A DNA stretch of 64,000 nucleotides, taken from assembly GCA_963708025.1 (NCBI GenBank), contig CAVPSB010000018.1, positions 448,001 through 512,000 of the forward strand. Reading direction: 5' to 3'. The position numbers were made by a program, and so were the translations under genes. Within the stretch, counting starts at the first letter, position 1; the number at the start of each line of letters is the position of its first letter. The DNA is from an uncultured Candidatus Rokubacteria bacterium (GTDB lineage: Bacteria; Methylomirabilota; Methylomirabilia; Rokubacteriales; DASRDR01). Shown one piece after another: positions 1-64,000 of this stretch. The notes below the pieces were generated by a model. It was given only the letters and a program-made list of their open reading frames with translations, had not been told where the DNA came from and did no database searches.

Positions 1-14
1 CCGGTGGTCTAACC

Positions 15-575
15 GTGCGTGAGCCGCCCTCCGGGGACGACGCGGGGTTCGTCGAGCGGCTGCGGGCCGGCGAGGGGCGGGCCTTCGAGGAGCTGGTGCG
101 CCTCTACCAGCACCGCGTCTTCGGGGTGGCGGTGCGGATGCTCGGCAACGGCGCCGAGGCCGAGGAGGTGGCCCAGGAGGTCTTCCTCCGCGTCCACCGC
201 GCGATCGGCGAGTTCCGGGGCGAGGCGAAGCTCTCGACGTGGCTGTACACGATCGCCTCGCGGCTCTGCCTCACCCGCCTGGGCGCCGGGGATCGCCGGC
301 ACGGGCGGGAGGGCGAGGAGACGCTGGAGCGGCTCGCCAACGGCCACGCCGACCCGGCGGTCACGCTGGAGCGGAGCGAGGTGGAGGCGGCCCTGCATCG
401 GGCCATCGCCGAGCTGCCGGAGGAGCGACGCATCGTGGTGGTCCTGCGCGACCTGGAGGGGCTAGCCTACGAGGAGATCGCGGCGGTGCTCGACCTGCCG
501 CTCGGGACGGTGCGGTCGCGGCTCCACCGGGCGCGGCTGGATCTGAAGGACAAGCTGGAGCGGTTCTTCCCATGA
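15..575 (+). CDS. ECF (sigma-70 group 4) RNA polymerase sigma factor
   Basis: Region 2 motifs (AEEVAQEVFLRV, STWLYTIA) and region 4 HTH (YEEIAAVLDLPLGTVRSRLHRAR); ATGA overlap with the anti-sigma gene. Confidence 0.95.
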   Translation: MREPPSGDDAGFVERLRAGEGRAFEELVRLYQHRVFGVAVRMLGNGAEAEEVAQEVFLRVHRAIGEFRGEAKLSTWLYTIASRLCLTRLGAGDRRHGREGEETLERLANGHADPAVTLERSEVEAALHRAIAELPEERRIVVVLRDLEGLAYEEIAAVLDLPLGTVRSRLHRARLDLKDKLERFFP

Positions 576-1675
576 CGTGTCACGACGCGCGCGAGCTGTT
601 CTCGGCCCGGGTCGACGGCGCGCTCACCGACGAGGAGCGCCGCGGTCTCGACGCCCACCTGGCCGGCTGCCCGGAGTGCCGGCGGGAGCTGGCGCGCTTC
701 GAGGCCACCGTCGCGCTCCTCCACGCCGCCCCAACGGCCCGGGCGCCGGTCGGCTTCGTCGACCGTGTCCTCGAGGCCGCCCGACCGGTGCCCTGGACCG
801 TGCGCCTGCGGCGCCGGCTCCTCTCGCCGCTGGCGCTCCGACGACCGATCGAGGTGACCGTCGTCGCCCTGGTCGCGCTGACCGCCGTCTATGTCTACGA
901 GCGCACGCCGGAGCTTCGGGACGCGGCGCGCCCGGCGATGGCGCCGCCGGCCCCCGTGGCCCAGGCCCCGAAGCCCGCGGAGTCCCCCGTGTCCAGGTAC
1001 GAGACTGCGCCCTCGACGGTCGAGCGAATCCCCCCCATCAAGCCGCGGGCAAAGGAGGAGCAGGTCGCCGAGATGCGGGACGCGGCGCGCAGCCTCGCGA
1101 AGGCGCCCGCCGAGGTGACTCCGCCCCCCGCGCCGCCGCCGCCCCGCTCGGAGCCGACCTCACCCGCCGCTGGCACGGCGGTGGTCCCTGCGATGCCGCC
1201 GGTGCCCCGCCCAGAGCCGGTCTCGCCCGCCGCTGGCACGGCGGCAGTCCCCGCGTCGCCGCCGGCGGCACCGGAAGCGGCGCGCGCCGAGGCGAAGGCC
1301 CGCGCCGTCGAGTCGGCCGGCGAGCGCGAGCGGCAGGCGAAGGAAGCCGAGGGGAGTGGGAAGACCGCCGCCATGGCGCGCTCGTCGGCCCTCACGGGCC
1401 GGATGGCGGCGGCGCCCGACGTCGCCGGGACGCTGACCGTCACGGACCGGGACGCCGCCCGCCGCGCGCTCGCCGAGCTGAGCGCCCGGCTGGGCGGCGC
1501 CGAGCTCTTCCGGCGCGCGGACGTCGAGGCGTCGAGCGTTGACCTCGTCGTCCCGGGCACGGCCTACGCCGAGCTGGCCGAAGCTCTCGGTCGGATCGGC
1601 CGGTGGCAGCCGGACTCCGTGCCCTCTCCGCTCCCCGCGCAGATCCGCGTCAGCGTTCGCCTCGCGGCGCCCTGA
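572..1675 (+). CDS. zf-HC2 (ZAS) anti-sigma factor with TM helix and Pro/Ala-rich extracytoplasmic region
   Basis: MTCHDARELFS...AHLAGCPEC HxxxCxxC motif, hydrophobic segment VTVVALVALTAVYVY, coupled to the sigma stop codon. Confidence 0.9.
   Translation: MTCHDARELFSARVDGALTDEERRGLDAHLAGCPECRRELARFEATVALLHAAPTARAPVGFVDRVLEAARPVPWTVRLRRRLLSPLALRRPIEVTVVALVALTAVYVYERTPELRDAARPAMAPPAPVAQAPKPAESPVSRYETAPSTVERIPPIKPRAKEEQVAEMRDAARSLAKAPAEVTPPPAPPPPRSEPTSPAAGTAVVPAMPPVPRPEPVSPAAGTAAVPASPPAAPEAARAEAKARAVESAGERERQAKEAEGSGKTAAMARSSALTGRMAAAPDVAGTLTVTDRDAARRALAELSARLGGAELFRRADVEASSVDLVVPGTAYAELAEALGRIGRWQPDSVPSPLPAQIRVSVRLAAP
1141..1263 (+). repeat. 63-nt (21-aa) imperfect tandem duplication inside the anti-sigma gene
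   Basis: PRSEPTSPAAGTAVVPAMPP / PRPEPVSPAAGTAAVPASPP. Confidence 0.8.
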
Positions 1676-1685
1676 CTCGCCCCGG

Positions 1686-1712
1686 GAACTTCCCGGACCT
1701 CCTCCGGTCTAA
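1686..1712 (+). promoter_or_regulatory. sigmaE/AlgU-type ECF promoter (GAACTT-N16-TCTAA)
   Basis: GAACTT at 1686-1691 and TCTAA at 1708-1712; the same GGTCTAACCG sits at 6-15 just before the sigma gene start. Confidence 0.75.
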
Positions 1713-1757
1713 CCGGCCAGACGCACGACATCGCCGGACCACCGGGAGGATTCGCCC

Positions 1758-3182
1758 ATGAAGACCGCTCGAAGCGCGCCGCTGATCCTGCTCCTGCTGC
1801 TGACCGCGTCGCTCGCCGACGCCGCCCCGCTGAGCATCACCCGCGAGGACCAGCGCGAGGTGATGGTGACCATCTACAACGGCAACCTCGGCCTCGTGAA
1901 GGACGTGCGCGAGGTCCGGCTGCCGGCCGGCACCACCGAGGTGCGGTTCATGGACGTGGCCGCCCAGATCGATCCCACCACCGTGCACCTGCAGCTCGCT
2001 GACGGCCCCGGCCGGGCTCAAGATCCTCGAGCAGAACTACGAGTACGACCTGCTGTCGAGCGAGAAGCTCCTGGAGAAGTACGTCGGCAAGACCGTGCGG
2101 CTCTACCAGAGCGACGGGACCTATCACGAGGCCACAGCTGCTCACCACGCGCGGCCCGGTCTTCGAGATCAACGGCCAGATCCACCTGGGCCACTACGGC
2201 CGCATGGTGCTGCCCTCGCTGCCCGAGAACCTGGTGGCCAAGCCCACGCTGGTCTGGCTGCTGCGCAACCAGACCGCCGGCGGCGCAGCGGGTCGAGGCC
2301 TCGTACCTGACCGGCGGCATCACCTGGAAGGCCGACTACGTCATGGTCCTCAACGCCGCCGACGACCGCGCCGACCTCACCGGCTGGGTGACGATCGACA
2401 ACAAGAGCGGCGCCACCTACGGCAACGCCGCGCTGAAGCTGGTGGCCGGCGACGTCAACCGCGCCCAGGACGCGCGCCGCGACGGCCCGGATGATGGAGG
2501 TGGCCGCCAAGGCCGCCAGTCGCCGCGGAGGCGAGCCGCGAGTTCGCCGCCGAGGGCTTCTTCGAGTACCACCTCTACACGCTCGACGGCCGGACCACGA
2601 TCAAGGACAGCCAGACCAAGCAGCTCACGCTGCATGAGCGGCGAACGACGTGCCGGTGCAGCAAGCAGCTCTATCTACTACGGCGCCGCAGGACTACTAC
2701 CGGAACGCGTACGGCATGCCGATCTCCAACCAGAAGGTGGCGGTCCTTCTCGAGGTCAGGAACAGCAAGGAGAACCGGCTCGGCGTGCCGCTGCCCAAGG
2801 GCAAGGTGCGCGTCTACAAGGCGGACGCGGGTCGGGCAGCCAGCAGTTCATCGGCGAGGACTGGATCGACCACACGCCCAAGGACGAGCGGGTGAAGATC
2901 AAGCTGGGCGAACGCCTTCGACGTGGTCGGCGAGCGCACGCAGAAGGACTGGCGGAAGCTCGGCCGGCAACCTCTACGAGGTCGAGTGGGAGATCTCGCT
3001 GCGCAACCACAAGAAGGAGGACCAGACGGTGACGGTGATCGAGCCGGTCCCCGGCGACTGGCAGGTCCTCCACTCGACCCACCCCTACGAGAAGCTCGAG
3101 GCCCACACGCTGCGGTTCTCAGATCCCGGTGCCGAAGGAAGGGGCCGTCAAGCTCGTGTACCGGGTCCGGCTCCGCTTCTGA
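1758..3182 (+). CDS. DUF4139-type secreted protein (frameshifted in this sequence)
   Basis: Signal peptide; [51 protein letters not shown] and IDHTPKDE motifs spread over several frames. Confidence 0.8.
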
Positions 3183-3956
3183 TCCCGCGGATCCCGGGAT
3201 TCCCAAATGAAACGCCGAATGGCCCGGGCAGTCCGGTCGTCTACCCAGCTGACGGCGGCGATCGTGGCGGGATTGAGGGAGCCTACTCCGCGGCGGACTG
3301 GCTGCGGGACGTTCCTTCAGCCCCGGGGGTGCGTCGATCGGCGTCGCCTGCAGAGTGCTCCCAACAGAACCCCCCGCCTAACGGCTCCGGGGGTCTCCAG
3401 CATCGGACGCGCCCACGGCCCACGATCACGATGAAGGCCGCGCAGGGCTCCCAGGACGTGGTGCGTCTCGGCGGTCGCGGCTCGAGTCGGGCGCTCTCGG
3501 CGAGGGCGGCGTGGCTCTTCGCCAGCGTCGCGTCCATCGTGGCCCGCGTGATCGCCGTCTGGTTCTGGATCCCATTCAGGATCGTCACGACTGTCATCCC
3601 ACCCTCCAGGGAGCCGGCCGTACCTCTCGCCGGGACCTGGCAGCGAAGGAGAGCAGCGGCCGTGCCAACGGGAAGTGCCGTAGAACCCAGAGGTTAGGCG
3701 CGCGGCCCGCACCGCGTGTGGTGGTGGTGCCGAAAGTTCGGCCGACCGGGAGGTCGGGGAGCCTTCGATGACTAGGCGCGCATGGTGGCCGTCTGGGTCC
3801 TGGGGACAGTCCTGATGACCGCCGTGGCGCTCGCTGGGATGCGGGCGGGGTGGGCTAGGTAGGCTCTGAAGGTATCGGATTTTCCGATAGGCCTGGCGTC
3901 CCTCGACGGACACCTTGCGACTTGGGTCGCGCCACTCCAGCGGCGAGGCCCAGGCC

Positions 3957-4355
3957 CTACCGACTCCGTCTCGCCAGCCCCGCGGCGACCGCCTCCTTGA
4001 GCTGCGCCAGCGTGATCGGCTTCGGCAGTCGCGCGACGACGTTCATTGTGAGCTCTCCGGCGGGCTCCTCGTCGAGAAACCCGGAGATGATCAGCACGGG
4101 AATCCGCCGGAGGATCGGCGACTGCTCGAGATGTCGCAAGACTGCCTCTCCGGCGAGCTCCGGCATGCGGAGGTCCAGGATCATCAGATCGGGCACCACC
4201 GTGCGCATGAGCTCGATCGCGTCCCGACCTGTGCGGGCTTCAACGGTTCGATATCCGGCTTGGTCCAGCGCCTCAGTCCAGAGCGCGCGAACAAGGTCAT
4301 CGTCGTCGGCGATCAGGATCCACGGCACGCCGCTCACCGTAGGAGCAGCGACCAA
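3957..4355 (-). CDS. Single-domain response regulator (REC)
   Basis: ILIADDD, PDLMILDLRMP (phospho-Asp), IISG, PKPI. Confidence 0.9.
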   Translation of the reverse strand: MVAAPTVSGVPWILIADDDDLVRALWTEALDQAGYRTVEARTGRDAIELMRTVVPDLMILDLRMPELAGEAVLRHLEQSPILRRIPVLIISGFLDEEPAGELTMNVVARLPKPITLAQLKEAVAAGLARRSR

Positions 4356-4467
4356 TGGCTGTCAAGCCTTATCGCGATCGGTTCCTCGCGCCACCTCCCC
4401 CTCCCGCCGCCGCAACGCCGCCCACACACCCCTGGGGCAGGAGTGACGTGCCTCCCTCGCCACGCCT

Positions 4468-4914
4468 TCACCTCACTCCTTCGGGCTCCCGTCCCTCCTC
4501 CGTCAGGAGCCACTGCAGCGCCGCGCCCAGCTCCGCCACGGTCATGGGGGTGTCAACATAGGCGTCAAACGCAGCGGCCCGCGCGGCCTCGGCGAATTTC
4601 GGTCCGGCCAGTCCCGTGAGCGCGACGAGCTTGACTTCGCGCCGCGTGTGATCAGCGCGCAGTCGGCGGGCAAAGTTCAGCCCGCCTCAGGCCCGGCAGG
4701 GTCAGATCCACCCAATCAGGTCGGGTGTCACGCGGTTCAGGGCGGCGAGGGCCGCCTCGGCGGGCTCGGCCACGAGGACGACGGCCTCGGTCTGCCGCAG
4801 TGGCCGCTCCAGAAAGAGGCGAACGCTCCAGTCGGCCTCCACGATGAAGATCCGGTGGCACAGGACCGGAAGGCTCGGCGCGGGCGGCATGACGGAGTGC
4901 GACCCCAGCATCAT
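4468..4914 (-). pseudogene. Degenerate/frameshifted response regulator receiver
   Basis: RIFIVEAD...TPDLI continues in other frames as DLTLPGL, VKLVALTGLAG, FDAYVDTPMTVAELGAAL. Confidence 0.6.
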
Positions 4915-4935
4915 GGGCGACGACGCGGCCCCGCG

Positions 4936-5319
4936 TCAACCGCGCGAGCGGACGATCCACAATCCGAACGTCGCGGGGAGTGGACCGCGCGAGACGATCC
5001 CACGGCGGCGCGGCGCCGTCCGGCGGTTGGAGGCGATCTTCGTGAGAGTCCGGCGGCGCTCGTGGGTCCGCCGATCCAGGACGACGGCAATGCCCGCAAG
5101 GTCCTCGAGCGCGCCGCGCAGGTGCCAGAAGAGCGGCCGGGCCTCGCGCGCGACAACGATGAGCACGTGGCCGGGCGGCAAGGGAGTCGGCGGCAGCCGA
5201 TCCTGGCCCGTCCGAACGCGCTCGGCGCAGCGGTCGCAGATGCCGTGCGTGACCGCGGTGTCCTCATAGGGCGACACCTGGCCCATCACGACCCCGCACC
5301 ACGCGCAGACCCGGAACAC
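4936..5319 (-). CDS. Small CAWC-x-HGICxxC zinc-finger protein with DRRxxERR motif
   Basis: CAWC...VTHGICDRC; VVLDRRTHERRR. Confidence 0.65.
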   Translation of the reverse strand: MFRVCAWCGVVMGQVSPYEDTAVTHGICDRCAERVRTGQDRLPPTPLPPGHVLIVVAREARPLFWHLRGALEDLAGIAVVLDRRTHERRRTLTKIASNRRTAPRRRGIVSRGPLPATFGLWIVRSRG

Positions 5320-5430
5320 CGAGGCGGCCTCGCCCCATTCGCCGGTGGGGGCGACCCTACGAACGGGGTCGGAGAGTCGTCAAGTTCAGTTTGACGGTGA
5401 CGCTGGCTGGTGCTGTCGGCACGTGCCCTG

Positions 5431-5886
5431 TCACGTCGATCCAGCCGGGCTCGCGTTAGGCCGACAGTCTGTGTGATCGCCCTCGGGACGGGCGGCCGCT
5501 GGCCGAGGGCGGACGAGCATCCACCCTCGCGTCAGCAGGTCGGAACCCGGGGCGCGGCGATCCTCGCCGCGGTACTCAGCCCGCTTGGAGACCTCGTTGG
5601 GGCGAACCCCCGTGCGGCGATCCCACAGCACGGCAGTCGGCGTCGAGTAGACCTCGGGCGGAAGCGTGAGATGCCCGGCGCCTGGCGGCGCGCGGCGGGA
5701 GAGGATCAGGAGGGCGCGGGGCGGCGGTGGAGGCTCAGCGCCGCCGTCCCCCTCGGCCCGGGCTCGACAGGGCTCACAAATCCCGTGCGTCACCTCCCAG
5801 TCATGGAAGGGCGACTTGACGCCGAGGAACAGGCCGCACCATGCGCAGTCTCGGATCACGAGGTCCCCCCCCGGTCGGAATCCCAA
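5431..5886 (-). CDS. Paralogous CAWC-x-HGICxxC zinc-finger protein
   Basis: CAWC...VTHGICEPC; VLWDRR...EDRR. Confidence 0.6.
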   Translation of the reverse strand: MGFRPGGDLVIRDCAWCGLFLGVKSPFHDWEVTHGICEPCRARAEGDGGAEPPPPPRALLILSRRAPPGAGHLTLPPEVYSTPTAVLWDRRTGVRPNEVSKRAEYRGEDRRAPGSDLLTRGWMLVRPRPAAARPEGDHTDCRPNASPAGST

Positions 5887-6348
5887 ATGGGAATGTCACC
5901 GTAAGGGAGAGCCGCCCGGCGTGTCAATCCTCGTTGGCTGTTGAGTGGTACAGAGGGCGCCGCCTCGCCCCTGGTCAGTTCGCGACCAGGCCGATCTCTC
6001 GGCTCATCTGAGAGTCGTTCTCCCGCGGACCTTTACGTCGGGCCTGCGAGTTGCGCCGCCCATCCGGCCGCGATCAAGACATCTGCATTGGGGGGAGAAC
6101 GGAAGTGGAGGTGGGCTGGCGAGTGCTCGGCGAGGTCATGATTCTCGGCGGGTTCGTCCTGCTCGCGTTGCTCCTCGGTCTCGGTTTCACGGGCAGCCCA
6201 TGACCCCGCCGCGCGTGCTCGTCGAAGGGGCGGTCATCGGAACCAGGAACGACTTTGAACCAGGCCTTCTGCGGCCGCCCGGTGACGCCCAGCTCGGCCG
6301 AATCTTCGGACATGAAGGGAGCCGAAAGGTGCTTTGGACGGCAGGTCC

Positions 6349-7733
6349 CTATGCGGGCTGCGGCTCCGCCGTCACCGGGTCCAGGCCGAGGCGGAGCTGG
6401 AATTCGCGGCGGAGCAGCAGGAGAGCCATCACCATCTGCAGGGTGACGGCACCCACCGAGAGGTACCAGATCCAGCGCAGCTCGAAGCCCGGGACCCGCG
6501 ACAGCAGGAACGCAGGGACGGCGACCACCAGGATGCGGACGAACGACGCGATGAGCGACGGCATGGTGTTGCCCATCGCCTGGAACATGCTCGAGGCGAC
6601 GAAGACGATGCCCGACGCGACGAAGTTCCAGGACACGATGCGCAGGTACTCCTCGCCGACCGCGACGACCTGCGGGTCCGTGGAGAAGACGCGGATCATG
6701 GCGGCCGGCGCGATGTGACAGCAGAGGGCGAGGAGCACCATCGCGCGACCCGGCCATCAGAGCAGCCGTCCGGAACGTGTCGCGCACGCGCTGCGGCCTG
6801 CGCGCGCCGAAGTTCTGCCCCGCCACCGGCGCGACCGCGAAGCCGAGCGCCACCACCGGCATGAAGCCCGCCTGGATCGATGCGCATGCCGATGCCGAAG
6901 CCCGCCTGGGCCGCGGCGCCGAACGGCCGGCTGATGACGTAGACGATGAACAGGTAGACGGCCATCAGCGCGAACTCGGCGCCGGCGGGCAGGCCGATCT
7001 TGAGCAGGCGACGCCACAGGGCCGACGTCGCGGCTTCCAGTCGCACCGGCACGAACTTCAGGTACGCGTCCGTCGGCAGGAAGTAGAGCGCGAGCCACAC
7101 GGTGCCCGACCGCGACCGCGATCGAACGTGGCGAGCGCCGCGCCGGCGACGCCGAGCGGGCGATGGCGTGACCCAGCCGAAGATCAGGAACGGCGCCAGG
7201 ATCATGTTGAGGATGACCGTCGCCGTCTGCACGACCATCCCCGGCTTGAAGTTGCCGGTGCCGCGCAGCGCCGCGCCCATCGCGACCATGCCGAACTGGA
7301 GCGCCAGCGCCGGGATGAACCACGCGCAGGTACTCGCCGGCCAGGCGCCGCGGTCGCGGCGTCGGCGCTCAGCGCGCGGCGTAGCGCGTCCGGAGCGCCG
7401 TCGCGAGCAAGGCGAAGAACGCGCCGCGCGACCAGGACCGAGAGCACCAGCGACTGGTTGAAGACGCAGCAGCGGCCTGCTCGCGGTCCTTGCGGCCCGG
7501 CGGCGTGCGAGACCAGCGTCGTCGTGCCGACGCCGAGCATCTGCGTCAGCGCGAGCACGATGAACATCAGGTTGCCGGCGATCGCCGACCGCCGCGACGG
7601 CCTCCTTGCCGAGCGCCCGACCCAGTAGAGGTCGATCAGGAAGTAGAGCGTCTGGAAGACCATCGTGACCAGCATGAAGCTCGGTGGTCTTGAGCAGGTG
7701 GCGGAGACCGGAGCCGGTGGTCAGGTCCTGCAT
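6349..7733 (-). CDS. MATE family efflux transporter (frameshifted)
   Basis: MQDLTTGS start; ALRGTGNFKPGM, LNMILAPFLIFGW, LLKIGLPA, VAGQNFGA, FQAMGNT motifs across frames. Confidence 0.85.
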
Positions 7734-8142
7734 GCCGGCAATCTAACACCAAACGCGCTGCGGACGAGCCGGGTCCCTGTACACTCTTCCGCGATCGGCA
7801 TGCTCGCCATCGGATCGTCGCGCGTTCTCACGGCGGCTTCATGGCCGCCACCAAACCGCGGCACAATCCTGCACCAAGCCGCCAAACGCCTCCCTCCAGT
7901 CCGTGAGGGGCTACGGCACCTCACGCGCCAGGACGTTCTGACAGTCGCCGCCGAACTTTTCGGCAGCGCCACCGCCCACCACCACCTCGCCCTCCCGCTC
8001 ATTGCCCGAAGTTCGCGCCCCGGCACGCTCGATGCCCGGGCACTTCGTTTGCTAGATCCGCTACAGGGGCTGCTCCTAGGGAGAGTTGACGAGCGCAGGC
8101 CTCTCGACGTGGAAAAGCCTGGGAAAGCCTGGGGTGAAGGAC

Positions 8143-8868
8143 ATGGCGCAGGAAGACCGGGCGGATCAGGGAGCCAGGAAACGCCAAACGCTCGCCGAAA
8201 TCCGGGCGGAGATTGATCGGCTATACTCCCTACGGGAGGACGATGAGCCGCCGGCCCAACCTCGTCCTCGGCGGAGGCTCGTCGCAGGGGTGGTCGCCGC
8301 TACGGTAGGCGCAGCCGTGATATCGGGCGTGCTGGTGGGTACACTGCTACCCCGACAGGCAGCTCGGGGGCAATCGAAGACACCGGTTACCATGGCACCC
8401 GCCCCGGTGCCGCGGTCGCCCGTGGTGAGCGAGCCCCAGCAGGCGGCGACCGACGTCGGGGATGCACCCGGGCCTGGTGCGACCTCGGACGACGAGGGTG
8501 TGCTGCGCGAGTCGGTGGACGTCTTGCTGGCCGCAACGAACCAGCGCGACCTCTCGGGCGTGCTCGCCTTCTACCCGGAGCGCGTGCCGCGATTCTACCT
8601 GGCGCGTGACGTGCCCCGCGATGTCGTCGCCGCCGACAAGGCCCGGCAGTTCCGCCAGGCGACGGTGCTCGACGTTCGTCGCACCAGCGACGTGGTGCTC
8701 ATCATCGATCCGGCCGGTGACGCCGCAGTGATGCGCTTCACCAAGCGTTACGTCATTACCGGACCGGGTCTGGATCGTCAGGGGGAGTCACTCCACGAGC
8801 TGCACTGGGCCAAGCGCGAGACCGGCTGGACGATCGTGAGCGAGCGCGATCTCCGCGTCCTCCGCTGA
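8143..8868 (+). CDS. Membrane-anchored protein with C-terminal NTF2/SnoaL-like domain
   Basis: Single TM helix, Pro-rich linker, ATNQRDLSGVLAFY...FTKRY...LHWAKRETGWTIVSE. Confidence 0.6.
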   Translation: MAQEDRADQGARKRQTLAEIRAEIDRLYSLREDDEPPAQPRPRRRLVAGVVAATVGAAVISGVLVGTLLPRQAARGQSKTPVTMAPAPVPRSPVVSEPQQAATDVGDAPGPGATSDDEGVLRESVDVLLAATNQRDLSGVLAFYPERVPRFYLARDVPRDVVAADKARQFRQATVLDVRRTSDVVLIIDPAGDAAVMRFTKRYVITGPGLDRQGESLHELHWAKRETGWTIVSERDLRVLR

Positions 8869-9019
8869 CTCGGGGGCGATTGCCCGCCTCACGGCGCGAA
8901 GTGCAGCCCCAGCGCAGCCGTCTGCTACTCGGCCAGCGCGCCAGCCCGGCTTACCCCCGCCCCCGTGCCGCTAGAAACCGTTATAACGCCGCTGGTGGGG
9001 CATCCCGGGGGCGCATAGA

Positions 9020-9358
9020 ATGCTGTGCGGCGGGTGCGACCAGCCCCTTGAGCCCCGGCGCCCGAATCACCAGTACCACTCGGCCGCCTGCCGGGTCCGG
9101 GGGCTGGCCCGCCGCCGGGCCGAGGACGGCCGGGCGGCGCTCGCGGCGCTCGACCGGCTCCGGAGCCGGGTAGCGGCCGAGGTCGCACGGTGGGAGGCGA
9201 TCGCCGCCGGTCGGAGCGGGGCAGGCGATGAGCCCGCTCGAGGCGATCGCCGGGCGGCTCGGGGCGCCGCACGGGAGGACGTGAACCGGGTCCGCGGGCC
9301 CATCCTGTACGTCATCATCCGGCTGCTGGACCAGAAAGGAGACCGCGCGTGCGGATGA
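9020..9358 (+). CDS. Hypothetical phage/IME-type zinc-finger protein
   Basis: CGGCDQPL...YHSAACR motif; lies in the integrase remnant region. Confidence 0.4.
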   Translation: MLCGGCDQPLEPRRPNHQYHSAACRVRGLARRRAEDGRAALAALDRLRSRVAAEVARWEAIAAGRSGAGDEPARGDRRAARGAAREDVNRVRGPILYVIIRLLDQKGDRACG

Positions 9359-9651
9359 TCGGCCGCCTGATGCTACTCGCGATGACGCTGGCCGGCTGCG
9401 GCAGGCCACTGCCAGATACCGGCCCGAAGCTGACGCTCACTTGGGGGGCCGCGACGGATGCGGAGGAGTACGTGATCGAGCGCGCCGAGGCCGGGACATT
9501 CCGCGAGGTCGCCCGCGTGCCGGCGACTCGGACGGAGTATGTGGATCGGACGGTGCGGGCCGGCGTCGAGTACTGCTACCAGGTCCGGGCTCGGAACCGG
9601 CAGGGCGTCTCGCCGCCGGCGCCGCCGCAGTGCGGGACGCCGAAGCCGTGA
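9349..9651 (+). CDS. Fibronectin type III domain lipoprotein
   Basis: Lipobox LAGC; LTW, YVIER, YVDRTV, YCYQVRARN...S FN3 pattern. Confidence 0.75.
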   Translation: MRMIGRLMLLAMTLAGCGRPLPDTGPKLTLTWGAATDAEEYVIERAEAGTFREVARVPATRTEYVDRTVRAGVEYCYQVRARNRQGVSPPAPPQCGTPKP

Positions 9652-9714
9652 CGGCCGCCCGGGCGAACCTGAGCCGGCAGGGGCGCGTGCAGGCGCAGGC
9701 GGCTCGGGGATGCG

Positions 9715-10093
9715 GAACTCCGGCGGCTGATCGAGGCGGCGGCTCATCCCGTTCCTGTTCCCCTGCCTCCGTGGCCGCCAGCGCGTGGGCCAGTCGCGGC
9801 GCGACTTCCGGAAGGCCTGGGCGACGGCGTGCCAACAGGCGGGCGTACCGGGGCGGCTGCGCCACGACTTCCGGCGCATGGCCGTCCGCAACATGGTGAA
9901 CGACGGCACCCCGGAGAAGGTCGCCATGCTCATCACGGGGCACAAGACCCGGGCTGTCTTCGACCGCTACCACATCGTGGCGCCGGAGGACCTGAAGGCC
10001 GCGACGGCGCGGATGGCGGCCCGGGACGGGCACGTTTCCGGGCACGTTCGGGCGGCGGCGCTTGACAGGCGTCCCGCAAGCCGCGATGATTAA
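9715..10093 (+). pseudogene. Tyrosine integrase, C-terminal fragment
   Basis: [10 protein letters not shown]...HDFRR...ITGHKT...FDRY (HxxR, GH, catalytic Tyr); N-terminal part absent. Confidence 0.85.
10027..10048 (+). repeat. Integrase arm-type direct repeat CGGGCACGTT x2
   Basis: 10027-10036 and 10039-10048, 12-bp period, ~50 bp from the tRNA fragment. Confidence 0.65.
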
Positions 10094-10099
10094 AAACAC

Positions 10100-10137
10100 G
10101 CCGGCGTAGCTCAGTTGGTAGAGCAGTCGATTCGTAA
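10100..10137 (+). tRNA. 5' half of tRNA-Thr(CGT), truncated at the anticodon loop (att site)
   Basis: GCCGGCGTAGCTCAGTTGGTAGAGCAGTCGA-TTCGTAA; the following bases do not close the anticodon stem and no T-arm follows. Confidence 0.85.
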
Positions 10138-10319
10138 CCCATGAATCCTGCCGCGTAACTCTGCACCATTCCAGAGCCTAGCGCGACCACTTTGCCGGTT
10201 TCCGGTGGTCACTTTGCTTTCTACGGGCACCGAACGCCGGGCGGGGCGGCGGAACCTGTCAATAAGAACGAGACAGCGGGTTCTAGACTCATGAGATTAG
10301 TGTAGGGAGACGACCCGGT

Positions 10320-13300
10320 TCAGGGTGACTTCCCATGGGGCGACTCCAGCGCCGCCTCCGCCTTCTCCAGCCAGAAGCTCATGCCCATCTCGCGGTACAT
10401 CGTGGTCGCGGTGGCCAGGTGCTCCTGCGGCCTTCGCCTGGTCGCCGGTGCGCCGGTAGAGCTTGCCGAGGCCGAGGTGGCAGTGGGCGACGAGCGGGCG
10501 CATCCCGAGCTCGGAGGCCAGGGCCATCGCGGCCCCGTAGTGCGCCTTCGGCCGTCTGCCACGTCCGGGTGGTCAGGATGCGAGGCGATCTCGCCCAGGA
10601 GGCGGAGGGCCCACGCCTCGTAGCCGCGCTCGCCGCGCTCGCGGGTGAGCCCCAGGCCGCGGTCGGCGCAGCGCGCGGGCGTCCTCGAGCTGGTCCGGCG
10701 AGGAGGTACGCCTCGCCGAGCTGCAGACGCTGAGCGAGTGGAAGTATCCGATCCCCGCCGATTCGTGCGCCGTCAGGGCCTGCTCGCAGCGAGCGAGACG
10801 CCCTCCCCGACGCGTCCCGACTGCCGCGTACACGTGACCCAGCGATGCCATGGCGTGGAGCAAAGACCGTGAGGTTCCAATCGCGGTACAGCGCGACCGC
10901 GCGTTCGAGCAGGGGGACGGCCTGGCCGAGCTGCCCCCTGACGCTGTGGAGATACGCGAGCCCCAGCAGCGCCTCGGTGAGGCTGACCGGGTGCTCGGGC
11001 GCTTCCGCGATCCGGAGGCTTCCCGTCCGTGAGCCTCGCCCTCGTCGAACGCCCCACGCTCGGCCAGGGCGCGCACCAGGAAGGCACGAGCCACGACGGC
11101 GGGAGACTGGAGGAGGCCGAACCGCTCACGGGCCGGGTCGCCCTGCAGCAACTCGATCAAGCTCCGGCAGGTGTCTTCGGTCCCGCGATAGTCGCCCGAC
11201 AGGTAGTGGCACGTGGACGACGGTAGTGGCGGGCGGCGACCTGGAGCGGCACATCGCCGAGCGCCTCGCCGATGGCCTCGGCTCGCTGGGCGAACGTGCG
11301 CGCGTCGGTCGTGCGCCCGGTGCCGATCACGTGATAGCCGGCCATGTAGGCCGACCCCCATCCCAGCCGACGCTGATCGTCGAGTGTCGTGGCCAGGGCC
11401 TCCGCTTCCCGGAGATACGCTTCGACCTGGCCGAACTCTGCAGGCGCGACCAGGGCGTTGCGAAGACCGAAGCGGATGTCGATGGCCTGCTCCTGCGTCT
11501 CGCGGGTCTCGGGGAGGTGGGTCAGCGCCGTCAGCGCCTGCTCGAAGTACGCGACCGCGTCGCGGTTGGCCGAGCGGGCGAACGCCTTGGCGCCGGCCTG
11601 GCGGAGGTAGCTGACGGCCTTGTTCCCACGCCTCGGCCCTGGAAGGCATGGTGGGCCAGCCGTTCGACGTGCTCGGCCAGCCGGTCGGGATAGAGCCGCT
11701 CGACCGCCTCCACGATCTGGCCGTGGAGACGCCGCCGCCGGTCCTGGAGCAGACTGCCGTAGGCGACGTCGTGGGTCAGGGCATGCTTGAAGGTGTACTC
11801 GAGGTCCGGGAAGATCCCGGCCTCGTACAGGAACTCGGCGGCCTGCAGGGTCGCGAGCCCGCGCCGCAGCGCGTCCTCGGGGACGTCCGCGATGGCCTGG
11901 AGGAGGGCGAAGGGCACGTCCTTCCCGATGACCGAGGCCGCCTGGAGCAGCCGCCGGGCCTCGGGCGGGAGCCGGTCGATTCGCGCGGCCAGGACGGCCT
12001 CGACCGTCGCCGGCACCTCGATCGTGTCGATCGGCCGGGCCAGGTGATGCGCCCCCCGCTCGCCCCCCAGGGCCCCGGTCTCCGACCAGCGTCTGGACGG
12101 TCTCCTCCAGGAAGAACGGATTCCCCTCGGTCCGCTCGATGAGGAGCGCCGTGAGGCGCTGGAGGCCGGCATCCTCGCCGAGGAGCGCCTGGAGGAGCTC
12201 GCGGGCGCTGTCGGGCGGCAACGGGTCGAGGCGCTGTTGCGTGTAGGACGTCTTGCTGCCCCAGCCGTGCTGGTACTCGGGGCGGTAGTCGACCAGGAGG
12301 CAGAGCCGGGCCGTCGGGAGGCTCTCGACGAGGCTGTCGAGGAGCGCCTGCGTCTCGGAATCGACCCAGTGCAGGTCCTCGACCACGAGCAGGACGGGCT
12401 GGACCCGCGCCTCGCGGAGCCAGAGCCGCTTGATCGCCTCCAGCGTCCGCTGGCGCCGCTGCTTCGGATCCAGCGCCTGCCAGGGACCGTCGTCCACCGG
12501 CACGTCGAGCAGGGCGAGGAGCGCGGGGAGGCTCGGCTCCAGTCCCCGGTCGAGCGCCAGGAGCCTGGCCATCACCTTCTCGCGAATCTGTGGCGGGTCG
12601 TCGCGGTCCTCGACGTGGAAGTAGGCCCTGAGGAGGTCGATCACGGGCAGGTACGGGGTCGCCTGGCCGTACGAGACCGCGGTGCCGTGCCCGATGAGCC
12701 AGCCATGGTCGCGATGCGCCCGCATGACCTCCCAGACCAGCCGCGACTTGCCGACGCCCGGCTCCCCGACGATGGCCACGACCTGGCCGTGGCCGGCGGC
12801 GGCCCGGGCCAGCGCGTGGCGCAGCTGCTCCAGCTCGGGACCCCGCCCGACCAGGGGGGTCATCGGGCCGCGCGGTGCCAGACCCGGGCGCTCGAGCCCT
12901 TCGAGCCGGTAGCTCGGCCCAGCCCGCGAGTCGACGGGGCCGACGGGCACGAGCTCGAACCGCCGCTCGAGGGCCGGCGCGGCGGCGGCGCTCACCAGGA
13001 TCGTGTCCGGCTCGGCGGCCGCCACCAGCCCCTCGAGCGCGGCATACGCCTGGCACTTGGCCTCGGCGTCGATCACGGCGGTCTCCCCCGCTTGGGCCCA
13101 CGAGGCCCGGGCTCGCGTGGATCGCGATTCGCGCGCCGACGCGGTCGGCGGTGGGGGATCGGGTGCGCTCGCTCGCCCGTCCGGATCGCCACGGCGGCGT
13201 GCGCCGCCCGCCGCGGGGCATCCTCGATCGGCTCGAGCCCGAAGACCCCGACCACCCCCAGCGGGCCGAGCTCCTCGACGCGCCCCCCGAAGCTCTCCAC

Positions 13301-14484
13301 CTTCTCGACGAGAACCTCGAGGGCCCGGGCGACGAGGGGCATCACCTCGCGATCCGGCGGAGGCACCAGGACGGCGCGCAGGAACGCGAGCCGGCGCCGT
13401 TCCCAGGCCCGGGTCTCCCGCGCGGACTCGCCGGAGGTGGCGGCGCCGCGGCGGGATCCCGCGGCGACGAGCCCGCCGGCGGCGCCCGCCCGGGCGGGCC
13501 CCGGCGCGCTCCGCCGGAGGCCGAGCTTCTCGATCCGGTACCGGAGGGTGCCCCGCGGGATCTGCAGCCGGGCGGCGGCCCGCGCGATGTTCCAGTCGGT
13601 CTCGTCGAGGGCCTCGACGAGATGCTCCCGCTCGACGGCGCCCATCGCGTCCCTCGAAGGGCCGCGGCCGCGCGCGCGGCTCCGGCGCGGTCCCCGCCGG
13701 CCCCGGCGTCGCGGGGAGTCCCAGGGCCTCCACGGTCACGAGCGGCGTCTCGGTGAGCAGGGCCGCCCGCTCCATGACGTTCGCCAGCTCCCGGATGTTG
13801 CCCGGCCAAGGATACGCGAGGAGCGCCGCCCGCGCGTCGGGGGTGAGCGTCTTGGGAGCCAGACCGTAGTCGGCGCACGCCCGCCCGAGGAAGTGCTGGG
13901 CCAGGAGGAGGATGTCCGACCCTCGCTCGGCGAGCGAGGGGAGCCGCACGGTGACGACGGCGAGCCGGTGATAGAGGTCCTCGCCGGAATCGGCGTCCCC
14001 GCACCGCCTCCAGGAGGTCCTCGCTCGTCGCCGCGGCGATCGCGACGTCGGCCGGCTCGCTCTGCGTGCTGCCGAGCCGCCGCACCGCCCCGTCCTCGAG
14101 GACCTTCAGGAACTTCGCCTGGACGCGCTCCGGCAGCAGGCCGACCTCGTCGAGGAAGAGGATGCCGCCGTGGGCGGTCTGGAAGAGACCCGGCTTGGGC
14201 TGGCGCGCGTCGGTGAAGGCCCCCCGCTCGAAGCCGAACAGCTCGGCCTCGAGCAGGGTCTCCGGGATCGCGGCGCAGTTCACCTCCACGAGCGGCCCCG
14301 CCGCCCGGGGACCGGCCCGGTGAAGGGCTCGGACCAGGAGGCCCTTGCCCGTCCCCGTCTCGCCCAGGATCAGCAGGGCCGGCAGCCGGCGCCCCTCGGC
14401 CCCGTGCGCGAGCAGCCGCCGGACCGTCTCCCGGACGGCCTGGATCTCCGGGCACTCCCCGAGCAGCTCGCTCAGCGGGGTCAT
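10320..14484 (-). CDS. Sigma54-activator AAA+/Fis-HTH fused to degenerate class III cyclase, STAND-like AAA ATPase and TPRs (frameshifted)
   Basis: GETGTGK, VNCAAIP, ELFGFERGAFTDA, LFLDEVG, YPWPGNIREL, WNIARAAARL; then GEPGVGKS, VEDLHWVD, RTEGNPFF, YTFKHALTHDVAY and TPR-like C-terminus LGMRPLVAHCHLGLG. Confidence 0.85.
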
Positions 14485-14588
14485 GCGTCGGCGCTATTCT
14501 ACGCTCGGGCCGGATCTCCGCACGCGCTCGGAGGCGCCCGCCCCCGCCCCGTCCGGGCGCGTCCACGGTCGCGCGGCCGGAGCGTCCG

Positions 14589-15000
14589 TCACGGGCGGCC
14601 CGTCCGGCTACGACGGTCGCGCTCGGAGGACGCGCGGGTTTCCCCGGCCGGTCCCCGAGGTGCGCCGGGTGCCGGCGCGCCCTCGACCGCGAGGCGGACC
14701 ACCGGCGGCAGGGTCTGACGGAGCCGCTCGATGACCTGCCGGGCCACCCCGCCCTCGAGCCGGCCCACGTCCACCCGGACCACCCCGCCCCCCGCCAGCA
14801 GGGGACAGCGCGCCTCGATGGCGATCGTCGCCCCGCACCGCCTCGCCCGTGAGCTGCCGCGCCGCCAGCGCGAGGAGCCGCGCCCGCCGGCGGTCCCGGC
14901 GGTTCAGGAGCGCGATCAGCCCGATCAGCACGGCCAGCGGGCCACCGCCCAGCGCCAGGCTGAGCGCGAAGCTCCCGATCTCCCGGATCACCGCGTCCAT
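14589..15000 (-). CDS. Hypothetical membrane protein (one frameshift)
   Basis: GGAGG RBS, N-terminal TM helix; continues in the frame of ORF 14589..14783. Confidence 0.45.
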
Positions 15001-15882
15001 GACGGCACCTCCATCTGGTCAGGCGTCGCGCTTCGGCGACGCGACCGCGTAACTGCCGAGGATCCCGGCGAGGAGCTGGCGGCCGATCCGGACCAGGGCC
15101 CGATGCCCCCAGGGCGGCCTCGCCCCGCTCCACGCGGTCGGGGAGACTCGCAGCGGATGGCTCGCCGGGCCGCCGCCACGACGCGGGCCTCGGCCAGGAG
15201 CTCTTCGGGTCGCATCTGGTGCGCTTCGACCCAGGGATCCCCGACGCGGAGCTGGCGCATGATCGACCTCCCTGCTCGGTCACGAGATCTCGATCCACGC
15301 CAGGATGCAGGGCAACGGCGATGCCAACGAACGATGGCGTGGAGATTCAGGGACTTGGCGACTCGCTCATCGGCGGGGAGACGGGTTGGCCACTGGCGAA
15401 GGCGGAAATCCGCCACTGGCGAAGGTGATGACCGGGCCTCGCTCGCCGGCGGGGGACGACATGATGCCGCGGCTGGGGCATTGGGCGGCGAGGACCTGGC
15501 GCGCCGCGAGCTGGTCCTCGACCGCGGCGCTTACGCGCAGCCGCCCCCCCGGCAACCCGGTCCGATTGCCGACAAGGGGTGGGGGGAGCCTCAGCCGTGG
15601 TCAGGAGCGAGCTTCGGGGGATCGGAGGCGGGCCCGCTCCTCAGGCGCTGGACGATCTCTGCTCGTACCGTGGTTTCCGGGTCGCGATCCGGTGACACGG
15701 CGACGAGTTGCTCTGGGAGCGGGTCGTCACCGCATGGGCACGCGGCGTCTGTCACCGGATGCCGACGAGGCGACAAACCGCATCAGGACTGTGTTGTCAC
15801 CGCGTCACCGGATCCGATCGCGTGGAACGACCCTCTGCCCCGCGTCTAGCAGGATCGCGAGATTAGGGGTACGGGCGCGACC

Positions 15883-18800
15883 TCAAGGTGAGTCCCCACG
15901 CGGCCGCCCAATGGCCGCCTCCGCCTGCTCCAGCCAGAAGCGTCATGCCCATCTCGCGGTACATCGTTGTCGCGGTGGTCAGGTGGTCGCTGCGCCTCTC
16001 GCGCTGGCCGGTCCGCCGGTAGAGCTTGCCGAGCCCGAGGTGGCAGTGGGCGACCAGGGGGCGCATCCCGAGCTCCTCGATCCTAGCGAGGGCTTGGCGA
16101 TAGTGCGCGTCGGCGGACTCCACGTCAGGAGGGTCGGCCCGGGCGGCGATCTCGGCCAAGAGGCGGAGGGCCCACGCCTCGTTGCCGCGCTCCTTCTGCC
16201 GGTGGGCGAGGTCGAGGGCGCGCCGGGCGACCGCGAGCGCGTCGTCCCGGCGGCCGGCCAGGAGGTGCGCCTCCCCGAGGTAGGCGAGGAACAGCGGATG
16301 GTTGGCGATGCCCGTCACCGCGGGGTCGGCGAGCGCCTCCTCGATGAGGGCCGCGCCCTCGGGGAGGCGCCCCGACAGCGCGTACGCGTACCCGAGATGC
16401 GCGGCCGAGACGTCGAAGAGGGCCCGCACCGGGATGACCCGGCAGAGCTCGACGGCGCGCTCGAGCGGCGGGATGGCCTGCATGAGGTCGCCGCGGCGGA
16501 GAGAGACGAGCCCGAGGCTCCGGTAGGCGACGACGAGGCTGCGAGGATGATCGATCTCGCGGGCGATCCGGCCGGCCTCGTCGGCGCGCGCCATCGCCTC
16601 GGCGAACTCGCCCAGCTCCGCGAGGCACCAGGCGAGCCCGTCCCGCATGAAAACGGATGTCGCAATGTTGGTTTCCAACCGTTCGTACCGCCGATCGCCC
16701 TGAAGCGCCTCGACGGCCCGGCTGAGGCACTCGGCAGCCTGTCGATAGTCGCCAATGGTCTGCCAGACGATCGCCCAGGCGCTGGGTCGCCCACGTCTGG
16801 AGAGAGACGTCATCGCGGCCGGTGGCGAGGACGAAGGCCCGCTGGGCCAGCTCGAGGGCGCGGTCCGGGTCACCTCCATCCAGGTCAGGACCGCGAGCCG
16901 GGCCAGGGCCCGCCCCAGCCGGCCTCCGTCGCCCAGCGTCTCGGCGAGGCGCTCGGCCTCGCGGGCATGCTCGGTGACCTTCGCCCGCCTGCCCATTGCC
17001 CCAGGGCGACGCTGGCGTCGAGGTGGAGGTCGATGGCCTGCTCCGTCCGCGCGCGACTCTCCGGAAGGTGCTGGAGCGCGTCGAGCGCCTGGTCGAAGCC
17101 GGCCGCCGCCTCCCGGTAGGCCGAGCGCTCCATCGCCTTCGCCCCGGCCTGACGGAGATAGGGGACGGCCTTCTCCCACACTTCGCCCCGAAGCGCGTGG
17201 TGAGCCAGGCGCTCGACGTGCTCCGCGAGCCGCTCGGGGTAGCATCGCTCGATGGCCTCGACCGCCCGGGCGTGGAGTCGCGCGCCGGCGGTCCTGCAGG
17301 AGGCTTCCGTAGGCCACCTCGTGGGTGAGCGCGTGCTTGAAGGTGTACTCGACGTCGGGGAACAGGCTCGTCTCGTAGAGGAACTCGGCCGCCTGGAGCC
17401 GGGCCAGGCCATCGGCCAGCGCGTCCGCGGGTCGCTTCGGCGACGCCCGCGAGCACGGCCATCGGGACGTCGGTGCCGACGACCGAGGCGGTCTGGAGCA
17501 GCGCCTTGTCCTCCGGCGGCAGCCGGTCGATGCGCGCCGCCAGGATGGCCTGCACCGTCGCCGGCACGTGGACGGTCTCCCGAGCCTTCACGAGCCGATA
17601 CCCACCGCGCTCGCCTGCGAGCACCCCGTCGTCCACGAGGCTCCGCACGCTCTCCTCGAGGAAGAAGCGGGTTGCCCTCGGTCCGCGCGAGGAGCAGCCG
17701 TTTCAAGGGCTCGAGGCCGGCGTCGCTCCCGAGCAGAGTCTCCAGCAGCACCGCCGCATTCTCCGGCGCGAGCGGGTCCAGCCGGAGCTGACGGTAGTAG
17801 GTCTTCCCGCCCCAGTCGTGCCGGTACTCCGGGCGGTAGTTGACGAGGAGCAGCACCCGGGCCGTCGGCAGACTCTGCGCCTCGGAGAATGGGCGCACCT
17901 CCGAACGCCAGATCACCACAGCGCCGATCGGGATTCCCTCGCGCAGCATCGGCACAGCCAGCACCGTTCGCAGGTGGAGAATCGACTGCGCCGGATTGCG
18001 GTATTGCGGATCCTGCGTGACGTCGGGGATGTGGATGACCTGACCCTCCATCACCGCCCGGCCCACTGCGGACTCCCGCCCCGGCTCTATCACCGCCACT
18101 ACGGACTCCCGCCCCGGCCGTTGCGGAAAGGCCTTCCGGATAGCCTCAACATCCGCCGGTGTGAATCCGAAGGTCGCTTCAAGCGAGAGCAGCTCCCCAT
18201 CGAAGCGCAACAGGTTGCTGCGCGTGGCCCCGCACAGACGAGCCGCGCTCTGGACGATCGTGTCGAAGACTGGCTGGACGTCGGTGGGGGAACTCGAGAT
18301 GACGCGCAGGATCTCACTCGTCGCCGTCTGCTGCTCGAGCGCCTCTGTCAGATCGCGGTTCTTCACTTCGAGTTCCTTGAACAGACGGACGTTCTCGATG
18401 GCGATCACGGCCTGATCCGCGAACGTTTGGAGAAGTGCGATCTGCTTGTCCGCGAAGGGCCGGACCTCGTGGCGTCGAATGGTGATCACGCCGATCGCCA
18501 CCCCCTCGCGGAGCAGCGGCACTGCCAGCATTGTGCGGACGCCTCTTTCCAAAGCGAACTGGGGCATGCCTGGAAAGTCATCTCGAGCGGCGACCACGAT
18601 GTCGTGGATGTGGATGGGTACAGCGTCAAGCACGGCACGACCGCTCGGCACATCGCGTCGAATCCGAACATTGTCATCCCACGCCGGCCCGTGGACAGCC
18701 ATAGTCTGAAGGAACTCTCCGTGAACACGCCGCACGGCAGCATCGGTCGCGCCGCACAGCCGGGCGGCGCTTTCAGCTATCGTGTCGAAGACCGGTTGGA

Positions 18801-21156
18801 GATCGGTCGGCGAGCTCGCGATCACTCGCAGAATCTCGCCCGTGGCGGTCTGCTGGTCGAGCGCCTCTTTCGTCTCGTTGAATAGCCGGACGTTCTCGAT
18901 CGCGATCACGGCCTGGTCGGCAAACGTCTTGAGCAGCCGTATCTGATCATCCGAGAATGGACCCACCCGCGCGCGCGACACTGCGATTGCTCCGATGGGG
19001 CGCCCCTCTCGCAGTAAGGGTACCGCCACGAGGCTTTGGCCCCCGGTACGGGATACGTATTCCTGGTCGTAGTCCGGATCCTGCCGCGTGTCGGGGATAT
19101 GGACAATCGCGCGGTCCACGATCGCTCGGGGCAGCGCGAAGGCTCGGGAGAGTCGCATAGGGTACCGCGGCGCAAGGACCTTCAGCCGGTCAGGAGCGAT
19201 GTCGTAGGCGGCGACAAGGTGAGCCAGCTCCCCGTCCAAACGGATGACAGCACCCGCGTCTCCCTCGCACAGCTGGACCGCACTCCGTGCGATGGTGTCG
19301 AACACGGGTTGGACATCGGTCGGGGAGCTACTGATTACTCGAAGGATCTCCGCCGTCGCCGTCTGCTGCTCGAGCGACTCGGTCAGCTCAGCGTTCCGCG
19401 CCTGCAGCTCGTGGAACAGCCGGACGTTCTCGATGGCGATGACCGCTTGGTTGGCAAAGGTCTCTAGGAGTTCGATCTGCCTCGCCGAGAAGGGCCGAGC
19501 GTCCGCCCGGCGGATCAGGATGGCGCCCAGAGGCACGCCCTCGCGGAGGAGCGGCGTGGCCAGAAGCGTCCGGATCCTTATCGACGTGCCCTCGGATGCG
19601 AGTGCCCGCGTTTCCGGGAACTCCGTCTCGGGCAACGCCAGGAGGTCTTCGACGTGAATCGTCCGTCGCTCTAGCACGGCCCGGCCCGTCACATGCCCAC
19701 GCCTGGCAGGGACTATGTCCCCGATACTCAGAGGCCTCGGCAGCACTCCGTGCTGAGCGACGAATCGCAAGACTTCCCCATCGAAACGAAAGATGGCCGA
19801 ATCGATGGCACCGCAGACCCGCGCGGCGTTCTCGGCTACCGTGTCCATGACCGGCTGGAGATCGGTCGGCGAGCTCGCGATCACCCGCAGGATTTCGCCC
19901 GTCGCGGTCTGCTGATCCAGCGCCTCGGTCACCTGCGCGTGTGCTTGTGTGAGGGCACGGTTCTTCTCTTGGAGTTCCGTGAACAGCCTCACGTTCTCGA
20001 TCGCAATCACCGCCTGGTTCGCGAACGTCTCGAGCAGCGCGATTTGCTCGTCGGAGAATGGCGTCGGCTCGGCCCGCGACACGCTCACCGCCCCGATAGC
20101 ACGGCCCTCCTGGAGCATCGGCGCCACCAGGATGCTCCGATACCCGAGGGCTCGCCCTCGAGCGCGGGACCACTCGGACATCGTCGGATCGGTCTCGACG
20201 TCGAGAACGTGGACGATTCGGCCGCCCTCCGAGATTGCTCGGTCGATCAGGCTTTCCAGGGTGCCCAGGCGTCGGGGATACGCACGGTGAAGCCGCTCGA
20301 GGGCGTCCGGCGTCGTGTGGTTGGTCGCCACCAGATGGAGCATCTCACCGTCATAACGCGCGACGGTACTGTAGAGACCCGAGCAGAGGCGCACGGCGCT
20401 GGCCGCGATCGCGTCGAAGACGGGCTGGAGGTCGGTCGGCGAGCTCGCGATCACCCGCAGGATCTCGGCCGTGGCGATCTGTTGCTCGAGCGCCTCTTTC
20501 GTCTCGTTGAACAGGCGGACGTTCTCGATGGCGATGACCGCCTGGTTGGCGAAGGTCTCGACTAGCTCGATCTGCTTGTCGGTGAAGGGCTGCGGCACGG
20601 TTTTCGCGACGAAGATCACGCCGACGACTCTACCCTCGCGCAAGAGCGGGGCGCCGAGCGCGGCCCGCCAGTCGCCAATGTCCTGAGCGCCACTCCAGGC
20701 ATAGTCCGTCTCGGCCAGCACATCGGCCACCTGAACAACTCTGGCCTCCAGCGCGGCTCGCCCGGTGATGCTGCCATGATTCACCGGGACCGGGCGGCTC
20801 TTGAAATAGTCCCTGATTCGTGCGTGCACCTCGGTCGCAAGACCGAAACTGGCGGCGTAGCGGAAGATTTCGCCCTCGCGCTGGAACAGCAAGGCATGAT
20901 CGGCATCGCAAAGCCGGACGGCCGACTCGCAGAGTGCGTCGAGCACGGTCTGCAGGTCGAACGCCGAGCGGCTGATGACCTTTAGCACATCGGCGGTGGC
21001 GGTCTGCTGCTGCAGCGCCTCGGTCAGGGCGTGCTGAAGGTCTTCATATGACTGTCCTCGGGGGCCGGTCTCGCGCGTAGGCGTAAAAGGCGTACCACAT
21101 TCAAGACAGAACTTGGCGTGCGAGGGGTTGTCCTGATGGCACCGGACACACTTCAT
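15883..21156 (-). CDS. Zinc ribbon + six GAF domains fused to a truncated AAA-ATPase/TPR module (internal deletion, frameshifts)
   Basis: CVRC...FCLECG; six QQ(T/I)AT...IAIENVRLF-type GAF units, the sixth cut at RPFSEAQ and joined to SLPTARVLLLVNYRPEY; TPR tail similar to the 10320-14484 gene. Confidence 0.85.
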
Positions 21157-21213
21157 ACCGCGGCCTCCAACTGGGGCAGCCGGACCGGTCTCCGACGCAG
21201 AACGAATGGGGGG

Positions 21214-21242
21214 AGCTTAGCCGGTGGTTCCCCCGGGGTCAA
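21214..21242 (-). promoter_or_regulatory. Sigma70-like promoter for the GAF gene
   Basis: Minus strand TTGACC-N17-TAAGCT, ~60 nt upstream of ATG 21156. Confidence 0.55.
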
Positions 21243-21423
21243 GGATCGCCGATTCGGCGCGGAACCGTAGTCTAACCCGCACGTGCGCCGGCGGAGCGAG
21301 CAACGCGAGCCCGCCGCCCGCTGAAGCGTGATGATTCTCATTCAGGCCTCCTCCCTGCCACCGGCAGGGTAAGGTGATTGCGGCCAAACAACACCCGCCC
21401 CACCGGGGCAAGGAGGAGACCGG

Positions 21424-22476
21424 ATGAGATTCTACACAACGCAGCACCGATACTACTGCGGCATCGATCTGCACGCCCGACACGATGTACGTCTGCGTCC
21501 TCGACGCCGAGGGCAAGGTGCGCGTCCACCGCAACGGCCCGGCCAGCCCGGAGCACTTCCTGGCCACGATCGCGCCGTACCGCGAGGATCGTCGTCGTGG
21601 CCGTCGAGTGCATCTTCACCTGGTACTGGCTCGCCGATCTCTGCGCCCAGGAGGGCATCCCCTTCGTCCTCGGCCACGCCCTCTACATGAAGGCCATCCA
21701 CGGCGGCAAGGCCAAGAACGACAAGATCGACTGCCCACAAGATCGCCGTGCTGCTCCGCGGCGGCATGATCCCCATGGCCTACGTCTACCCGCGCGAGAT
21801 GCGGGCCACCCGCGATCTGCTGCGCCGGCGCTGCCACCTCATGCGCAAGCGCGCCGAGCTCCTCGCCCACATCCAGAACACCACCAGCCAGTACAACCTG
21901 CCCGCGCTTCGGCAAGAAGATCGCCTACAAGGCCAACCGCGACCGGCGTGGCCGAGCACTTCCCCGATCCCGAGGTCCGCAAGAGCATCGAGACGAACCT
22001 CGCCCTGCTCGATCACTACGATCGGCTGCTCACCGACCTCGAGCTGCACCTCACCCGCACCGCCAAGGTGCCACGACCCCAACGCCTTCTACCGCCTGCG
22101 CTCGGTGCCCGGGATCGGCAAGATCCTGGCCCTGGTGATCCTCTACGAGATCCACGACATCGACCGCTTCCCCCGCGTCCAGGACTTCGTCTCCTACTGC
22201 CGCCTGGTCAAGTGCGCCAAGGAGTCCGCCGGCAAGCACTACGGGTACTCGGGCAAGAAGATCGGCAACGCCCATCTCAAGTGGGCCTTCTCCGAGGCCG
22301 CCGTCCTCTTCTTGCGCAAGAACCCCGCGGGCCAGCACTACGTCGCGACGCCTCGCGCCAGCAAGCACGGCAAGGCCAAGGCGCTCACCATCCTGGCCCA
22401 CAAGCTGGGCGCGGGCCGTCTACTACATGCTCCACGCGCCAGCAGGCCTTCGATCCGAAGACGTTCTTTGGCCTGA
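21424..22476 (+). CDS. IS110 DEDD recombinase/transposase (frameshifted)
   Basis: YCGIDLH, VAVEC, KAKNDKID, RSVPGIGKILA, ESAGK, GNAHLKWAFSEAA, AHKL. Confidence 0.92.
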
Positions 22477-23158
22477 GCGGGACCAGCGAGACGTCCGCGT
22501 TGCGCGCCGAGGCCGAACACGACGCTCTGCTGGTAGGCCGGGGATCAGCCGGCGTTCAGAGCGCGAGGCCTAGGACGCGCACGTCCGTGTGCGCGCGAAT
22601 CCACGGTGGCCGCCATGACCAGCCGACCGAGCGAACGCTGACGACTCGAGGGGAACGGAAGAGCCTTCCGCCTAACTGGACCTGCCTGAGGGACCGAGCC
22701 CGACCGATGCCGCGTCGATCCTGCGGCCGCGACCGCCTGCCGGCATCTGGGCCGTGATGGTCCCGGAGTCCTGGCGTTGATTGGACTCCCGTTCCCGCTC
22801 GACGATCTTCTCGGCGCGCCGTTCGGCCCGAGAGCTGTGGGCTGCCCCTCACCCGAGCCGCGAGCTAACTGGACCGGTCAACGCGACCAGAGCCCGACGC
22901 TTTGAATCGGCCGGCGACGAGGGAACCGATGAGTTTCTAGGCCGCGGAGAGGCTGCGTTCTCTCCGCTCCGGTGACCCGACGGCTATCCGTGTCGCCGGA
23001 TCGAGCGTCGATAAGTGTTTGGTGCAGACCGCAGAGTCTGACGCCGCCTGTCGGAAATCAAGTCAGCGCACGTCTCGCGGACCCGGACGTCGTGCCGCTT
23101 CGTCACGCGGGAGCCCCTCCGCCCCCGCGACGGGAGCGGTGTCGTCCTCTTGACAACT
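22477..23158 (+). ncRNA. Candidate bridge/seek RNA region in the IS right end
   Basis: Non-coding ~680 nt; GATAAGTG (23010-23017) copies the donor end, is followed by a hairpin and GGAAATCA; duplicated GAGCC-N5/6-CTAACTGGACC modules. Confidence 0.6.
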
Positions 23159-23424
23159 GGAGGCCTGATAAGTGTTGGGCGATCGATGTCTCGGCCCCAG
23201 TTGCACAGACAGATCACTACGGATTTCCCGGCCTGCGAAAGGAGTAGTTCGCGGCCGCCGATACCTGCGACCCGGTGGTAGCTCTGCCTGGACCAGTAGC
23301 CCTTGTAGACAGCGGTCACAGGACGATCAGTTCTATGCGTCTGCTGCCGGAAGGCTTCTTGAAGAATCTCCCGCCGTGACAGGGGTCGGCCGGCGATCCG
23401 GGCCGATTTGGCTCATGAACGGGC

Positions 23425-23715
23425 TCATACGGACGGGCCCGCGCGTCCCACCGTCGATTCCGCGCGGTTTTGCGTGGCTGAGGACAACGGTCTCTGGGAC
23501 CGGCGCGGTCGGCCGAGGCCCTGCTCCCGCGCCTCCAGCCAGCGCAGCAGCCTAGCCTTCGGGAAGCGGACCGTGCGGCCGATCCTCAAGACGGGCATGC
23601 TGGCGTCCTCGCTGGCCCACCGGAAGACGGACTTGACGCTGACCTGCAGCATCTCGGCGAGCTGCTCGGCCGTCCAATACTCCTTCACCGGCGCCGCTGC
23701 GAGAAGGTCAGGCAT
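23425..23715 (-). CDS. Excisionase-like HTH (HTH_17/AlpA-like)
   Basis: YWTAEQLAEMLQVSVKSVFRWA...PVLRIGRTVRFPKARLLRWL. Confidence 0.85.
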   Translation of the reverse strand: MPDLLAAAPVKEYWTAEQLAEMLQVSVKSVFRWASEDASMPVLRIGRTVRFPKARLLRWLEAREQGLGRPRRSQRPLSSATQNRAESTVGRAGPSV

Positions 23716-24237
23716 CGACGAGCCCCCATGGCCGAGCGAACCCATCGGGCGGCCGAGGCGGCTCAACGCCATGACCGCGTGCTTCTACCGGGACCGACGC
23801 GAGGCGATGAAAAACTGGCGCCTGCTGCAGCGGTTGGGCTTGTTGGATGACTACCTCCGAGCCTCCCCACGCGACACTCAAGACTGCGAAGCTGTCCCTT
23901 GGTGTCGCCGGTGAGGCCGGTTGCTGGCTCGAGCTGTCTCTGGATCACGAGCCCGCTCCCTCCGTCGAGTCGTTGTCCGCCGAGGCCCTTTCGCTGCTCG
24001 ACGAGCTCACGTGGATGTCGCGCTCGGCGAGCCACGTGCGGATGGCGTCCTCGCCGCGGAGGGTGTCCGCACAGATGAGGACGTCGGTCGCGATGAATGC
24101 GTGACCCCGGCAGGAGCCGATGATCAGAATGCTCGAACCCTGACCAGGCCCCGGTGTCTGGCGGCTGGTGGTTGGAAGCTCCGACTTGTCTGGTGAAATG
24201 CGCCTGGCTGCCATGTCGTCGTCCGTCGGCCCGTCTC

Positions 24238-25515
24238 TCATGGGGTATCGTGGTCCCCGTCGACCCGGGGCTCGGTTCTCGGCGCAGACGTGCGGCCTGT
24301 GCTGGGACCCTCGGCCCCGCAAGGACCTCCCTCGACGCGCTTCGCTTTCCGGTGCCCGAACCATGGCGGCGTGGCACTCCATGCGGAGACCAGGCGGCGC
24401 TCGGTGTCGGGCCGGCGCTTCAGGAAGGCCGCGAGCGCACGACCGTCGGCAGTGAGGAGCGGCCAGGGATCGGCCCCGGTCTCGGTCGCCGCGCGGAAGA
24501 CGGCCGCGGCGTCGTACCGCCCCTTCGTGGGGAAGAAGCCGAGCTCCACCCCGTCGAGCGCCAGGGGGTCGCGGTCCTGGAGGTATTGCCTGAGACGCTC
24601 GCGGAGGCGAGCGACGCGGGCCTCACCAGTCAGGAGCAGCGCTGCGAGGCGGCGGGCCTCGGCCTCGTCGGGGATCGGCGCCTCATCCATGGCCTCGAGG
24701 GCGGCCAGGCCGGCCGGACACCGGTTCACCCAGGGGCAGGTCGCACACGCGGTCGAGGGCCGGGGCGGGAACGCGCCGGGATCGTCGGGGGTGGCGAGGG
24801 CCTGGGCGATACGAGCCGCGGTCGTCCGAGCCCAGGCCAGTGTCTCGGCGGTGTCCGCCGGAGTGAAGGCCGTGCGGGCGACCCGGCGGGTGCGAAGGTA
24901 GTGGTACTCGACCGTGACCGCCTCGAGCCGCGGCGCCCACGCCCACAGCAGCGCCGCGTAGCAGCCCGGTGCCCATGCCCACTGCAGAGTCTCGTCGTCC
25001 TCCGTGGCCCAGCCGCTCTTCCAGTCGCACACCGTGGCCCGCCGGCCATCCAGGGCGACGAGATCGAGCCGGCCGCGGAGAAAGGCGGCCGGGGCGTCCC
25101 ACCCGACCTGCCGGCCTCCAGCGTCGATCGCGAGCGCGTGCTCGACCGCCACGGTGTGTTCCACCGACACGACCCCGTGAGCGAGCCAGGTGCTCACGAG
25201 GGCCGAGGCCTCGCGGGCGACCGCGGTCCCTGCCTCGTCTGGCAGGGCATGCCGGGTCACTAGATCCCGTGCGAGCGCCGGTATCCGATCGAGCGGCGGC
25301 CAAGTGCCAGTGGCCTGGGCCTCGCGGACGTACGCCTCGACCAGCGCGTGGGCCACCGACCCGACTAGGCGGGGCCGCTGATCGGCGACCGGCTGCGGGA
25401 GTCGCAGCACGTACTCGAACCGGTACGCCGCGGGACACCGGTCCCAGGCGTCGAGGCGCGAGGGACTGACCCGCGGGAGCTTCTCGGTGGCCGTCTGGAG
25501 CGCGGTCACACTCAT
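24238..25515 (-). CDS. PD-(D/E)XK nuclease, RecB/AddB/Cas4-like with 4-Cys Fe-S motif
   Basis: SPSRLDAWDRCP, GSVAH, LRGRLDLV, DWKSG, CATCPWVNRCP; ATGA-coupled to UvrD. Confidence 0.85.
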   Translation of the reverse strand: MSVTALQTATEKLPRVSPSRLDAWDRCPAAYRFEYVLRLPQPVADQRPRLVGSVAHALVEAYVREAQATGTWPPLDRIPALARDLVTRHALPDEAGTAVAREASALVSTWLAHGVVSVEHTVAVEHALAIDAGGRQVGWDAPAAFLRGRLDLVALDGRRATVCDWKSGWATEDDETLQWAWAPGCYAALLWAWAPRLEAVTVEYHYLRTRRVARTAFTPADTAETLAWARTTAARIAQALATPDDPGAFPPRPSTACATCPWVNRCPAGLAALEAMDEAPIPDEAEARRLAALLLTGEARVARLRERLRQYLQDRDPLALDGVELGFFPTKGRYDAAAVFRAATETGADPWPLLTADGRALAAFLKRRPDTERRLVSAWSATPPWFGHRKAKRVEGGPCGAEGPSTGRTSAPRTEPRVDGDHDTP

Positions 25516-27401
25516 GACGGGGTAACCTCCACGGTAGTTATGGTGATAGGCCTCGTCGGAGCCGACCGGATGTCGAGGCCTGATTCCCGGAGGAAGCGGG
25601 AGGGCGGCCGAAACACGACATCGCCCCAGAGGCGGCGCATCCGGGCCACCGAGCACACGAGCCGCTGACGCGCCCGGGTCATGCCGACGTAGCAGAGGCG
25701 GCGCTCCTCGGCGAGCGCCTCGGGAATGGTGTGGCGGTAGTGCGGCAACAGTCCCTCCTCGATCCCGACGATGACCACCGTGTCGAACTCGAGACCCTTG
25801 GCCGCGTGCAGCGTGAGGCCGAGCACCTGCGTCGCGGCCGGGGCCCGGGCGTCCTTCTCGCTCAGCACGACCGTGTCGAGGAACTCGCCCAGGTTCTCGC
25901 CGCCGTCCGCCTCCCACCGCCGCGTGAGGGCGACCAGCGCGGCCATATCCTCGGCGCGACGAGCCTCCGGGCTTTCGTCCGGGCGATGGCCGTGGATCTC
26001 CCGCGCCAGCGTCTCGAGGAGCTGGCTGACCGGGGCCGGCCCGGTCCGCCAGATCGCGAGCTGCTGGAGGAGCGCGGCCAGCCGCGGACGGGTTCGCGCG
26101 GCCTCGGTCAGCGCCGCGGCGACCCCCACGCCGGCGGCGCGGGCGCGAAGCGTGGCCAGGGTCTTCGCCCCGATCCCGCAGCGGAGCCCGCGCAGGATCC
26201 GGTCCCAGGCCGGCCAGTCGGCGGGGTTGACGAGCACGCGACAGACGGCGAGGCAATCGCGTACGGCGGCGCGCTCGGCCAGGGGCCGGTCCGCGAGCAC
26301 CCGGACCGTGAGGCCGCGTGCCACGCAGGCCCGCGCGATCGGGCCCAGGCACGCCGTCACCCGTGCGAGGACGGCGATGGGTGGACCACTGGTCCGCAGC
26401 CAGTCGGTGCACGCGGCGGCCAGCCCCTCGGCTTCCGCCCGGTCGTCGGGCCACGTGAGAACCGTGGGGACTGGCCCGGCCGGCCGCACCGCGGCGAGCG
26501 GCTTCGGCCGGCGGGTGCTGTTGTGCGCGATCAGGCGCGCGGCGGTCGTCACGATCTGGGGTGTGGAGCGGTAGTTCCGGCCGACGGCGAGCACCGTGCC
26601 GCCCAGGTACGTGCGCTCGAAGGCGTGAAGGCGCGTGAGGTCAGCGCCACGCCATCCGTAGATGGCCTGGTCGTCGTCCCCGGCGAGCGTCACCGCGCCG
26701 TCCGGGGCCGCGAGCGCCTCGATGAGGGCGTGCTGGAGGGCGCACAGATCCTGCGCCTCGTCAACCAGCACGGCCTGGAACCGCGCGCGCAGCGCCGCGC
26801 GCACGGCCGGCTCGCGCGCGAACAGCCCCAGGGGCTCCGCCAGCAGATCCAGAAAGTCGAAGGCGTTCGCCTCGCGACACCGGGCCTCGTAGGCGACGCG
26901 AAGGGCCGCGATCGGGGACCGTGTCGGCCCCGGCCCCGGGGCCCCGGCGACACCGGGCGTCCTGGCGCGATCGAGGGCCTCGACGAGCGTCGGCAGGTCG
27001 CCGTCGAGGCCGAGGCCCTTCACGAGGCGGGCGACGAGCCGCCGGGTGTCCTCGCGGTCGAGGATCGTGAAGGCGGGCGTCCGGCCCACCGCGGCGGCGT
27101 GGCGGCGGAGGAGCCAGGCCCCGAACCCGTGGAACGTCCCCGTCCAGAGCGCCCGGGCGCGTGGGCCGAGCGCCTGGACGAGCCGACCGCGCAGCTCGTC
27201 CGCCGCCGCGCGCGAGAACGTGAGCGCGAGGATCGCCGTCAGATCGAGCCCGTCGTGGTCGATCAGCCACTGGATCCGGTGCGTGAGGATCCGGGTCTTG
27301 CCGCTGCCGGGCCCGCAGGCGAGCAGCAGGGGCCGGGCCGGATGCGTGACCGCGGCGCGCTGGGCCGGGTGCAGCGCCGCCAGCGTCTCGTCCAGGAACA
27401 T
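25512..27401 (-). CDS. UvrD/PcrA-like SF1A helicase
   Basis: GPGSGKT, LTFSRAAA, VDEAQD, GDDDQAIYGWRGA, NYRST, LTLHAAKGLEF, EERRLCYVGMTRA. Confidence 0.95.
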   Translation of the reverse strand: MFLDETLAALHPAQRAAVTHPARPLLLACGPGSGKTRILTHRIQWLIDHDGLDLTAILALTFSRAAADELRGRLVQALGPRARALWTGTFHGFGAWLLRRHAAAVGRTPAFTILDREDTRRLVARLVKGLGLDGDLPTLVEALDRARTPGVAGAPGPGPTRSPIAALRVAYEARCREANAFDFLDLLAEPLGLFAREPAVRAALRARFQAVLVDEAQDLCALQHALIEALAAPDGAVTLAGDDDQAIYGWRGADLTRLHAFERTYLGGTVLAVGRNYRSTPQIVTTAARLIAHNSTRRPKPLAAVRPAGPVPTVLTWPDDRAEAEGLAAACTDWLRTSGPPIAVLARVTACLGPIARACVARGLTVRVLADRPLAERAAVRDCLAVCRVLVNPADWPAWDRILRGLRCGIGAKTLATLRARAAGVGVAAALTEAARTRPRLAALLQQLAIWRTGPAPVSQLLETLAREIHGHRPDESPEARRAEDMAALVALTRRWEADGGENLGEFLDTVVLSEKDARAPAATQVLGLTLHAAKGLEFDTVVIVGIEEGLLPHYRHTIPEALAEERRLCYVGMTRARQRLVCSVARMRRLWGDVVFRPPSRFLRESGLDIRSAPTRPITITTVEVTPS

Positions 27402-27411
27402 GACCAGACGG

Positions 27412-28431
27412 TCAGGCGGCCGCGGGGGACTCGGGCGTCGCGCTCACGGGTGCCGGCCCACCCGCCTCGCCGTCGGCCTCGACGTCGAAGCGACGGAGGG
27501 CCCGGCCCGTCAGCCCGCTCCGCGGCAGCTCGGCGGTCGCGGCGACGACGACGGCCTGGAGCCCCGCCGCGAGCGTGGCGCGGAGGTCCGGCGCCTGGCT
27601 CACCGCGGCCGGCTCCAGTCCGTCCAGGCAGGCCTGCTCGAAGGCCGCGAGCTGGCGCTCCAGGGCGTCGTCCTCGACGAAGTTGAGCGCTCGGAATCGC
27701 CGGATGGTTCGCCGGAGCCGTGCGAGGGCCCCCTCGCCGCCGACGGCCTCGAGCGTCTCGGCCGGGTCGAGGAGATCAAGCAGCCCCGACTTCCGGACCA
27801 GCGCCGTCTTCTCGTGCCGCACGGTCGCCGGCATCGCCGTCACCCGAGCCCGATCCCGCATGAGCGCCAGGGCGAAGGCGTTCTCGGCCTCGTTCCAGGT
27901 GAGGCCACGGGCCGCCTCGAGCATGGCGTCGCGCACGGCGGGCGGCAGCGTGATCTTCGCGGGGCCGACCAGCTCGTCGAGCAGGCCCTGGAGCGTCTCG
28001 CGCGCGGGCAGCGGGTAGTCCAGCCAGGCGACGTCCTTCTCCCACTCGACGGGCAGCGTGGGCTCCGGCGAGCACAGGAGAAGCGGCCGCTGCGTGGCCT
28101 TCGCGGTGGGGAGGGCATCCCTCACGGTGCGGACCAGCTCCGGGAGCTGGGCGAGGTACGGATGGAGGTCGAAAAAGACGGCCACCGTCTTCTCGGGCAA
28201 GGTCGTGAGCCCCTGCACCGCCCGCACGGGGTCGCCCTGACCTTGATTCAGGACCTTGCCGTCCGCATCGGCCCAGCCCCGCGCCATGGTCCACGCGACG
28301 ACCCCCCAGCCGGCGGCGCGGAGGGTCCGGAGGTCGCCCAGCAGGCGCTCCTCCTCGTGGGTGGTGACGGCGAGGGCGGGATAGCCCGCTCGGAGGTAGT
28401 CGCGGAGCCGTTCGGCGAAGGGACTGAGCAT
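27412..28431 (-). pseudogene. Ycf46-like AAA ATPase N-terminus fused to a DUF3150-like C-terminus (ATPase core deleted)
   Basis: YLRAGYP...THEEER...DLHPYL...GLTWNEAENAF...EKTALVRKSGLL...VGG, then RFRALNF...RRF; no Walker A/B. Confidence 0.65.
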
Positions 28432-28711
28432 GAGGTCCTCCATGGGCGTGAGGATCCACGCGCGCCAATGCCGCGCACGCGGGAGTGGTGAAGCCGGCTC
28501 AGGCCTCGGTGGGGCGTCCGGTGGGGTCCGTCCCGCTCGACCGTCCAGCGCTTCTGCACCGCCGCCCTGCGCCGAGTGACGACGCCGGGTCCCTGCCCTG
28601 GACGACAAACGCCGGCCTCGGCGTGGGCCGTCTCGCGTCGCTGGCGTGGCGCCGTCGCCGCCCACCACGTCCTCGACGCTGATCTCCCGCTGCGGCACGC
28701 GGTCTCTCGGG

Positions 28712-28999
28712 TCAGAGATACTGGCCGGGACGATCATCGCGGCGCCGCGCCTGGGCGCTCGTGGCGGCCTCGGACGCCCCACGGACGTCCTGGCTGGATT
28801 CGGCCCGTCCGGCCTCGATGTCGAGGCGGGCGAGACCCACGCGGACGGCTTCCGCGACGTGGAGGGCCAGCACCCGATCGATCGTGACGAAGCTGTACGC
28901 CACGAGCGCCCCCGTGCGGCGATCGCGTGCCTCGACATGCGCGACCGAGAGGTCCGCCTCGGCCAGGAGTCCTGGCAGCGCCGTCAGGTGGGCGTGCAC
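28712..28999 (-). CDS. Hypothetical protein
   Basis: Fills the gap in a co-directional operon, GTG 2 nt after the upstream stop; no recognised motif. Confidence 0.35.
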   Translation of the reverse strand: MHAHLTALPGLLAEADLSVAHVEARDRRTGALVAYSFVTIDRVLALHVAEAVRVGLARLDIEAGRAESSQDVRGASEAATSAQARRRDDRPGQYL

Positions 29000-29001
29000 C
29001 T

Positions 29002-29334
29002 TCACGGCGGCGTGACCGTCGGACGGGTCCCGGGGCGTGGCGGAGGTGGGAGCGAGCGGCTCGGATCGCACGACGGCTCTCCTGTCTGGGGATGTCCCGA
29101 GGTGAAGTGCTGTTCCAGCCAGTCCCGCTCGGCCTCGAGCGCGGCGGTCCGCATCTCGACCGGCCCGAGCACCGGCCCCTCCATCGGACCGAGGTCGGCG
29201 GTCCACTGGCCGTCCGGCGTGGGCTCCACGTGCGATGCGCGACGGATGGTAGCCCGCCCGAGCACGAGCAGGCCGCGGAGCGCGTCCTCGTAGATGAAGC
29301 CCACCGCGCCGTCAGGCCGAATCCAGACGAACAT
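29002..29334 (-). CDS. Conserved small protein of the Ycf46/DUF1257/DUF2997 module
   Basis: PDG...IY...IRRASHVEP...GQWTADL...GPVLGP...AALEAE..WL signature. Confidence 0.75.
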   Translation of the reverse strand: MFVWIRPDGAVGFIYEDALRGLLVLGRATIRRASHVEPTPDGQWTADLGPMEGPVLGPVEMRTAALEAERDWLEQHFTSGHPQTGEPSCDPSRSLPPPPRPGTRPTVTPP

Positions 29335-29514
29335 GGCGTGTGCTCTGGGCGGCCCCCCGGAAGTAGTCCGCGGTGCGCGTGTCCTCCCGGGTCACGCCCA
29401 GGGCGCTCTCCAGGGGCCGCGTGAGGGCCTGGCACCAGGGCCGGCCACCCTCTCCACGCTGACGGTGACCTCGCCCGTCGGACCGATCGTCACGAGGATC
29501 GTCGGGTCACGCAT
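29312..29514 (-). pseudogene. DUF2997-like protein (1-nt frameshift near 29440)
   Basis: ILVTIGPTGEVTVSV..G / CQALTRPLESALG...TADYF. Confidence 0.65.
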
Positions 29515-29520
29515 GGCGGG

Positions 29521-29855
29521 CTACCGGCCGAGCGCCAGGCGAACGGTGCCGTCGGCCTGCACGGTCCGGGTCACGCGGAATCCCTGGGCCCGCGCGAACC
29601 GGCCCGTCGCGGCCTCCGCGTAGGCCTGCCGGAATCGGTGGAGGTGGGCCAGGTCGCCCCACTGACGAGCCGGCCCTCGCCGTCGATGACGACCGGATAC
29701 TGCCAGCCCGGCAGGCGCAGCGCGGTGCCGGTCACCCGGGTCCCGTCGTAGAAGCGGACCGTCTCCCGCGCGAGCGCAAGGCCAAGGGCCGCCGCCGCAT
29801 CGGCCAGCGCCCCGGGATCCCGGAACTCGAGCGTGATCGTCGCCACGTGACTCAT
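29521..29855 (-). pseudogene. DUF1257-like protein (frameshifting deletion near 29662)
   Basis: MSHVATITLEFRD...LRLPGWQYPVV, then shifted WGDLAHLHRFRQAYA...DGTVRL. Confidence 0.7.
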
Positions 29856-29917
29856 GCGGGGTGTCTCCTCTCGCGCTGGCCGGCGCGTCGTGGGGCTCGG
29901 CTCGGCCAGCTCGCGGA

Positions 29918-30898
29918 TCAGGCTGCCGCGGCGCCCGTCAGGCGCGCGCACTGGTCCCGGAAGCCGGCGGCCACCCCGGGGTCCTGATACCGGCGGACGA
30001 ACCGTTCCCGCTCCTCGCGGAACTGCGCCTCGGTCAGGCCGAGCTCCGGCCCGTCGCCGTCGGACCCCTGGTACCGGGCCGTGATGTAGGCGCGATAGGC
30101 CGGGGCTCCGACGCCCAGGCACGCCGCGTGGACGACGAGAGCGTCCCGGGTCAGTTCAGGACTCGCGAGGTGGGTCGCCAGCTGCTCGCGGAAGGCGGCG
30201 ACCGCCTCCACGTCGGAGGCGGCCTGCGCCCGCCGGAGCGCGATCTCGCCGGGCCGCAACCCGAGCGCCTGGCCGAGCTGCCCGAACTCGGCCTCCGCGG
30301 CAGGGTCCGGCGCCCCGTCGCTTGGGGGGACGGCGGATGCCGGCGGGGCCCCGGGCCTGCCGTTGGCGGACTGGGACGCCATCGCGGCGGATCCTCCCGA
30401 CTCCGGTCGGTCGGCCACCCGCAGGACCTCGTCGGCCGACGCGATCCCGGTTCCATAGCAGCCGAAGCCCCACATCCCCAGGGCACGGGCCACAGCGCTC
30501 GTCTCGCCGTTCTCGAGGGGGTTCGACTCGTTGACCCCCTCCCCGCCGAGGAACACGCGGGCGTGCGCCACGACGGTGCCGTAGATCTCGCTCGTCAGCG
30601 TGGCCCGGGCGAGGAGCTGCCCGCTCGTCGGCTCCACGATGAACTCGCTGTGGACGCCGAAGCGCTGGCCGGCCTCGCGGTGCTGGTCGCGGGCCATCTT
30701 GACCCGGCCGTCCGCGGACAGGTACGGCTGCCGGACGGTGGCCCAGACGGGCGCCGCCCTCGTGCCGCCCACCTTCTTGCGCTGCTCGATGAGCATGATG
30801 AAGCTCTGGTATTCGGCCGGGGTCTGCTCGACGGCGAGCCGGCAGAGCCGCTCGGCCTTCTCCTGCGCCTCACGGATCAGGGTCTGGGGGTCAGCCAT
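29918..30898 (-). CDS. Rad52/Sak-like single-strand annealing protein (putative)
   Basis: PYLSADGRV...VNESNPLENGETSAVARALG..GFG..GIASADEV, resembling the phage annealase ETSA.GRAL motif. Confidence 0.65.
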   Translation of the reverse strand: MADPQTLIREAQEKAERLCRLAVEQTPAEYQSFIMLIEQRKKVGGTRAAPVWATVRQPYLSADGRVKMARDQHREAGQRFGVHSEFIVEPTSGQLLARATLTSEIYGTVVAHARVFLGGEGVNESNPLENGETSAVARALGMWGFGCYGTGIASADEVLRVADRPESGGSAAMASQSANGRPGAPPASAVPPSDGAPDPAAEAEFGQLGQALGLRPGEIALRRAQAASDVEAVAAFREQLATHLASPELTRDALVVHAACLGVGAPAYRAYITARYQGSDGDGPELGLTEAQFREERERFVRRYQDPGVAAGFRDQCARLTGAAAA

Positions 30899-30992
30899 GC
30901 CGGGCGCTCCTCTCTGGGCCGGGTCTCGGGAGAAGTCTTGGGTCCGTGCCGCGCCATCGGCACGCCGGACGTGGTCGCATCGCGTCGGTCGA

Positions 30993-31445
30993 TCAGCTCA
31001 CGTCGACCGGGTCGGGCATCCAGGCGATCGGCGGGAGCGGCGGGATCGTTGGGTACGTCCGGGCCAGCCATCGACGGACCCCGCGGAGCGTGCGACAGCG
31101 GGCCAGGGCTCCGCGGATCGCCGAGCGTGGGATGACCGGCTCGCGGTGTCCGTCATCGCAGACAAACTCCACGCGGCCCCAGCCCGGGCGACAGTGGATC
31201 AGCAGGTCAGGCCAGCATCCGGAGCGGGCGGCGGACTCCAGGTCGAACGGGATGCTGCGGCTCTCGAGCCAGGCCTCCAGCTCCGCGAATCCGCCCCAGG
31301 ACGCCTCGTCATCCTCCACCACGACCTGATCGTCCTCGAGACACTCGTCCAGGCGGCAGCCGGCCAGTGTCTCCAGGGCGCCGGCCAGCGCCTGGCGCGA
31401 GACCGCGCCCCCGATCGTCAACCGGGCCCAGCTGCGCTCTCCCAT
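30993..31445 (-). CDS. Hypothetical ICE/plasmid-associated protein
   Basis: MGERSWARLTIGG...DDEASWGGFAELEAWL; AAGGGA RBS; operonic. Confidence 0.6.
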   Translation of the reverse strand: MGERSWARLTIGGAVSRQALAGALETLAGCRLDECLEDDQVVVEDDEASWGGFAELEAWLESRSIPFDLESAARSGCWPDLLIHCRPGWGRVEFVCDDGHREPVIPRSAIRGALARCRTLRGVRRWLARTYPTIPPLPPIAWMPDPVDVS

Positions 31446-31491
31446 GGGTGTCGTCCCTTTCGTCGCGCGACCGTGAAACGAAGGCCGGCCC

Positions 31492-32238
31492 TCACGCCAC
31501 GGCACCGAGGTAGCTCGGCGCCAGGCGCGCGTGCAGGCCGACGAGCGCGCGCAGCCGCGCCTCGGCCGCGACGCGCACCGCGTCCCGGTCGCCGGCGGTG
31601 ACCGCCGCGCGGATCGCCGCGGCCGTGTCCGCGCCCGCCGTGTCCTCGGCCACCGACCAGGGCCCGGGCAGCTCGTACTGGAGGGCGGCGAGCTCGAGCG
31701 GTCGGGATCGGCGGGCATCCCAGTTGCCGAGCACCGCGTCAACGTCGAAGTGCGTCTCGAGTCGCGCCCGACCGAGGGGCAGCGGCACCGACGGGGCCAG
31801 GCCGAGGAGCAGCGTGCGCCGCACGAGGAACGGCAGCGCCCAGCGCCTCCCCCCGTAGGTGACAAGCTGCAGGTCCGGCGTCTGGCTCCTCGAGAGCATC
31901 TGCCAGAAGGCCTGGAGGACGGCGGCTTCCTCTCCGGGTCCGCTCGCGGTCAGGACGACCACCGACAGGGCCGGCCGTCCCGTGTGGGCGAGCCCGAGGC
32001 TGACCAAGCGCCCGTACTCGGGCTCCATGGCGAAGCGTTGGACCAGGGCTCGCTCGATCGCCCGGAGCTCGCTCGGCAGGCACCGCCCCTCGCGGTAGGC
32101 CTCCCACGCGCCCTCCGGGGTGTGGGAAAGCCCGCGCAGTGGCCGCACCGCCTCGACGAACAGCGGTTGCCCGAGCGCCGGCGGCAGGCCTCGCAAGTCC
32201 TGCGCGAGGGTCGAGACCGGATCGACGACCAGGAGCAT
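31492..32238 (-). CDS. DnaQ/PolB-type 3'-5' exonuclease-fold protein, degenerate active site
   Basis: PEYGRLVSLG, EAAVLQAFW, LVTYGGRRWALPFLVRR, HFDV; canonical DxE, FD and YxxxD acidic residues largely missing. Confidence 0.65.
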   Translation of the reverse strand: MLLVVDPVSTLAQDLRGLPPALGQPLFVEAVRPLRGLSHTPEGAWEAYREGRCLPSELRAIERALVQRFAMEPEYGRLVSLGLAHTGRPALSVVVLTASGPGEEAAVLQAFWQMLSRSQTPDLQLVTYGGRRWALPFLVRRTLLLGLAPSVPLPLGRARLETHFDVDAVLGNWDARRSRPLELAALQYELPGPWSVAEDTAGADTAAAIRAAVTAGDRDAVRVAAEARLRALVGLHARLAPSYLGAVA

Positions 32239-32240
32239 GG

Positions 32241-32720
32241 CTACAGGAAGCCCCGCTGGGCCAGGGAGGCCCACTCGCCGGTGCCGTTGCCGATGACGAG
32301 GTGGTCGTGGAGCCGGACGCCGAGGAGCCGGGCTCCCTCCGCGAGCTGCCGGGTCAACGCCACGTCCTCCTTGGACGGCGTCGGATCGCCCGATGGGTGG
32401 TTGTGGACCAGCAGTAGGTGCGCGGCACCCTCGCGGAGCGCCGGCCCGAGCACCTCGCGGGGGTGGACGATCGAGGCCGACAGGCTCCCGGTCGAGACGA
32501 GGTGATGCCCGGTGTAGCCGTTCTGGGCATTCAGGAAGATCACCCAGAAATGCTCGCGGTCGTCGTCGTGGCGGGCCAGGAGCTCGCGGGCGAAGTCGGC
32601 GGCGGCCTCGGGGCTCGAGAGGGTCGGCCAGGACGGGGGGACGTGCTCGCGGGCCACCGTGTAGGTGACGGCGACCCGGCGGTAACGCCGGCAGCCGTCG
32701 TCCGAAGGCATTCGTGGCAT
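32241..32720 (-). CDS. radC: RadC-like JAB domain protein (short MGE form)
   Basis: REHFWVIFLN, VHPREV, HNHPSGDPTPSKED, LHDHLVIG. Confidence 0.92.
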   Translation of the reverse strand: MPRMPSDDGCRRYRRVAVTYTVAREHVPPSWPTLSSPEAAADFARELLARHDDDREHFWVIFLNAQNGYTGHHLVSTGSLSASIVHPREVLGPALREGAAHLLLVHNHPSGDPTPSKEDVALTRQLAEGARLLGVRLHDHLVIGNGTGEWASLAQRGFL

Positions 32721-32891
32721 GGAATCCTCCTCGTGACGCAGTGCTGGTAAGGATCCGCGCGCGCCTGTGGCCCAGCACGAGCGGTGCGACGGGACGAGCG
32801 ATCAGTCCAAGTCGAAGTGCGGCCGGATGTCGGCTTCGGGGATGAAGCGGGCCGCCTGGTTGTGGCAGCCAGCGCCCACGGGCGCCGGAGG

Positions 32892-33143
32892 CTAGGCGAG
32901 CGTCAGCCGCAGCTCCAGGGTCACGATGATGCTGGGTTGGGCAGCGAACCCCAGCGAGGCCAGGTCCTCTCCCTCGAGGTGCAGCGCGACCGCGTTTCGT
33001 AGGTTGGCGGTCACCTCGTCCAGGGTCTCGCCCTGGGTCACCACCGCGAGCTCCTCGCACGTGGCCACGTACCCCGACTCCGCGTCGCGCGTGATCCGGG
33101 CGTGGATGGCGGGTGGCGGCGTGCGGCCACTCACGGGACACAT
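32892..33143 (-). CDS. HicB-like antitoxin domain protein (orphan)
   Basis: GYVATCEELAVVTQGETLDEVTANLRNAVALHLE. Confidence 0.8.
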   Translation of the reverse strand: MCPVSGRTPPPAIHARITRDAESGYVATCEELAVVTQGETLDEVTANLRNAVALHLEGEDLASLGFAAQPSIIVTLELRLTLA

Positions 33144-33165
33144 CCTACCGCGCTCTCGCTCGCGC

Positions 33166-33552
33166 TCAGAATGGCAGATCGTCCTTGTCTTCGCGCTCCG
33201 CTGGCGGGACGGCGCCGGCGGCGCCCTTGGTGCTCGGCCCGAAGCTGACCTGGTCGGCCACGATGGTGAGCCGCGACTGGCGCTGGCCGTCGCGCTCCCA
33301 GGTGTGCTGGCGAAGGCGCCCGTCGACCACCACGAAGTCGCCCTTCGCCTTGTGCTGGGCGAGCGCCTCGCCGGGCTTCCCGTAGACCTCGACGTCCACG
33401 AACAGGGCCTCGTCGCGGCGCTCGCCGTTGCTGGTGAAGCTCCGGTTCGAGGCGAGCCGCAGGTTCGTCACGGCCGTGCCGCTCGGCAGGTACTTCAGCT
33501 CGGGGTCGGCCACGAGCCTACCGGACAGGGTGATACGGTTCACGTCAGACAT
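33166..33552 (-). CDS. ssb: Single-stranded DNA-binding protein
   Basis: NRITLSGRLVADPELKY, VDGRLRQHTWE, acidic tail DDLPF. Confidence 0.95.
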   Translation of the reverse strand: MSDVNRITLSGRLVADPELKYLPSGTAVTNLRLASNRSFTSNGERRDEALFVDVEVYGKPGEALAQHKAKGDFVVVDGRLRQHTWERDGQRQSRLTIVADQVSFGPSTKGAAGAVPPAEREDKDDLPF

Positions 33553-34271
33553 GGCGACGCTCCTCCTTGACGCCGGCAGTCAGGACGGCCTTGCCCCGCC
33601 TGATTCGGCCCGTTGCCGGGGAGCTGACCGCGCCGGCACGGACAGCAGGCGGCGACGCGGAAGGCCGCCGGAACGCCCCCGGCGTCGATCAGCCACGCGG
33701 CGAAGCCCTCGGGGCCGACGACCCGATGCTGGCCACGGGCGGCATCGACTCGGTGGTCGAGGTGGAACTCCACCCCGGAGGGTCGGGTCACGACGAGCAC
33801 GGTGTGGGTCAGCGTCAGCACCATCCCACGGCCACGGTGGCGGGCACCGCCGACGGTACGGTCGGGTCTGCTTCTGCCGCTCACCACAGCCCTTTGTAGA
33901 GTCCGGCCAGTGCGATCGCGGCCGCCACCAGGACCGCGCCGAGGTACGCGCTCACCACGCGGCGCAGCATCCACTCGTCCGTGACCGTCTGTCCCCTCGA
34001 CATGGTGGTCGTGTCCCTTCGCCGTGCCATCGCGACGGGCCTGACCCCGTCAGACAGGTGCCACGGTCCCCCCCGACCGCTCATTCACGCCCTCCTTTTC
34101 CGACGCCGCATCGCGCCAGCCACTCCGGAACAGCCTGACCCGTCTGACGCCATACTTCGCGCCGGATCGACGGCCCGATCCGGAGCGGACCGGATCGCCA
34201 CTCTCAACCCCCACCCGACAATCCGACACGACCGTAGACAGACTCCTCCCGGGTGGCGGGGCCGACACCCC

Positions 34272-34417
34272 AGATCGGTGCCCCGTCCCCGAAGGGGCCC
34301 GAAGGCTGACGAGACGGCAGATGAACAGCGGACCCCCACACCGAATCAGACCGCCGCCGCCTCAGGCCACCGCCGACCTCCCACGGCAGCGCGCGCGGGA
34401 GCCGAAGGCGCCGACCC
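34272..34417 (-). ncRNA. Structured repeat copy A (candidate ncRNA/leader element)
   Basis: Near-identical to 34552-34696; minus strand folds with a closing stem, two cUUCGg loops and a G-U-rich rod. Confidence 0.55.
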
Positions 34418-34551
34418 CTCAGAGATGCGTCGCCCGGCCCCGCTGTTCCATGCCCATCCGATGACCCCCGCCGCGCCATCCTCACCCCGCGATCCGGCCC
34501 CGACACGACCGCAGACAGACCCTGCCCCAGACTGACGGCGGCCGACGTCCA

Positions 34552-34696
34552 AGATCGGTGCTTCGTCCCCGAAGGGGCCAGAAGGCCGACGAGACGGAAA
34601 ATGAACAGCGGACCCCACACCGAATCAGACCGCCGCCGCCTCAGGCCACCGTCGACCTCCCAAGGCAGCGCACGCGGGAGCCGAAGGCGCCGACCC
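34552..34696 (-). ncRNA. Structured repeat copy B (candidate ncRNA/leader element)
   Basis: Second copy, ~280 bp period; weaker similarity extends to ~34224-34460 vs 34501-34733. Confidence 0.55.
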
Positions 34697-34996
34697 TCCC
34701 CGATCCCGCCGTTCCCAGGCTTCGAGCCCATCCGCGGCGTCTCTGCGTCACGCCGCGAGGTCGTTGCACGCCGCCCACCATAGGAATCTCATTAGGCGTC
34801 CGTGCAGGCCAGGGCCGTTCGAAGGCCGTCATGGAACGTCCCGCCAGCGCAGCGCCTGTTCCTCTGGACCTCTCCACGACCGGCTCTGTGGTCCACCCCA
34901 TGGGTGTCTCAAGGTTCCCGGGCGGAGAGACAACCCCGACCGGTTCGGCCGAGCTGCCGGATGGGGCCGGACGTGGTAGTTCGAGCCGGGGGTGCG

Positions 34997-35440
34997 TCAG
35001 CGGAAGGACTGGAGGAGACGGTCGAGCCTCGCCTCGGCGGTGGCGGGATCGACCCGCTCGCCGCTCCGCTCCGGGGCGGGGACCGGGTCAGGTCCCGGCG
35101 CGCCGGATGGCCCCTCGGTCGATCCCGTGCTCGCGGGGATCACGGAAGCGGGGGAAGCTTTTGGGAGTCCGGACCGGGGGCGTCGATGCGGGCCAAGCCC
35201 CGCCCGAACCGCATCCGGGGGCACCGGGAGCGCCCCGGGATGGCGGGCGGCGACGTAGGCCGGCAGCCCGGTCTGGAGTGCAGCCTTGATCGCCCGAGTT
35301 CGACGCGAGCGCGGGATCGCGAGCAGCCACCCAAGGAGCTCGACGTCCTCGTCGCGTGCCAGGTTGAAGTAGAGGCCCCGGTAGACCGGACGGTGGCGCT
35401 CGTCCCGACGATCGCCGTCGACGCCGGACAGGTCGTCCAT
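34997..35440 (-). CDS. ParR-like adaptor (putative RHH with C-terminal helix)
   Basis: Directly downstream of parM; LYFNL..DEDVELLGWL...RTRAIKAAL, flexible linker, terminal helix ARLDRLLQSF. Confidence 0.55.
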   Translation of the reverse strand: MDDLSGVDGDRRDERHRPVYRGLYFNLARDEDVELLGWLLAIPRSRRTRAIKAALQTGLPAYVAARHPGALPVPPDAVRAGLGPHRRPRSGLPKASPASVIPASTGSTEGPSGAPGPDPVPAPERSGERVDPATAEARLDRLLQSFR

Positions 35441-35443
35441 GGG

Positions 35444-35479
35444 ACTCTGCCAGAACTCTGCCAGACGCTCTGGCAGAGT
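35444..35479. repeat. ACTCTGCCAGA x2 direct plus one inverted copy (parC/operator-like)
   Basis: 35444-35454, 35455-35465 and inverted TCTGGCAGAGT 35469-35479, in the parM-parR gap. Confidence 0.7.
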
Positions 35480-36513
35480 CAGGCCGACACAGGGTCAGGC
35501 ATCCCGTTCAGCTCCCGCTGCAGACGCTGGCCGTAGCGGAAGTACCCGATGGCGTTCTGCAGCCGGGCGTGAGGCACGATCTCGGTGTGCGGCGCGAGGG
35601 CCTGAAGGCGGGAGCCGAGCACCGCGCCGCCCCCGCCGGTCACCCAGAGGCGAGCCAGGCCGCGCGCGCCCTCGCCCCAGAGCATCCGCGCGTGCGCCAC
35701 GATCGCCTCGGCGTGCCGGTCGAGCCAGGGCTCGAGCAGCGCGCCGAGCGGGACGGTGTCGCCCCCGACGTGGAGCGCGCCGCGCCGCAGGGGCTCGTCG
35801 AGCGCGTGGGGATCCTGCTCGACGCCCCATCGCCGGTAGACCTCGCGGCCGAGGTCGAGCAGCAGGTCCGCCATCCCGGTATTGCGGGTGAGGCAGTGCG
35901 CCGGCACCACCGCGAGGCCATCGAGGGTGAAATAGTCCGTCGTCCGGAACCCGACGTCGAGCACGCCGACCCGCGCCTGGAGTCCCTCGGGCCCGGCGAG
36001 CTGACCGCGCGGGTCGAGGAGCTGCGCGAGAACAGTGCCGAGGGGCTGCGGAAGCACGCGGACCCGCCCGATCGTCACGCGCCACACGCGGCCGCCCGGC
36101 TCGAGCTGCAGCTCGTGGGTGCCCTCGAGCTGGCGGCGCAGGGTCTCCCCGTGCGGCTCGACATCCGCCACGGGCAGGCCCGTGACCAGGGTGACGGGTT
36201 CTCCGGGGTGCTCGAGCATCCGGGCCAGGGCGGTCAGGGCCAGCACCCGGAACACGGCGCCGTCCACCCACGAGCGGCTCAGCCCGACAAAGCACCGGTG
36301 CGCGAGCCGGAGGGCGCGCTCCCCCACGGTGTAACTCCGTCCGTCCACCGTGACGCCCTCGATGCCGTCCGGCCGACCATGGCGGCCCAGGCCGGTGCCG
36401 AGCCGGAACCCAGGCGCCCTCCACTCCCCCACCACCGAGGGAAAGACGTCCGTGCCGCCCGCCGTCACGCACTTGGTGTAGCCAAAGCCCACGTCTAGTC
36501 CGACGATCGTCAT
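35479..36513 (-). CDS. parM: ParM/StbA actin-like partition ATPase
   Basis: GLDVGFGYTK (phosphate 1), VTGLP, PQPLG, VLDVGFRTTD (phosphate 2), VTGGGG, NAIGY. Confidence 0.9.
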   Translation of the reverse strand: MTIVGLDVGFGYTKCVTAGGTDVFPSVVGEWRAPGFRLGTGLGRHGRPDGIEGVTVDGRSYTVGERALRLAHRCFVGLSRSWVDGAVFRVLALTALARMLEHPGEPVTLVTGLPVADVEPHGETLRRQLEGTHELQLEPGGRVWRVTIGRVRVLPQPLGTVLAQLLDPRGQLAGPEGLQARVGVLDVGFRTTDYFTLDGLAVVPAHCLTRNTGMADLLLDLGREVYRRWGVEQDPHALDEPLRRGALHVGGDTVPLGALLEPWLDRHAEAIVAHARMLWGEGARGLARLWVTGGGGAVLGSRLQALAPHTEIVPHARLQNAIGYFRYGQRLQRELNGMPDPVSA

Positions 36514-36533
36514 GGTGAGGACCTCCCGTCCGG

Positions 36534-37733
36534 TCAGCGTCGCCAGGGGCCCCCACGGCGTCGCGCCTCCTGGCGCGCGCGCCGCGGCCCCCGGACCACA
36601 GGTCGCGGTCTCCACGGCCACGGGGCCGTCAGCGGCCAGAGAAGGCGCGCGGCCGTCACGTTCGCCGCGGCCCAGAGGGTGCGCGCCTCCACTCCGCGGC
36701 GCGCGGCCCCGACCGCGAGCGGCGAGGCCAGCAGGGCCCGGGCGACCGCCTGGCGGAGGGTCGGGGGCCGCTCCGCCACGACGGGCGGTCGCAGCTCCGC
36801 GATCGACGCCTCCGCGAGCGCCGCGAGCAGCGCGCGAAACGTCGGGGGCAGGAGGGCCACCCCTTCCATCTCGCGTCGGGTGCGGAGCGTGACCCGCAGG
36901 TTGCGGTAGAGGAGGATCGGGTCCTCGAGCCATCGCGGGAGCGGGGCGGGCACGGGCCAGCACTGGAGCCGGGCGAGCCGTGGCTGCTCGGCCCGCTCGA
37001 ACCAGTGCCGCCAGATCCGGTGCGCGGTGCGCCCGCACGCGAGGGTGCGCCGCACGGACCAGCCGTGCTCCGCCGCCCTCCGGCGCGTGCCGGCCACCCG
37101 GAAGAGCATCGGGCGCTCCCGCCCGATGAACGTGACGCCCGCGTCCTCCCACGAGGCCTCCAGCACGCCGATCAGGGTCCACGTCGCAACGTCCCAGCGC
37201 GGCCGCGGCCGGGGCACGTGACACGAAGCGCCTGGGCCCGCCCAGGCGGTGATCATCGGGCGCCAGAATGGCGGGACGGCGAGGTGAGACCCGGCCGGCT
37301 GGGGCGGGCAGATCAGGCGCGCCGTCTCCAGGACGGCGATCCCCCGACCCGGCCCCGCGATCCGGTCGGCGAGCGGCGAGCGAGCGAGGAGCGCGCCGAC
37401 ACGGTCGACATCCAGCGGCGGCGCCTCGGCGTCGTCGGTCCCGCCGACGGCGAGGTCGGCCTCGGCAAGGGGCGAGTCGCCGTCCCCGGCGGTCTCCCAG
37501 GGGAACGGGGTGCCGCGCCGGAGCGCGTCCGTGAACACGCCCACACCCGCGCCGGTGTCCGTCGGCCCCGGAGGAGTGCTCAGCCGGCGGCCGCCCCAGC
37601 CGAGCCGCCAGGCGAGGCACAGCAGCGGATAGGGCCAGGGCGCCGGGACTGCCGCCTCGCCGCGCGTCACGAATCCGACCTCGTGGCCGCGCCACGCCCC
37701 CCACTCGGCCGTGCGACGCCGGATGCATCCCAT
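36534..37733 (-). CDS. Hypothetical protein (unassigned; start uncertain)
   Basis: Long ORF co-directional between ParB-like genes and parM; Trp/Arg-rich; no family recognised. Confidence 0.45.
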   Translation of the reverse strand: MGCIRRRTAEWGAWRGHEVGFVTRGEAAVPAPWPYPLLCLAWRLGWGGRRLSTPPGPTDTGAGVGVFTDALRRGTPFPWETAGDGDSPLAEADLAVGGTDDAEAPPLDVDRVGALLARSPLADRIAGPGRGIAVLETARLICPPQPAGSHLAVPPFWRPMITAWAGPGASCHVPRPRPRWDVATWTLIGVLEASWEDAGVTFIGRERPMLFRVAGTRRRAAEHGWSVRRTLACGRTAHRIWRHWFERAEQPRLARLQCWPVPAPLPRWLEDPILLYRNLRVTLRTRREMEGVALLPPTFRALLAALAEASIAELRPPVVAERPPTLRQAVARALLASPLAVGAARRGVEARTLWAAANVTAARLLWPLTAPWPWRPRPVVRGPRRARQEARRRGGPWRR

Positions 37734-37908
37734 CCGGTTGCAGCAGGGTCTCCTGGATTGCGCCGATCCCGACCGGATCCGTGACGGCCCTTCGGTGCCC
37801 ACCCAGCGGACACCTGCCCCATGGCGCGGCGGTGCCTGAGCGGTGCGGAGCCCGCCGCGTCGGCTCGATCCGCCCGGTCGGTGACCGCCCGGCGGCCCGC
37901 CGGTCCGA

Positions 37909-38790
37909 TCATGTGACCGCCTCCACCGAGGCGTTGAATCGGTCGAACCAACGAACGAACTCGGCGACGAAGGTCCCGCGTTCCCTCGGGGGACAGGCCG
38001 CCCAGCAGTCCACCATGCGCGCCAGGACGTCGAGGCGCGGCGTGACGTAGGCGACGACCGGGTCCAGCCGGTGGCCGTCCCGGTCGGCCGCGACCGTCGC
38101 GGCGTACGCGCGCTCCAGCGAGATGGCCCCACGTGTGAACTGCGCCTGGACCTCGCCGTCGCCCCGATGCGCGAGCGTGAGGAGCTTCTGGAGCCGGCGG
38201 ACGGGGGTGTCGTAGAGCCGGGCGATCTCGTCGAGCGACGGCCCGGTGGGCGGCGCGTCGGACCGGGCCGGGCCCCGGCGCAGGTTGGCGAGCCGGCGGG
38301 CGGTCCGCGCCTCCAGGGGCCCGAGCCCCGAGGCCGGCGCCGCCTCGAGGGTGAGGAACAGGATGTCGCGCTGGTGTCGGGTCAGGTGGCGTCGCGCGAG
38401 CGCCTCGAGGACGGCGGTGCGCTCGATGCGGAGTCGGTCGAGGGAGGACAGCGGCTCGGCGTCGGACCGTTCCACGGGGATCGGCACGACCTGGACCGGC
38501 ACCGTCTCGAAGCCCAGCTCCGCGGCGATCCGGTACCGGTGGGTCCCGTCGATCACCCAGCCGTTGGGGAGGATTCGGAGCGGCGTCCGAATCCCGTGGG
38601 CGGCGATGTCCTCGCGAAGGACGCGCCACTCGTGCGTCCCCTCGAAGCTCGGCGGCCACACCCAGCGAGGCGGGTAGAGGCGGAGGGTCGCGAGCGCGTA
38701 CAGCTCCGGCGCGCGGGGGGCCGGGAGCCCGAGCCCGTCGCGCCGGGAGGCAGCGAGCGCTCCGACACCCTCACCCGGGAGGCGAGGCAT
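37909..38790 (-). CDS. ParB/Srx N-terminal domain + HTH protein
   Basis: LREDIAAHGIRTPL...IDGTHRYRIA, ARRHLT, HTH LDEIARLY. Confidence 0.8.
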   Translation of the reverse strand: MPRLPGEGVGALAASRRDGLGLPAPRAPELYALATLRLYPPRWVWPPSFEGTHEWRVLREDIAAHGIRTPLRILPNGWVIDGTHRYRIAAELGFETVPVQVVPIPVERSDAEPLSSLDRLRIERTAVLEALARRHLTRHQRDILFLTLEAAPASGLGPLEARTARRLANLRRGPARSDAPPTGPSLDEIARLYDTPVRRLQKLLTLAHRGDGEVQAQFTRGAISLERAYAATVAADRDGHRLDPVVAYVTPRLDVLARMVDCWAACPPRERGTFVAEFVRWFDRFNASVEAVT

Positions 38791-39982
38791 GCCCCCGGCC
38801 CTCCGTGTCCTGCATCCACTCGAGGAGGTCATCCAGTTGGTCGACCGTCTGCCTCACCGTGAGGTGGCGTGCCTCGCCCTGTGTCCCGGTCCAGTTCGCC
38901 GTGTCGCGCAGGAACCGCTCCGTGAGCGCCTCCAGCTCTCGGGCCAAGGCCTGGAAGGCCGCGACACTCGCCGAAGGCGCGGCCGGCCCCGCGGGGGTCG
39001 GCGGGGCGTGGCCCGGTGAGCCCCGGGGGGCCTCGGCTTGGCTCCCGCGTCCGGTGCCGGGTGTGGTCTCGGGCGCTGAGCGGGCGGCGCCCTCCGGCGA
39101 GACGTCCAGAACCTTGGGGCCGGCAGCCCGATCGGGACCGCCGGCCGTCCCCATCGAGAGCTCCCGAACCGCCGGTGGGCCATTCGGGAGCGGTCTCGCG
39201 TAGCTGTTCGCCGTGAGCTGCCGCTCCGCCTCCCTCGCGCTCAGGGCGCCGGCCGCCAGCGCGGACTGGAGCGCCTCCGGCGCCTCGCGCGCCACGCGCG
39301 TCAGCCGTCGGAGGGTCCGGGCGCTCACGCCCCTGGCCTCGGCCCGCGCACGCTGCGTCGGATGGACGGGCCCGGTGCCGGGTTGCCGACCCCGGCGGAG
39401 ATTGGCCCCCCGGCCGTTCACGACGCCGGCCGCGAGTTCCGCCTGGGACACGCCGAAGAGCAGCCCCTGGACACGCGACGGCGCCAGCTGCCGCCGGCCG
39501 GCCGCCAGGACGGCCACCGTCGTGTCGAGGCGGAGCCGGTCGGCCTCGCTCAGGCGGTCGGGCAGGTGGAGGACCCGCACCGGCACCTCGGCCAGCCCCA
39601 GGGCGCGGGCCAAGGCCAGCCGGTGCACGCCGTCCACGACCTGTCCCCCCGGCAGGATGAGCAGGGGCTCCCGAACCCCTGACTCCTTCAGGAGGTGTGT
39701 GAGCATGCGCCAGGACGGCGTGCCCCGGAAGGACGGCCGCTCGATGGACCGCGGCGTGTAGGGTCGGAGCCGCGTCGGCGCCCACCACTCGACGGGCCCC
39801 ACCGCGTCCGCCGGCAGGCCCCTTGCCCAGACGCCGCACTCGGACGGATCATCATCGGGCCTCCCCACGCCGCCGTCGACACCGGTCACCGCGGCCCCAC
39901 CCTCGTCCCGGCGCGGTGCCTCCGCCTTGTCGATGTCGGCCTCCTCTTCCGTGTTCGGATCGAGGGCGCCGTGGTACGTCAT
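38771..39982 (-). CDS. Second ParB/Srx N-terminal domain + HTH protein
   Basis: LKESGVREPL...VDGVHRLALA, GRRQLA, HTH RAEARGVSARTLRR. Confidence 0.75.
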   Translation of the reverse strand: MTYHGALDPNTEEEADIDKAEAPRRDEGGAAVTGVDGGVGRPDDDPSECGVWARGLPADAVGPVEWWAPTRLRPYTPRSIERPSFRGTPSWRMLTHLLKESGVREPLLILPGGQVVDGVHRLALARALGLAEVPVRVLHLPDRLSEADRLRLDTTVAVLAAGRRQLAPSRVQGLLFGVSQAELAAGVVNGRGANLRRGRQPGTGPVHPTQRARAEARGVSARTLRRLTRVAREAPEALQSALAAGALSAREAERQLTANSYARPLPNGPPAVRELSMGTAGGPDRAAGPKVLDVSPEGAARSAPETTPGTGRGSQAEAPRGSPGHAPPTPAGPAAPSASVAAFQALARELEALTERFLRDTANWTGTQGEARHLTVRQTVDQLDDLLEWMQDTEGRGHASPPG

Positions 39983-40729
39983 CCGGCCTCCGACCTCCAG
40001 GACGCCCCGTCGGCATCGAGGTCCCCGTCCACGACATGTCGCGGGCCGCCCGCGAGCGCCATCAAGGCCGCGGCCCGGTGCCGCTCCCAACTCGTGACGC
40101 CCTCGATCGGCTGTGACGGCGCGTTCACCGGGACATCTCGAAGGGCCGTTGGGCGGTTCGTGCCTTCACCGAGCACACTTCGCGAGCCATCGGGACGTCC
40201 CGAGCGCGGACGGGCCCAGTCGGCGAGTGGCCGATCGCCCGATCAGCGCGCGAGGAGCGATCTGCACCCTGGTCCATGCCAAGGCCCCCCCAAGACGGAC
40301 GAGATTGCCTTCCAGAGCCTAGAGGGCCACCCCCGGCGCGAATCAGCCCGACTGGGCTCAGCTGGACGGTCGCAACTGAGCCAGGGGCCTCCACCCCCGA
40401 TCTCCGACCCACTCCTCCACAGGGTCCTGCGGCTGGATGCGACCGAATGGAGTCCTGGACGAGGACCGCCCCGACGAGAATCACCCGGGGTTCGCGTGCC
40501 CCGGGTGCGTGGGGTTCGGGCAAGACTCCCCGGATTGACCCCGATCCGGCTTCCGGATGGAGGTGCCGCTCCAAATGGATGGCCGCCGCTGGTCAACCCC
40601 GGAGCGAGCCGGCGGCCAGACGCTCACGCGCTGCGGTTCCCAATTGTCGCCGTGCCGGACTCGAGCACACCGGCGTCGAGGCACTGAAGGGTCCGGGCCG
40701 GGCCAGGGGCCGGCGCGCCTCAGGCATGA

Positions 40730-41617
40730 CTACTCTGAGGCCAGCCCGAATTTGGTCTGTCGCCACGTGCGGGCCACCGCTCCGAGGGATTCCTTCTCGG
40801 CGGCCTCCGCTCGGCCGCTCCGCTCCCACGCCGGCCAGGCGATCTCCGCGTCAATGGCCGCCTGGACCCGCTCGCGCAGGGTCCGGGGGTCCAAGGCGTC
40901 CAGCTCCCAGCAGCGCGCGCCCACGCCGACCCGGCGAACGTACCAGGCGTAGCGGCGATCCTTCTGCTTGTCCGAGGCCGGGAACGAGGGGATCGCGTCG
41001 GTGGCCGTGTCTTCGGCGCTGATCGCGAGCCGCCGCAGGTTGACGGCGCCGCCGTAGTCGCGGAGCCGGCCGGGCAGATCGACCTCGCTCATGTGCAGGC
41101 CGCTCGGATCCCAGTCGCCGACGTACAGCGCCACGAAGGGGCGCGAGTCGTCCTCCCGGCTCTCATCGGCGACCGCCTTCACCTGGGTGGCCGAGCCGTA
41201 GCCATGCATGACCCGGAAGGTCACCGCGTACGCGTCCAGCACCGGCGCCAGCGTGCCGCGGATCGTGCCCTTCTCCGCCCACACCTCGACCCGGCGGGGC
41301 TGGAGCGCCCAGCGGTCCTTCCGGTACTGCTGCTCCACGGCACGGAGGATGGCCTCGGGATCCTCCCACGTTGACACGCGCTCCGGTGCCCGGGTTTCGT
41401 TGACGATCCAAAGCCAGGACACCAGTCCCTGCTCGCGCGCAATGACCAGGGCGCGCGAGACCCGGTTCGTGCTCAGCTTGGACATGTCGGGGATCAGCCC
41501 CTGGGTAAAGAGCTTGTAGCACACGGCCCGCACGCTGGCGGGCTGGATCGCCGCCAGGATCTCGGCACCGGCGTCGATCAGGGCGAACGTCTTGGCCCCC
41601 AGGCCGCGCCCCCTCAT
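40730..41617 (-). CDS. Topoisomerase VI-A/Spo11/JetD-like winged-helix + TOPRIM protein
   Basis: SVRAVCYKL (putative catalytic Tyr), VEVWAEK, YVGDWDPSGLHM (DxD), WELDAL. Confidence 0.75.
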   Translation of the reverse strand: MRGRGLGAKTFALIDAGAEILAAIQPASVRAVCYKLFTQGLIPDMSKLSTNRVSRALVIAREQGLVSWLWIVNETRAPERVSTWEDPEAILRAVEQQYRKDRWALQPRRVEVWAEKGTIRGTLAPVLDAYAVTFRVMHGYGSATQVKAVADESREDDSRPFVALYVGDWDPSGLHMSEVDLPGRLRDYGGAVNLRRLAISAEDTATDAIPSFPASDKQKDRRYAWYVRRVGVGARCWELDALDPRTLRERVQAAIDAEIAWPAWERSGRAEAAEKESLGAVARTWRQTKFGLASE

Positions 41618-42104
41618 GGAGCGCGGCGCCGACCCGACGCCGTTCCCAGGTTGAGGTGCTCCTGGCTGCGCCCGCGAGCGCACGTGTCGCCCCTCCCCGC
41701 GCCTCCAACGCTCACCTGTCAGTCCGGCTAGACAGACTCCTGAGATCCGCCAGAGAGGTATTGGCCGATCACCCGTGGCCTGCACCCGCGAAATGGGCTC
41801 ACCGGGAGGGCCCTCGGTGCGCCGTTCGACGAGCTGACGAAGGAGTCACCGCGACGATCGCGGGGACCTGCCCGGAGGGCCGGTTGAGGGGGTAGCCGAT
41901 CCGGTGGACGGACTGCACGACCCCGTCCGCGAGGTCCCCAGTGGAGGACCAGGACCGCGGTTCGCCGGCGGATTCGCCCAACCCGGGGTTCACCTGAGGA
42001 CTGCATGGCGTCGCGGACACCCGCGACATATGGCCATACTCGAATAATCATTAGAGTGTGATCTGACTGGGTCAGCGTTCGCCTGTTCTGGCATTTGTTC
42101 ATAT

Positions 42105-42186
42105 TTGACTCACGTTCACGTATCGTGTACAGTCAAGTCAGATGAACGATCGTTCCTGTTTCTGGGTTGTTCACGTAGCATGAACA
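42105..42186 (+). promoter_or_regulatory. Sigma70 promoter with two inverted-repeat operators upstream of abiEi
   Basis: TTGACT(42105)-N17-TACAGT(42128); GTTCA-N7-TGTAC at 42114-42130 and TGTTCA-N7-TGAACA at 42168-42186. Confidence 0.7.
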
Positions 42187-42227
42187 CAAGCGTAGCAATG
42201 AACGTTGACGGACCCATGGGCGGCACC

Positions 42228-43286
42228 ATGCATCTGCCGGAGCGGGAAGGCAAGCTCTTGGAGGACGCTCTGATCGCCTTCAGGCGCGTCACCGGGCTGA
42301 AGGCCGGCCTCGTCCCCAAAGAGCCCAAGATCCCGAAGGGTGCGCACCCTGACGCAGTCATCGAGGTCGAGGGAGACGGAAGGCGATTCCGGTTCTTCGT
42401 CGAAGTCAAAGCCGTGGATCGTGCGGTCGCGCTCGCGACTGTCAAGCATAGGCTCGAACCATTCGGCCACCAAGGTTTGCTCGTCGCGCCCTACATCACG
42501 CCCGAGCTCGCCAACCACTGCCGGAAGCTCAACCTACCCTTTATTGACACCGTTGGGAACGCATACCTACGGGCCCCCGGACTCTATGTCTTGGTTCGCG
42601 GGGAACGCCCCCCGGAGCAAGCGGTAACGGGCACGGGCGCCCGGGCTGGAGGTACCGCCACCGCACTCCGGGTCGTGTTCGCGCTCCTCTGCAAGCCCGA
42701 GCTGCTCAATGCACCCTACCGCGACATCGTCGCGGCCGCTGGCGTGGCGCTCGGTGCGGTCGGGTGGGTGTTCTTCGATCTGCAACGCCGGGGCTATATC
42801 ATCGGCGGAACGCGAACGCGCAACCGCGGCTTCCTCGAGGCCGGCCGCCTGCTCGACGAATGGGTCACGAACTTCCCGATCAAATTGCGCCCCAAACTCA
42901 ACCCGCGCCGTTTCCGGGCACCTGACCCGGGCTGGTGGCAGCACGCCCGTCTGCCGAACGGGGCGCTCTGGGGGGGGGAAGTCGCCGGGGCTAGACTGAC
43001 CGAGTATCTCAAGCCGGCGACCTATACGATCTACGTCGATCCCACCCAGGCGCGGGAGCACATCGCCACGTTGGTGAAGGAGCATCGCCTCCGCGCCGAC
43101 CCGCAGGGCGACGTCGAGGTCCTCGATCGGTTCTGGAATCTCCCGCCGCTCGATCGCACCCGGGCAGACCTTGTGCCGCCGCTTCTGACCTACGCTGACC
43201 TGATGGCCACGCTCGATCCGCGGAACATGGAAGTCGCCAAGCGGATCCGCGCGGAACAGCTCGACCTTGCTGTCCGTCGCGCGTGA
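42228..43286 (+). CDS. Type IV TA antitoxin, AbiEi family
   Basis: FIDTVGNAYL, HTH YRDIVAAAGVALG, LLDEW, WGGE, PPLLTYADL; overlaps the toxin gene; alternative ATG at 42198. Confidence 0.85.
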   Translation: MHLPEREGKLLEDALIAFRRVTGLKAGLVPKEPKIPKGAHPDAVIEVEGDGRRFRFFVEVKAVDRAVALATVKHRLEPFGHQGLLVAPYITPELANHCRKLNLPFIDTVGNAYLRAPGLYVLVRGERPPEQAVTGTGARAGGTATALRVVFALLCKPELLNAPYRDIVAAAGVALGAVGWVFFDLQRRGYIIGGTRTRNRGFLEAGRLLDEWVTNFPIKLRPKLNPRRFRAPDPGWWQHARLPNGALWGGEVAGARLTEYLKPATYTIYVDPTQAREHIATLVKEHRLRADPQGDVEVLDRFWNLPPLDRTRADLVPPLLTYADLMATLDPRNMEVAKRIRAEQLDLAVRRA

Positions 43287-44142
43287 ACGCCCACTCGACG
43301 CCCTGACGCTCGACGTGCTGCGCCACGTGGATCGTATCTCCCAAGATCTCAGGCTCGATTACTTCGTGGTCGGGGCGATGGCGCGGGACATCCTGCTCAA
43401 CGGAGTGTTCGGATTGGACACGGGTCGCAGGACGGCCGACCTCGACCTCGCAGTGGCCGTCGAGGGGTGGCCCCAATTCGAGGCCATCAAGGCGCGCCTC
43501 ATCGAGACGGGGTCGTTCGTACCGGCCGCGTCGTCCGCCCAGCGCCTGTACTATCGTGCGACGACGAGGGGAACCGGGTATCCGCTCGACATCATTCCCT
43601 TCGGAGGGGTGGAGCAGCCGCCGCACCAGATCGCCTGGCCGCCCGACCGGTCCATCGTCATGAACGTGGCTGGCTACGAGGAAGCACGCGCCTGTGCGGT
43701 CCCGGTGGATGTGGTCTCGGGCTTCGTGGTGCGCGTCGCCTCGGTGCCGGGGCTCGCAATCTTGAAGCTCATCGCATGGGCCGACCGCGGAGCCAGTGAT
43801 CCGAGAGACGCGATCGATCTGGCGACCCTCCTGCGCCAGTACGGGGACGCGGGCAACGAGGGCCGGTTGTATGACACAGAGATTGCCGTCCTCGAGGTCG
43901 CGAACTATGATTTCGAGCTCGCCGGAGCACGGCTCCTCGGCATGGACGCGAGCCGAATCGCCGCCCCCACGACACGCGCCCAAGTCCACTCGATCCTCGA
44001 CGATGCGGTTCGACTGGATCGCCTGATCCGCGACGTGGCGCGAGGACTCGCGGCCGAGGATCCCGTCGCGACGGCCGGCGGATTGCTCGCTCAGTTCAAT
44101 GCGGGGTTTCGCGAGGCGCAATCCGACGCCGCGCCGAACTGA
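43267..44142 (+). CDS. Type IV TA toxin, AbiEii-like nucleotidyltransferase
   Basis: VVGAMARD, RRTADLD, DIIPFG, LKLIAWADR, RDAIDL. Confidence 0.85.
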   Translation: MLSVARERPLDALTLDVLRHVDRISQDLRLDYFVVGAMARDILLNGVFGLDTGRRTADLDLAVAVEGWPQFEAIKARLIETGSFVPAASSAQRLYYRATTRGTGYPLDIIPFGGVEQPPHQIAWPPDRSIVMNVAGYEEARACAVPVDVVSGFVVRVASVPGLAILKLIAWADRGASDPRDAIDLATLLRQYGDAGNEGRLYDTEIAVLEVANYDFELAGARLLGMDASRIAAPTTRAQVHSILDDAVRLDRLIRDVARGLAAEDPVATAGGLLAQFNAGFREAQSDAAPN

Positions 44143-44498
44143 TCCGGGCCGCTGCGGCTCTCCAGGTCTCATGCCCCGAGCGTCACGGGCGCCCGCCGGA
44201 CTCGAGGCGAGGAAGAACGTAGGGGCGGGTCTGCTGCTCGGCAGTCCGCTCGTCATCTGAGTCAGCGCCCACGCGCTCCGCCGGACGGCCGCGGATCCCG
44301 CGCGCTTCCACCCGCTCCACCGCGCAATCCGCCGCCGGACGTGGCAATTCGTCGCGACCTCCGTGCTCGGGGCGACGGCGCTCGAGGTGAGCCGGGCGGG
44401 AACCCACCGCATGCCAAGCTATCTGGCGAGCTCGTGACGATCGGCGAGCGGCCCCGGAAACCTAGGGCTCAGGGACGACGAATGATACGGTGAGGGCA

Positions 44499-44702
44499 AT
44501 GCGTTTCGGCTCCGTCTTCACGGCTCGCCGCCCACGAGTCCCGAGACCGAGTCCGCTCCACTATCACTACTGCGATGGGTGCGATCACGAGTGGCCCCAT
44601 GAGGAACCCCCATGCCTCTGGCACTGGGTGTGGCGGTGCCCCCGGTGCGTTCCGGCTGTCTCACTCGTAGAGCCGGTCACTCGGCGTCCGAGTACGGGCT
44701 GA
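44499..44702 (+). CDS. Cys/His-rich microprotein (putative zinc-binding)
   Basis: GAGGG RBS; HYHYCDGCDHEWPH..C....CPRC. Confidence 0.45.
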   Translation: MRFGSVFTARRPRVPRPSPLHYHYCDGCDHEWPHEEPPCLWHWVWRCPRCVPAVSLVEPVTRRPSTG

Positions 44703-44769
44703 CCCCTGCCCGCTGCGTGCGTTCCGTTCGACCGTCACCCTCACCCCGTGACCTGAACCGGAGGCGCCT

Positions 44770-45270
44770 GTGCCGAAGATCGAAATAGCCATCAGAGACG
44801 CCATCCAGCGAGGGGCCCGGCGGCAGATTCGGCTGGTCGCCACGCCGCTCCGTCGCGAGGTGCGGCGGCTCCGCCACACCGTCGCCGGGCTGCGGACGGA
44901 GCTGATCGCCCTCCGGGCGACGGCGGCGCAGTGGAAACGGGTGGCCGAGCAGACCCCCTGGTCCTCGACGGTGTCCGATGAGACGGTCAAGGCCGCTCGC
45001 CTGTCGCCGCGGCTGATCCAGAAGCTCCGGGCGCGGCTCGGGCTGAGCCAGACCGCGCTGGCCAAGCTCGCGGGGGTGAGCGGGGCGGCGGTCGTGCAGT
45101 GGGAGCAGGGCCGGGCTGCGCCGTCCGGGGACCACCGGAAGGCGGTCGTGGCGCTCCGGACGCTCGGCCGGCGAGAGGTGAAGCGCCTCTTGGCTCGGAT
45201 GCCGACGCCGGCCGCGAAGCGGAGACCACGATCCCGGAAGGGACGGCGCGGGGCGCGGCGGCGCGGCTAA
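44770..45270 (+). CDS. XRE-family HTH regulator with N-terminal coiled coil
   Basis: GGAGG RBS; LRARLGLSQTALAKLAGVSGAAVVQWEQGRAAP. Confidence 0.85.
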   Translation: MPKIEIAIRDAIQRGARRQIRLVATPLRREVRRLRHTVAGLRTELIALRATAAQWKRVAEQTPWSSTVSDETVKAARLSPRLIQKLRARLGLSQTALAKLAGVSGAAVVQWEQGRAAPSGDHRKAVVALRTLGRREVKRLLARMPTPAAKRRPRSRKGRRGARRRG

Positions 45271-45398
45271 GGGGCCAGGCTCCAAGGGACCTCGGCAAGA
45301 ACGGGAGCGAGGGCGACCGTGATCTTCGCCGACCTCCACTCGCCGATCGTGTTGGCGTTTCTCGCCCGCTGCCCCACCCGTCAGAATGCCCAGGTCCC

Positions 45399-45421
45399 TG
45401 GTGCCGGTTTTGGTGCCGGTT
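45399..45421 (+). repeat. Arm-type direct repeat TGGTGCCGGTT x2
   Basis: 45399-45409 and 45411-45421, 12-bp period, ~120 bp from the tRNA-Arg fragment. Confidence 0.65.
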
Positions 45422-45540
45422 CGGCATCGAAATGAGGCATAGTCGGTCACGGCACGACAACGGCGCGGCCCCGGCCAAGTGCTGATCTCGTCGTACGTCA
45501 TCACGCTCGGGCGCAGTAGGTCGCAGGTGGCGCGCACGCA

Positions 45541-45580
45541 CTTCTAAGCCGTGGGTCGGGGGGACCCAACGATTCCCTCC
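45541..45580 (+). tRNA. Degenerate 3' fragment of tRNA-Arg(TCT) (att site)
   Basis: CTTCTAA-GCCGT-GGGTC-GGGGG...CGATTCCCTCC; starts at the anticodon loop, T-loop damaged, no D-arm. Confidence 0.6.
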
Positions 45581-45806
45581 ACTCGGCGACAGGCACGGCC
45601 AGCCTCCCTATATCCAAGCTTCAGTACCCCTTGGACGGTGTGCCTCCCGGCGGTGGCGACGGGAAGGCTGTGCCCGAAGCGCCGCGCCCGGCCGGCTCGG
45701 TCTTGCCCGGCCGGCCCAGGACCTGAACTTCGCAGCGCAGCCGGTCGCCGAGCCGGTCTTTCTCCATCTCGAGGATCGTAGCCGGCCAACAACCTTGAAC
45801 TTGCCG

Positions 45807-45853
45807 TGGGGCTCCAGCGGGGGTTCGAACCCGTGTTTCAGCCTTGAGAGGGC
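45807..45853 (-). tRNA. 3' half of tRNA-Glu(CTC) (att site)
   Basis: Minus strand GCC-CTCTCAA-GGCTG-AAAC-ACGGG-TTCGAAC-CCCCG-CTGGAGCCCCA; no D-arm or 5' acceptor strand upstream. Confidence 0.8.
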
Positions 45854-45887
45854 GGTGATGAGCGTTGCAGCGATGCCGACTTGCCGG

Positions 45888-45912
45888 GCGGTTGCCACCT
45901 GCGGTTGCCACC
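45888..45912. repeat. Arm-type direct repeat GCGGTTGCCACC x2
   Basis: 45888-45899 and 45901-45912, beside the tRNA-Glu fragment. Confidence 0.7.
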
Positions 45913-46396
45913 ACGCGTTCGAGTGGGCAGGGGCGCGTACCCCGATACCACCTCGGCAGCGTGTCTGGTCCGTGAGCGCAGCGTAACGACGCATCATTTC
46001 TCGATGTGGTCGCGCCGGCGCTGGAAGTGGCTGTTGGACATCCTGGAGCGCGGGGTGAAGCCGTCGAGTCTGCGGAGGAAGGCATCCCCTGGCGCCGTGT
46101 TCGAGGATCAAGTATAGTCAGGGCGTCAGGACGCGGACCGTCCTGCGAGGCCTTGGCGAGGGGGCCGTGATGTTGGAAAGCTCGTCTCTGGTTCTGGGCT
46201 CACTATTATAACTTGAGCTTGGCCAGCCCCGCCTCGTCGATCATTGCTCGTGACGCCACGGATTCCCTTCGAGGCCCCGGTGGATCGAGTGCGCTGTCGG
46301 CCAAACGAACCGCGTCCATGACTCCGACGTCATCTTCACCACACTCGACCGATCGGAGCATTCTGTCGGTCCGATCCTCGCGGGACCGGGGTTGAC

Positions 46397-46680
46397 ATGC
46401 AGCTAGAGGGGAAGCGGGCGATCATCACGGGTGGTGCCTCTGGAATTGGCGAGGCGACTGCGCGGATGATGAGCGACCGGGGGGCCCGGGTCGCAATCCT
46501 TGACATCGACGACGCCCGCGCCAGGGCCGTCGTCGCCGATCTCGCCGGCGCGATCGCCCGCAACTGCAACGTAAACGACTCGTCCGCGGTGGACACACGA
46601 TCTGCTTCCTCTGCTCCTATGACTCGTCGTATTTGACCGGGCAGACGATCAGCCCGAACGGGGGCTACATCACCGTCTGA
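46397..46680 (+). pseudogene. SDR oxidoreductase with large internal deletion
   Basis: ITGGASGIG N-terminus joined out of frame to the C-terminal FLCSYDSSYLTGQTISPNGG. Confidence 0.8.
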
Positions 46681-46741
46681 TCGACCACAGGCCGGATCAC
46701 GCAAGCCTCCTCGGCCAGTCCGGCTCCAACCCAGTCGGCCC

Positions 46742-47098
46742 TCACGTTCCCGAGTCGTCGCGTCGGAGGGCTTCATACTCCTCGATGGCTGCCTCCCACT
46801 CGGCAAGGTCATCGTCGGATAAATTGGGCAGATTGGGCTGTGTCACGAGGAGGCCCGTGCGCTCGAAGGCATGGATCTTCGCAGGGTCGAGGCCCGCAGT
46901 CTTCATCGCCGCGGTGAATTGCGCTCGGGCCGCCGGCTCGTCCAGCGGCCGGGGCTGATCGGCGTCGGGATCGAAGAACACCGGATCCCCGGGGCGGGGA
47001 TCGCGGCCGAACTTCGCCGTGAATCGGTCGCGCTGCTCGAGCAGCGTTGCCAGCAACTCGTCGTCCATGCAGTCCAAGGGGAATCTCTCGCGGCGCAT
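46742..47098 (-). CDS. Conserved hypothetical protein
   Basis: GGAGG RBS; FTAKFGRDPRPGDPVFFD...AGLDPAKIHAFERTGLLVT..N...EWEAAIEEY. Confidence 0.65.
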   Translation of the reverse strand: MRRERFPLDCMDDELLATLLEQRDRFTAKFGRDPRPGDPVFFDPDADQPRPLDEPAARAQFTAAMKTAGLDPAKIHAFERTGLLVTQPNLPNLSDDDLAEWEAAIEEYEALRRDDSGT

Positions 47099-47350
47099 GT
47101 CCAGCCCTCCGATTTCCCTGGGTGGCGTGACGGCTAGCCAGTCAGCGCGGCCCTCGCTCATCCGAGCGTCGTCATCTCGCCGTCAGCGCTTCCCTCCTCG
47201 CCCCTCCCGACCTGGCGCCCCATGCGCCGCCTCGGTCCCTCGGGGTTGAGGAATCCATTATCATACGAGATGATACATCGTAGCAATCGTACAGAGCCTA
47301 CCTCAACGGGTCTCGGTGGCGAGAGCGGCCGCCAACGGAAGGGGAAAGCC

Positions 47351-48115
47351 ATGAGCGTGCCGGGATTCCGGCTGGACGACCGCGTTGCTATCGTGACGGG
47401 AGCGAGCCGGGGCATCGGCCGTGCCATCGCCCTCGACTTGGCGCGAGCCGGCGCCCACGTCGTGCTCGCCGCCCGCAAGGCGCCTGACCTCGAGGCGGTC
47501 GCCCATGAAATCACGAGCCTCGGCCGACGTGCCCTCCCCGTTCCCGGTCACATGGCCCGCCGGCCGGACATCGATCGGCTCTTCGACGTCACCGAGCGGG
47601 AGTTCGGCCGCCTCGACATCCTCGTCAACAACGCGGCCACCAACCCCGTCTTCGGTCCCGTCATCGAGATCGAGGAGGAGGTCTGGGACAAGATCATGGC
47701 GCTCAACGTGAAGGGCTACCTCTTCGCGACCCAGCGGGCGGCGAAGGGCCTGATCGCCGCGGGAAAGGGCTCGATCGTCAACGTGTCGTCGGCCGGTGGA
47801 TTTCGAGCCAGCCAGGGGATGGGCGCCTACGCGGTCTCGAAGGCCGCGGTCATCATGCTCACGCGGGTCCTGGCGAAGGAATTGGGGCCGTTCGGCATTC
47901 GGGTCAACGGGATCGCACCGGCGATCGTCGAGACCCGCTTCAGCGAGCTCTTGTGGAAGACCCCGGAGATTCTCGATCAGTACCTGAAAGCCACTCCACT
48001 GGGACGAATCGCCCAGCCGGAGGAGATCTCCGGCGCGGTCGTGTACTTGTGCTCCGACGCCGCCAGCTATGTGAACGGTCAGGTGATCGTTCTCGACGGC
48101 GGCCATCTCGCCTAA
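47351..48115 (+). CDS. SDR oxidoreductase (DHRS4-like)
   Basis: TGASRGIG, NNAATNP, YAVSK. Confidence 0.93.
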   Translation: MSVPGFRLDDRVAIVTGASRGIGRAIALDLARAGAHVVLAARKAPDLEAVAHEITSLGRRALPVPGHMARRPDIDRLFDVTEREFGRLDILVNNAATNPVFGPVIEIEEEVWDKIMALNVKGYLFATQRAAKGLIAAGKGSIVNVSSAGGFRASQGMGAYAVSKAAVIMLTRVLAKELGPFGIRVNGIAPAIVETRFSELLWKTPEILDQYLKATPLGRIAQPEEISGAVVYLCSDAASYVNGQVIVLDGGHLA

Positions 48116-48180
48116 GTACCGATCGGCCCGGGGGTGCACGCAATCCGACCCGACGGTTGCATCACGAAGGAGGGAGTACC

Positions 48181-49056
48181 ATGCGTGACTTCACTGGCCG
48201 TGTTGCGGTGGTCACTGGTGCGGCCAGCGGCATCGGCCGCGCGCTGGCCGAACGGTTCGCCCGGGAGGGCATGAAGGTCGCCCTCTCGGATATCGAAGAA
48301 CGGGCCCTTGAGCAGACCGCGGGCGAGATGCGCACCGCGGGCCACCAGGTCCTTGCGGTCCGGACCGACGTGGCGGACGCCGCCAGCGTCGAGGCCCTGG
48401 CCCGGGACACGCTGGCCGCGTTCGGCGCGGTTCACATCGTCTGCAACAATGCCGGCGTGGTGCCGGGCGAGCGCTTCCGCCCCGTGTGGGAGTATGCGCT
48501 CGAAGACTGGCGGTGGGGGCTCGACGTCAACCTCTGGGGCGTGATCCACGGTGTGCGGACATTCGTCCCGACGCTGCTCGCCCAGGGAGACGAGGGCCAC
48601 GTCGTCAACACGGCCTCGATCGCCGGCCTGATCAGCGGGTCCGGCTCACCCGTCTACGGAGTGGCCAAGCACGCCGTGGTGCGTCTCACCGAGGCACTCT
48701 ACGCCAGCCTTCGTGAAATGGGCGCCCGGATCGGCGCGTCGGTGCTGTGCCCCGGCCTGGTCCAAACCAACATCTACCGCTCGGAACGAAACCGGCCGGC
48801 ACATCTGCGCCACGAGGGAGCCGGGAAGGAATCGCCGGCTGACGCTGCAGCGGAAAAGATTCGCCCCGGGGGGCTGACTCCGGAGGAGGTCGCCGATCAG
48901 GTCTTCGACGCGATCCGCTCGGACCGCTTCTATGTCATCACGACGAGCACCTTCGATGACGCGATCCGATCGCGGAGCGACGACATCCTCGCCCGTCGCA
49001 ATCCCGTCTTTCCGGGGCTTCTCGAGCTCGCTCAGCGCGACAGCCGGATTCGCTAG
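48181..49056 (+). CDS. SDR oxidoreductase
   Basis: TGAASGIG, NNAG, NTAS, YGVAK. Confidence 0.93.
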   Translation: MRDFTGRVAVVTGAASGIGRALAERFAREGMKVALSDIEERALEQTAGEMRTAGHQVLAVRTDVADAASVEALARDTLAAFGAVHIVCNNAGVVPGERFRPVWEYALEDWRWGLDVNLWGVIHGVRTFVPTLLAQGDEGHVVNTASIAGLISGSGSPVYGVAKHAVVRLTEALYASLREMGARIGASVLCPGLVQTNIYRSERNRPAHLRHEGAGKESPADAAAEKIRPGGLTPEEVADQVFDAIRSDRFYVITTSTFDDAIRSRSDDILARRNPVFPGLLELAQRDSRIR

Positions 49057-49069
49057 GGGGGAACACGCG

Positions 49070-49828
49070 ATGGGTCGTCTGTCGGACAAAGTTGCCCTGA
49101 TCACGGGGGCGGCCTCGGGCATCGGCCGCGCGACCGCCGAGCGGTTCGCCGAGGAAGGCGCGCGCCTGGTCGTCTCGGACCGGGTGGACGACAAGCTCGC
49201 CGCGACCGCCAAGGTCTTGACGGATGCCGGGGCCTCCCCCCTGTCGATCCACTTGGACGTGACGCGCGAAGAGGAGTGGGTCGCGGCGATCGCGACCATC
49301 GAGCGCCACTTCGGCCGGCTCGACGTGTTGGTCAACAACGCGGGCTACGGGGTGCTGAAGCGGATCGCCGAGACATCCCTCGAGGACTGGCGGAGTATCA
49401 TCGCCGTCAACCTCGACAGCGTCTTCCTCGGTGTGAAGCTCGCGATCCCCCTCATGGCGAGAGGCGGCGGCGGCTCCATCGTGAACGTCTCGTCGATCCG
49501 CGGGCTGGTCGCGGGCGAGGGCTCCGGAGCTTATTGCGCGGCGAAGGCGGGCGTTCATCTCTTCACCAAGGTGGCGGCGCTCGAATGCGCGGCGGAGAAG
49601 AATGGCATTCGGGTGAACTCCGTCCACCCGGGCTTCGTCGATACGCCCCTGACCGCGCCACAGCTCACCAACCAGGAGTGGCAGCGACGAAGCCTCGAGA
49701 AGACCCCGGCCGGACGTCTCGCCACCCCGCGCGAGATCGCCGACGCGATCCTCTATCTGGCCTCCGACGAATCCAGCTTCGTCAACGCCTCGGCCCTGGT
49801 CATCGACGGCGGTTTCACCGCTCGGTAA
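49070..49828 (+). CDS. SDR oxidoreductase (hydroxysteroid/cyclopentanol dehydrogenase-like)
   Basis: TGAASGIG, NNAG, YCAAK, IRVNSVHPG. Confidence 0.93.
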   Translation: MGRLSDKVALITGAASGIGRATAERFAEEGARLVVSDRVDDKLAATAKVLTDAGASPLSIHLDVTREEEWVAAIATIERHFGRLDVLVNNAGYGVLKRIAETSLEDWRSIIAVNLDSVFLGVKLAIPLMARGGGGSIVNVSSIRGLVAGEGSGAYCAAKAGVHLFTKVAALECAAEKNGIRVNSVHPGFVDTPLTAPQLTNQEWQRRSLEKTPAGRLATPREIADAILYLASDESSFVNASALVIDGGFTAR

Positions 49829-49831
49829 GCC

Positions 49832-50010
49832 TCAAGCCGTGGCATCTCCGAGGAAAAACCGCGTGAGGAACTGGGCCGTTTCGCGGGGCGCCTGAATCTG
49901 GGGAAAGTGCCCGGCTCCCGGGATGATGACGGGGTCGACTGGTCGGGGCAGCGTGCGAGCGACCTCGGCGACCACGGGGCCGGCGCCCGGCGAGTCTACG
50001 AGGATGCGCC
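49832..50010 (-). pseudogene. Alpha/beta hydrolase C-terminal remnant
   Basis: PVIIPGAGHFPQIQAPRETAQFLTRFF only. Confidence 0.55.
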
Positions 50011-50209
50011 GGAACCGGTCACCCAGCTGGCGATCGCACCACTGCCAGGAATGATCGAGCCACCCAACTCGTGGAGCAGCACGAGCCGCGGCGCTCCCGT
50101 CGAGCCCCTCGCACCTCGCAGTGCACGTCAACCGCCCCCACTGCTCGACATCGCGCTCTTGTCTCCCTCAGCGAGCTCCCCAACGTCCCCGTGCGAACCG
50201 TGACCGCGT

Positions 50210-51250
50210 TCACGCCGCGCCGTCGGGAACGAGCACGAGAGTGCCGAACGCCTCACGCTGCTCCAGCACCCGATGCGCTTCCCCGGCCCGCGCCAGCGGC
50301 AGCGTCTCGTGAACGACCGCCTGCAGATCCCCCTGGGCCGCCAGGTCCAGCACCCGTTCCAGATCGGCGCGGCTCGCCGCGAACGAGCCGATGAGACTGA
50401 TCTGCTTGGCGAAGAGCGGCCAGAGGTCGAGGCTTACCCGTGATCCGGTATGCGCGCCGCACGTGACGAGCCGGCCCATCGGGGCGAGGGAGCGCACGCT
50501 GTCGTCCCAGGTGGCGGCCCCCACGTGCTCGAACACCAGGCTGACCCCCCGCCCGCCCGTGGCCGCGCGAACCTGGCGCCACCAGCCGGGCTGGCTGTGG
50601 TCGATGACGACATCGGCGCCCAGCGCCTTCGCCTTCTCGCGCTTCCCCGCGCTGCCCGCGGTAACCAGAACCCGGGCGCCGTGCCGGCGCGCGATCTGGA
50701 CCGCGTAGACGCCGACACCACTCCCCGCGGCGACGACCAGCACGTCATCCCCGGGCCGCACCTCGGCCCGACGCACGAGCATGTGCCAGGCGGTGGCACC
50801 AGCCGCGGCGATGGCCGCCGCCGTCACGAAGCTCGCCGCCGGCGCCAACCGCAGGAGGCGGCCGGCGGGCGCCACGGCGTACTCGGCGTAACCGCCCTCC
50901 GTGTCGAACCCGAAGACCCGCGCGCCGGCGCAGAGGTTGTCCTCACCACTGCTGCACATGGGGCACGAGCCGCAGTAGAGCACGGGGTTGACCAGGATGC
51001 GGTCCCCGACCTTCCAGTCCGTGACGGCATCCCCGAGGACGGCCACCTCGCCGGCCACCTCGCCCCCCGGGGTGTGCGGGAGGCCACCCTTGCCCTTGAT
51101 CTGGCCGGCCCGCGACAGCAGGTCAGCCCGATTCACGCCGCAGGCCCGCACGCGCACCAGCACCTCGCCCGGGCCCGGCACCGGCACCGGGATGCGGTCC
51201 AGCCGAAGGGCGTCCCAGCTGCCGAATTCATGGAAGCGCACCGCCTGCAT
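50210..51250 (-). CDS. Zinc-binding MDR dehydrogenase/quinone oxidoreductase
   Basis: GEVLVRVRACGVNRAD, GGEVAG, CGSCPMC...C, AAGSGVG. Confidence 0.92.
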   Translation of the reverse strand: MQAVRFHEFGSWDALRLDRIPVPVPGPGEVLVRVRACGVNRADLLSRAGQIKGKGGLPHTPGGEVAGEVAVLGDAVTDWKVGDRILVNPVLYCGSCPMCSSGEDNLCAGARVFGFDTEGGYAEYAVAPAGRLLRLAPAASFVTAAAIAAAGATAWHMLVRRAEVRPGDDVLVVAAGSGVGVYAVQIARRHGARVLVTAGSAGKREKAKALGADVVIDHSQPGWWRQVRAATGGRGVSLVFEHVGAATWDDSVRSLAPMGRLVTCGAHTGSRVSLDLWPLFAKQISLIGSFAASRADLERVLDLAAQGDLQAVVHETLPLARAGEAHRVLEQREAFGTLVLVPDGAA

Positions 51251-52152
51251 CAACCTGGCCACGGGGGTCCCTCGCCCGTCTCCACGGCTCCGGCGCCGGT
51301 CCCCTGTCCCGCCCCGGGGTTTCGACTCCAGTAGGGCTGCAGTGACGCCCACGCCTGCCTCGCCTGCTGACCGGGCGGCAGCCGCCGCAGTTCGGCCGAG
51401 AGGACCTCGACGCTGACGACACCGTCGAAGCCGACGGCCGCCATCACCTCGACGAACCCGTCGAGGGGGAAGACGCCCTGGCCCGGCAGGACACGGCGGT
51501 GCCGGCTCTCGTACGCGAGGTCGTCGGTCACTCTTGGGGGCGCGTCGTTGAACTGCAGGTACGCGATCTCATGGCGCTCGAGCTGCCGCAGGCCGTGCCA
51601 CGAGTTGGCTCCGCGAAAGAACATCCACGTGTCCAGGAGCAACCCACATCGATCCCAGCCGAGCGCTGCGCACAACTCCCGCGCCATGTCGAGGGTTGAC
51701 ACCGCCCCGTACGGCAGGAACTCGACCGCGAGTCGCACGCCCGCCTCGTTGAGCACGTCGGCACAGCGAGCGAGTCGGTGCCGCACCGCGGGGCCGGGCG
51801 GGAGATCGATGGCGGTCGCGCAGAGCCTGGCGCCGGTGGCCGTGGCCAGCCCGGCCAGGCGGCGAGCGGCCTCGACTTCCCCGGCCTGCTCGCCGATACG
51901 AAGCACGCCGACATCCGGGCACCTCAGCGCGTAGGCCTCCAGCAGCGCGCTCAGCCTGTGCAGGTCTCCTCCATGGTCGAGATAGTCCTGCACCGAGAAG
52001 TTGTCGAGACCGACGCAGCGGAAGCCCCCGTGGGTGGCGGCATCGAGAACCACGTCGAGGGGGTGCAGCACGCTTGGGACCGGCACGCTCTCGGCACCGG
52101 TCATCCCGGGTAGGAGCACGGTGTTCAAGGCCGGGAACGACAGTTCGGCCAT
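51250..52152 (-). CDS. Sugar phosphate isomerase/epimerase-like TIM barrel (AP endonuclease 2 family)
   Basis: LAVEFLP, LLLDTW, QFND, RVLPGQG, SVEVLS. Confidence 0.85.
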   Translation of the reverse strand: MAELSFPALNTVLLPGMTGAESVPVPSVLHPLDVVLDAATHGGFRCVGLDNFSVQDYLDHGGDLHRLSALLEAYALRCPDVGVLRIGEQAGEVEAARRLAGLATATGARLCATAIDLPPGPAVRHRLARCADVLNEAGVRLAVEFLPYGAVSTLDMARELCAALGWDRCGLLLDTWMFFRGANSWHGLRQLERHEIAYLQFNDAPPRVTDDLAYESRHRRVLPGQGVFPLDGFVEVMAAVGFDGVVSVEVLSAELRRLPPGQQARQAWASLQPYWSRNPGAGQGTGAGAVETGEGPPWPG

Positions 52153-52472
52153 CAGCTCCGGAAGAGCTCCACCTCTTCTCCCATGACGGCGATCCGGCGC
52201 CCCCGCATGTCCCCCACGTGCGCGACCGCCGCGGCCCACTCCGGGCTCTTCAGCGCCCGCTGGAGATCCTCGGCCGAGTCGAAGCTCAGGCACGACAGGC
52301 CGTCCCAGCCCTCGGAGCGAGGCTCGAAAGCGCGGTCGATGGCCGTGTGTCGCCAGGCCCGCAGCCCCGGCAGACGGTACGTCAGCTCGGCGTGCGGCCC
52401 CCGCCACCAGGTGATGAACTGCTCGTGACTCCAGTCCGCCGGACGGGCCGCCAAGAGAACGAGGTTGTACAT
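52152..52472 (-). CDS. EthD family protein
   Basis: WSHEQFITWW..PH..L...LPGL...WDG...F.S. Confidence 0.85.
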   Translation of the reverse strand: MYNLVLLAARPADWSHEQFITWWRGPHAELTYRLPGLRAWRHTAIDRAFEPRSEGWDGLSCLSFDSAEDLQRALKSPEWAAAVAHVGDMRGRRIAVMGEEVELFRS

Positions 52473-52526
52473 CTCTGGTCCCCTCCATGCTGTGCGGTGG
52501 CTAGGCTCCGGCTATCGCCCTTCGGA

Positions 52527-53381
52527 TCAGCGGTGGCGGCTCGTTGTCACGTCGTCCGCCTCGCGTCTGGTGGGCGGCCGGCCACGGCGCGGCACGCCGG
52601 GCTCGCAGTAGAAGCTGACGTAGCGCGCGATGCGGCCGTCGTCGTCGAGGCTCAGGCTCGAGATGAAGCCGCCCGTTCCCCCGCCCGGCAGATCCTCCAC
52701 GACGCCTTCCAGCAGGCAGTTCGGCCCACGCTGGAGACAGACCTCGATCCGGTGCGTGAAGCTGCGCTTGCCCCGGGCCTCGAACGCGGCGAGGAGCTCG
52801 TGATGACCACGGAACTCGACCCGCCGGTTGCTGGTGATGCCGGTGTGCCGGTACGGAGGATGCGAGTAGAGCACGTCGTGGCTGAAGCAGTGCACGGCCT
52901 CGACGAACGCTCCGCGGTCGAGCGCCGCGAAGTATCGATGCAGCACCTCGGCGGCGTCGGCCGAGGCGCCGGCCGGAGCCTCCACCCGCGGGCCGGGCGC
53001 GACCGCGGGCGTACACATGTACGCGAGGTACCGCTCCATCAGGCCGGTGCCGTCGAGCTGAAGGCTGGCAGTGAACGTGGCCGAGGCCTCGCCGGTCGGC
53101 GCGTCGCGCACCACGCCCTCGACTAGGCACGACGCGCCGTCGCTGACACACAGGAGGACCTCGTGCCGACGGGGCTGGACCCCCCGCTCCTCGAACAGCG
53201 CCCTCAGCGCGCTTCGACCTTCCACTTCGTTGCGCGGATCCACTTCGTGCGCGCCGCGCCGCGGCACGGCGTACCGAACATCGCTCGAGAAGCTGTTCGC
53301 CGCGTCGTCGAATCGGCCGTTGTCGAGCGCGGTGTAGTAGGTGGCGAGCCGTTCCGGCACTGCATCGCCGAGCGTGGTCAT
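52527..53381 (-). CDS. Tandem NTF2/SnoaL-like domain protein
   Basis: Two repeats of Y(Y/F)xALD.G.F...FS.DV.Y. Confidence 0.8.
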   Translation of the reverse strand: MTTLGDAVPERLATYYTALDNGRFDDAANSFSSDVRYAVPRRGAHEVDPRNEVEGRSALRALFEERGVQPRRHEVLLCVSDGASCLVEGVVRDAPTGEASATFTASLQLDGTGLMERYLAYMCTPAVAPGPRVEAPAGASADAAEVLHRYFAALDRGAFVEAVHCFSHDVLYSHPPYRHTGITSNRRVEFRGHHELLAAFEARGKRSFTHRIEVCLQRGPNCLLEGVVEDLPGGGTGGFISSLSLDDDGRIARYVSFYCEPGVPRRGRPPTRREADDVTTSRHR

Positions 53382-54562
53382 GGCATCTCCTTCTTGGGAC
53401 GCGACCCCGGTGTGGATGCCCAGGGACCGGCCAGCTCCGATCGACCCGGCCACCCCTGTGCCTCGCCGGCCTCCGGGGTTCCGCCGCCGCCGCCGGTGCG
53501 CAGACGATCCCGCAACGCGGCCCCCAGCGCCCGGTGGTGGCGGCGCTGGTCCCCCCAGGCCGCCTGCAGGGTGAGCGCACGCTTGAGGTAGAGATGAAGG
53601 TCCAGCTCTTCCGTGAACCCGATCCCCCCGTGGACTTGCAAGGCGCTCTCGACGGCCTGCCGCCCGCTGCGCGAGGCGTAGGCCTTCGCGATGCGCGCGA
53701 TCCGGGCCGCTTCCGGGCCGACCTGCTTCGCCAGGAGCACCTGGCTCAGATAGCAGATGCTGCGCAGCGTCCGGCACCGCATCGCCACGTCAGCCAGCTC
53801 GTGCTGCACGGCCTGAAAGCTGCCGATGGGGCGACCGAACTGCGTCCGCTGCCGCGCGTACTCGACGGACATGTCCAGCACCCGCTCGCCGATACCGAGG
53901 AGCTCTGCGGCCACCATGGCCCAGGCGTGCATCTCGACGGAACCGAGAAGGGCCCGCGCCGGCTCCCCACGGGCCAGGACGCCATTCACCGCGGCTCCGT
54001 CCGCCGAGATCACGCACGGCCGGTCGGCGCAGTCCGCGCTCGGCAGGCGGCGGATCGTGAGCCCCGGCGCCGGCGGCTGCACCGCGACGACGACCGGCGC
54101 CTCGCCGTCCCACGCGACGAGCACCAGCCAGTCCGCGACGTCGGCGAACGGGGCCACGACCGCACGGCCGGTGAGTGCGCCACGCGCCACGGTCAGTCGG
54201 TCGGCCGGGCCTTTGACCGGACCGCCGGGACGGCCCATCGCGATGACCGGGGCGTCCCCCCGAAGCCCACCGCACCGCTGCAGCACCGGACGCCAGAACA
54301 TGGTCTCGAACACCGGGCCCGGAAAGAGCGCCCGCCCGACCTCCTCCAGCAGGGCGCCCGCCTCCACCGCTCCGAGACCCGGCCCGCCCTCGGACTCGGG
54401 CACCAGGAGGTCGAACCAGCCGAGCCGTGCCGCCTCGAACCACCGCTCCCGCGGGAAGCCGTCCCGAAGGGACCGCAGCGCCTCGGATGTCCACGCGTCC
54501 GTCAGGAAGGCGCGAGCGGCGGCCGCCACCTGGCGCTGGACGTCGTTTCGCTCGAGCGCCAT
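53378..54562 (-). CDS. Acyl-CoA dehydrogenase, small/non-catalytic-type subunit
   Basis: EEVGRAL.PGP, RTQFGRPIGSFQAVQH, QVHGGIGFTEE. Confidence 0.9.
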   Translation of the reverse strand: MALERNDVQRQVAAAARAFLTDAWTSEALRSLRDGFPRERWFEAARLGWFDLLVPESEGGPGLGAVEAGALLEEVGRALFPGPVFETMFWRPVLQRCGGLRGDAPVIAMGRPGGPVKGPADRLTVARGALTGRAVVAPFADVADWLVLVAWDGEAPVVVAVQPPAPGLTIRRLPSADCADRPCVISADGAAVNGVLARGEPARALLGSVEMHAWAMVAAELLGIGERVLDMSVEYARQRTQFGRPIGSFQAVQHELADVAMRCRTLRSICYLSQVLLAKQVGPEAARIARIAKAYASRSGRQAVESALQVHGGIGFTEELDLHLYLKRALTLQAAWGDQRRHHRALGAALRDRLRTGGGGGTPEAGEAQGWPGRSELAGPWASTPGSRPKKEMP

Positions 54563-54567
54563 CGTGC

Positions 54568-55728
54568 CTATCCCCGGGGGAGCCCCAGCAGCCGCTGGGC
54601 GACGATCGTCCGCTGGATCTGCGAGGTGCCTCCGTAGATGGACGCCGCCCGCGAGAAGAGATAGTCGTGGAGCCACCGGGCGCGGTCCAGGACCGAGCCG
54701 TCGAGCGCGGTGGCGGTGCGCGGGTCCTCCAGGAGCTCCAGCGCCAGCGCGAAGAGCCCCTGGTCGGTCTCCGTCAGCAGGAGCTTCTCGATGGAGGTCT
54801 CCTCGCCGAGCGCCCCATCCCGGATCCGATCGACGGTCCGGTAGCCCTGGGCCTGCATCACTTCTACGAGCACCTCGCATTCGCCGAGCCGCTCCAGCAC
54901 GGTCGCGTCGTCCAGGTCCGGGTGGTCCTCGTCGAGGAGTTGCTGCATCAGCTCGTCCAGGGCCACCCGGAACTCGACCTGGCGCCGGAGCGCCGCCGGA
55001 CCCCGCTCGTGCTGGAGGGTGTCCATGGTCACCGCCCAGCCGCCATGAAGCGGGCCCAGCACATTCTCCAGCGGGACGCGGACCTCGTCCAGGAAGATCT
55101 CGCTGAATTCCTCGTCGCCGGTCATCTGGACGATGGGCCGGACGGTGATGCCGGGACTCCGCATGTTCACCAGGAGGTAGCTGATCCCCGCGTGCCGGGG
55201 GCGGTCGGGATCGGTGCGGGCAAGGACGGCGCACCACTCGGCGTACTGAGCCCACGTGGTCCAGACCTTGTGGCCGGTCACCACGAGCGCGTCGCCGTCC
55301 GCGGTCGCCCGGGTCCGGAGCGACGCCAGGTCGGAGCCCGCGCCCGGCTCCGAGAACCCCTGGCACCACAGCTCGTCGCCGCGCAGGAGCGGGGCGACGT
55401 GCCGGCGCCGCTGCGCCTCGGTTCCGAAGCCCAGGATCGTCGGACCCACGACCTCCAGGCTGACGAGTCCGACCGGCGGCGGCGCCTTGGCCCGGGCCAT
55501 CTCCTGGTTGAAGATGATCTGGTCGATGGCCGAGCCGCCCTGCCCCCCGTACTCGCGCGGCCAGCCGAGGCCCACCCAGCCGGCATCGTAGAGCTGCCGC
55601 TGCCAGGCGCGCAGCACCCGGTGCCGGCCGGCCAGGTCCTTCGGAAGCAGGCCGGGGCGGTTCCGCGCCAGCCAGTCGCGGGCGCTGACACGGAGCGCTT
55701 CCTGCTCGGGCGTGAACGAGAGGTCCGA
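54568..55728 (-). CDS. Acyl-CoA dehydrogenase, large subunit (start codon position reads TCG)
   Basis: WCQGFSEPGAGSDLASL, GHKVWT, TLQHER, SIYGGTSQIQR. Confidence 0.9.
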   Translation of the reverse strand, partial: SDLSFTPEQEALRVSARDWLARNRPGLLPKDLAGRHRVLRAWQRQLYDAGWVGLGWPREYGGQGGSAIDQIIFNQEMARAKAPPPVGLVSLEVVGPTILGFGTEAQRRRHVAPLLRGDELWCQGFSEPGAGSDLASLRTRATADGDALVVTGHKVWTTWAQYAEWCAVLARTDPDRPRHAGISYLLVNMRSPGITVRPIVQMTGDEEFSEIFLDEVRVPLENVLGPLHGGWAVTMDTLQHERGPAALRRQVEFRVALDELMQQLLDEDHPDLDDATVLERLGECEVLVEVMQAQGYRTVDRIRDGALGEETSIEKLLLTETDQGLFALALELLEDPRTATALDGSVLDRARWLHDYLFSRAASIYGGTSQIQRTIVAQRLLGLPRG

Positions 55729-55742
55729 GGGATCCCCCTGGA

Positions 55743-56933
55743 TCAGCCGCGCGTCGCGATCACCGTGGAGCTGGCGCCGAAGAGGCCGTAGACCTGGCTG
55801 AGTCCGGCGTTGGCGCCGCCGACTTGACGGCCGCCCGCCTGGCCCGAGAGCTGCCACACCAGCTCGCACACCTGCGCCAGCCCCTGGGCGGCCACCGCCT
55901 CGCTCAGCGACGAGAGCCCCCCGCTGGGGCACACCGGCAGCGTACCGCCGATCCGCAGCGCCCCGGCCCGGAGCAGCGCCTCGGCCTTGCCGGGCTCGCA
56001 CAGATCGAGGGCTTCCAGGTAGGCGAGGACGTGCCACGCGGAATTGTCCGGCAACTCGACGAAGTCGATCTCCCGGGGACCGAGGCTGGCGGCCTCGTAG
56101 GCTCGGACGGCGGCCTGCCGACTCTCGCTCAGCGACGGACCACGCTTGCCGGTGGCCGCGGCCAGCATCGGCATCCGGATGCTCGGATCGTCGAAGACGG
56201 CGGTGCCGATGGTGGCGGCCCGCAGGTGCACCCCGGTGCTGCCGCGCTCCCGGGCGACCCGATCGCGGCAGAGCACCACGGCGGCCGCCCCGTCACCGGT
56301 GGCGCACAGCTCGAGCAGGCGCAGTGGGTCACACACCATGGGCGAGGCCAGCACTTCCTCGAGGGTGAAGCGCTTGCGGAAGCGCGCCAGCGTGTTCAGG
56401 CTGCCGTGCTCGCTGAGGAGCACCTTGACGGCGGCCAGGTCTTCCGCGGTAGTGCCGTACTCCGCCATGCGGCGCCGGCACTCCAGGGCCCAGTAGGCCG
56501 GGTTCGAGGCGCCCACCGCCTTCCAGCGCAGATCGTCAACGTCGAGCGGCAGCTTGACCACTCCGGGCACCTGGGGAAGAAAGCCGTCGGGAGACTTGTC
56601 CACGCCCACTGCAACGGCGATGTCCACGGAGCCCGAGGCGATCTCCAGATAGGCGCTGCGGAGCGCCGTCCCGGCACTCGCGCAGGCCGCGAAGCTGTTG
56701 GTGACCGGCACGCCGGTCTCTCCGAGCGCGTAGACGAGCTGGTTCCCGGCCATCGCGCCCGGCAGCCCACCCCAGATGTGGATACTCGCACCGAGGAAGC
56801 CGACCTCCCGCCACAGGATGCCGGCGTGTCCCAGGGCGCGCTGCACGGCGTCCACCCCCAGGTCGATGAAGGTCTTGTCCGGGAATTTCCCCCAGGGGTG
56901 CATCCCCACGCCCATGACGACCACCGCGCTCAT
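55743..56933 (-). CDS. SCP2/lipid-transfer-type thiolase (Ltp2/BbsB-like)
   Basis: GVGMHPWGK, ACASAG, GDGAAA, PSGGL.S...AAQGLAQV. Confidence 0.88.
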   Translation of the reverse strand: MSAVVVMGVGMHPWGKFPDKTFIDLGVDAVQRALGHAGILWREVGFLGASIHIWGGLPGAMAGNQLVYALGETGVPVTNSFAACASAGTALRSAYLEIASGSVDIAVAVGVDKSPDGFLPQVPGVVKLPLDVDDLRWKAVGASNPAYWALECRRRMAEYGTTAEDLAAVKVLLSEHGSLNTLARFRKRFTLEEVLASPMVCDPLRLLELCATGDGAAAVVLCRDRVARERGSTGVHLRAATIGTAVFDDPSIRMPMLAAATGKRGPSLSESRQAAVRAYEAASLGPREIDFVELPDNSAWHVLAYLEALDLCEPGKAEALLRAGALRIGGTLPVCPSGGLSSLSEAVAAQGLAQVCELVWQLSGQAGGRQVGGANAGLSQVYGLFGASSTVIATRG

Positions 56934-57373
56934 GGCCGGCCTTCCCGCGCCAGCTCGAATCCCCAGCCGATCACGTCACGACCCCGCTCGTCCCGGTAGA
57001 GGGAGGCCGGACGCAGCGTCGCCGCCGTGCCGATCCGCATCTCGCCCCCGTCCCAGCCCAGCACCTGGCCCAGCACGCCGATCCCCAGGTCGTACTCCAC
57101 GAGGACGATGGGGATGGGCACGAAGGGCGTCCGCTGGCCGAAGGGACCGGGCGGCGGATAGTGCTGCACCGTGTAGCTCACGAGCCGGCCTGTCCCCTCC
57201 AGGTGTTCGGTCGCCGTCGCCACCTGGACGCAGTCGGGATTCTTGCACCACTCCCGCCGGGGAAAAGAGACGTCGCGGCACTTGGGGCAGACCGACACGA
57301 TGAGCCGGATGCCATCCCCCCCGGCTGTCCAGTCGAGGAGGCCCTCGGCGACGAATACCCGCGCGTCAGCCAC
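56930..57373 (-). CDS. DUF35 Zn-ribbon + OB-fold protein (ChsH2/BbsA-like)
   Basis: CPKC...FP....C..PDC, G.LVSYTV; coupled to the thiolase. Confidence 0.88.
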   Translation of the reverse strand: MADARVFVAEGLLDWTAGGDGIRLIVSVCPKCRDVSFPRREWCKNPDCVQVATATEHLEGTGRLVSYTVQHYPPPGPFGQRTPFVPIPIVLVEYDLGIGVLGQVLGWDGGEMRIGTAATLRPASLYRDERGRDVIGWGFELAREGRP

Positions 57374-58904
57374 CGCTCGGCCCACCTTCCTGCGCGATCC
57401 GCTGCCGCAGGAGCTTCTTGTCGACCTTGCCGAACTCGGTCTTGGGCAAGCGATCCACGAGCTGGAGGAACTCGGGCCACTTGTACTTGGCCATGCCCTG
57501 GCCCTCCAGGTGGGCGACCAGCTCCGCCAGGCTGGGCTGCTGGCCCGGCCGCGGCACCAGGACGGCGCAGATGCGCTCCCCCAGCCGCGGATCCGGGCGC
57601 CCCACGACCGCGACCTCCAGCACGGCCGGGTGCCGGCTCAGGGCCAGCTCCACCTCCGCCGGGTCCATGTTGAGCCCCCCGCGGATGATCTGATCCTTCA
57701 CCCGGCCCACGATGCGGACGAACCCCTCCTCGTCTCGCACGAGGAGGTCGCCGGTGAGCAAGGCGCCGTCGGGGGTCATCTTCGTCTGCTCGGCGCCGAG
57801 CCCGGGCACGTACCCCCTGAAGAGCGACGGCCCCCGCACACCCGCCTGCCCGACCTGCCCGCGCGGCAGCACGCGGCCGTTCTCGTCGTAGGCCTCCAGC
57901 GTGGTGCCCGGGAATGGCACGCCGTCGTAATGGAGCTTGCGCTCGGGCGGGTCGGAGAGACGCGGCGACGCGTGACCGAGGCACTCGGACATGCCGAACA
58001 TGCGCAACGCCTCGAGGCCCAGCCGCTCCTTCGCGAGCTGGATCAGCTCCGCGGAGTTGGCGCTGCCGCCCACGGCCATGGCCCTCATGGAGGTGAGCGG
58101 CTGGGTCCACTGCCCCGAACGCGCCAGCTCGACCATGGCGTGCAGGTGAGAGGGGACGCCCATGGCCCAGGCGCAGCCGTGCTCGGTGATGAGCTCCAGG
58201 GCGCGCCGCGGATCCCACTCGCTCATGATGACGAGCGGAAACCCGTACGCCAGGGACATGTGGCCGTTGAAGGTCCAGCCGGGCGCCGAGCCGAACGGAG
58301 AGATGTTGAGGATGGGTTCCCCGGGCTGGACCCCGGCGATGGCGGCGCACGCCTTGGCGGCGTAGTTGAGAGCGCTGGCGCCGTGCTGCACCGCCTTCGG
58401 CACGCCGGTCGTCCCGGCGGTGAACCCGATGAGGCTCAGCGGGTCTTCCTCGTCCGGCGTCGCCCGGCCGGCGGCCGGTAGCGTCCCCGCGCGGCCCCAC
58501 TGCACGTACAGCGGCCCGTCCACGCTCGGAAGGGCAGCGCCCTCGCCGCGCTCCCGGGAGATCATGGCCATCGGGGCCAGCCGCTCGATGATCACCCGGC
58601 GGTCGTTCCGGTCGAGCTTCGGACTCTGGGGGCAGAAGACGGCGCCGAGCCGGGAGACGGCCAGCCCCACGACGAGGCTGTCGACCGAGTTGTGCGCCTC
58701 GGCCAGGATCCGATGACCCTGGCCGACCCCGTGGGCCGACAGGAGCCCGGCCAGCTCCTCGGAACGCTGGGCCAGCTCCCGGCGCCTCGCCCGCCGTGGA
58801 CCCGCGATGGCCGCGACGGCCTCCGGCTGCGCCGCCAGGAGTTCCGAGAACAGCGTCCAGAGCCCATCGGTCCGCCACGCGATGCCGTCAGCCTTGTGCT
58901 CCAT
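57366..58904 (-). CDS. Acyl-CoA ligase (cyclohexanecarboxylate-CoA ligase-like)
   Basis: FTAGTTGVPK, FGMSE, TGDL, GRVKDQIIRGG, LPKTEFGKVDK. Confidence 0.92.
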   Translation of the reverse strand: MEHKADGIAWRTDGLWTLFSELLAAQPEAVAAIAGPRRARRRELAQRSEELAGLLSAHGVGQGHRILAEAHNSVDSLVVGLAVSRLGAVFCPQSPKLDRNDRRVIIERLAPMAMISRERGEGAALPSVDGPLYVQWGRAGTLPAAGRATPDEEDPLSLIGFTAGTTGVPKAVQHGASALNYAAKACAAIAGVQPGEPILNISPFGSAPGWTFNGHMSLAYGFPLVIMSEWDPRRALELITEHGCAWAMGVPSHLHAMVELARSGQWTQPLTSMRAMAVGGSANSAELIQLAKERLGLEALRMFGMSECLGHASPRLSDPPERKLHYDGVPFPGTTLEAYDENGRVLPRGQVGQAGVRGPSLFRGYVPGLGAEQTKMTPDGALLTGDLLVRDEEGFVRIVGRVKDQIIRGGLNMDPAEVELALSRHPAVLEVAVVGRPDPRLGERICAVLVPRPGQQPSLAELVAHLEGQGMAKYKWPEFLQLVDRLPKTEFGKVDKKLLRQRIAQEGGPSGG

Positions 58905-58914
58905 CGGCGTTCCC

Positions 58915-60285
58915 CTATCCGGTCAACGGGCTCGCGTCCCGCGCGGTGCCGCCCTGGGCCCACCCGGCTGTCTGCGCCGCCCGGAGGCCGAAGGTGAGGG
59001 CGAGCGCCAGCCCGCCCGCATAGCCGAACTTGTAGACGTCGCCGACGTCGGCGCCCGCGGCGAAGAGGCCGCGAATCGGCCGTCCGGCGGCATCCAGTAC
59101 CCGCGCCGCTTCGTCCACGCGCAGCCCGCCGTGCGTGAACGTGATGGCCGGCTCGACGACCAGCGCGTAGTACGGCGGCTGGTCCATCGGGCGCAGGAAG
59201 TGCGACCGCGGCGGACTCAGGCGCTCCGGCGCCTCCCGGGCGTCTCGGTTGTACTCCCGGATCGTCCGGACCGCCCGCTCGCCGTCGAACCCCCACCGCG
59301 ACGCCGCGGCGGCCAGGTCCGACAGCGCCGGCACCCGGGCGCCCAGGGAGCCGTGCTCCAAGGCGACCTGCAGCTTGTCCTCCGCGGGGACGCCCTGCAC
59401 GAACGGCTTGACGACGTGCTCGGCCTGGACGTAGGCGTCCCAGACCAGGAGACCGCGCGCGTGCGACTCGAAGACCAGCATGTCGGTGCTGTAGAAGTCG
59501 CCACGGCTCTCGTCGGTGAACCGGAGCCCCGCCTCGTTGAGCAGAATCGAGTAGTCGCTCTGGTACTGGGAGAGGGATCCGAAGCGCTCCGGGTTGTCCA
59601 GACGCGCAGGCGAGCAGACCAGGTGGCCGTAGAAGCCGGGGTTGTCTCCGGCCCAGACGCCGCCGGCCTGCTGGGCGAGACGGATGCCGTCGCCGGTGCT
59701 GTAGTGATTCGAGCGGAGCGGGATCGTGCGGGCGTTCGGGTGGATGCGCTCCGCGCGCAGATCGGGGTCGCCCTGGTAGCCCCCGGTGGCGACGAGCGTC
59801 GCCGGCGCCTCCGCGTCGACGGCGCCGCTGGGATCGAGGATGCGGGCCCCCCGGACGGCGCCGGCGGTGTCCTGAATCAGCCGCTCCACGCGGGCGCTGA
59901 CCACCAGATGGCCGCCGTGGGACTCGATCGTCGTGATACACCCCTTGAAATGGCTCTCCACGTCGATCTGGTAGCCCCGTCCGTGCAGGACGGGAATCGG
60001 CGGGGACATGCCCACGCCTCTCGCGCGGAGCCAGGTGATGGCCTCGGCGTAGCTCTCCACCACCACGCGTCCGAGCCTGGGATCGCCCTCGTTGTTGCTG
60101 CGCATCATCCACTCGGCCGGAACCGTCCACAGGTAGCCGCCGGACAGCAGGGCCGACCCGCCGGGCTCCGGCGCCTTCTCGACGACCAGGACCCGTGCCC
60201 CCGCCTCGGCGGCCCGCGCCCCGGCCGAGAGACCGGCCATCCCGGCCCCGATCACGAGGAGGTCACACTCGAGTCGGTCTGGCAT
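58915..60285 (-). CDS. FAD-dependent oxidoreductase, fumarate reductase/KstD/TcuA flavoprotein family
   Basis: GAGMAG, ATGG, TGDG, RFTDE, TFTHGGL, GLFAAG, GGLALALTFG. Confidence 0.88.
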   Translation of the reverse strand: MPDRLECDLLVIGAGMAGLSAGARAAEAGARVLVVEKAPEPGGSALLSGGYLWTVPAEWMMRSNNEGDPRLGRVVVESYAEAITWLRARGVGMSPPIPVLHGRGYQIDVESHFKGCITTIESHGGHLVVSARVERLIQDTAGAVRGARILDPSGAVDAEAPATLVATGGYQGDPDLRAERIHPNARTIPLRSNHYSTGDGIRLAQQAGGVWAGDNPGFYGHLVCSPARLDNPERFGSLSQYQSDYSILLNEAGLRFTDESRGDFYSTDMLVFESHARGLLVWDAYVQAEHVVKPFVQGVPAEDKLQVALEHGSLGARVPALSDLAAAASRWGFDGERAVRTIREYNRDAREAPERLSPPRSHFLRPMDQPPYYALVVEPAITFTHGGLRVDEAARVLDAAGRPIRGLFAAGADVGDVYKFGYAGGLALALTFGLRAAQTAGWAQGGTARDASPLTG

Positions 60286-60308
60286 CTGTCTGCTCCTGTC
60301 CGGAGGCG

Positions 60309-62951
<2,643 letters not shown>

Positions 62952-62964
62952 GCCGGTGTGCCGG

Positions 62965-63834
62965 TCAGACGCGGACGCGCTGCTCGGCGCCGAGCAGGCC
63001 GCCCGGCCTCAGGAACAGCACGGCCACGATGATGGTGAAAACCATGGTGTCGCGGAAGCTCGCCGACACGTACCGTCCGGCGACGTTGTCGAGAACGCCG
63101 ATGAGCAGGCCACCCACCGCCGCCCCCACCATGCTCTCCAGGCCTCCGAAGAAGACGCCGGCGAACGCCCGGAAGAGGGGTGCGCTCATCAGGGCGACGT
63201 TGATGGACGAATCGGCCGCGACGAGGAAGGTCGCGACACCGCTCAGACCGCAGCCCAGGCACCACGCGAGCCGGGCCACTCGCGCGCTGTCGATCCCGAT
63301 CAGACGGGCCGCGAAGGGGTCCTCGGCCGAGGCCCGCATGGCCACGCCCAGGGGCGACCAGCGAAAGAACGCGGCGATCGCCGCCATCCCCGCCAGCGCC
63401 ACTCCCGTCGCCAGCACCTTCTGGAGGGTGACGGCGATGCCGAAGATCTGCACCGTGCCTTCCACGATGGGCGGAAAGGGACGGGGCTGGAAGCCCCAGA
63501 CGACGCCGACGCCCGCCTGGATCAGCAGACCCAGGCCCAGCGTGACGATCAGGGCGGCAAACAGCCGGCCCGGCCCCAGCGGTCGAATGAGCACCCGTTC
63601 CGTGGCGACACCGAAGAGGCTGGCGACGACGATCGTCACGACCAGGGCGGCCACGACGGGCAGCCCGGCGCGAATCGCCGTGGCGGCCACGAAGACCCCA
63701 GCCATTCCGATGTCGCCGACGGCCATGTTCACCACGTCCGTGGCCCGGAAGATGATGACGATCGAGAGCCCGATGAGGGCGTAGCTGGAGCCGCTGACGA
63801 TCCCGGACACGATGACGGGAAGGAGGTCTTCCAT
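62965..63834 (-). CDS. HAAT ABC transporter permease (LivH-like)
   Basis: GSSYALIGL, VVNMAVG, GVAMRASAED...AARLIGI, GGLES. Confidence 0.93.
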   Translation of the reverse strand: MEDLLPVIVSGIVSGSSYALIGLSIVIIFRATDVVNMAVGDIGMAGVFVAATAIRAGLPVVAALVVTIVVASLFGVATERVLIRPLGPGRLFAALIVTLGLGLLIQAGVGVVWGFQPRPFPPIVEGTVQIFGIAVTLQKVLATGVALAGMAAIAAFFRWSPLGVAMRASAEDPFAARLIGIDSARVARLAWCLGCGLSGVATFLVAADSSINVALMSAPLFRAFAGVFFGGLESMVGAAVGGLLIGVLDNVAGRYVSASFRDTMVFTIIVAVLFLRPGGLLGAEQRVRV

Positions 63835-63944
63835 GGACCCCGGCTCACAATCTGGCCGCCGCCGCGGCCTTCAGACAGCCCGATCCTCGGGCGCGTCGTC
63901 TGTCCGGATTTCTCCGGGGACGCGCGGTGACGCGGCCTCGTTGA

Positions 63945-64000
63945 CTACCAGCTGCTTCCGGGCTCGATGAACCCGCCGATGGTCTTCCACTCGCCACCCT
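63945..64000 (-). CDS. 3' end of a probable ABC substrate-binding protein (runs off window)
   Basis: ...GGEWKTIGGFIEPGSSW-stop upstream of livH; assignment by position. Confidence 0.45.
   Translation of the reverse strand, partial: GGEWKTIGGFIEPGSSW

Follow-up and report, generated by a model that had tools for sequence, protein, structure and literature searches.

In IS621, an element of the IS110 group, the donor-binding loop of the bridge RNA contains one guide which repeats the left half of the donor together with the core, and a second guide complementary to the right half (PMC11208158). The target guides carry the same core, the stem-loop beside the guide has a bulged A, and extra bases fit the recombination product (PMC11208158). 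Each of these traits has a likeness in the non-coding region described here. The IS1111 group of the same IS110 family is marked by subterminal inverted repeats, which range from 7 to 17 bp (PMC11208160), and by a long non-coding region downstream of the transposase gene (PMC11208160, PMC11187229). The guide RNA is located in this downstream region, the segment matching the top strand being 5' of the segment matching the bottom strand, and a promoter formed at the circle junction has been described for elements of the group (PMC11187229). The seekRNAs of ISEc11, ISPa11, ISKpn4 and ISPst6 (PMC11187229) resemble the present case in their downstream non-coding region and in their likely circle-junction promoter. 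The parts of that report which describe the short seekRNAs (70-100 nt) give target matches only and leave the binding of the IS ends open, whereas the present lineage carries a candidate pair of guides which match the donor; its conserved non-coding blocks extend over about 400 nt (22670-23066), compared to 145-170 nt for the long seekRNAs (PMC11187229). On the donor side, the donor-binding nucleotides have been placed in a multi-loop "in many IS1111 orthologues" (PMC11208160). IS1111 bridge RNAs were also predicted by Durrant et al. 2024 (ISCARN28, ISAzs32, ISPa11), and the present layout may already be among them.

The locus examined here belongs to a 64-kb window, which denotes the whole stretch of DNA that was analyzed, 64,000 nucleotides from an uncultured Candidatus Rokubacteria bacterium. 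Judged by comparison with related loci, two segments at 23011-17 and 22928-38 probably represent the donor guides of a long + strand bridge/seek RNA, derived from an element of the IS1111 group.

Structure and setting of the element

The stretch under study is the 3' non-coding part of an insertion sequence of the IS1111 group (IS110 family). The element spans 21334-23174 on the + strand (1,841 bp) and is inserted in an attC-like site. It exhibits the PF02371 domain, subterminal repeats and a long non-coding region downstream, the latter two being the marks of the IS1111 group. Its ends and gene are as follows.

21332-21333, + strand: core dinucleotide TG at the left junction (TG in 47 of 50 unique left junctions), with the attC-like left flank GCCCGCTGAA at 21316-21325
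21334-21341, + strand: left end of the IS (right donor, RD), ATTCTCAT; ATACTCAT-like in relatives, positions 3-10 covarying with the candidate guide at 22928-34
21342-21351, + strand: left subterminal inverted repeat TCAGGCCTCC, a perfect 10-nt match to 23159-23168
21424-22470, + strand: IS110-family (IS1111-type) transposase gene with at least eight frameshifts, all in the same direction (three-frame reading, tblastn and PF02371)
23150-23155, + strand: TTGACA, the likely -35 box of a promoter completed only by end joining in the circle; across 65 aligned right ends, conservation of TTGAC is 90% or higher
23159-23168, + strand: right subterminal inverted repeat GGAGGCCTGA, kept in relatives
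23168-23180, + strand: right junction, composed of ATAAG (left donor), the TG core (23173-74) and the target flank TTGGGC (flank logo T T A G G C)

The transposase begins at 21424 (MRFYTTQHRYYCGIDLHA...), and its frame is moved on by one in at least eight places up to the conserved end near 22470; in tblastn with one relative (P0014) it is matched in pieces, in alternating frames. The intact piece of 113 aa at 22072-22410 contains PF02371 (E 1.3e-20), and the N-terminal piece of 48 aa, searched alone, gave no Pfam match. As a query, the 22072-22410 piece retrieved thousands of full-length relatives, with 7,996 of 8,000 scored candidates at E <= 1e-10; most of the best 120 full-length relatives, which are 80-89% identical to this piece, carry both PF01548 and PF02371, the N-terminal and C-terminal domains of the DEDD (RuvC-like) transposases of the IS110 family. 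Since the transposase is broken, the present copy could move only with an enzyme supplied by another copy. It is one decayed mobile element and, for the window itself, an ordinary one. The neighboring genes code for a GAF/zinc-ribbon protein, an HTH_17 protein, a PD-(D/E)XK nuclease and a UvrD helicase.

The comparative material consisted of six full-length relatives (alignment A1) and of loci found by a pattern scan of one genome per species, in which at least 562 of the 610 stretches examined encode relatives and 79 loci were kept. The latter derive from Nitrospirota, Desulfobacterota, Planctomycetota, Binatia, Rokubacteria, Acidobacteriota, Gemmatimonadota and others, including one contig binned as Heimdallarchaeota. 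The transposase identity of the loci is roughly 60-85%, and they are thus unlikely to be recent copies of one element. A plasmid DNA search matched three Ca. Manganitrophus records in the coding part only, the non-coding part being too diverged for blastn; in one of these records the same internal motif and the same right end as in the window can be recognized by eye.

The inverted repeat is perfect (10/10; TCAGGCCTCC at 21342-51 and GGAGGCCTGA at 23159-68) and brackets the gene together with the non-coding stretch, which amounts to about 690 nt between the conserved coding end (~22470) and the right end, versus 90 nt on the left. The two subterminal repeats covary among relatives and give the top mutual information between left-end columns and the non-coding region. 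They were all that mutual information recovered from the MAFFT alignment A2; the guides became visible once the alignment was motif-anchored. The right ends of relatives read TTGACA-N-GGAGGCCT-N-ATAxxTGTT before a diverging flank, with copies in one genome diverging directly after TGTT, and their left ends read flank-TG-ATACTCAT-TAAGGCCTCC. TG occupies 43 of 54 right junctions, with GG or AG as the exceptions, and one relative (L053) has CG in place of TG at both junctions. TG was thus taken as the core, from which the span of the element follows. The same core is shared across the putative donor guide, the putative target guides and the junctions, being TG throughout, and in L053 it is CG in three guide segments and at both junctions. 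No complete sigma-70-like promoter was found within the linear element; only in the circle would TTGACA at 23150 face the left end, in agreement with the junction promoter of IS1111 elements (PMC11187229). An Rfam scan of 20800-24000 at E up to 1 returned four weak matches, all far below the gathering scores and none of them in 22500-23180.

The flanks of the lineage read GTCMGCTGCA-N6-TG on one side of the insertion point and TTAGGC on the other, the insertion being directly before TTRRRY with the core TG preceding it. The GTTRRRY of the flank is taken here to be the attC core site. The flanks resemble the target CGGCTTGAACGAATTGTTAG of ISKpn4 and ISPst6 (PMC13604230, Table 1), members, with ISPa25, of the IS1111-attC group which uses integron attC sites. 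That group inserts at AA*CG, upstream of GTTAG (PMC13604230), whereas the present lineage inserts next to GTT (after ...TTG), about 8-9 bp further downstream. Klebsiella plasmids gave a single match to the transposase piece, with 39.7% identity across 60% of its length. No cassette array was seen around the window copy, a crude pattern and fold filter detected no further attC-like sites in the window, and the rebuilt empty site did not fold into one long hairpin.

Segments corresponding to the two donor halves

Two segments of the non-coding region are conserved and covary with the ends of the element, one with each end; the segment that covaries with the right end shares the core with the junctions and is accompanied by a conserved hairpin. 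The features concerned are listed below.

22928-22938, + strand: best candidate for the right-donor guide, GATGAGT (22928-34) running into TTCT (22935-38); complementary to the left end (ACTCAT-type), with covariation
23011-23019, + strand: predicted left-donor guide (LDG), composed of ATAAG (right end), TG (core) and TT (equal to the first 2 nt of the target flank); covaries with the right end
23021-23045, + strand: conserved hairpin of 9 pairs with a bulged A at 23041 and a loop at 23030-35 (covariance model R1; covariation)
23053-23066, + strand: conserved block GGAAATCAAGTCAG, which contains the second guide proposed in the first-pass annotation; conserved as GAAAYNAAGTCRG

The strings named in the first-pass annotation were all found where it had placed them. 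Its starting point was the repeat GATAAGTG, present at 23010-17 and at 23167-74, and the identity does run to 10 nt (GATAAGTGTT), or to 12/13 when extended, yet the first G does not belong to it. No more than 12 of 64 loci have the same base in front of ATA at both places, internal copy and right end, such that this G is a coincidence. The 10-nt match is better read as one chance base, five right-end bases, the 2-nt core and two bases equal to the target flank. Allowing up to one mismatch, the 10-mer occurs in the 64 kb only at 23010 and 23167, on both strands taken together (0.16 expected; 1 of 100 shuffles reached two occurrences), and it is conserved in relatives, to which nine of the ten nucleotides are common. 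The motif ATAxxTGTT-TGGTGCAG appears about 1,400 nt past the start codon in 72 of 82 loci, and several of the others end before that point.

The variable positions of the internal copy, as well as its core, change together with the actual right end. The variable dinucleotide equals that of the right end in 59 of 66 loci (matched states AG 42, GG 13, CG 2, GA 1 and TG 1), and the complete 7-mer is identical to the right end in 52. Among the 14 loci with a mismatch, ten deviate at the junction's first core base, which in the genomic copy may come from the target, and L008, L013, L014 and L029 differ at two positions. The observed identity was reached in 0 of 5000 permutations in which the ends were shuffled among loci, a test which, like the other permutation tests across loci, ignores relatedness. 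In independent contrasts on a tree built from the coding region (transposase) only, the right end follows the guide in 5-7 of 8-9 independent changes and is opposed in none (sign test p ~0.03). The CG core of L053 is likewise copied in the LDG. Covariation with the donor end, a check suggested in the first-pass annotation, was thus seen for this segment, and ATAAGTG (23011-17) is a well-supported candidate for the left-donor guide of a bridge/seek RNA. The TT which follows the guide core is nearly invariant on both sides (61/65) and equals the target flank rather than the other IS end; as to its covariation, one locus is in favor (L079, TA with TA) and three are against.

The hairpin proposed to follow the guide is also present, GGTGCAGAC (23021-29) and GTCTGACGCC (23036-45) forming nine pairs with one bulged A, and covariation backs the helix. 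As single sequences, both 22985-23090 (106 nt; z = +0.26 versus shuffles) and 22895-23075 (z = -1.91) fold in an unexceptional manner. RNAalifold on the MAFFT alignments returned 3 pairs only, since the 3' strand of the hairpin was misaligned, a problem solved by the covariance model R1, which was built on the guide, the hairpin and the block after the hairpin. R1 has one match in the window, and 74 of 83 sources contain matches, invariably on the strand of the transposase. In the R1 alignment, which is fitted to the model and hence biased in the hairpin's favor, 84.5% of the hairpin cells are paired, compared to 40-47% with partners slid. Double changes occur in 6 of the 9 pairs (47 cells), and no shuffle reaches the observed score. 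About 46 cells contain G-U pairs, which become A-C mismatches on the opposite strand, and the helix is thereby assigned to a + strand RNA. It is the comparison with relatives that argues for the hairpin as a real RNA helix.

For the right-donor guide, the best candidate is GATGAGT(TTCT) at 22928-38 and not GGAAATCA at 23053-60, to which this role had been assigned; the candidate lies outside the interval which the first-pass annotation had considered. It is directly 5' of the conserved TTTCTAGG, 60-100 nt before the LDG (~80 in the window), and it is the reverse complement of left-end positions 3-10, with ATGAGT for ACTCAT, ATAAGT for ACTTAT, ATTAGT for ACTAAT and ATAGT for ACTAT. It forms 5.38 of 8 pairs with the left end of its own locus versus 4.70 +/- 0.12 with shuffled ends (0/5000), and its register ranks first in an unbiased scan of all registers (z up to 5.6). 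One of its pairs appears in all four Watson-Crick types and one wobble (GC 18, TA 10, AT 8, TG 4, CG 1; 41 of 53 paired). In the independent contrasts, 4.8/6 and 3.5/6 changes go the same way and 0 the opposite way, short of p = 0.05, and the fit is poor in some lineages, e.g., those of the AATTGT type versus ACTCAT. In the window GATGAGT pairs with 6 of 8 bases of TCTCATTC, and the minimum-energy fold leaves the upstream guide partly buried. Two small hairpins separate it from the LDG. As the segment which covaries with the left end is 5' of the LDG, the donor-binding bases would be multi-branched and the order of the guides reversed compared to IS621, and the layout with two hairpins between the guides agrees with the multi-loop remark on IS1111 orthologues (PMC11208160). 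A helix between GAGGG (22920) and a CCUC before the guide is frequent in constrained folds; it is extended in L020 and L070, and the window has GCGUC. Inspection of this helix by eye, without a count, revealed no clean compensation.

Target-type segments and the proposed guide RNA

Upstream of the donor-matching segments, the non-coding region contains further conserved motifs which resemble target guides.

22670-22676, + strand: GCCTAAC, probably the right-target guide; it is complementary to a flank of the attC type (GTTRRRY) and is conserved some 340 nt upstream of the LDG
22776-22786, + strand: probable left-target guide, G-TTG-AT followed by TGGAC, in the same sense as the left flank, the core and the first two IS bases, with identity to the left junction
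22863-22910, + strand: second target-like motif pair, AGCTAACTGGA (22863-73) and CTTTGAATCGG (22900-10), conserved in relatives

GCCTAAC forms 5.79 of 7 pairs with the core G and flank of its own locus, versus 5.57 after shuffling (32/5000, or 6/5000 with Watson-Crick pairs only), and the probable left-target guide is identical to its left junction at 6.12 of 9 positions, versus 5.38 after shuffling (0/5000). The latter segment has CG in L053 and follows the left ends of L041 and L071, but not those of L004 and L005. In both the target and the donor pair, the complementary segment precedes the segment of the same sense (22670 before 22777, and 22928 before 23011), which is the order described for seekRNAs by Siddiquee et al. 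2024. Within the second target-like pair, CTTTGAATCGG at 22900-10 also has CG in L053. The CTAAC motif at 22863 (AGCTAACTGGA) was rejected as a target guide, since it does not covary with the flank (4.77 vs 4.81).

The block after the hairpin, conserved as GAAAYNAAGTCRG, finds its best partner within the non-coding region mostly in the upstream TTGATTGG block. It is weakly more complementary to the left-target guide region of its own locus than to non-cognate ones (-6.64 vs -6.06 kcal/mol, 17/5000), and its partner may be either the target guide or, at the left junction, the top strand. A helix between the 22900 and 23053 blocks was rejected (cognate -6.89 vs non-cognate -6.76, 1537/5000).

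According to the proposed explanation, the 3' non-coding region, in + strand sense, would form part of a long bridge/seek RNA, which would probably be made from the circle-junction promoter and would presumably be bound by the recombinase. As ATAAGTG has the top-strand sequence of the right end together with the TG core, its pairing partner in the donor would be the bottom strand, and GATGAGT(TTCT) at 22928-38 would bind the other donor half, i.e., the left end. The TT after the LDG may act as handshake bases which fit the recombination product, and the hairpin at 23021-45 may provide a structural helix next to the LDG. The donor-binding bases would be located in a multi-branched loop, the top-strand guide 5' of the bottom-strand guide, in a fold which is inferred in its exact form. 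The target-binding pair would lie further upstream in the same order, first GCCTAAC at 22670 and then TTGAT at 22777.

A more elaborate scheme, put forward tentatively and rather doubtful as a whole, would have a guide RNA of about 400 nt with three guide-pair modules, two of the target type and one for the donor, in which a 2-nt handshake extends the bottom-strand guides (TTG+AT at 22777 and ATAAGTG+TT at 23011). If this were true, recombinases of the IS1111 type would exchange the bottom strand first, as the mirror image of IS621, and the extra target-type module and the 23053-66 block would either serve junction recognition in excision or mask the target guide.

Competing readings and relation to known systems

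The first-pass annotation had pictured a simple internal loop in the style of IS621, in which the circle junction is bound jointly by 23010-17 and GGAAATCA at 23053-60, one on each side of the hairpin. Such an arrangement would reproduce the order of IS621, with a bottom-strand guide, a stem-loop and a top-strand guide (PMC11208158); the 23053 block is conserved, and its AUCAAG is complementary to the flank-TG-AT of many left junctions, resembling a core-proximal guide with handshake bases. The pairing of GGAAATCA with TGATTCTC (21332-39) in the window is also as claimed, with 7 of 8 positions paired including one G-T, yet this match is at chance level: 6 of the 681 8-mer positions of the non-coding region pair as well with TGATTCTC, while 5.9 are expected from shuffles, and the chance of one such 8-mer per 32-nt stretch is about 0.19. 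Across the family, this register yields 4.21 of 8 pairs with the left end of the same locus versus 4.18 +/- 0.07 after shuffling, a value matched by 798 of 2000 shuffles (3.12 vs 3.04 with Watson-Crick pairs alone), so that no covariation with the left end appeared for this 8-mer. The two positions which would lie opposite the invariant core G and the first base of the IS are free to vary (C/U and C/G/U/A), L053 with its CG core shows no matching change, and a different segment (22928-34) covaries with the left end. GGAAATCA was consequently rejected as the right-donor guide, and the simple internal loop is improbable. Of the donor-binding loop as first proposed, the left-donor guide and the hairpin hold, and the succession of left-donor guide, hairpin and right-donor guide does not.

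It may also be asked whether the internal copy of the right end acts as RNA at all, for it could serve as DNA, either as an alternative internal end or pseudo-site giving modular or partial circles, or as a relic of an end duplication kept alike by recombination. Two relatives do contain tandem partial duplications of the non-coding region, the joint being exactly at the motif in L080 and between the right end and the upstream guide in L045, and several kinds of circle are formed by ISPpu9 of the IS110 family (PMC12288879). The internal copy, however, lacks the adjoining subterminal repeat (GAGCGTC versus GGAGGCCT), and nine shared nucleotides are too short for gene conversion to keep the copies alike across phyla. 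The G-U pairs of the hairpin are sensible only in a + strand RNA, and the logic of matching guides extends to three further segments which are complementary, not identical, to their DNA partners; a role as DNA is thus quite improbable. That the repeat and the hairpin are chance features of a decayed element, devoid of function, is barely credible. The broken transposase of the window copy and the unremarkable single-sequence fold would suit this view, and the comparative data speak against it: chance would not be expected to yield the 10-mer, the module recurs in 74 of 83 sources, always at the same place and on the same strand, and covariation is found both with the ends and inside the helix.

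Compared to IS621, the lineage shares a guide which consists of the left donor half plus the core and covaries with it. A guide complementary to the core and the right half was not found on the 3' side of the same stem-loop; the covarying segment is instead 5', beyond two other hairpins. The putative RNA is located 3' of the transposase, its top-strand guide comes first, and its donor guides are separated by two hairpins rather than one, in a multi-branched arrangement. The bases which match the product would extend the bottom-strand guides, whereas in IS621 they extend the top-strand guides. The core is TG, in place of the CT of IS621, and the subterminal repeats measure 10 bp. The system is of a known kind, and the present lineage represents a further member with an interesting layout, the architecture of which may already be shown in the papers of 2024.

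RNA-guided recombinases of the IS110/IS1111 type are under development as programmable tools for genome insertion. The IS1111 experiments described in the relevant part of PMC11187229 cover target finding only and leave open how the element recognizes its own ends. The present lineage provides a clear comparative case, since putative RNA segments match both halves of the donor and do so with an order and a geometry unlike those of IS621. It is common among environmental bacteria, and its insertions are directed to a second and separate point within integron attC-like sites. Direct testing is thus possible in relatives which are probably intact, such as the copies in L010/L011 or L045/L048, which tblastn matched over their full length.

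Candidate guide modules and duplications in the non-coding region

The region of about 690 nt located 3' of the transposase gene contains, in addition to the probable target-guide pair, a further pair of motifs:

22863-22873 and 22900-22910: second motif pair, CTAACTGGA / TTTGAnTnGG, built like the target guides assigned to 22670 / 22776.

There are also four copies of the motif YTRAYTGGA in this non-coding stretch. The pattern suggests a third guide-pair module. In two related elements, the non-coding region has undergone partial tandem duplication, at positions 3901-4540 of locus L080 and 3920-4320 of locus L045. The joint in L080 falls exactly at the 10-mer common to the left-donor guide and the right end, whereas in L045 the right end and the upstream guide stand on either side of it, with TGTT shared. 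The DNA encoding the guides may itself serve as a pseudo-site or as a source of microhomology.

Predicted junction promoter and adjacent hairpins

The sequence TTGACA near the right end (23150-23155) is at least 90% conserved, and in the circular form of the element it would be placed 17-18 nt 5' of TGATTC/GATACT at the left end (21332-21341). Together, these sequences would likely form a junction promoter; within the linear element, no complete promoter was found. Directly 5' of this likely -35 box there is a variable hairpin (23095-23140; columns 300-370 in the MAFFT alignment of relatives), which is followed by a T run in AT-richer relatives; the GC-rich copy of the window has the hairpin without the T run. 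The guide RNA could have its 3' terminus here. A long imperfect hairpin (21341-21431) is situated between the left repeat and the start codon and may sequester the ribosome-binding site. Its microRNA matches in Rfam are weak and carry no meaning.

Frameshifts in the transposase gene

The transposase gene (21424-22470) carries at least eight frameshifts, all of which move the frame in the same direction and which, by-eye comparison with relatives indicates, resemble single-base insertions outside homopolymer runs. They could reflect genuine decay of the gene, or an artefact that arose in assembling a repeated element. Within the conserved pieces of the gene there are no in-frame stops, and the best-matching pieces share 89-95% identity with P0014, the transposase of a relative. 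The adjacent gene of 1,423 aa and the non-coding motifs are intact beside the broken gene, and frameshifts are also present in the Manganitrophus plasmid copies (L001-L003).

Insertion sites and spread of the lineage

The insertion sites, both in the window (21316-21333, 23175-23180) and in the flanks of L004-L082, resemble integron attC sites at the 3' end, and the element sits immediately 5' of TTRRRY at these attC-like sites. This insertion point differs by about 8-9 bp from that published for the IS1111-attC elements ISKpn4 and ISPst6. The attC-like site of the window is solitary, as judged for array and integrase from its immediate neighbours. The lineage L004-L082, with transposase identities of 59-85%, is found across many bacterial phyla, and one member (L034) lies on a contig binned as Heimdallarchaeota. 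This lineage of elements is very widely exchanged.

What the first reader, a model, noticed from the sequence alone, without database searches (positions are those of the whole stretch)
22655..22910. Duplicated CTAAC-containing modules in an unusually long IS right end: a possible multi-loop guide RNA for attC
Seen: GAGCC-N5/6-CTAACTGGACC-N9-GACC(A)GAGCCCGAC occurs twice (22661-22704, 22855-22898). GCCTAAC/GCTAAC matches the attC R box (RYYYAAC), and CGTGATG at 22753-22759 equals the left target flank plus core (21327-21333). The non-coding end is ~700 nt. Inference: two target-type loops plus one donor loop, which could read both R boxes of a folded attC or broaden target range. That would depart from the simple two-loop bridge RNA. 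The 7-nt match alone could be chance.
Basis: partly seen in the sequence, partly recalled or inferred. Interest (0 to 1): 0.8.

Follow-up and report, generated by a model that had tools for sequence, protein, structure and literature searches.

The report
Guide-RNA loops of a decayed IS1111-type insertion sequence
The two repeated CTAAC modules are real, but they are the standard paired loops of the guide RNA carried by a widespread family of site-specific insertion sequences, and this copy is a broken one.

Summary
The repeat is real: both copies sit at the stated coordinates, with 0 expected by chance. It is not special to this element.

The window holds one IS110/IS1111-type insertion sequence (21333-23176, + strand). 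Its transposase gene is broken by at least 8 frame changes.

Among relatives from many phyla, 64 of 65 distinct elements carry both modules.

- **Module 1** (22661-22704) is the 5' strand of the target-binding loop. Its reverse complement covaries with the right flank (z=3.6). That flank reads GTT+RRRY, like an attC R' box, in 27 of 59 junctions.
- **The matching left-target guide** is at 22773-22781 (z=4.6).
- **Donor guides** lie at 22928-22937 and 23010-23019 in a multi-branched loop (z=5.6 and 3.9).
- **Module 2** (22855-22898) heads a third internal loop inside that donor domain. It is a paralogue of the target loop. Its variable bases track neither flank nor IS end.

"Two target-type loops plus a donor loop" holds as anatomy. 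A second attC-reading function is not supported.

This is a new member of a known kind, of modest interest.

The parts
21265..21332 (+). Left flank: an attC-like target half. It holds GTCTAAC at 21271-21277, an imperfect GC-rich hairpin, then CCGCTGAAGCG and TGAT next to the IS.
   Evidence: Sequence. It resembles the left flanks of related elements, whose consensus is about GTCnGCTGCAaGCGnnTT. The reconstructed site folds, but no better than shuffles here (z=-0.6).
21333..23176 (+). Whole IS110/IS1111-type insertion sequence, 1844 bp. It is the only copy in the window.
   Evidence: The ends were set by aligning left and right junctions of up to 80 related loci. There is no second copy in the window.
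21333..21423 (+). Left end. The donor right half starts GATTCTCATTC. The sub-terminal inverted repeat AGGCCTCC is at 21344-21351. A hairpin (21342-21359 with 21407-21424) covers the ribosome-binding site GGAGGAG.
   Evidence: Inverted repeat I6. The weak microRNA-like Rfam hits merely reflect this hairpin.
21424..22480 (+). Transposase pseudogene. Homology runs in frames 1,2,3,1,2,3,1,1,3, so there are at least 8 frame changes, and those resolved are +1 shifts.
   Evidence: Three-frame translation. Ungapped tblastn with homologue P0026. Pfam Transposase_20, E=8.2e-20, on the frame-1 ORF 21748-22476.
22481..22648 (+). Spacer between the transposase gene and the RNA domain. It is the reason the right end is about 150 nt longer than the family norm.
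   Evidence: Homologues with ORFs of 398-424 aa read through this stretch without conserving it.
22649..22796 (+). Unit 1, the target-binding domain (the seekRNA / TBL equivalent). Its closing stem pairs 22652-22661 with 22786-22795. The CC at 22664-22665 pairs with the GG at 22783-22784.
   Evidence: nhmmer E=2.2e-13. In RNAalifold on 63 sequences, all 10 closing-stem pairs show compensatory changes. The single-sequence fold gives the same stem.
22661..22704 (+). Module 1, the 5' strand of the target loop. The right-target guide CGCCTAAC is at 22669-22676. It is complementary to GTT + right flank (here GTTGGGCG, with one G-U pair).
   Evidence: Against the right flank: 246 paired of 378 versus 225.3 in shuffles, z=3.57, p=0.0002, n=54. 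Shifted and reversed controls range from z=-1.0 to 0.9. Natural guide/flank variants occur in L013, L024 and L061.
22753..22759 (+). It lies in a variable hairpin region and is most likely a chance match.
   Evidence: 15 occurrences in the window against 10.3 expected. Among 45 loci, only the window matches its flank at this place.
22773..22785 (+). The 3' strand of the target loop: GGCG (left-target guide), TT (core), GAT (first bases of the left end, handshake-like), TGGA (scaffold).
   Evidence: The six bases before the core against the left flank, same sense: 107 versus 73.7 in shuffles, z=4.61, p=0.0002, n=47, with flat controls. Per-locus list. The window's own junction has 2-3 extra bases (GCG-TGA-TGA-TTC).
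22842..23029 (+). Unit 2, the donor-binding domain, a multi-branched loop. The outer helix pairs 22842-22845 with 23024-23027. The branch helix pairs 22846-22850 with 22919-22923.
   Evidence: nhmmer E=5.3e-32. 93.8% of cells are paired versus 86.9% shuffled (0 of 500 shuffles reach it) and 34-49% with slid partners. The branch helix and the inner hairpin covary; the outer helix is invariant.
22855..22898 (+). Module 2, the 5' strand of a third internal loop ('loop 2') inside the branch of the donor domain. GAGCC is at 22855-22859, N5 at 22860-22864, CTAAC at 22865-22869, followed by TGG and a hairpin.
   Evidence: It is a paralogue of module 1. A profile of this domain hits 29 of 63 unit-1 sequences in register, against 1 of 315 shuffles. 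There is no covariation with the right flank (z=-0.76) or the left end (p=0.12). N6 scans are flat.
22899..22914 (+). The 3' strand of loop 2: G-CTTTGAATCGG, then CCGG. TTGA is at 22902-22905. The GG at 22909-22910 pairs with the CC of GAGCC. 22912-22914 pairs with 22853-22855.
   Evidence: TTGA and GG are nearly invariant in 44 sequences. Covariation with the left flank is weak: z=3.07, or 2.05 after dropping L073, L075, L076 and L077.
22928..22937 (+). Candidate right-donor guide GATGAGTTTC, antisense to the first 10 bases of the left end, followed by TAGG.
   Evidence: 337 of 470 positions are paired versus 306.4 in shuffles, z=5.60, p=0.0002, n=47. Position +3 is a conserved mismatch. Shifted and reversed controls range from z=-1.9 to 2.1.
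23010..23023 (+). Left-donor guide GATAAGTGTT, identical to the last 10 bases of the right end, followed by TGGT.
   Evidence: 228 of 260 identical versus 216.6 in shuffles, z=3.92, p=0.0002, n=26. The variable A/G position follows the end (0.81 versus 0.41). The block is conserved in most loci.
23150..23176 (+). Right terminus: TTGACA (23150-23155), the sub-terminal inverted repeat GGAGGCCT (23159-23166), then GATAAGTGTT as the last bases.
   Evidence: Alignment of 44 right junctions from related loci.
23177..23190 (+). Right flank GGGCGATCG.... Together with the terminal GTT it reads GTTGGGC, an R'-like GTTRRRY box.
   Evidence: Across relatives, 27 of 59 right junctions read GTT+RRRY. About 1 in 16 would be expected from equal base use.

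Best explanation
**What it is.** The window holds one decayed copy of an IS1111-type (IS110 family) insertion sequence. Behind its transposase gene it encodes a structured guide RNA of about 380 nt, at 22649-23029. The two CTAAC modules are the 5' strands of two paralogous internal loops of that RNA.

**Module 1: the target-binding loop.**
- CGCCTAAC pairs with the top strand of the right half of the target. That half reads GTT plus an attC-R'-like AGGC or GGGC.
- GGCG-TT on the opposite strand of the loop is identical to the left half of the target plus the core. It therefore pairs with the bottom strand.
- The order is as reported for IS1111 seekRNAs: the top-strand match lies 5' of the bottom-strand match.

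**Donor recognition.** The joined IS ends are read by two other single strands. One is antisense to the left end (22928-22937). The other is identical to the right end (23010-23019). Both lie in a multi-branched loop.

**Module 2.** It sits in a branch of that donor domain and keeps only the common scaffold: GAGCC, UAAC-UGG and UUGA-N-U-N-GG.

**Why CTAAC recurs (inferred).** Target and donor share the same crossover bases, GTT. UAAC can pair with GTT plus A or G, and UUGA equals the TT-GA of the donor junction. On this reading loop 2 is the ancestral donor loop, reduced to holding the junction core, and is not a second reader of attC.

**Shown and inferred.** Shown here: family-wide conservation, the helices, and covariation of four guide strands with their DNA partners. 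Inferred: that the RNA is made and bound, and what loop 2 pairs with.
For: **Family and ends**
- Pfam Transposase_20.
- 593 of 596 candidate stretches in GTDB species genomes encode relatives; 80 loci were kept.
- Junction alignments fix the ends and an 8-bp sub-terminal inverted repeat.

**Both units are family-wide**
- nhmmer gives 80 unit-1 hits and 90 unit-2 hits.
- 77 of 80 unit-1 hits have a unit 2 downstream.
- Of 65 distinct elements, 64 have an AAC-ending pentamer in both modules. It is CTAAC in 51 (module 1) and 44 (module 2).
- A Vibrio plasmid IS with 53% identity has the same layout.

**Guides**

| Guide strand | DNA partner | z | p |
|---|---|---|---|
| module 1 | right flank | 3.57 | 0.0002 |
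| loop-1 3' strand | left flank | 4.61 | 0.0002 |
| left-donor guide | right end | 3.92 | 0.0002 |
| right-donor candidate | left end | 5.60 | 0.0002 |

Shifted and reversed controls for the two target-guide tests stay within z=-1.0 to 1.2. Those for the right-donor candidate reach z=2.07 and 2.10 (p about 0.025). The control for the left-donor guide had no variance and is uninformative.

**Structure**
- Compensatory changes occur in all 10 pairs of the unit-1 closing stem.
- In unit 2, 93.8% of cells are paired, and 0 of 500 shuffles reach any of the five measures.

**Paralogy.** The loop-2 domain profile hits 29 of 63 unit-1 sequences, against 1 of 315 shuffles.

**Literature**
- IS1111 seekRNAs lie downstream of tnp, with the top-strand match 5' of the bottom-strand match, and ISKpn4, ISPst6 and ISPa25 target attC (PMC11187229, passages).
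- Many IS1111 bridge RNAs are predicted to carry donor-binding bases in a multi-loop (PMC11208160, section 12).
Against: - No RNA data exist for this element, so expression, ends and processing are unknown.
- Rfam has no family that matches.
- The role given to loop 2 rests on four or five invariant bases and on analogy. Invariant bases cannot covary, so pairing with the donor core is untested.
- The right-donor candidate lacks a proper complement to the core (UA instead of AA) and has a conserved mismatch at +3.
- The 3' strand of loop 2 shows a weak but register-specific covariation with the LEFT TARGET flank (z=3.07, p about 0.002; reversed control z=-0.97). In L077 the real left junction fits loop 2 better than loop 1. 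This fits a second target-type loop better than my reading.
- The window's own left junction does not match its guide exactly.
- The window's target hairpin folds no better than shuffles (z=-0.6).
- The guide tests shuffle flanks among related elements. The 26-sequence seed sets for the profiles were picked by motif, which favours elements that look alike.
Confidence: 0.6

Rival explanations
1. Module 2 is a second target-type loop that pairs with attC DNA. It would read the other R box of a folded or double-stranded attC, or an alternative site, and so widen or sharpen target choice.
For: - Loop 2 has the same build as the target loop on both strands and is more conserved than it.
- Its 3' strand covaries with the left target flank in the true register only: z=3.07, p=0.0014-0.002.
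- In L077 the left junction (core AT plus 5 of 6 flank bases) fits loop 2 and not loop 1.
- In L013 and L019 both modules carry the same variant pentamer.
Against: - The 5' strand of module 2 against the right flank gives z=-0.76, with all shifts flat.
- L017 has the variant pentamer only in module 2. L039, L061, L024 and L068 have variants only in module 1, and those fit their flanks. The pentamers therefore vary independently.
- The N6 before the pentamer shows no signal over 40 nt of left flank and 30 nt of right flank. The highest z is 3.1 among about 120 tests.
- The bases before CTAAC are not R-Y, as an R-box reader would need.
- The left-flank signal drops to z=2.05 (p=0.022) after removing three insertions of one AT-rich IS and L077.
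Confidence: 0.15
2. The modules are recombinase-binding scaffold only. GAGCC...AAC-UGG is a protein recognition motif present once per loop, and CTAAC pairs with no DNA.
For: A Pseudomonas plasmid IS with only 34% identity has two GAGCC...ACTGG modules without CTA. GAGCC, AAC and TGG are nearly invariant in both modules.
Against: In module 1 the two bases before AAC, and the next three to five, change together with the right flank. AAC is complementary to the GTT found at every right junction.
Confidence: 0.15
3. The repeat is a local duplication or a chance feature of this one decayed copy and has no function.
For: The copy is defective and is the only one in the window.
Against: Both modules are present, in the same order and spacing, in 64 of 65 distinct relatives from many phyla. 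The helices around them show compensatory changes. None is expected by chance.
Confidence: 0.02

Closest known systems
IS1111-attC group (ISKpn4, ISPst6, ISPa25) and their seekRNAs (Siddiquee et al. 2024, PMC11187229; Post & Hall 2009 and Tetu & Holmes 2008 seen only as references there)
   Same: - A DEDD-type transposase followed by a long non-coding region.
- Sub-terminal inverted repeats.
- Insertion in one orientation at one end of attC-type sites.
- An RNA whose 5' part pairs with the top strand of the target and whose 3' part pairs with the bottom strand.
   Different: - No sequence of those elements was available here, so relatedness was not measured.
- The best plasmid relatives of this family are at most 70% identical. 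The only Pseudomonas aeruginosa plasmid hit is 34%.
- This clade is found in uncultured Binatia, Nitrospirota, Desulfobacterota, Planctomycetota and others.
- The conserved RNA domain here is about 380 nt. The reported short seekRNAs are 82-96 nt and the long ones 145-170 nt.
- The window's target is an isolated attC-like site with no integrase found nearby.
IS621 bridge RNA (Durrant et al. 2024, PMC11208160; Hiraizumi et al. 2024, PMC11208158)
   Same: - Two guide pairs, for the left and right halves of target and donor, each reading both DNA strands around a shared core.
- Bases next to the guides match the non-cognate partner, like handshake guides. Examples are GAT after the left-target guide and C after the core complement in module 1.
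   Different: - The RNA lies in the right end, not the left end.
- The order of top-strand and bottom-strand matches is reversed.
- The donor guides sit in a multi-branched loop.
- There is an extra internal loop, a paralogue of the target loop, inside the donor domain.
- The shared crossover bases are (G)TT rather than CT.
Predicted IS1111-group bridge RNAs with multi-loop donor binding (Durrant et al. 2024, section 'Diverse IS110s encode bridge RNAs')
   Same: The bridge RNA is in the right end, and the donor-binding nucleotides lie in a multi-loop rather than a simple internal loop.
   Different: The text I could read does not describe a conserved target-loop paralogue in a branch of that multi-loop. 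The figures and supplementary tables that could show one were not available to me.

Membership tests
IS110 family, IS1111 group | DEDD-type transposase with the IS110 N-terminal domain and the Transposase_20 C-terminal domain | tested here: met
   Transposase_20, E=8.2e-20, on the frame-1 ORF 21748-22476. Homologues at 61-69% identity carry PF01548 and PF02371. The window copy itself is frame-broken.
IS110 family, IS1111 group | The long non-coding region lies downstream of the transposase gene | tested here: met
   About 700 nt downstream against 91 nt upstream in the window. It is 438-1073 nt in 57 relatives.
IS110 family, IS1111 group | Sub-terminal inverted repeats | tested here: met
   AGGCCTCC at 21344-21351 and GGAGGCCT at 23159-23166. 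They lie 11 and 10 bp from the ends and are conserved in the junction alignments.
IS110 family, IS1111 group | Site-specific insertion without a target duplication | tested here: inconclusive
   The flanks share no direct repeat beyond the T or TT core. Only two convincing empty sites were found, in L007 and L008, and none for the window.
seekRNA / bridge RNA | Two strands of one loop match the two halves of the target on opposite DNA strands and change with the target | tested here: met
   Module 1 against the right flank gives z=3.57. The loop-1 3' strand against the left flank gives z=4.61. The controls are flat.
seekRNA / bridge RNA | Donor-binding strands match the joined IS ends | tested here: met
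   The left-donor guide gives z=3.92 and the right-donor candidate z=5.60. The right-donor strand lacks a full core complement.
seekRNA / bridge RNA | The RNA is transcribed, bound by the recombinase and needed for movement | not testable with these tools
   No expression data. The Rfam search found no family above threshold.
IS1111-attC group | Insertion at a fixed position and orientation in attC sites of integron cassettes | tested here: inconclusive
   - GTT+RRRY at 27 of 59 right junctions.
- Strict RYYYAAC 45-135 nt upstream in 12 of 63 left flanks, against 3 of 63 in the control.
- Of 44 reconstructed sites, 19 fold with z<-2, and bulged hairpins are seen in the examples.
- Integron integrases and cassette arrays were not examined in the loci.
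- None was found among 52 ORFs of 230 aa or more in the window.
IS1111-attC group | Sequence relatedness to ISKpn4, ISPst6, ISPa21 or ISPa25 | not tested
   No sequence of these elements was at hand. Tetu & Holmes 2008 is not held.

The most novel reading that the evidence does not exclude
**The reading.** This clade of IS1111-type elements, found in hundreds of species, uses a three-loop guide RNA. Loop 2 is a conserved paralogue of the target loop, nested in the donor multi-loop, and it would be a working DNA-binding loop in its own right. Or it could hold the integrated junctions, as a dedicated excision or handshake loop.

**Why it would be new.** Either role would be a departure from the two-loop bridge RNA.

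**What leaves it open.**
- Register-specific covariation of the loop-2 3' strand with the left flank (z=3.07).
- The L077 junction.
- Conservation of both strands of loop 2 that is stronger than in the target loop.
Probability: 0.15. Interest if true: 0.65.

Novelty: new member of a known kind. Interest (0 to 1): 0.33.

Why it matters
- **For this window.** The finding reduces to an ordinary annotation: one dead IS1111-type insertion sequence in an isolated attC-like site upstream of a GAF-domain gene.
- **For the field.**
  - The comparison shows that a large environmental clade of these elements aims at attC-like sites.
  - It gives a position-by-position map of the clade's target and donor guides.
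  - It also shows a conserved extra loop in the donor domain, whose role could be tested when IS1111-type recombinases are developed as programmable tools.

Tried and rejected
- **Rfam** (evalue mode, 20500-24500). Only six weak hits, all far below gathering scores. The microRNA-like ones reflect the left-end hairpin.
- **A second IS copy or a similar attC in the window.** None found.
- **A regex hunt for empty target sites.** 11 hits, of which only L007:5212 and L008:5036 look like real attC sites. The hit at window 23761 is probably chance.
- **The variable bases of module 2.**
  - The N6 was tested, sense and antisense, against 40 nt of left flank, 30 nt of right flank, 40 nt of each IS end, and the opposite strand of its own loop. 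There was no signal beyond what about 500 tests give; the largest |z| for the N6 was about 3.
  - In the same scans the six bases after TTGA on the 3' strand of loop 2 reached z=3.7 and 3.1 against the right end (antisense) and -4.2 against the left end. These were not followed up.
- **Module 2 as an antisense or sense guide for the left end.** p=0.12 and 0.06.
- **The regex module census.** It under-counted variants and was replaced by profile alignments.
- **Single-sequence folding of unit 2.** It does not reproduce the comparative structure (z=-1.7). I rely on the alignment counts instead.
- **Promoter and terminator scan of 22400-23400.** No promoter-like site. The one terminator-like site lies inside the gene's end.
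- **Tetu & Holmes 2008.** Not held.
- **Left unchecked.**
  - The closed metagenome and viral contig collections.
  - The supplementary figures of the seekRNA paper, which show the ISKpn4, ISPst6 and ISPa25 RNAs and could tell whether those elements have the same modules.
  - The figures of the bridge RNA papers.
Full report
**1. The observation**

The stated pattern, GAGCC-N5/6-CTAACTGGACC-N9-GACC, occurs twice in the window and nowhere else. The copies are at 22661-22695 and 22855-22888 on the + strand, and none is expected in 100 dinucleotide-preserving shuffles. In the sequence both copies run on through GACC(A)GAGCCCGAC to 22704 and 22898. The repeat finder reports the same pair.

The 7-mer CGTGATG is at 21327-21333 and 22753-22759. 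It occurs 15 times in the window against 10.3 expected, so that match carries no weight by itself.

**2. What the element is**

*The gene.* Three-frame translation shows an IS110-family transposase starting at 21424. Its homology jumps between frames. Ungapped tblastn with a 368-aa homologue places successive pieces in frames 1,2,3,1,2,3,1,1,3. That is at least eight frame changes, and every one resolved is a +1 shift. Pfam finds Transposase_20 (E=8.2e-20) on the frame-1 ORF 21748-22476.

*The context.* The window holds no second copy. The neighbours are a 1423-aa protein with six GAF domains on one side, and a PD-(D/E)XK nuclease and a UvrD-type helicase on the other. No integrase appears among 52 ORFs of 230 aa or more.

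**3. Relatives and ends**

The listed ones are 61-69% identical and 231-424 aa long. Of these, 593 encode relatives. The 80 best loci come from Binatia, Nitrospirota, Desulfobacterota, Planctomycetota, Eisenbacteria and others.

*The ends.* Aligning the junctions of these loci fixes them.
- The left end starts GAT(A/T)CTCAT, with AGGCCTCC 11 bp inside.
- The right end finishes GGAGGCCT-N-ATAAGTGTT.
- In the window the element is 21333-23176, 1844 bp.

*The length of the right end.* From the end of the gene to the end of the element is 438-1073 nt in 57 relatives, mostly 480-550. The window has about 700. The excess is a spacer of about 150 nt between the gene and the first module, shared with L001, L002 and L027.

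**4. The target**

*Right flank.* After the terminal GTT, the right flank reads RRRY in 27 of 59 junctions. AGGC, GGGC and AGAC are the commonest. GTTRRRY is the attC R' consensus as I recall it. RYYYAAC is the form given in the finding.

*Left flank.* The left flanks share a consensus of about GTCnGCTGCAaGCGnnTT.

*Fold of the rebuilt sites.* Sites rebuilt from both flanks fold into hairpins with single bulged bases on the 3' arm, for example in L012, L026, L004 and L037. Of 44 sites, 19 fold with z<-2 against shuffles, and the mean z is -1.6.

*R'' box.* A strict RYYYAAC lies 45-135 nt upstream in 12 of 63 left flanks, against 3 of 63 in a reverse-complement control. Many others have near-matches ending in AAC.

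*Verdict on the target.* The targets are attC-like. I did not check integron context in the loci. The window's own site (GTCTAAC at 21271, a GC-rich hairpin, CCGCTGAAGCG, then GTT|GGGC) is isolated and folds no better than shuffles (z=-0.6).

**5. The modules are family-wide**

I built profiles from 26 motif-selected sequences per unit.

| Unit | Hits in the 80 loci plus the window | Position in the window | E-value |
|---|---|---|---|
| unit 1 | 80 | 22649-22796 | 2.2e-13 |
| unit 2 | 90 | 22842-23029 | 5.3e-32 |

- Of the 80 unit-1 hits, 77 have a unit 2 within 700 nt downstream.
- Among 65 distinct elements with both pentamers aligned, 64 end in AAC in both modules. The pentamer is CTAAC in 51 (module 1) and in 44 (module 2).
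- A Vibrio campbellii plasmid IS at 53% identity has the same layout. A Pseudomonas aeruginosa plasmid IS at 34% keeps two GAGCC...ACTGG modules without CTA.

**6. Unit 1 is the target-binding loop**

*Structure.* RNAalifold on 63 sequences gives a 10-bp closing stem, 22652-22661 with 22786-22795 in the window. Every pair shows compensatory changes. The CC of GAGCC pairs with the GG of TTGATTGG, and an inner hairpin also covaries.

*The 5' strand.* Read as antisense, the seven bases before and into AAC pair with the right flank more often than in 4000 shuffles of flanks among elements: 246 against 225.3, z=3.57, p=0.0002, n=54. Shifted and reversed controls give z between -1.0 and 0.9. Natural variants make the point directly:
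- L013 has GCACAAC next to GTT|GTGC.
- L024 has GTATAAC next to GTT|ATAC.
- L061 has TTTAAC next to GTT|AAAG.

*The 3' strand.* The six bases before TTGAT are identical to the left flank more often than expected: 107 against 73.7, z=4.61, p=0.0002, n=47, with flat controls. Matches of 8-9 nt across the junction occur in L003, L011, L034 and L067.

*In the window.* The guides are CGCCTAAC (22669-22676) and GGCG-TT-GAT (22773-22781). The order, with the top-strand match first, is the one reported for IS1111 seekRNAs (PMC11187229, passages).

In the other 44 loci no flank match falls there.

*A mismatch in this copy.* The window's left junction reads GCG-TGA-TGA-TTC where the guide predicts GCGTTGATT. 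That is two or three extra bases, in keeping with a decayed copy.

**7. Unit 2 holds the donor guides in a multi-branched loop**

*Left-donor guide.* GATAAGTGTT at 23010-23019 is identical to the last ten bases of the element. Its one variable position follows the end (0.81 against 0.41). Overall z=3.92, p=0.0002, n=26.

*Right-donor candidate.* GATGAGTTTC at 22928-22937 is antisense to the first ten bases of the left end. 72% of positions are paired, z=5.60, p=0.0002, n=47. Position +3 is a conserved mismatch, and the complement to the core is incomplete.

*Helices I proposed*:
- an outer helix, 22842-22845 with 23024-23027;
- a branch helix, 22846-22850 with 22919-22923;
- short pairs around GAGCC;
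- a hairpin after TTTCTAGG.

Together they are 93.8% paired in 44 sequences, against 86.9% in shuffles (0 of 500 reach it) and 34-49% with slid partners. The branch helix and the hairpin covary. The outer helix never varies, so it counts neither for nor against.

This matches the remark that many IS1111 bridge RNAs carry donor-binding bases in a multi-loop (PMC11208160, section 12).

**8. Module 2**

*Where it sits.* It is the 5' strand of an internal loop inside the branch closed by 22846-22850 with 22919-22923. The opposite strand is G-CTTTGAATCGG (22899-22910).

*It is a paralogue of the target loop.* A profile of this domain hits 29 of 63 unit-1 sequences in register, 6 of them at E<=0.01, against 1 of 315 shuffled sequences.

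*Its variable bases do not behave as guides.*
- The 5' strand against the right flank gives z=-0.76.
- Against the left end, p=0.12 (antisense) and 0.06 (sense).
- N6 scans across both flanks, both ends and its own opposite strand are flat.
- The pentamer varies independently of the module-1 pentamer. It is concordant in L013, L019, L052, L055, L066 and L027, and discordant in L017, L024, L039, L061, L068, L008, L053 and others.

*What stays invariant.* AAC-TGG and TTGA do not vary.
- AAC complements the GTT present at every right end.
- U before it can pair with the A or G that follows GTT, in the target or in the donor.
- TTGA equals the last T of the right end, the core T, and the first GA of the left end.

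*My inference.* I therefore read loop 2 as the ancestral donor loop, reduced to gripping the junction core. The shared crossover bases then explain the repeated CTAAC. This step is inference.

It falls to 2.45 and then 2.05 when three insertions of one AT-rich IS, and then L077, are removed. In L077 the left junction fits loop 2 better than loop 1. I give that rival 0.15.

**9. Comparison and verdict**

The element meets the tested criteria of the IS1111 group and of a seekRNA or bridge RNA system. It works like the published attC-targeting IS1111 elements. I could not measure its relatedness to them. Their sequences, the supplementary figures showing their RNAs, and Tetu & Holmes 2008 were all unavailable.

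A search of the held literature for IS1111 together with cryo-EM, seekRNA, multi-loop or donor-binding loop found 12 papers and listed 10. The listing shows no title or abstract on an IS1111 RNA structure or on a third loop. I read passages of only one of the listed papers on that point (PMC13626964), and it concerns IS621. The first search is.

The window's feature is a new member of a known kind. It is a dead copy whose duplicated modules are the family's normal target loop and donor-domain loop.

Noticed in passing
window 21424-22540: Every resolved frame change in the transposase gene is a +1 shift (frames 1,2,3,1,2,3,1...), and the protein pieces between the breaks stay 55-100% identical to a homologue. 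The neighbouring long ORFs are intact. The pattern looks more like repeated one-base insertions, possibly assembly or sequencing errors in a repeat, than slow decay.
   Followed up: partly
window 21326-21337: The left junction reads GCG-TGA-TGA-TTC. The element's own left-target guide predicts GCGTT-GATT, so the junction has two or three extra bases that look like a short tandem duplication.
   Followed up: partly
window 21342-21424: A left-end hairpin pairs the sub-terminal repeat region (AGGCCTCCTCC) with the ribosome-binding site GGAGGAG just before the ATG. It is conserved in relatives and may block translation from read-through transcripts. It caused the spurious microRNA-like Rfam hits.
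   Followed up: partly
window 23150-23155 and related right ends: TTGAC(A), 21-22 nt before the right terminus, is nearly invariant in the family. It could be the -35 box of a junction promoter formed on circularisation. However, the spacing to the GATACT at the start of the left end is long, about 21 nt. The consensus scan found no promoter in the linear form.
   Followed up: partly
L077:4017-4377 (left junction near 2876): In this relative the left junction (core AT plus flank) matches the 3' strand of loop 2 in 5 of 6 bases plus the core. It matches the regular left-target guide in only 3 of 6. The right junction is off the contig.
   Followed up: partly
L039, L007, L030, L067, L014, L016: Several loci hold two or three copies, or partial right ends, of the same IS family within a few kb. 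In L039 they are spaced about 1.1 kb apart. This would fit insertions into successive sites of a cassette array.
   Followed up: no
L007:~790-830: A right terminus (...ATAAGTGTT) runs straight into CAGGCCTCCTCC, the inner part of a left end. This looks like a junction or deletion derivative that lacks the first 11 bases of the left end.
   Followed up: no
window 16885-21156 (-): A 1423-aa protein with an N-terminal zinc ribbon and six GAF domains. Its start codon lies about 175 nt from the IS insertion site, so the IS sits in its upstream region.
   Followed up: no
window 24238-27401 (-): A PD-(D/E)XK nuclease (738-aa ORF) next to a UvrD/REP-type helicase (629 aa). The pair looks like AddAB or a related helicase-nuclease.
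   Followed up: no
window 35479-37728 (-) and 42105-43286 (+): An actin-like (ALP/ParM-type) protein of 749 aa and an AbiEi-type antitoxin-like regulator. These hint at a mobile or defence-related stretch elsewhere in the window.
   Followed up: no

Follow-up and report, generated by a model that had tools for sequence, protein, structure and literature searches.

A conserved, tandemly repeated non-coding element upstream of the ssb operon of a mobile island in Rokubacteria-like genomes, and its possible place in a leader RNA

The window (i.e., the whole 64-kb stretch of DNA that was analysed) contains, on the minus strand, an operon whose third gene is ssb (33166..33552). The 128-aa product has an SSB OB fold (Pfam PF00436 at 1.7e-27) and a C-terminal DDLPF tip, and ssb is followed on the same strand by radC (32241-32720) and by genes for an exonuclease, a UvrD-type helicase (25512-27401) and a PD-(D/E)XK nuclease. 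The first ORF of the operon (33881..34084, minus strand) specifies a 67-aa protein with a hydrophobic C-terminus and without family match; this small ORF is kept in related loci, overlaps the next ORF (ORF2) and apparently lies in the same operon as ssb. Upstream is a par-like pair (34997..36531, minus strand) composed of a gene for an actin-like ParM/ALP protein (35482-36531) and a gene for a 147-aa protein (34997-35440). The former protein matched ALP_N (1.5e-26), MreB-like_C (3.9e-13) and phrog_691, 'partition protein' (4.5e-39), while the PRTRC_D and ParM models scored below cut-off. The latter matched nothing in Pfam, NCBIfam, PHROGs, PADLOC or PDB sequences and, judged by position and size only, is a candidate ParR-like adaptor; a PDB sequence search with a 351-aa protein also gave no match. 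A terminator-like hairpin with a T-rich tail, called by consensus scan only, is situated 3' of the 147-aa gene (34935..34953, minus strand) and probably ends the upstream par-like operon. The ssb operon is part of a mobile island that is found integrated in Rokubacteria-like genomes and that also encodes two ParB-like proteins. Designation of the island as a defence system was rejected, PADLOC having returned only generic UvrD/GajB-like and weak nuclease matches.

Coding signal was absent from the stretch of approximately 0.9 kb (about 34085-34990) that separates these two groups of genes. G+C within it was flat over the three codon positions, and the flanking genes had GC3 above 0.9. Rejection of a 175-aa ORF in this stretch (34204-34731) as coding was based on its GC1/2/3 values of 0.73/0.66/0.74 and on 1-nt indels between repeat copies, in agreement with the sequence-only reading of this DNA, which had seen no credible ORFs here. 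The two near-identical cores with a period of about 280 bp described in that reading were also found, both by a repeat search, which gave a direct-repeat period of 277-280 bp and repeat segments of 84 nt at 96%, 77 nt at 88% and 28 nt at 86% identity, and by blastn of one copy against the window, which gave 88.4% identity over 198 nt (E 4e-67) with a runner-up match in the 64 kb of E 0.004. The conserved unit was longer than the ~146 nt originally assigned to it. Thus, the direct-repeat cores, which are 88% identical, extend for about 195 nt on the minus strand, with the 5' 126 nt as their best-conserved part. Copy 1, distal from ssb, occupies 34500..34698 (5' core, 34573-34698; nhmmer E 7e-56; 125.9 bits with model R1) and copy 2, proximal to ssb, occupies 34223..34419 (5' core, 34293-34419; nhmmer E 5e-52; 127.9 bits). 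The spacer between them (34420..34499, minus strand) is poorly conserved and, on the sense strand, G-rich and C-poor (G 0.50, C 0.24); the repeat unit including spacer is about 280 nt. Upstream of the array, a block at 34775..34842 (minus strand) was conserved in all six loci that carry the element, with the invariant sequence CGCCT[A/C]ATGAGATTCCT (alignment A5). A possible 14-codon uORF (MRFLWW...) was noted here at 34748-34792, and a consensus scan of the block gave no sigma-70 match; the block is a candidate promoter/operator or leader 5' end.

The distribution of the element was determined from the window and 41 related loci, collected by a genome-contig scan anchored on SSB. Eleven copies, which represent only about 6-7 independent lineages, were present in six of the 42 sources, i.e., the window and five related loci (L001-L005), all of the latter on Candidatus Rokubacteria MAG contigs. 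Each locus contained one to three tandem copies (a single copy in three of the six), all in one orientation between the par-like genes and the small-ORF-ssb-radC operon, and none were found elsewhere in the searched sources. Searches of the window and the 41 loci (678,687 nt) with nhmmer and covariance model R1 identified no copies beyond these 11, the next best scores being E 0.25 and 16 bits (E 0.88), respectively. In L004, an IS with a DDE transposase (6595-8358) has come to separate the par-like genes from the upstream block, while block and elements remain with the ssb operon, and the element is therefore tied to that operon and not to the upstream par genes. The association with the ssb operon proposed at the outset was thus borne out by a position that is fixed in all six loci and was kept despite this insertion. 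The same insertion, by separating par genes from elements, argues against a centromere function in partition by the neighbouring ParM/ALP system, a role that could be suspected because the array directly follows the ALP and 147-aa genes and because ALP has no non-coding DNA on its upstream side. A type II centromere consists of arrayed short iterons or palindromes, which are bound by the adaptor and lie beside its operon, and the element showed neither iterons nor conserved palindromes. A better candidate lies between the ALP and 147-aa genes at 35443-35480, where there are three units of 11 bp that include a perfect inverted repeat of 12 nt. A centromere role for the element is accordingly regarded as remote.

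Comparisons of the window with L004, L003 and L002 gave 5'-core identities of 0.79-0.94 against 0.70-0.75 for ssb third-codon positions. The 5' 126 nt were better conserved than the latter in three of four locus comparisons, and the comparisons as a whole support the view that this part of the element is under purifying selection. The 3' part, by the same measure, was near neutral. Alignments of copies and of loci confirmed that cores are better conserved than spacers. Conservation took the form of invariant blocks of 12-17 nt, namely GCGCCTTCGGC in all 11 copies and GGT[C/T/G]TGATTC[G/A]GTG in 10 of 11; GCGCCUUCGGC and GGUCUGAUUCGGUG also rank among the invariant blocks. The two window copies were each other's close relatives (0.93), with copy 1 of L004 and of L003 the nearest others, and duplications were both recurrent and lineage-specific. 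Such duplications, together with the decay of 3' parts and spacers, are what a functionless repeat, i.e., tandem duplication of leader sequence followed by neutral drift, would leave behind. This explanation is distinctly unlikely, however, in view of the conservation of the 5' core above synonymous sites in those three comparisons and the persistence of the invariant blocks even in copy 3 of L003 and of L004, which are the oldest and about 70% identical to the rest. The element was new to Rfam, as had been suspected, with no match in Rfam 15 for the whole window at gathering score or for 33900-35100 at E values up to 10. Similarly, no match to the region was found by blastn in a phage collection, tblastn of SSB against plasmids gave only matches below 60% identity without useful context, and a literature search for a 'DUF3577' RNA motif gave nothing relevant. 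The element is real, conserved and outside known families.

Folding analyses indicated no stability of the element beyond that expected from base composition. Thus, RNA fold z-scores of the two window copies relative to shuffles were -0.40 and -1.12 for the minus strand and -0.83 and -1.04 for the plus strand, and DNA fold z-scores ranged from -0.48 to +0.14. Values for the 5' cores of the 11 copies on the sense strand ranged from -1.78 to +0.63, the whole 906-nt region as sense RNA gave +0.67, and the consensus energy of the alignment equalled that of column-shuffled alignments (z +0.08; 153 of 300 shuffles folded as well). The earlier description of the element as highly structured therefore failed for single copies, alignment and whole region alike, and the evidence now available does not justify further use of the label 'highly structured ncRNA'. 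The fold then proposed was a mixture of two incompatible MFE folds of the two copies. In that fold, some bases are used by both the CUCCC/GGGAG stem and the GAGGUCGACG rod, the closing stem has a 3' arm, CACCGA[TC]CT, that occurs in only four of 11 copies, CCCCTTCGGGG occurs in five of 11, and the 'GCC-UUCG-GC' hairpin can form just 2 base pairs. On homologues, its covariation was 0.138 compared with 0.136 in shuffles, 196 of 500 of which were as high.

A two-domain alternative fold is weakly supported by the alignment of copies. The consensus fold of the sense strand contained 54 pairs at -44.9 kcal/mol as compared to 22 pairs at -19.2 kcal/mol for the other strand. The combined 5' domains gave a z-score of -1.41 and the 3' half one of +0.52, while domain 2 gave -2.42 on the sense strand (8 of 300 shuffles as low) and had no consensus pairs on the antisense strand. 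Compensatory changes were noted in the basal helix of domain 2 (A-U to G-C in three copies, G-C to C-G in two) and in hairpin 2 (C-G to U-A in three copies), and covariation of the two-domain fold in the full-length alignment was 0.188 compared with 0.145 in shuffles (0 of 500 as high) and 0.04-0.085 in slid controls. For the 5' core, observed covariation was 0.145 with slid controls of up to 0.106, and four pairs changed on both sides compared with 2.8 expected (87 of 500 shuffles). Addition of two copies altered the consensus fold in the interior of domain 2. An unbiased covariation screen was negative in that 47 of 484 high-MI column pairs (9.7%) were Watson-Crick/G-U compatible, as compared to a baseline of 10.5%. 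The many G-U pairs remarked on previously were also present, eight of the 33 pairs in the 5' core being G-U in at least 10 of 11 copies, but about a quarter of pairs as invariant G-U is what spurious pairing in a G+U-rich strand would give. Covariation, as it appears in this alignment, is weak and not clearly above that due to relatedness alone. The sequence-only reading had named absence of covariation among homologues as grounds for giving up an RNA motif, and the signal found came close to such absence. What stood of the proposed RNA motif was its non-coding nature, the purifying selection on its 5' 126 nt and the pairing potential of the minus (sense) strand, whereas exceptional structure and the specific fold did not.

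The plus (antisense, template) strand gave a consensus z-score of +1.37 and, for the whole region as ssDNA, one of +1.84, with 19 of 20 shuffles folding as well. These values are relevant to a single-stranded-DNA signal, i.e., a Frpo/ssi-type ssDNA promoter or a single-strand origin active in the ssDNA form of the island, since Frpo requires the template (transferred) strand to form a long hairpin in imitation of double-stranded DNA, with -35 and -10 hexamers and an UP element in its stem, and is situated beside oriT in the leading region of a conjugative element. Such a signal is suggested by the site just upstream of ssb in a ParB-like/RadC/helicase/nuclease module, which recalls plasmid leading regions as described in PMC11541004, and by the difficulty of separating RNA from ssDNA motifs by computation, a point made in PMC5737381. 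In addition to the poor folding of the template strand, evidence against it included the lack of any -35/-10 match, a z-score of about -0.1 for the sense strand as DNA, and six inverted-repeat pairs in 33500-35500, none with both arms inside one element. Moreover, blastn of the region (word size 11) against 72,556 plasmid records gave no match, and the 64 kb showed no recognisable oriT and no gene for a relaxase or for type IV secretion, although many island proteins were without family match. Frpo or a single-strand origin on either strand was rejected as leading reading on the fold, inverted-repeat and promoter results, and we consider an ssDNA signal very unlikely. The earlier argument against a Frpo-type signal on the template strand thus held, that strand folding worse than shuffles and being without a -35/-10 match.

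The sense strand was biased toward G over C and T over A. Thus, G>C bias was +0.27 to +0.36 in unconserved spacers, +0.12 to +0.30 in spacers upstream of the first copy and +0.11 to +0.14 in cores, and T>A bias of the cores was +0.50 to +0.60. Plus-strand GC skew of the 800-nt interval 34085-34884 was -0.204, a value as extreme as in only seven of 1264 such intervals in the 64 kb, five of which overlapped the region; that of a comparison non-coding stretch of the island (40100-40700) was +0.03. The non-template strand of transcribed DNA gathers G>C and T>A. The skew is indirect evidence that would fit a transcribed leader but also an element with its own promoter.

Scans for promoters were limited to the sigma-70 consensus and revealed no sigma-70-like -35/-10 site on either strand of 33100-35600. 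The corresponding regions of L002 and L001 were likewise free of such sites and that of L004 had just one, at the IS end; inspection by eye for sigma-54 and ECF-type motifs showed no consistent spacing. The proximal spacer from the last element to the first ORF (34085..34222, minus strand; G 0.45, C 0.22), including the approximately 130 nt before the start codon, was unconserved except for the GGAGG RBS at 34090-34095 (alignment A7), and there is thus no conserved promoter beside the RBS. Scans of the window, L004, L002 and L001 identified no terminator at the same place in every locus, although a hairpin inside the element was called as terminator-like in the window (34622-34606) and in L004 (8645-8661) but not in L002 or L001. 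No transcription start and no expression platform (terminator or RBS-sequestering helix near the first gene) was identified, nor was any conserved processing signal or terminator found to bound a unit. Conserved palindromes of 5+5 or longer were absent across copies, as were short iterons. These results bear on the main rival to a leader RNA, which is a DNA-level regulatory array in which the units would serve as promoter and/or operator for an island regulator (a ParB-like or the 147-aa protein), in the manner of tandem early promoters/operators. The concentration of conservation in invariant 12-17-nt blocks, the weak evidence for structure, the copy number of one to three and the lack of a conserved promoter beside the RBS all agree with such an array. 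However, the failure to find a sigma-70-like site other than that at the IS end of L004, the lack of palindromes and iterons, and the T>A bias of the cores and G>C bias of the upstream spacers, neither expected of double-strand binding sites, do not. A DNA-level array is possible but rather doubtful.

We tentatively favour, at somewhat less than an even chance, an explanation in which the ssb operon has a long untranslated leader RNA and the repeat serves within it as a modular cis-acting element. Transcription of the element, its action as RNA and its regulatory role are what we infer, transcription as 5' UTR because of the location of the element, the skew between strands and the absence of a promoter proximal to the operon. 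According to the leader-RNA explanation, an untranslated leader of about 0.45-0.9 kb would precede the operon small ORF-ORF2-ssb-radC-exonuclease...helicase-nuclease; transcription would begin in or close to the conserved block that precedes the array, pass through one to three copies and reach the first RBS. The 5' 126 nt of each copy would form a sequence-specific, partly structured site at the RNA level, made up of a first domain that bears a hairpin, a second hairpin that contains the nearly invariant segment GGUCUGAUUCGGUG, and a short capped hairpin. Binding of a regulator or of the transcription machinery to this site would determine the amount of transcription, or of stable message, that arrives at ssb. 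Rho requires RNA that is rich in C and poor in G. The leader has the opposite composition, G-rich and C-poor, which may protect this untranslated RNA from Rho termination. A single copy would be sufficient and extra copies would be tandem duplications that were retained. A bolder proposal, which we regard as unlikely, is that of a new class of strand-specific, tandem-modular leader RNA that gates an establishment operon (ssb, radC, nucleases, helicase) in islands of an uncultivated phylum, either as RNA-level counterpart of the ssDNA Frpo switch or as G-rich R-loop primer of island replication.

The tandem modular layout and conserved blocks, as well as the small hydrophobic protein specified by the first downstream ORF, might instead point to a trans-acting RNA, in which units, once released from the leader by processing, would work as small RNAs, sponge a protein or form an antitoxin-like array. 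Type III toxin-antitoxin systems contain several short tandem RNA repeats directly upstream of an endoribonuclease toxin gene. The unit of about 280 nt contrasts with such short repeats, three of the six loci contain but a single copy, no conserved terminator or processing signal bounds the unit, and the small ORF overlaps the next ORF and is apparently co-operonic with ssb. Thus, the trans roles entertained initially (sponge, primer, antitoxin array) gained no specific support, and a trans-acting RNA is decidedly improbable.

Among known systems, put of phage HK022 and EAR are processive antitermination RNAs, i.e., long cis-acting leaders that modify elongation. The putative leader resembles them as a cis-acting, modular, duplicable part of the untranslated leader of a long mobile or accessory operon but has no homology to them (no Rfam matches); no terminators to override were identified here, and the present fold is only a tentative one. 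ARRPOF, GEBRO and PAGEV, which in PMC5737381 are plasmid-associated motifs of 223-349 nt, are likewise moderately long, conserved non-coding motifs on mobile replicons for which, according to the same paper, RNA and ssDNA are undecidable by computation. These motifs, as presented there, are supported by covariation and come from other phyla, whereas covariation of the present element is weak and Rfam gave no match. The difference from type III toxin-antitoxin systems is evident from the downstream genes as well as the unit of about 280 nt, the former being the small ORF, ORF2 and ssb. By analogy with ColE1 RNA II and R-loop primers, a G-rich untranslated transcript from a C-rich template in replication-related surroundings could be envisaged, but the locus is without origin features, Rep or a DNA polymerase gene and the likeness is pure analogy.

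Mobile elements must turn on ssb and anti-defence or repair genes fast on entering a new cell. To our knowledge, the only well-described dedicated cis-signal before such ssb genes is Frpo of enterobacterial plasmids. In the leading regions of plasmids F and ColIb-P9, Frpo is located upstream of ssb, as stated in PMC11541004, which lists a 1997 paper by Masai and Arai among its references. Like the Frpo/ssi single-stranded DNA promoters described there, the present element is a few-hundred-base non-coding element directly upstream of ssb in a mobile DNA-processing module, orientation-specific and in some cases multicopy, but its copies are in tandem whereas those of Frpo are dispersed before separate genes. 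Unlike Frpo, it has no long hairpin, no -35/-10/UP and no plasmid similarity, its template strand is the less foldable one, and oriT and relaxase are not in view. Thus, an element without the hallmarks of Frpo occupies the equivalent position in an uncultivated phylum of high G+C. If merely a promoter/operator array, it would be ordinary; if a leader RNA module, it would represent an RNA family from Rokubacteria and a different solution to the problem that Frpo solves in enterobacterial plasmids.

The repeat lies in a non-coding stretch of ~0.9 kb on the minus strand, between the genes for a 147-aa protein (34997-35440) and a 67-aa ORF with a hydrophobic C-terminus (33881-34084). Codon-position signal was absent from this stretch, with G+C of ~0.6-0.8 in all three phases; overall G+C of the window is 71% and third-position G+C of the flanking genes was 0.9-1.0. 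Direct repeats with a period of 277-280 bp (84 nt at 96%, 77 nt at 88% and 28 nt at 86% identity) were noted, and blastn aligned two copies of a ~195-nt element, copy 1 (34698-34500, minus strand) and the ssb-proximal copy 2 (34419-34223, minus strand), at 88.4% identity over 198 nt (E 4e-67), while the spacers aligned poorly and no further similar sequence was found by blastn in the 64 kb (next best E 0.004). A 175-aa ORF across both copies was rejected as coding sequence, given G+C of 0.73, 0.66 and 0.74 at its three codon positions; a 1-nt indel between the copies also places part of each in a different frame within it. These findings agree with the sequence-only reading, which had described a tandem pair in a region without credible ORFs.

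A genome scan anchored on SSB gave 41 loci. SSB identity was 78-91% at the amino-acid level for the six closest (L001-L006), all on Candidatus Rokubacteria MAG contigs, and no more than 54% for the remainder. The element was found in five of these six, as three tandem copies in each of L003 and L004 and one copy in each of L001, L002 and L005; the L006 contig starts inside ssb and the region upstream is missing from the comparison. Searches of the window and the 41 loci with nhmmer and a covariance model revealed no further copies. The element is thus a real small family of 11 copies in six loci, including the window, of Rokubacteria-like mobile islands, without a match in Rfam or in the plasmid and phage collections examined (no similarity among 72,556 plasmid records). 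Gene order was kept, i.e., actin-like protein (ALP), ~145-aa gene, elements, small ORF, ORF2, ssb and radC. In L004, an insertion sequence with a 587-aa DDE transposase (6595-8358) lies between the ~145-148-aa par-like gene and a conserved block upstream of the elements, and because it splits off the par-like side, the upstream block and the elements belong with the ssb operon.

The closest relatives of each window copy were the other window copy and copy 1 of L003 and L004. Copy 3 of the latter two loci is old (~0.70 identity to the rest) but retained the invariant blocks. These relationships indicate recurrent duplication and retention of copies. L003, L005 and L006 are contigs of one MAG, which therefore holds three copies of the ssb island, two of them at contig ends broken in or beside the element or ssb, and the number of elements differs between island copies (3 and 1). 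The island is present in several copies and its mobility is probably recent.

All genes around the non-coding stretch are on the minus strand. Those ahead of it encode two ParB-like proteins (40090-37909, PHROGs matches only), a ~400-aa protein of unassigned family, an actin-like ParM/ALP protein (36531-35482) and the 147-aa protein. The 67-aa ORF is the first after it and is overlapped by ORF2, which precedes ssb (33552-33166); then come an 83-aa HicB-like ORF, radC, a PolB-exo-like exonuclease, several proteins without family assignment, a UvrD-type helicase (27401-25512) and a PD-(D/E)XK nuclease. This block is a DNA-maintenance module of a mobile element; on its flanks are an AbiEi/AbiEii pair and a remnant whose match to an IS110 transposase is weak and below cut-off, with metabolic genes further out. 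Genes for a relaxase, type IV secretion or an integrase were not recognised in the block, many proteins of which match no family. The pair at the island edge (42105-44142) comprises an AbiEi antitoxin and an AbiEii nucleotidyltransferase toxin (type IV toxin-antitoxin or abortive infection). Between it and a Toprim/topoisomerase-like gene, G+C falls sharply to ~0.5 at 41900-42150, which may reflect divergent promoters or the boundary of a module.

Constraint was concentrated in the 5' 126 nt of the element (5' core). Identity of this part between the window and L004, L003 and L002 was 0.79-0.94, compared with 0.70-0.75 at third-codon positions of ssb, while the corresponding values for L001 were 0.68-0.69 and 0.74; the 3' 80 nt were near neutral. 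The sequence GCGCCTTCGGC was present in 11/11 copies and GGT[C/T/G]TGATTC[G/A]GTG in 10/11. A start-X-stop mini-ORF, consisting of SD-like G(A/G)GAGG, 6 nt, ATG or GTG, one codon and TGA, was seen by eye in 6/11 copies (e.g., window about 34640-34665, minus strand; columns 46-66 of element alignment A2), with a CTG start in one copy and TGG in place of TGA in 4; its SD-like bases pair with CUCCC in the consensus fold.

Fold energies gave no support to the description of the element as highly structured, being no better than those of shuffles for single copies, the alignment or the whole stretch. Thus, z (fold energy relative to shuffles) was -0.40 and -1.12 for the window copies as sense RNA, -0.83 and -1.04 for the other strand and -0.48 to +0.14 for the copies as DNA. 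For the 5' cores of all 11 copies z ranged from -1.78 to +0.63 (sense) and from -0.51 to +1.13 (antisense), and for the whole 906-nt stretch it was +0.67 for sense RNA and +1.84 for DNA of the plus strand. The RNAalifold consensus was -44.9 kcal/mol (54 pairs, covariation term -0.03) for the sense strand as opposed to -19.2 kcal/mol (22 pairs) for the antisense, in keeping with the earlier choice of the minus strand, and z against column-shuffled alignments was +0.08 and +1.37, respectively. Among sense sub-regions, z was -1.09 for domain 1, -2.42 for domain 2 (8/300 shuffles as low), -1.41 for both together and +0.52 for the 3' half. The low free energies follow from core composition (sense G 0.37-0.43, C 0.27-0.33, U 0.20-0.27, A 0.05-0.09), which pairs readily through G-U.

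The fold proposed earlier, a closing stem and long rod, is essentially the minimum free energy fold of copy 1 and did not hold among homologues, where 83.8% of its cells were paired compared with 84.2% in shuffles and its covariation score was 0.138 compared with 0.136 (196/500 shuffles as high). The 3' arm of its closing stem occurred in 4/11 copies and its CCCC-UUCG-GGGG hairpin in 5/11. The alifold consensus does better. For full-length copies (n = 9), 92.7% of cells were paired, two-sided changes occurred in 8 pairs (3.5 expected, 1/500 shuffles as high) and the covariation score was 0.188 (0.145 expected, 0/500; slid controls 0.04-0.085). For the 11-copy 5' core, two-sided changes were seen in 4 pairs (2.8 expected, 87/500) or, counted by cell, 10 (4.2 expected, 0/500), with a score of 0.145 compared with 0.108 (slid controls up to 0.106). 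The best helix, the base of domain 2 (columns 58-63 with 108-113 of element alignment A6), changed from A-U to G-C in 3 copies and from G-C to C-G in 2; hairpin 2 changed from C-G to U-A in 3 copies but had C·A in 4. Against the consensus, the interior of domain 2 was drawn differently with 9 and 11 sequences, and nearly invariant G-U accounted for 8/33 pairs. Of 484 column pairs with high mutual information in an unbiased screen, 47 (9.7%) were Watson-Crick/G-U compatible, compared with 10.5% of 7270 variable pairs. With ~6-7 independent lineages, these data are insufficient to establish structure, and there is at most a hint that the sense strand forms two hairpin domains.

Strand composition is the most informative new observation. 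G exceeded C on the sense strand across the whole non-coding stretch, by the widest margin in spacers lacking conservation (+0.27 to +0.36; window, L004, L002 and L001), with +0.12 to +0.30 ahead of the first copy and less, +0.11 to +0.14, in the cores; T exceeded A in the cores only (+0.50 to +0.60). Plus-strand GC skew of the 800 nt at 34085-34884 was -0.204 (64-kb mean -0.012, sd 0.052), and 5 of the 7 equally extreme 800-nt windows, among 1264 across the 64 kb, overlapped the stretch. The other two fell at about 21600-22450, the only other place as skewed, where an overlapping ORF matches an IS110 transposase weakly and below cut-off. The skew was +0.03 in a different non-coding part of the island. 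Such a constraint on otherwise freely varying sequence indicates a process specific to one strand. Transcribed DNA tends towards G>C and T>A on its non-template strand, and Rho is loaded onto untranslated RNA that is rich in C and poor in G; both are in line with sense transcription that runs through the array and yields a long untranslated leader. The favoured reading, put forward tentatively, is that the element is a modular cis-acting unit in an untranslated leader RNA, long and G-rich, of the ssb operon.

The ~130 nt from the last copy to the start codon were unconserved except for a GGAGG ribosome-binding site, so that the operon promoter more likely lies in or upstream of the array. The conserved block at 34775-34842 is the obvious candidate. 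The main rival explanation, a promoter/operator array acting at the DNA level, is considered less likely than the leader RNA. No sigma-70 consensus match was shared by the four loci scanned (the single one, in L004, lies at the end of the insertion sequence), weak evidence as promoters of this phylum are uncharacterised. This ~70-nt block (window about 34748/34775-34842, minus strand; alignment A5) was kept in 6/6 loci, i.e., the window, L004 (8440-8500), L003, L002, L005 and L001. Its invariant part, CGCCT[A/C]ATGAGATTCCT, starts a possible short ORF of 11-30 codons (MRFLWW..., MRFLCW... or MRFLWC...), in codon 4 of which the sole variable base is synonymous (CTA/CTG/CTC) and ahead of which no Shine-Dalgarno sequence was found. 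The block may encode a leader peptide, act as a promoter/operator or mark the 5' end of the transcript. As to the leader itself, no terminator call was common to the four loci scanned.

Among known systems, a partition centromere is unlikely, as the element lacks iterons and conserved palindromes. A better candidate is the 38-nt gap at 35443-35480, from the ParM/ALP stop codon to the start of the 147-aa gene, where three 11-bp units (CTCTGCCAGAG-like) include a perfect 12-nt inverted repeat. They may serve the par-like pair as an operator or centromere-like site, or form an attenuator hairpin. Units of 280 nt, present singly at half of the loci, do not match a type III antitoxin-like array. 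RNA and ssDNA motifs are, according to Weinberg and colleagues (PMC5737381), not reliably separable by computation. Frpo/ssi signals, as described in PMC11541004, are hairpins formed by ssDNA of the transferred (template) strand in imitation of a double-stranded promoter, complete with -35, -10 and UP elements, and in many cases they lie directly upstream of ssb. No -35/-10 matches, no inverted-repeat pair with both arms inside one element and no similarity to the plasmid records searched were found, and the template strand is the less foldable one for the element, as the argument made earlier against Frpo had anticipated. The element matches these signals, as described, in its position upstream of ssb, but every defining feature of Frpo/ssi that could be tested fails. 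Of the highly structured ncRNA first proposed, which is only partly supported, the strand and the distinction from Frpo stand, while exceptional structure and the particular fold do not.
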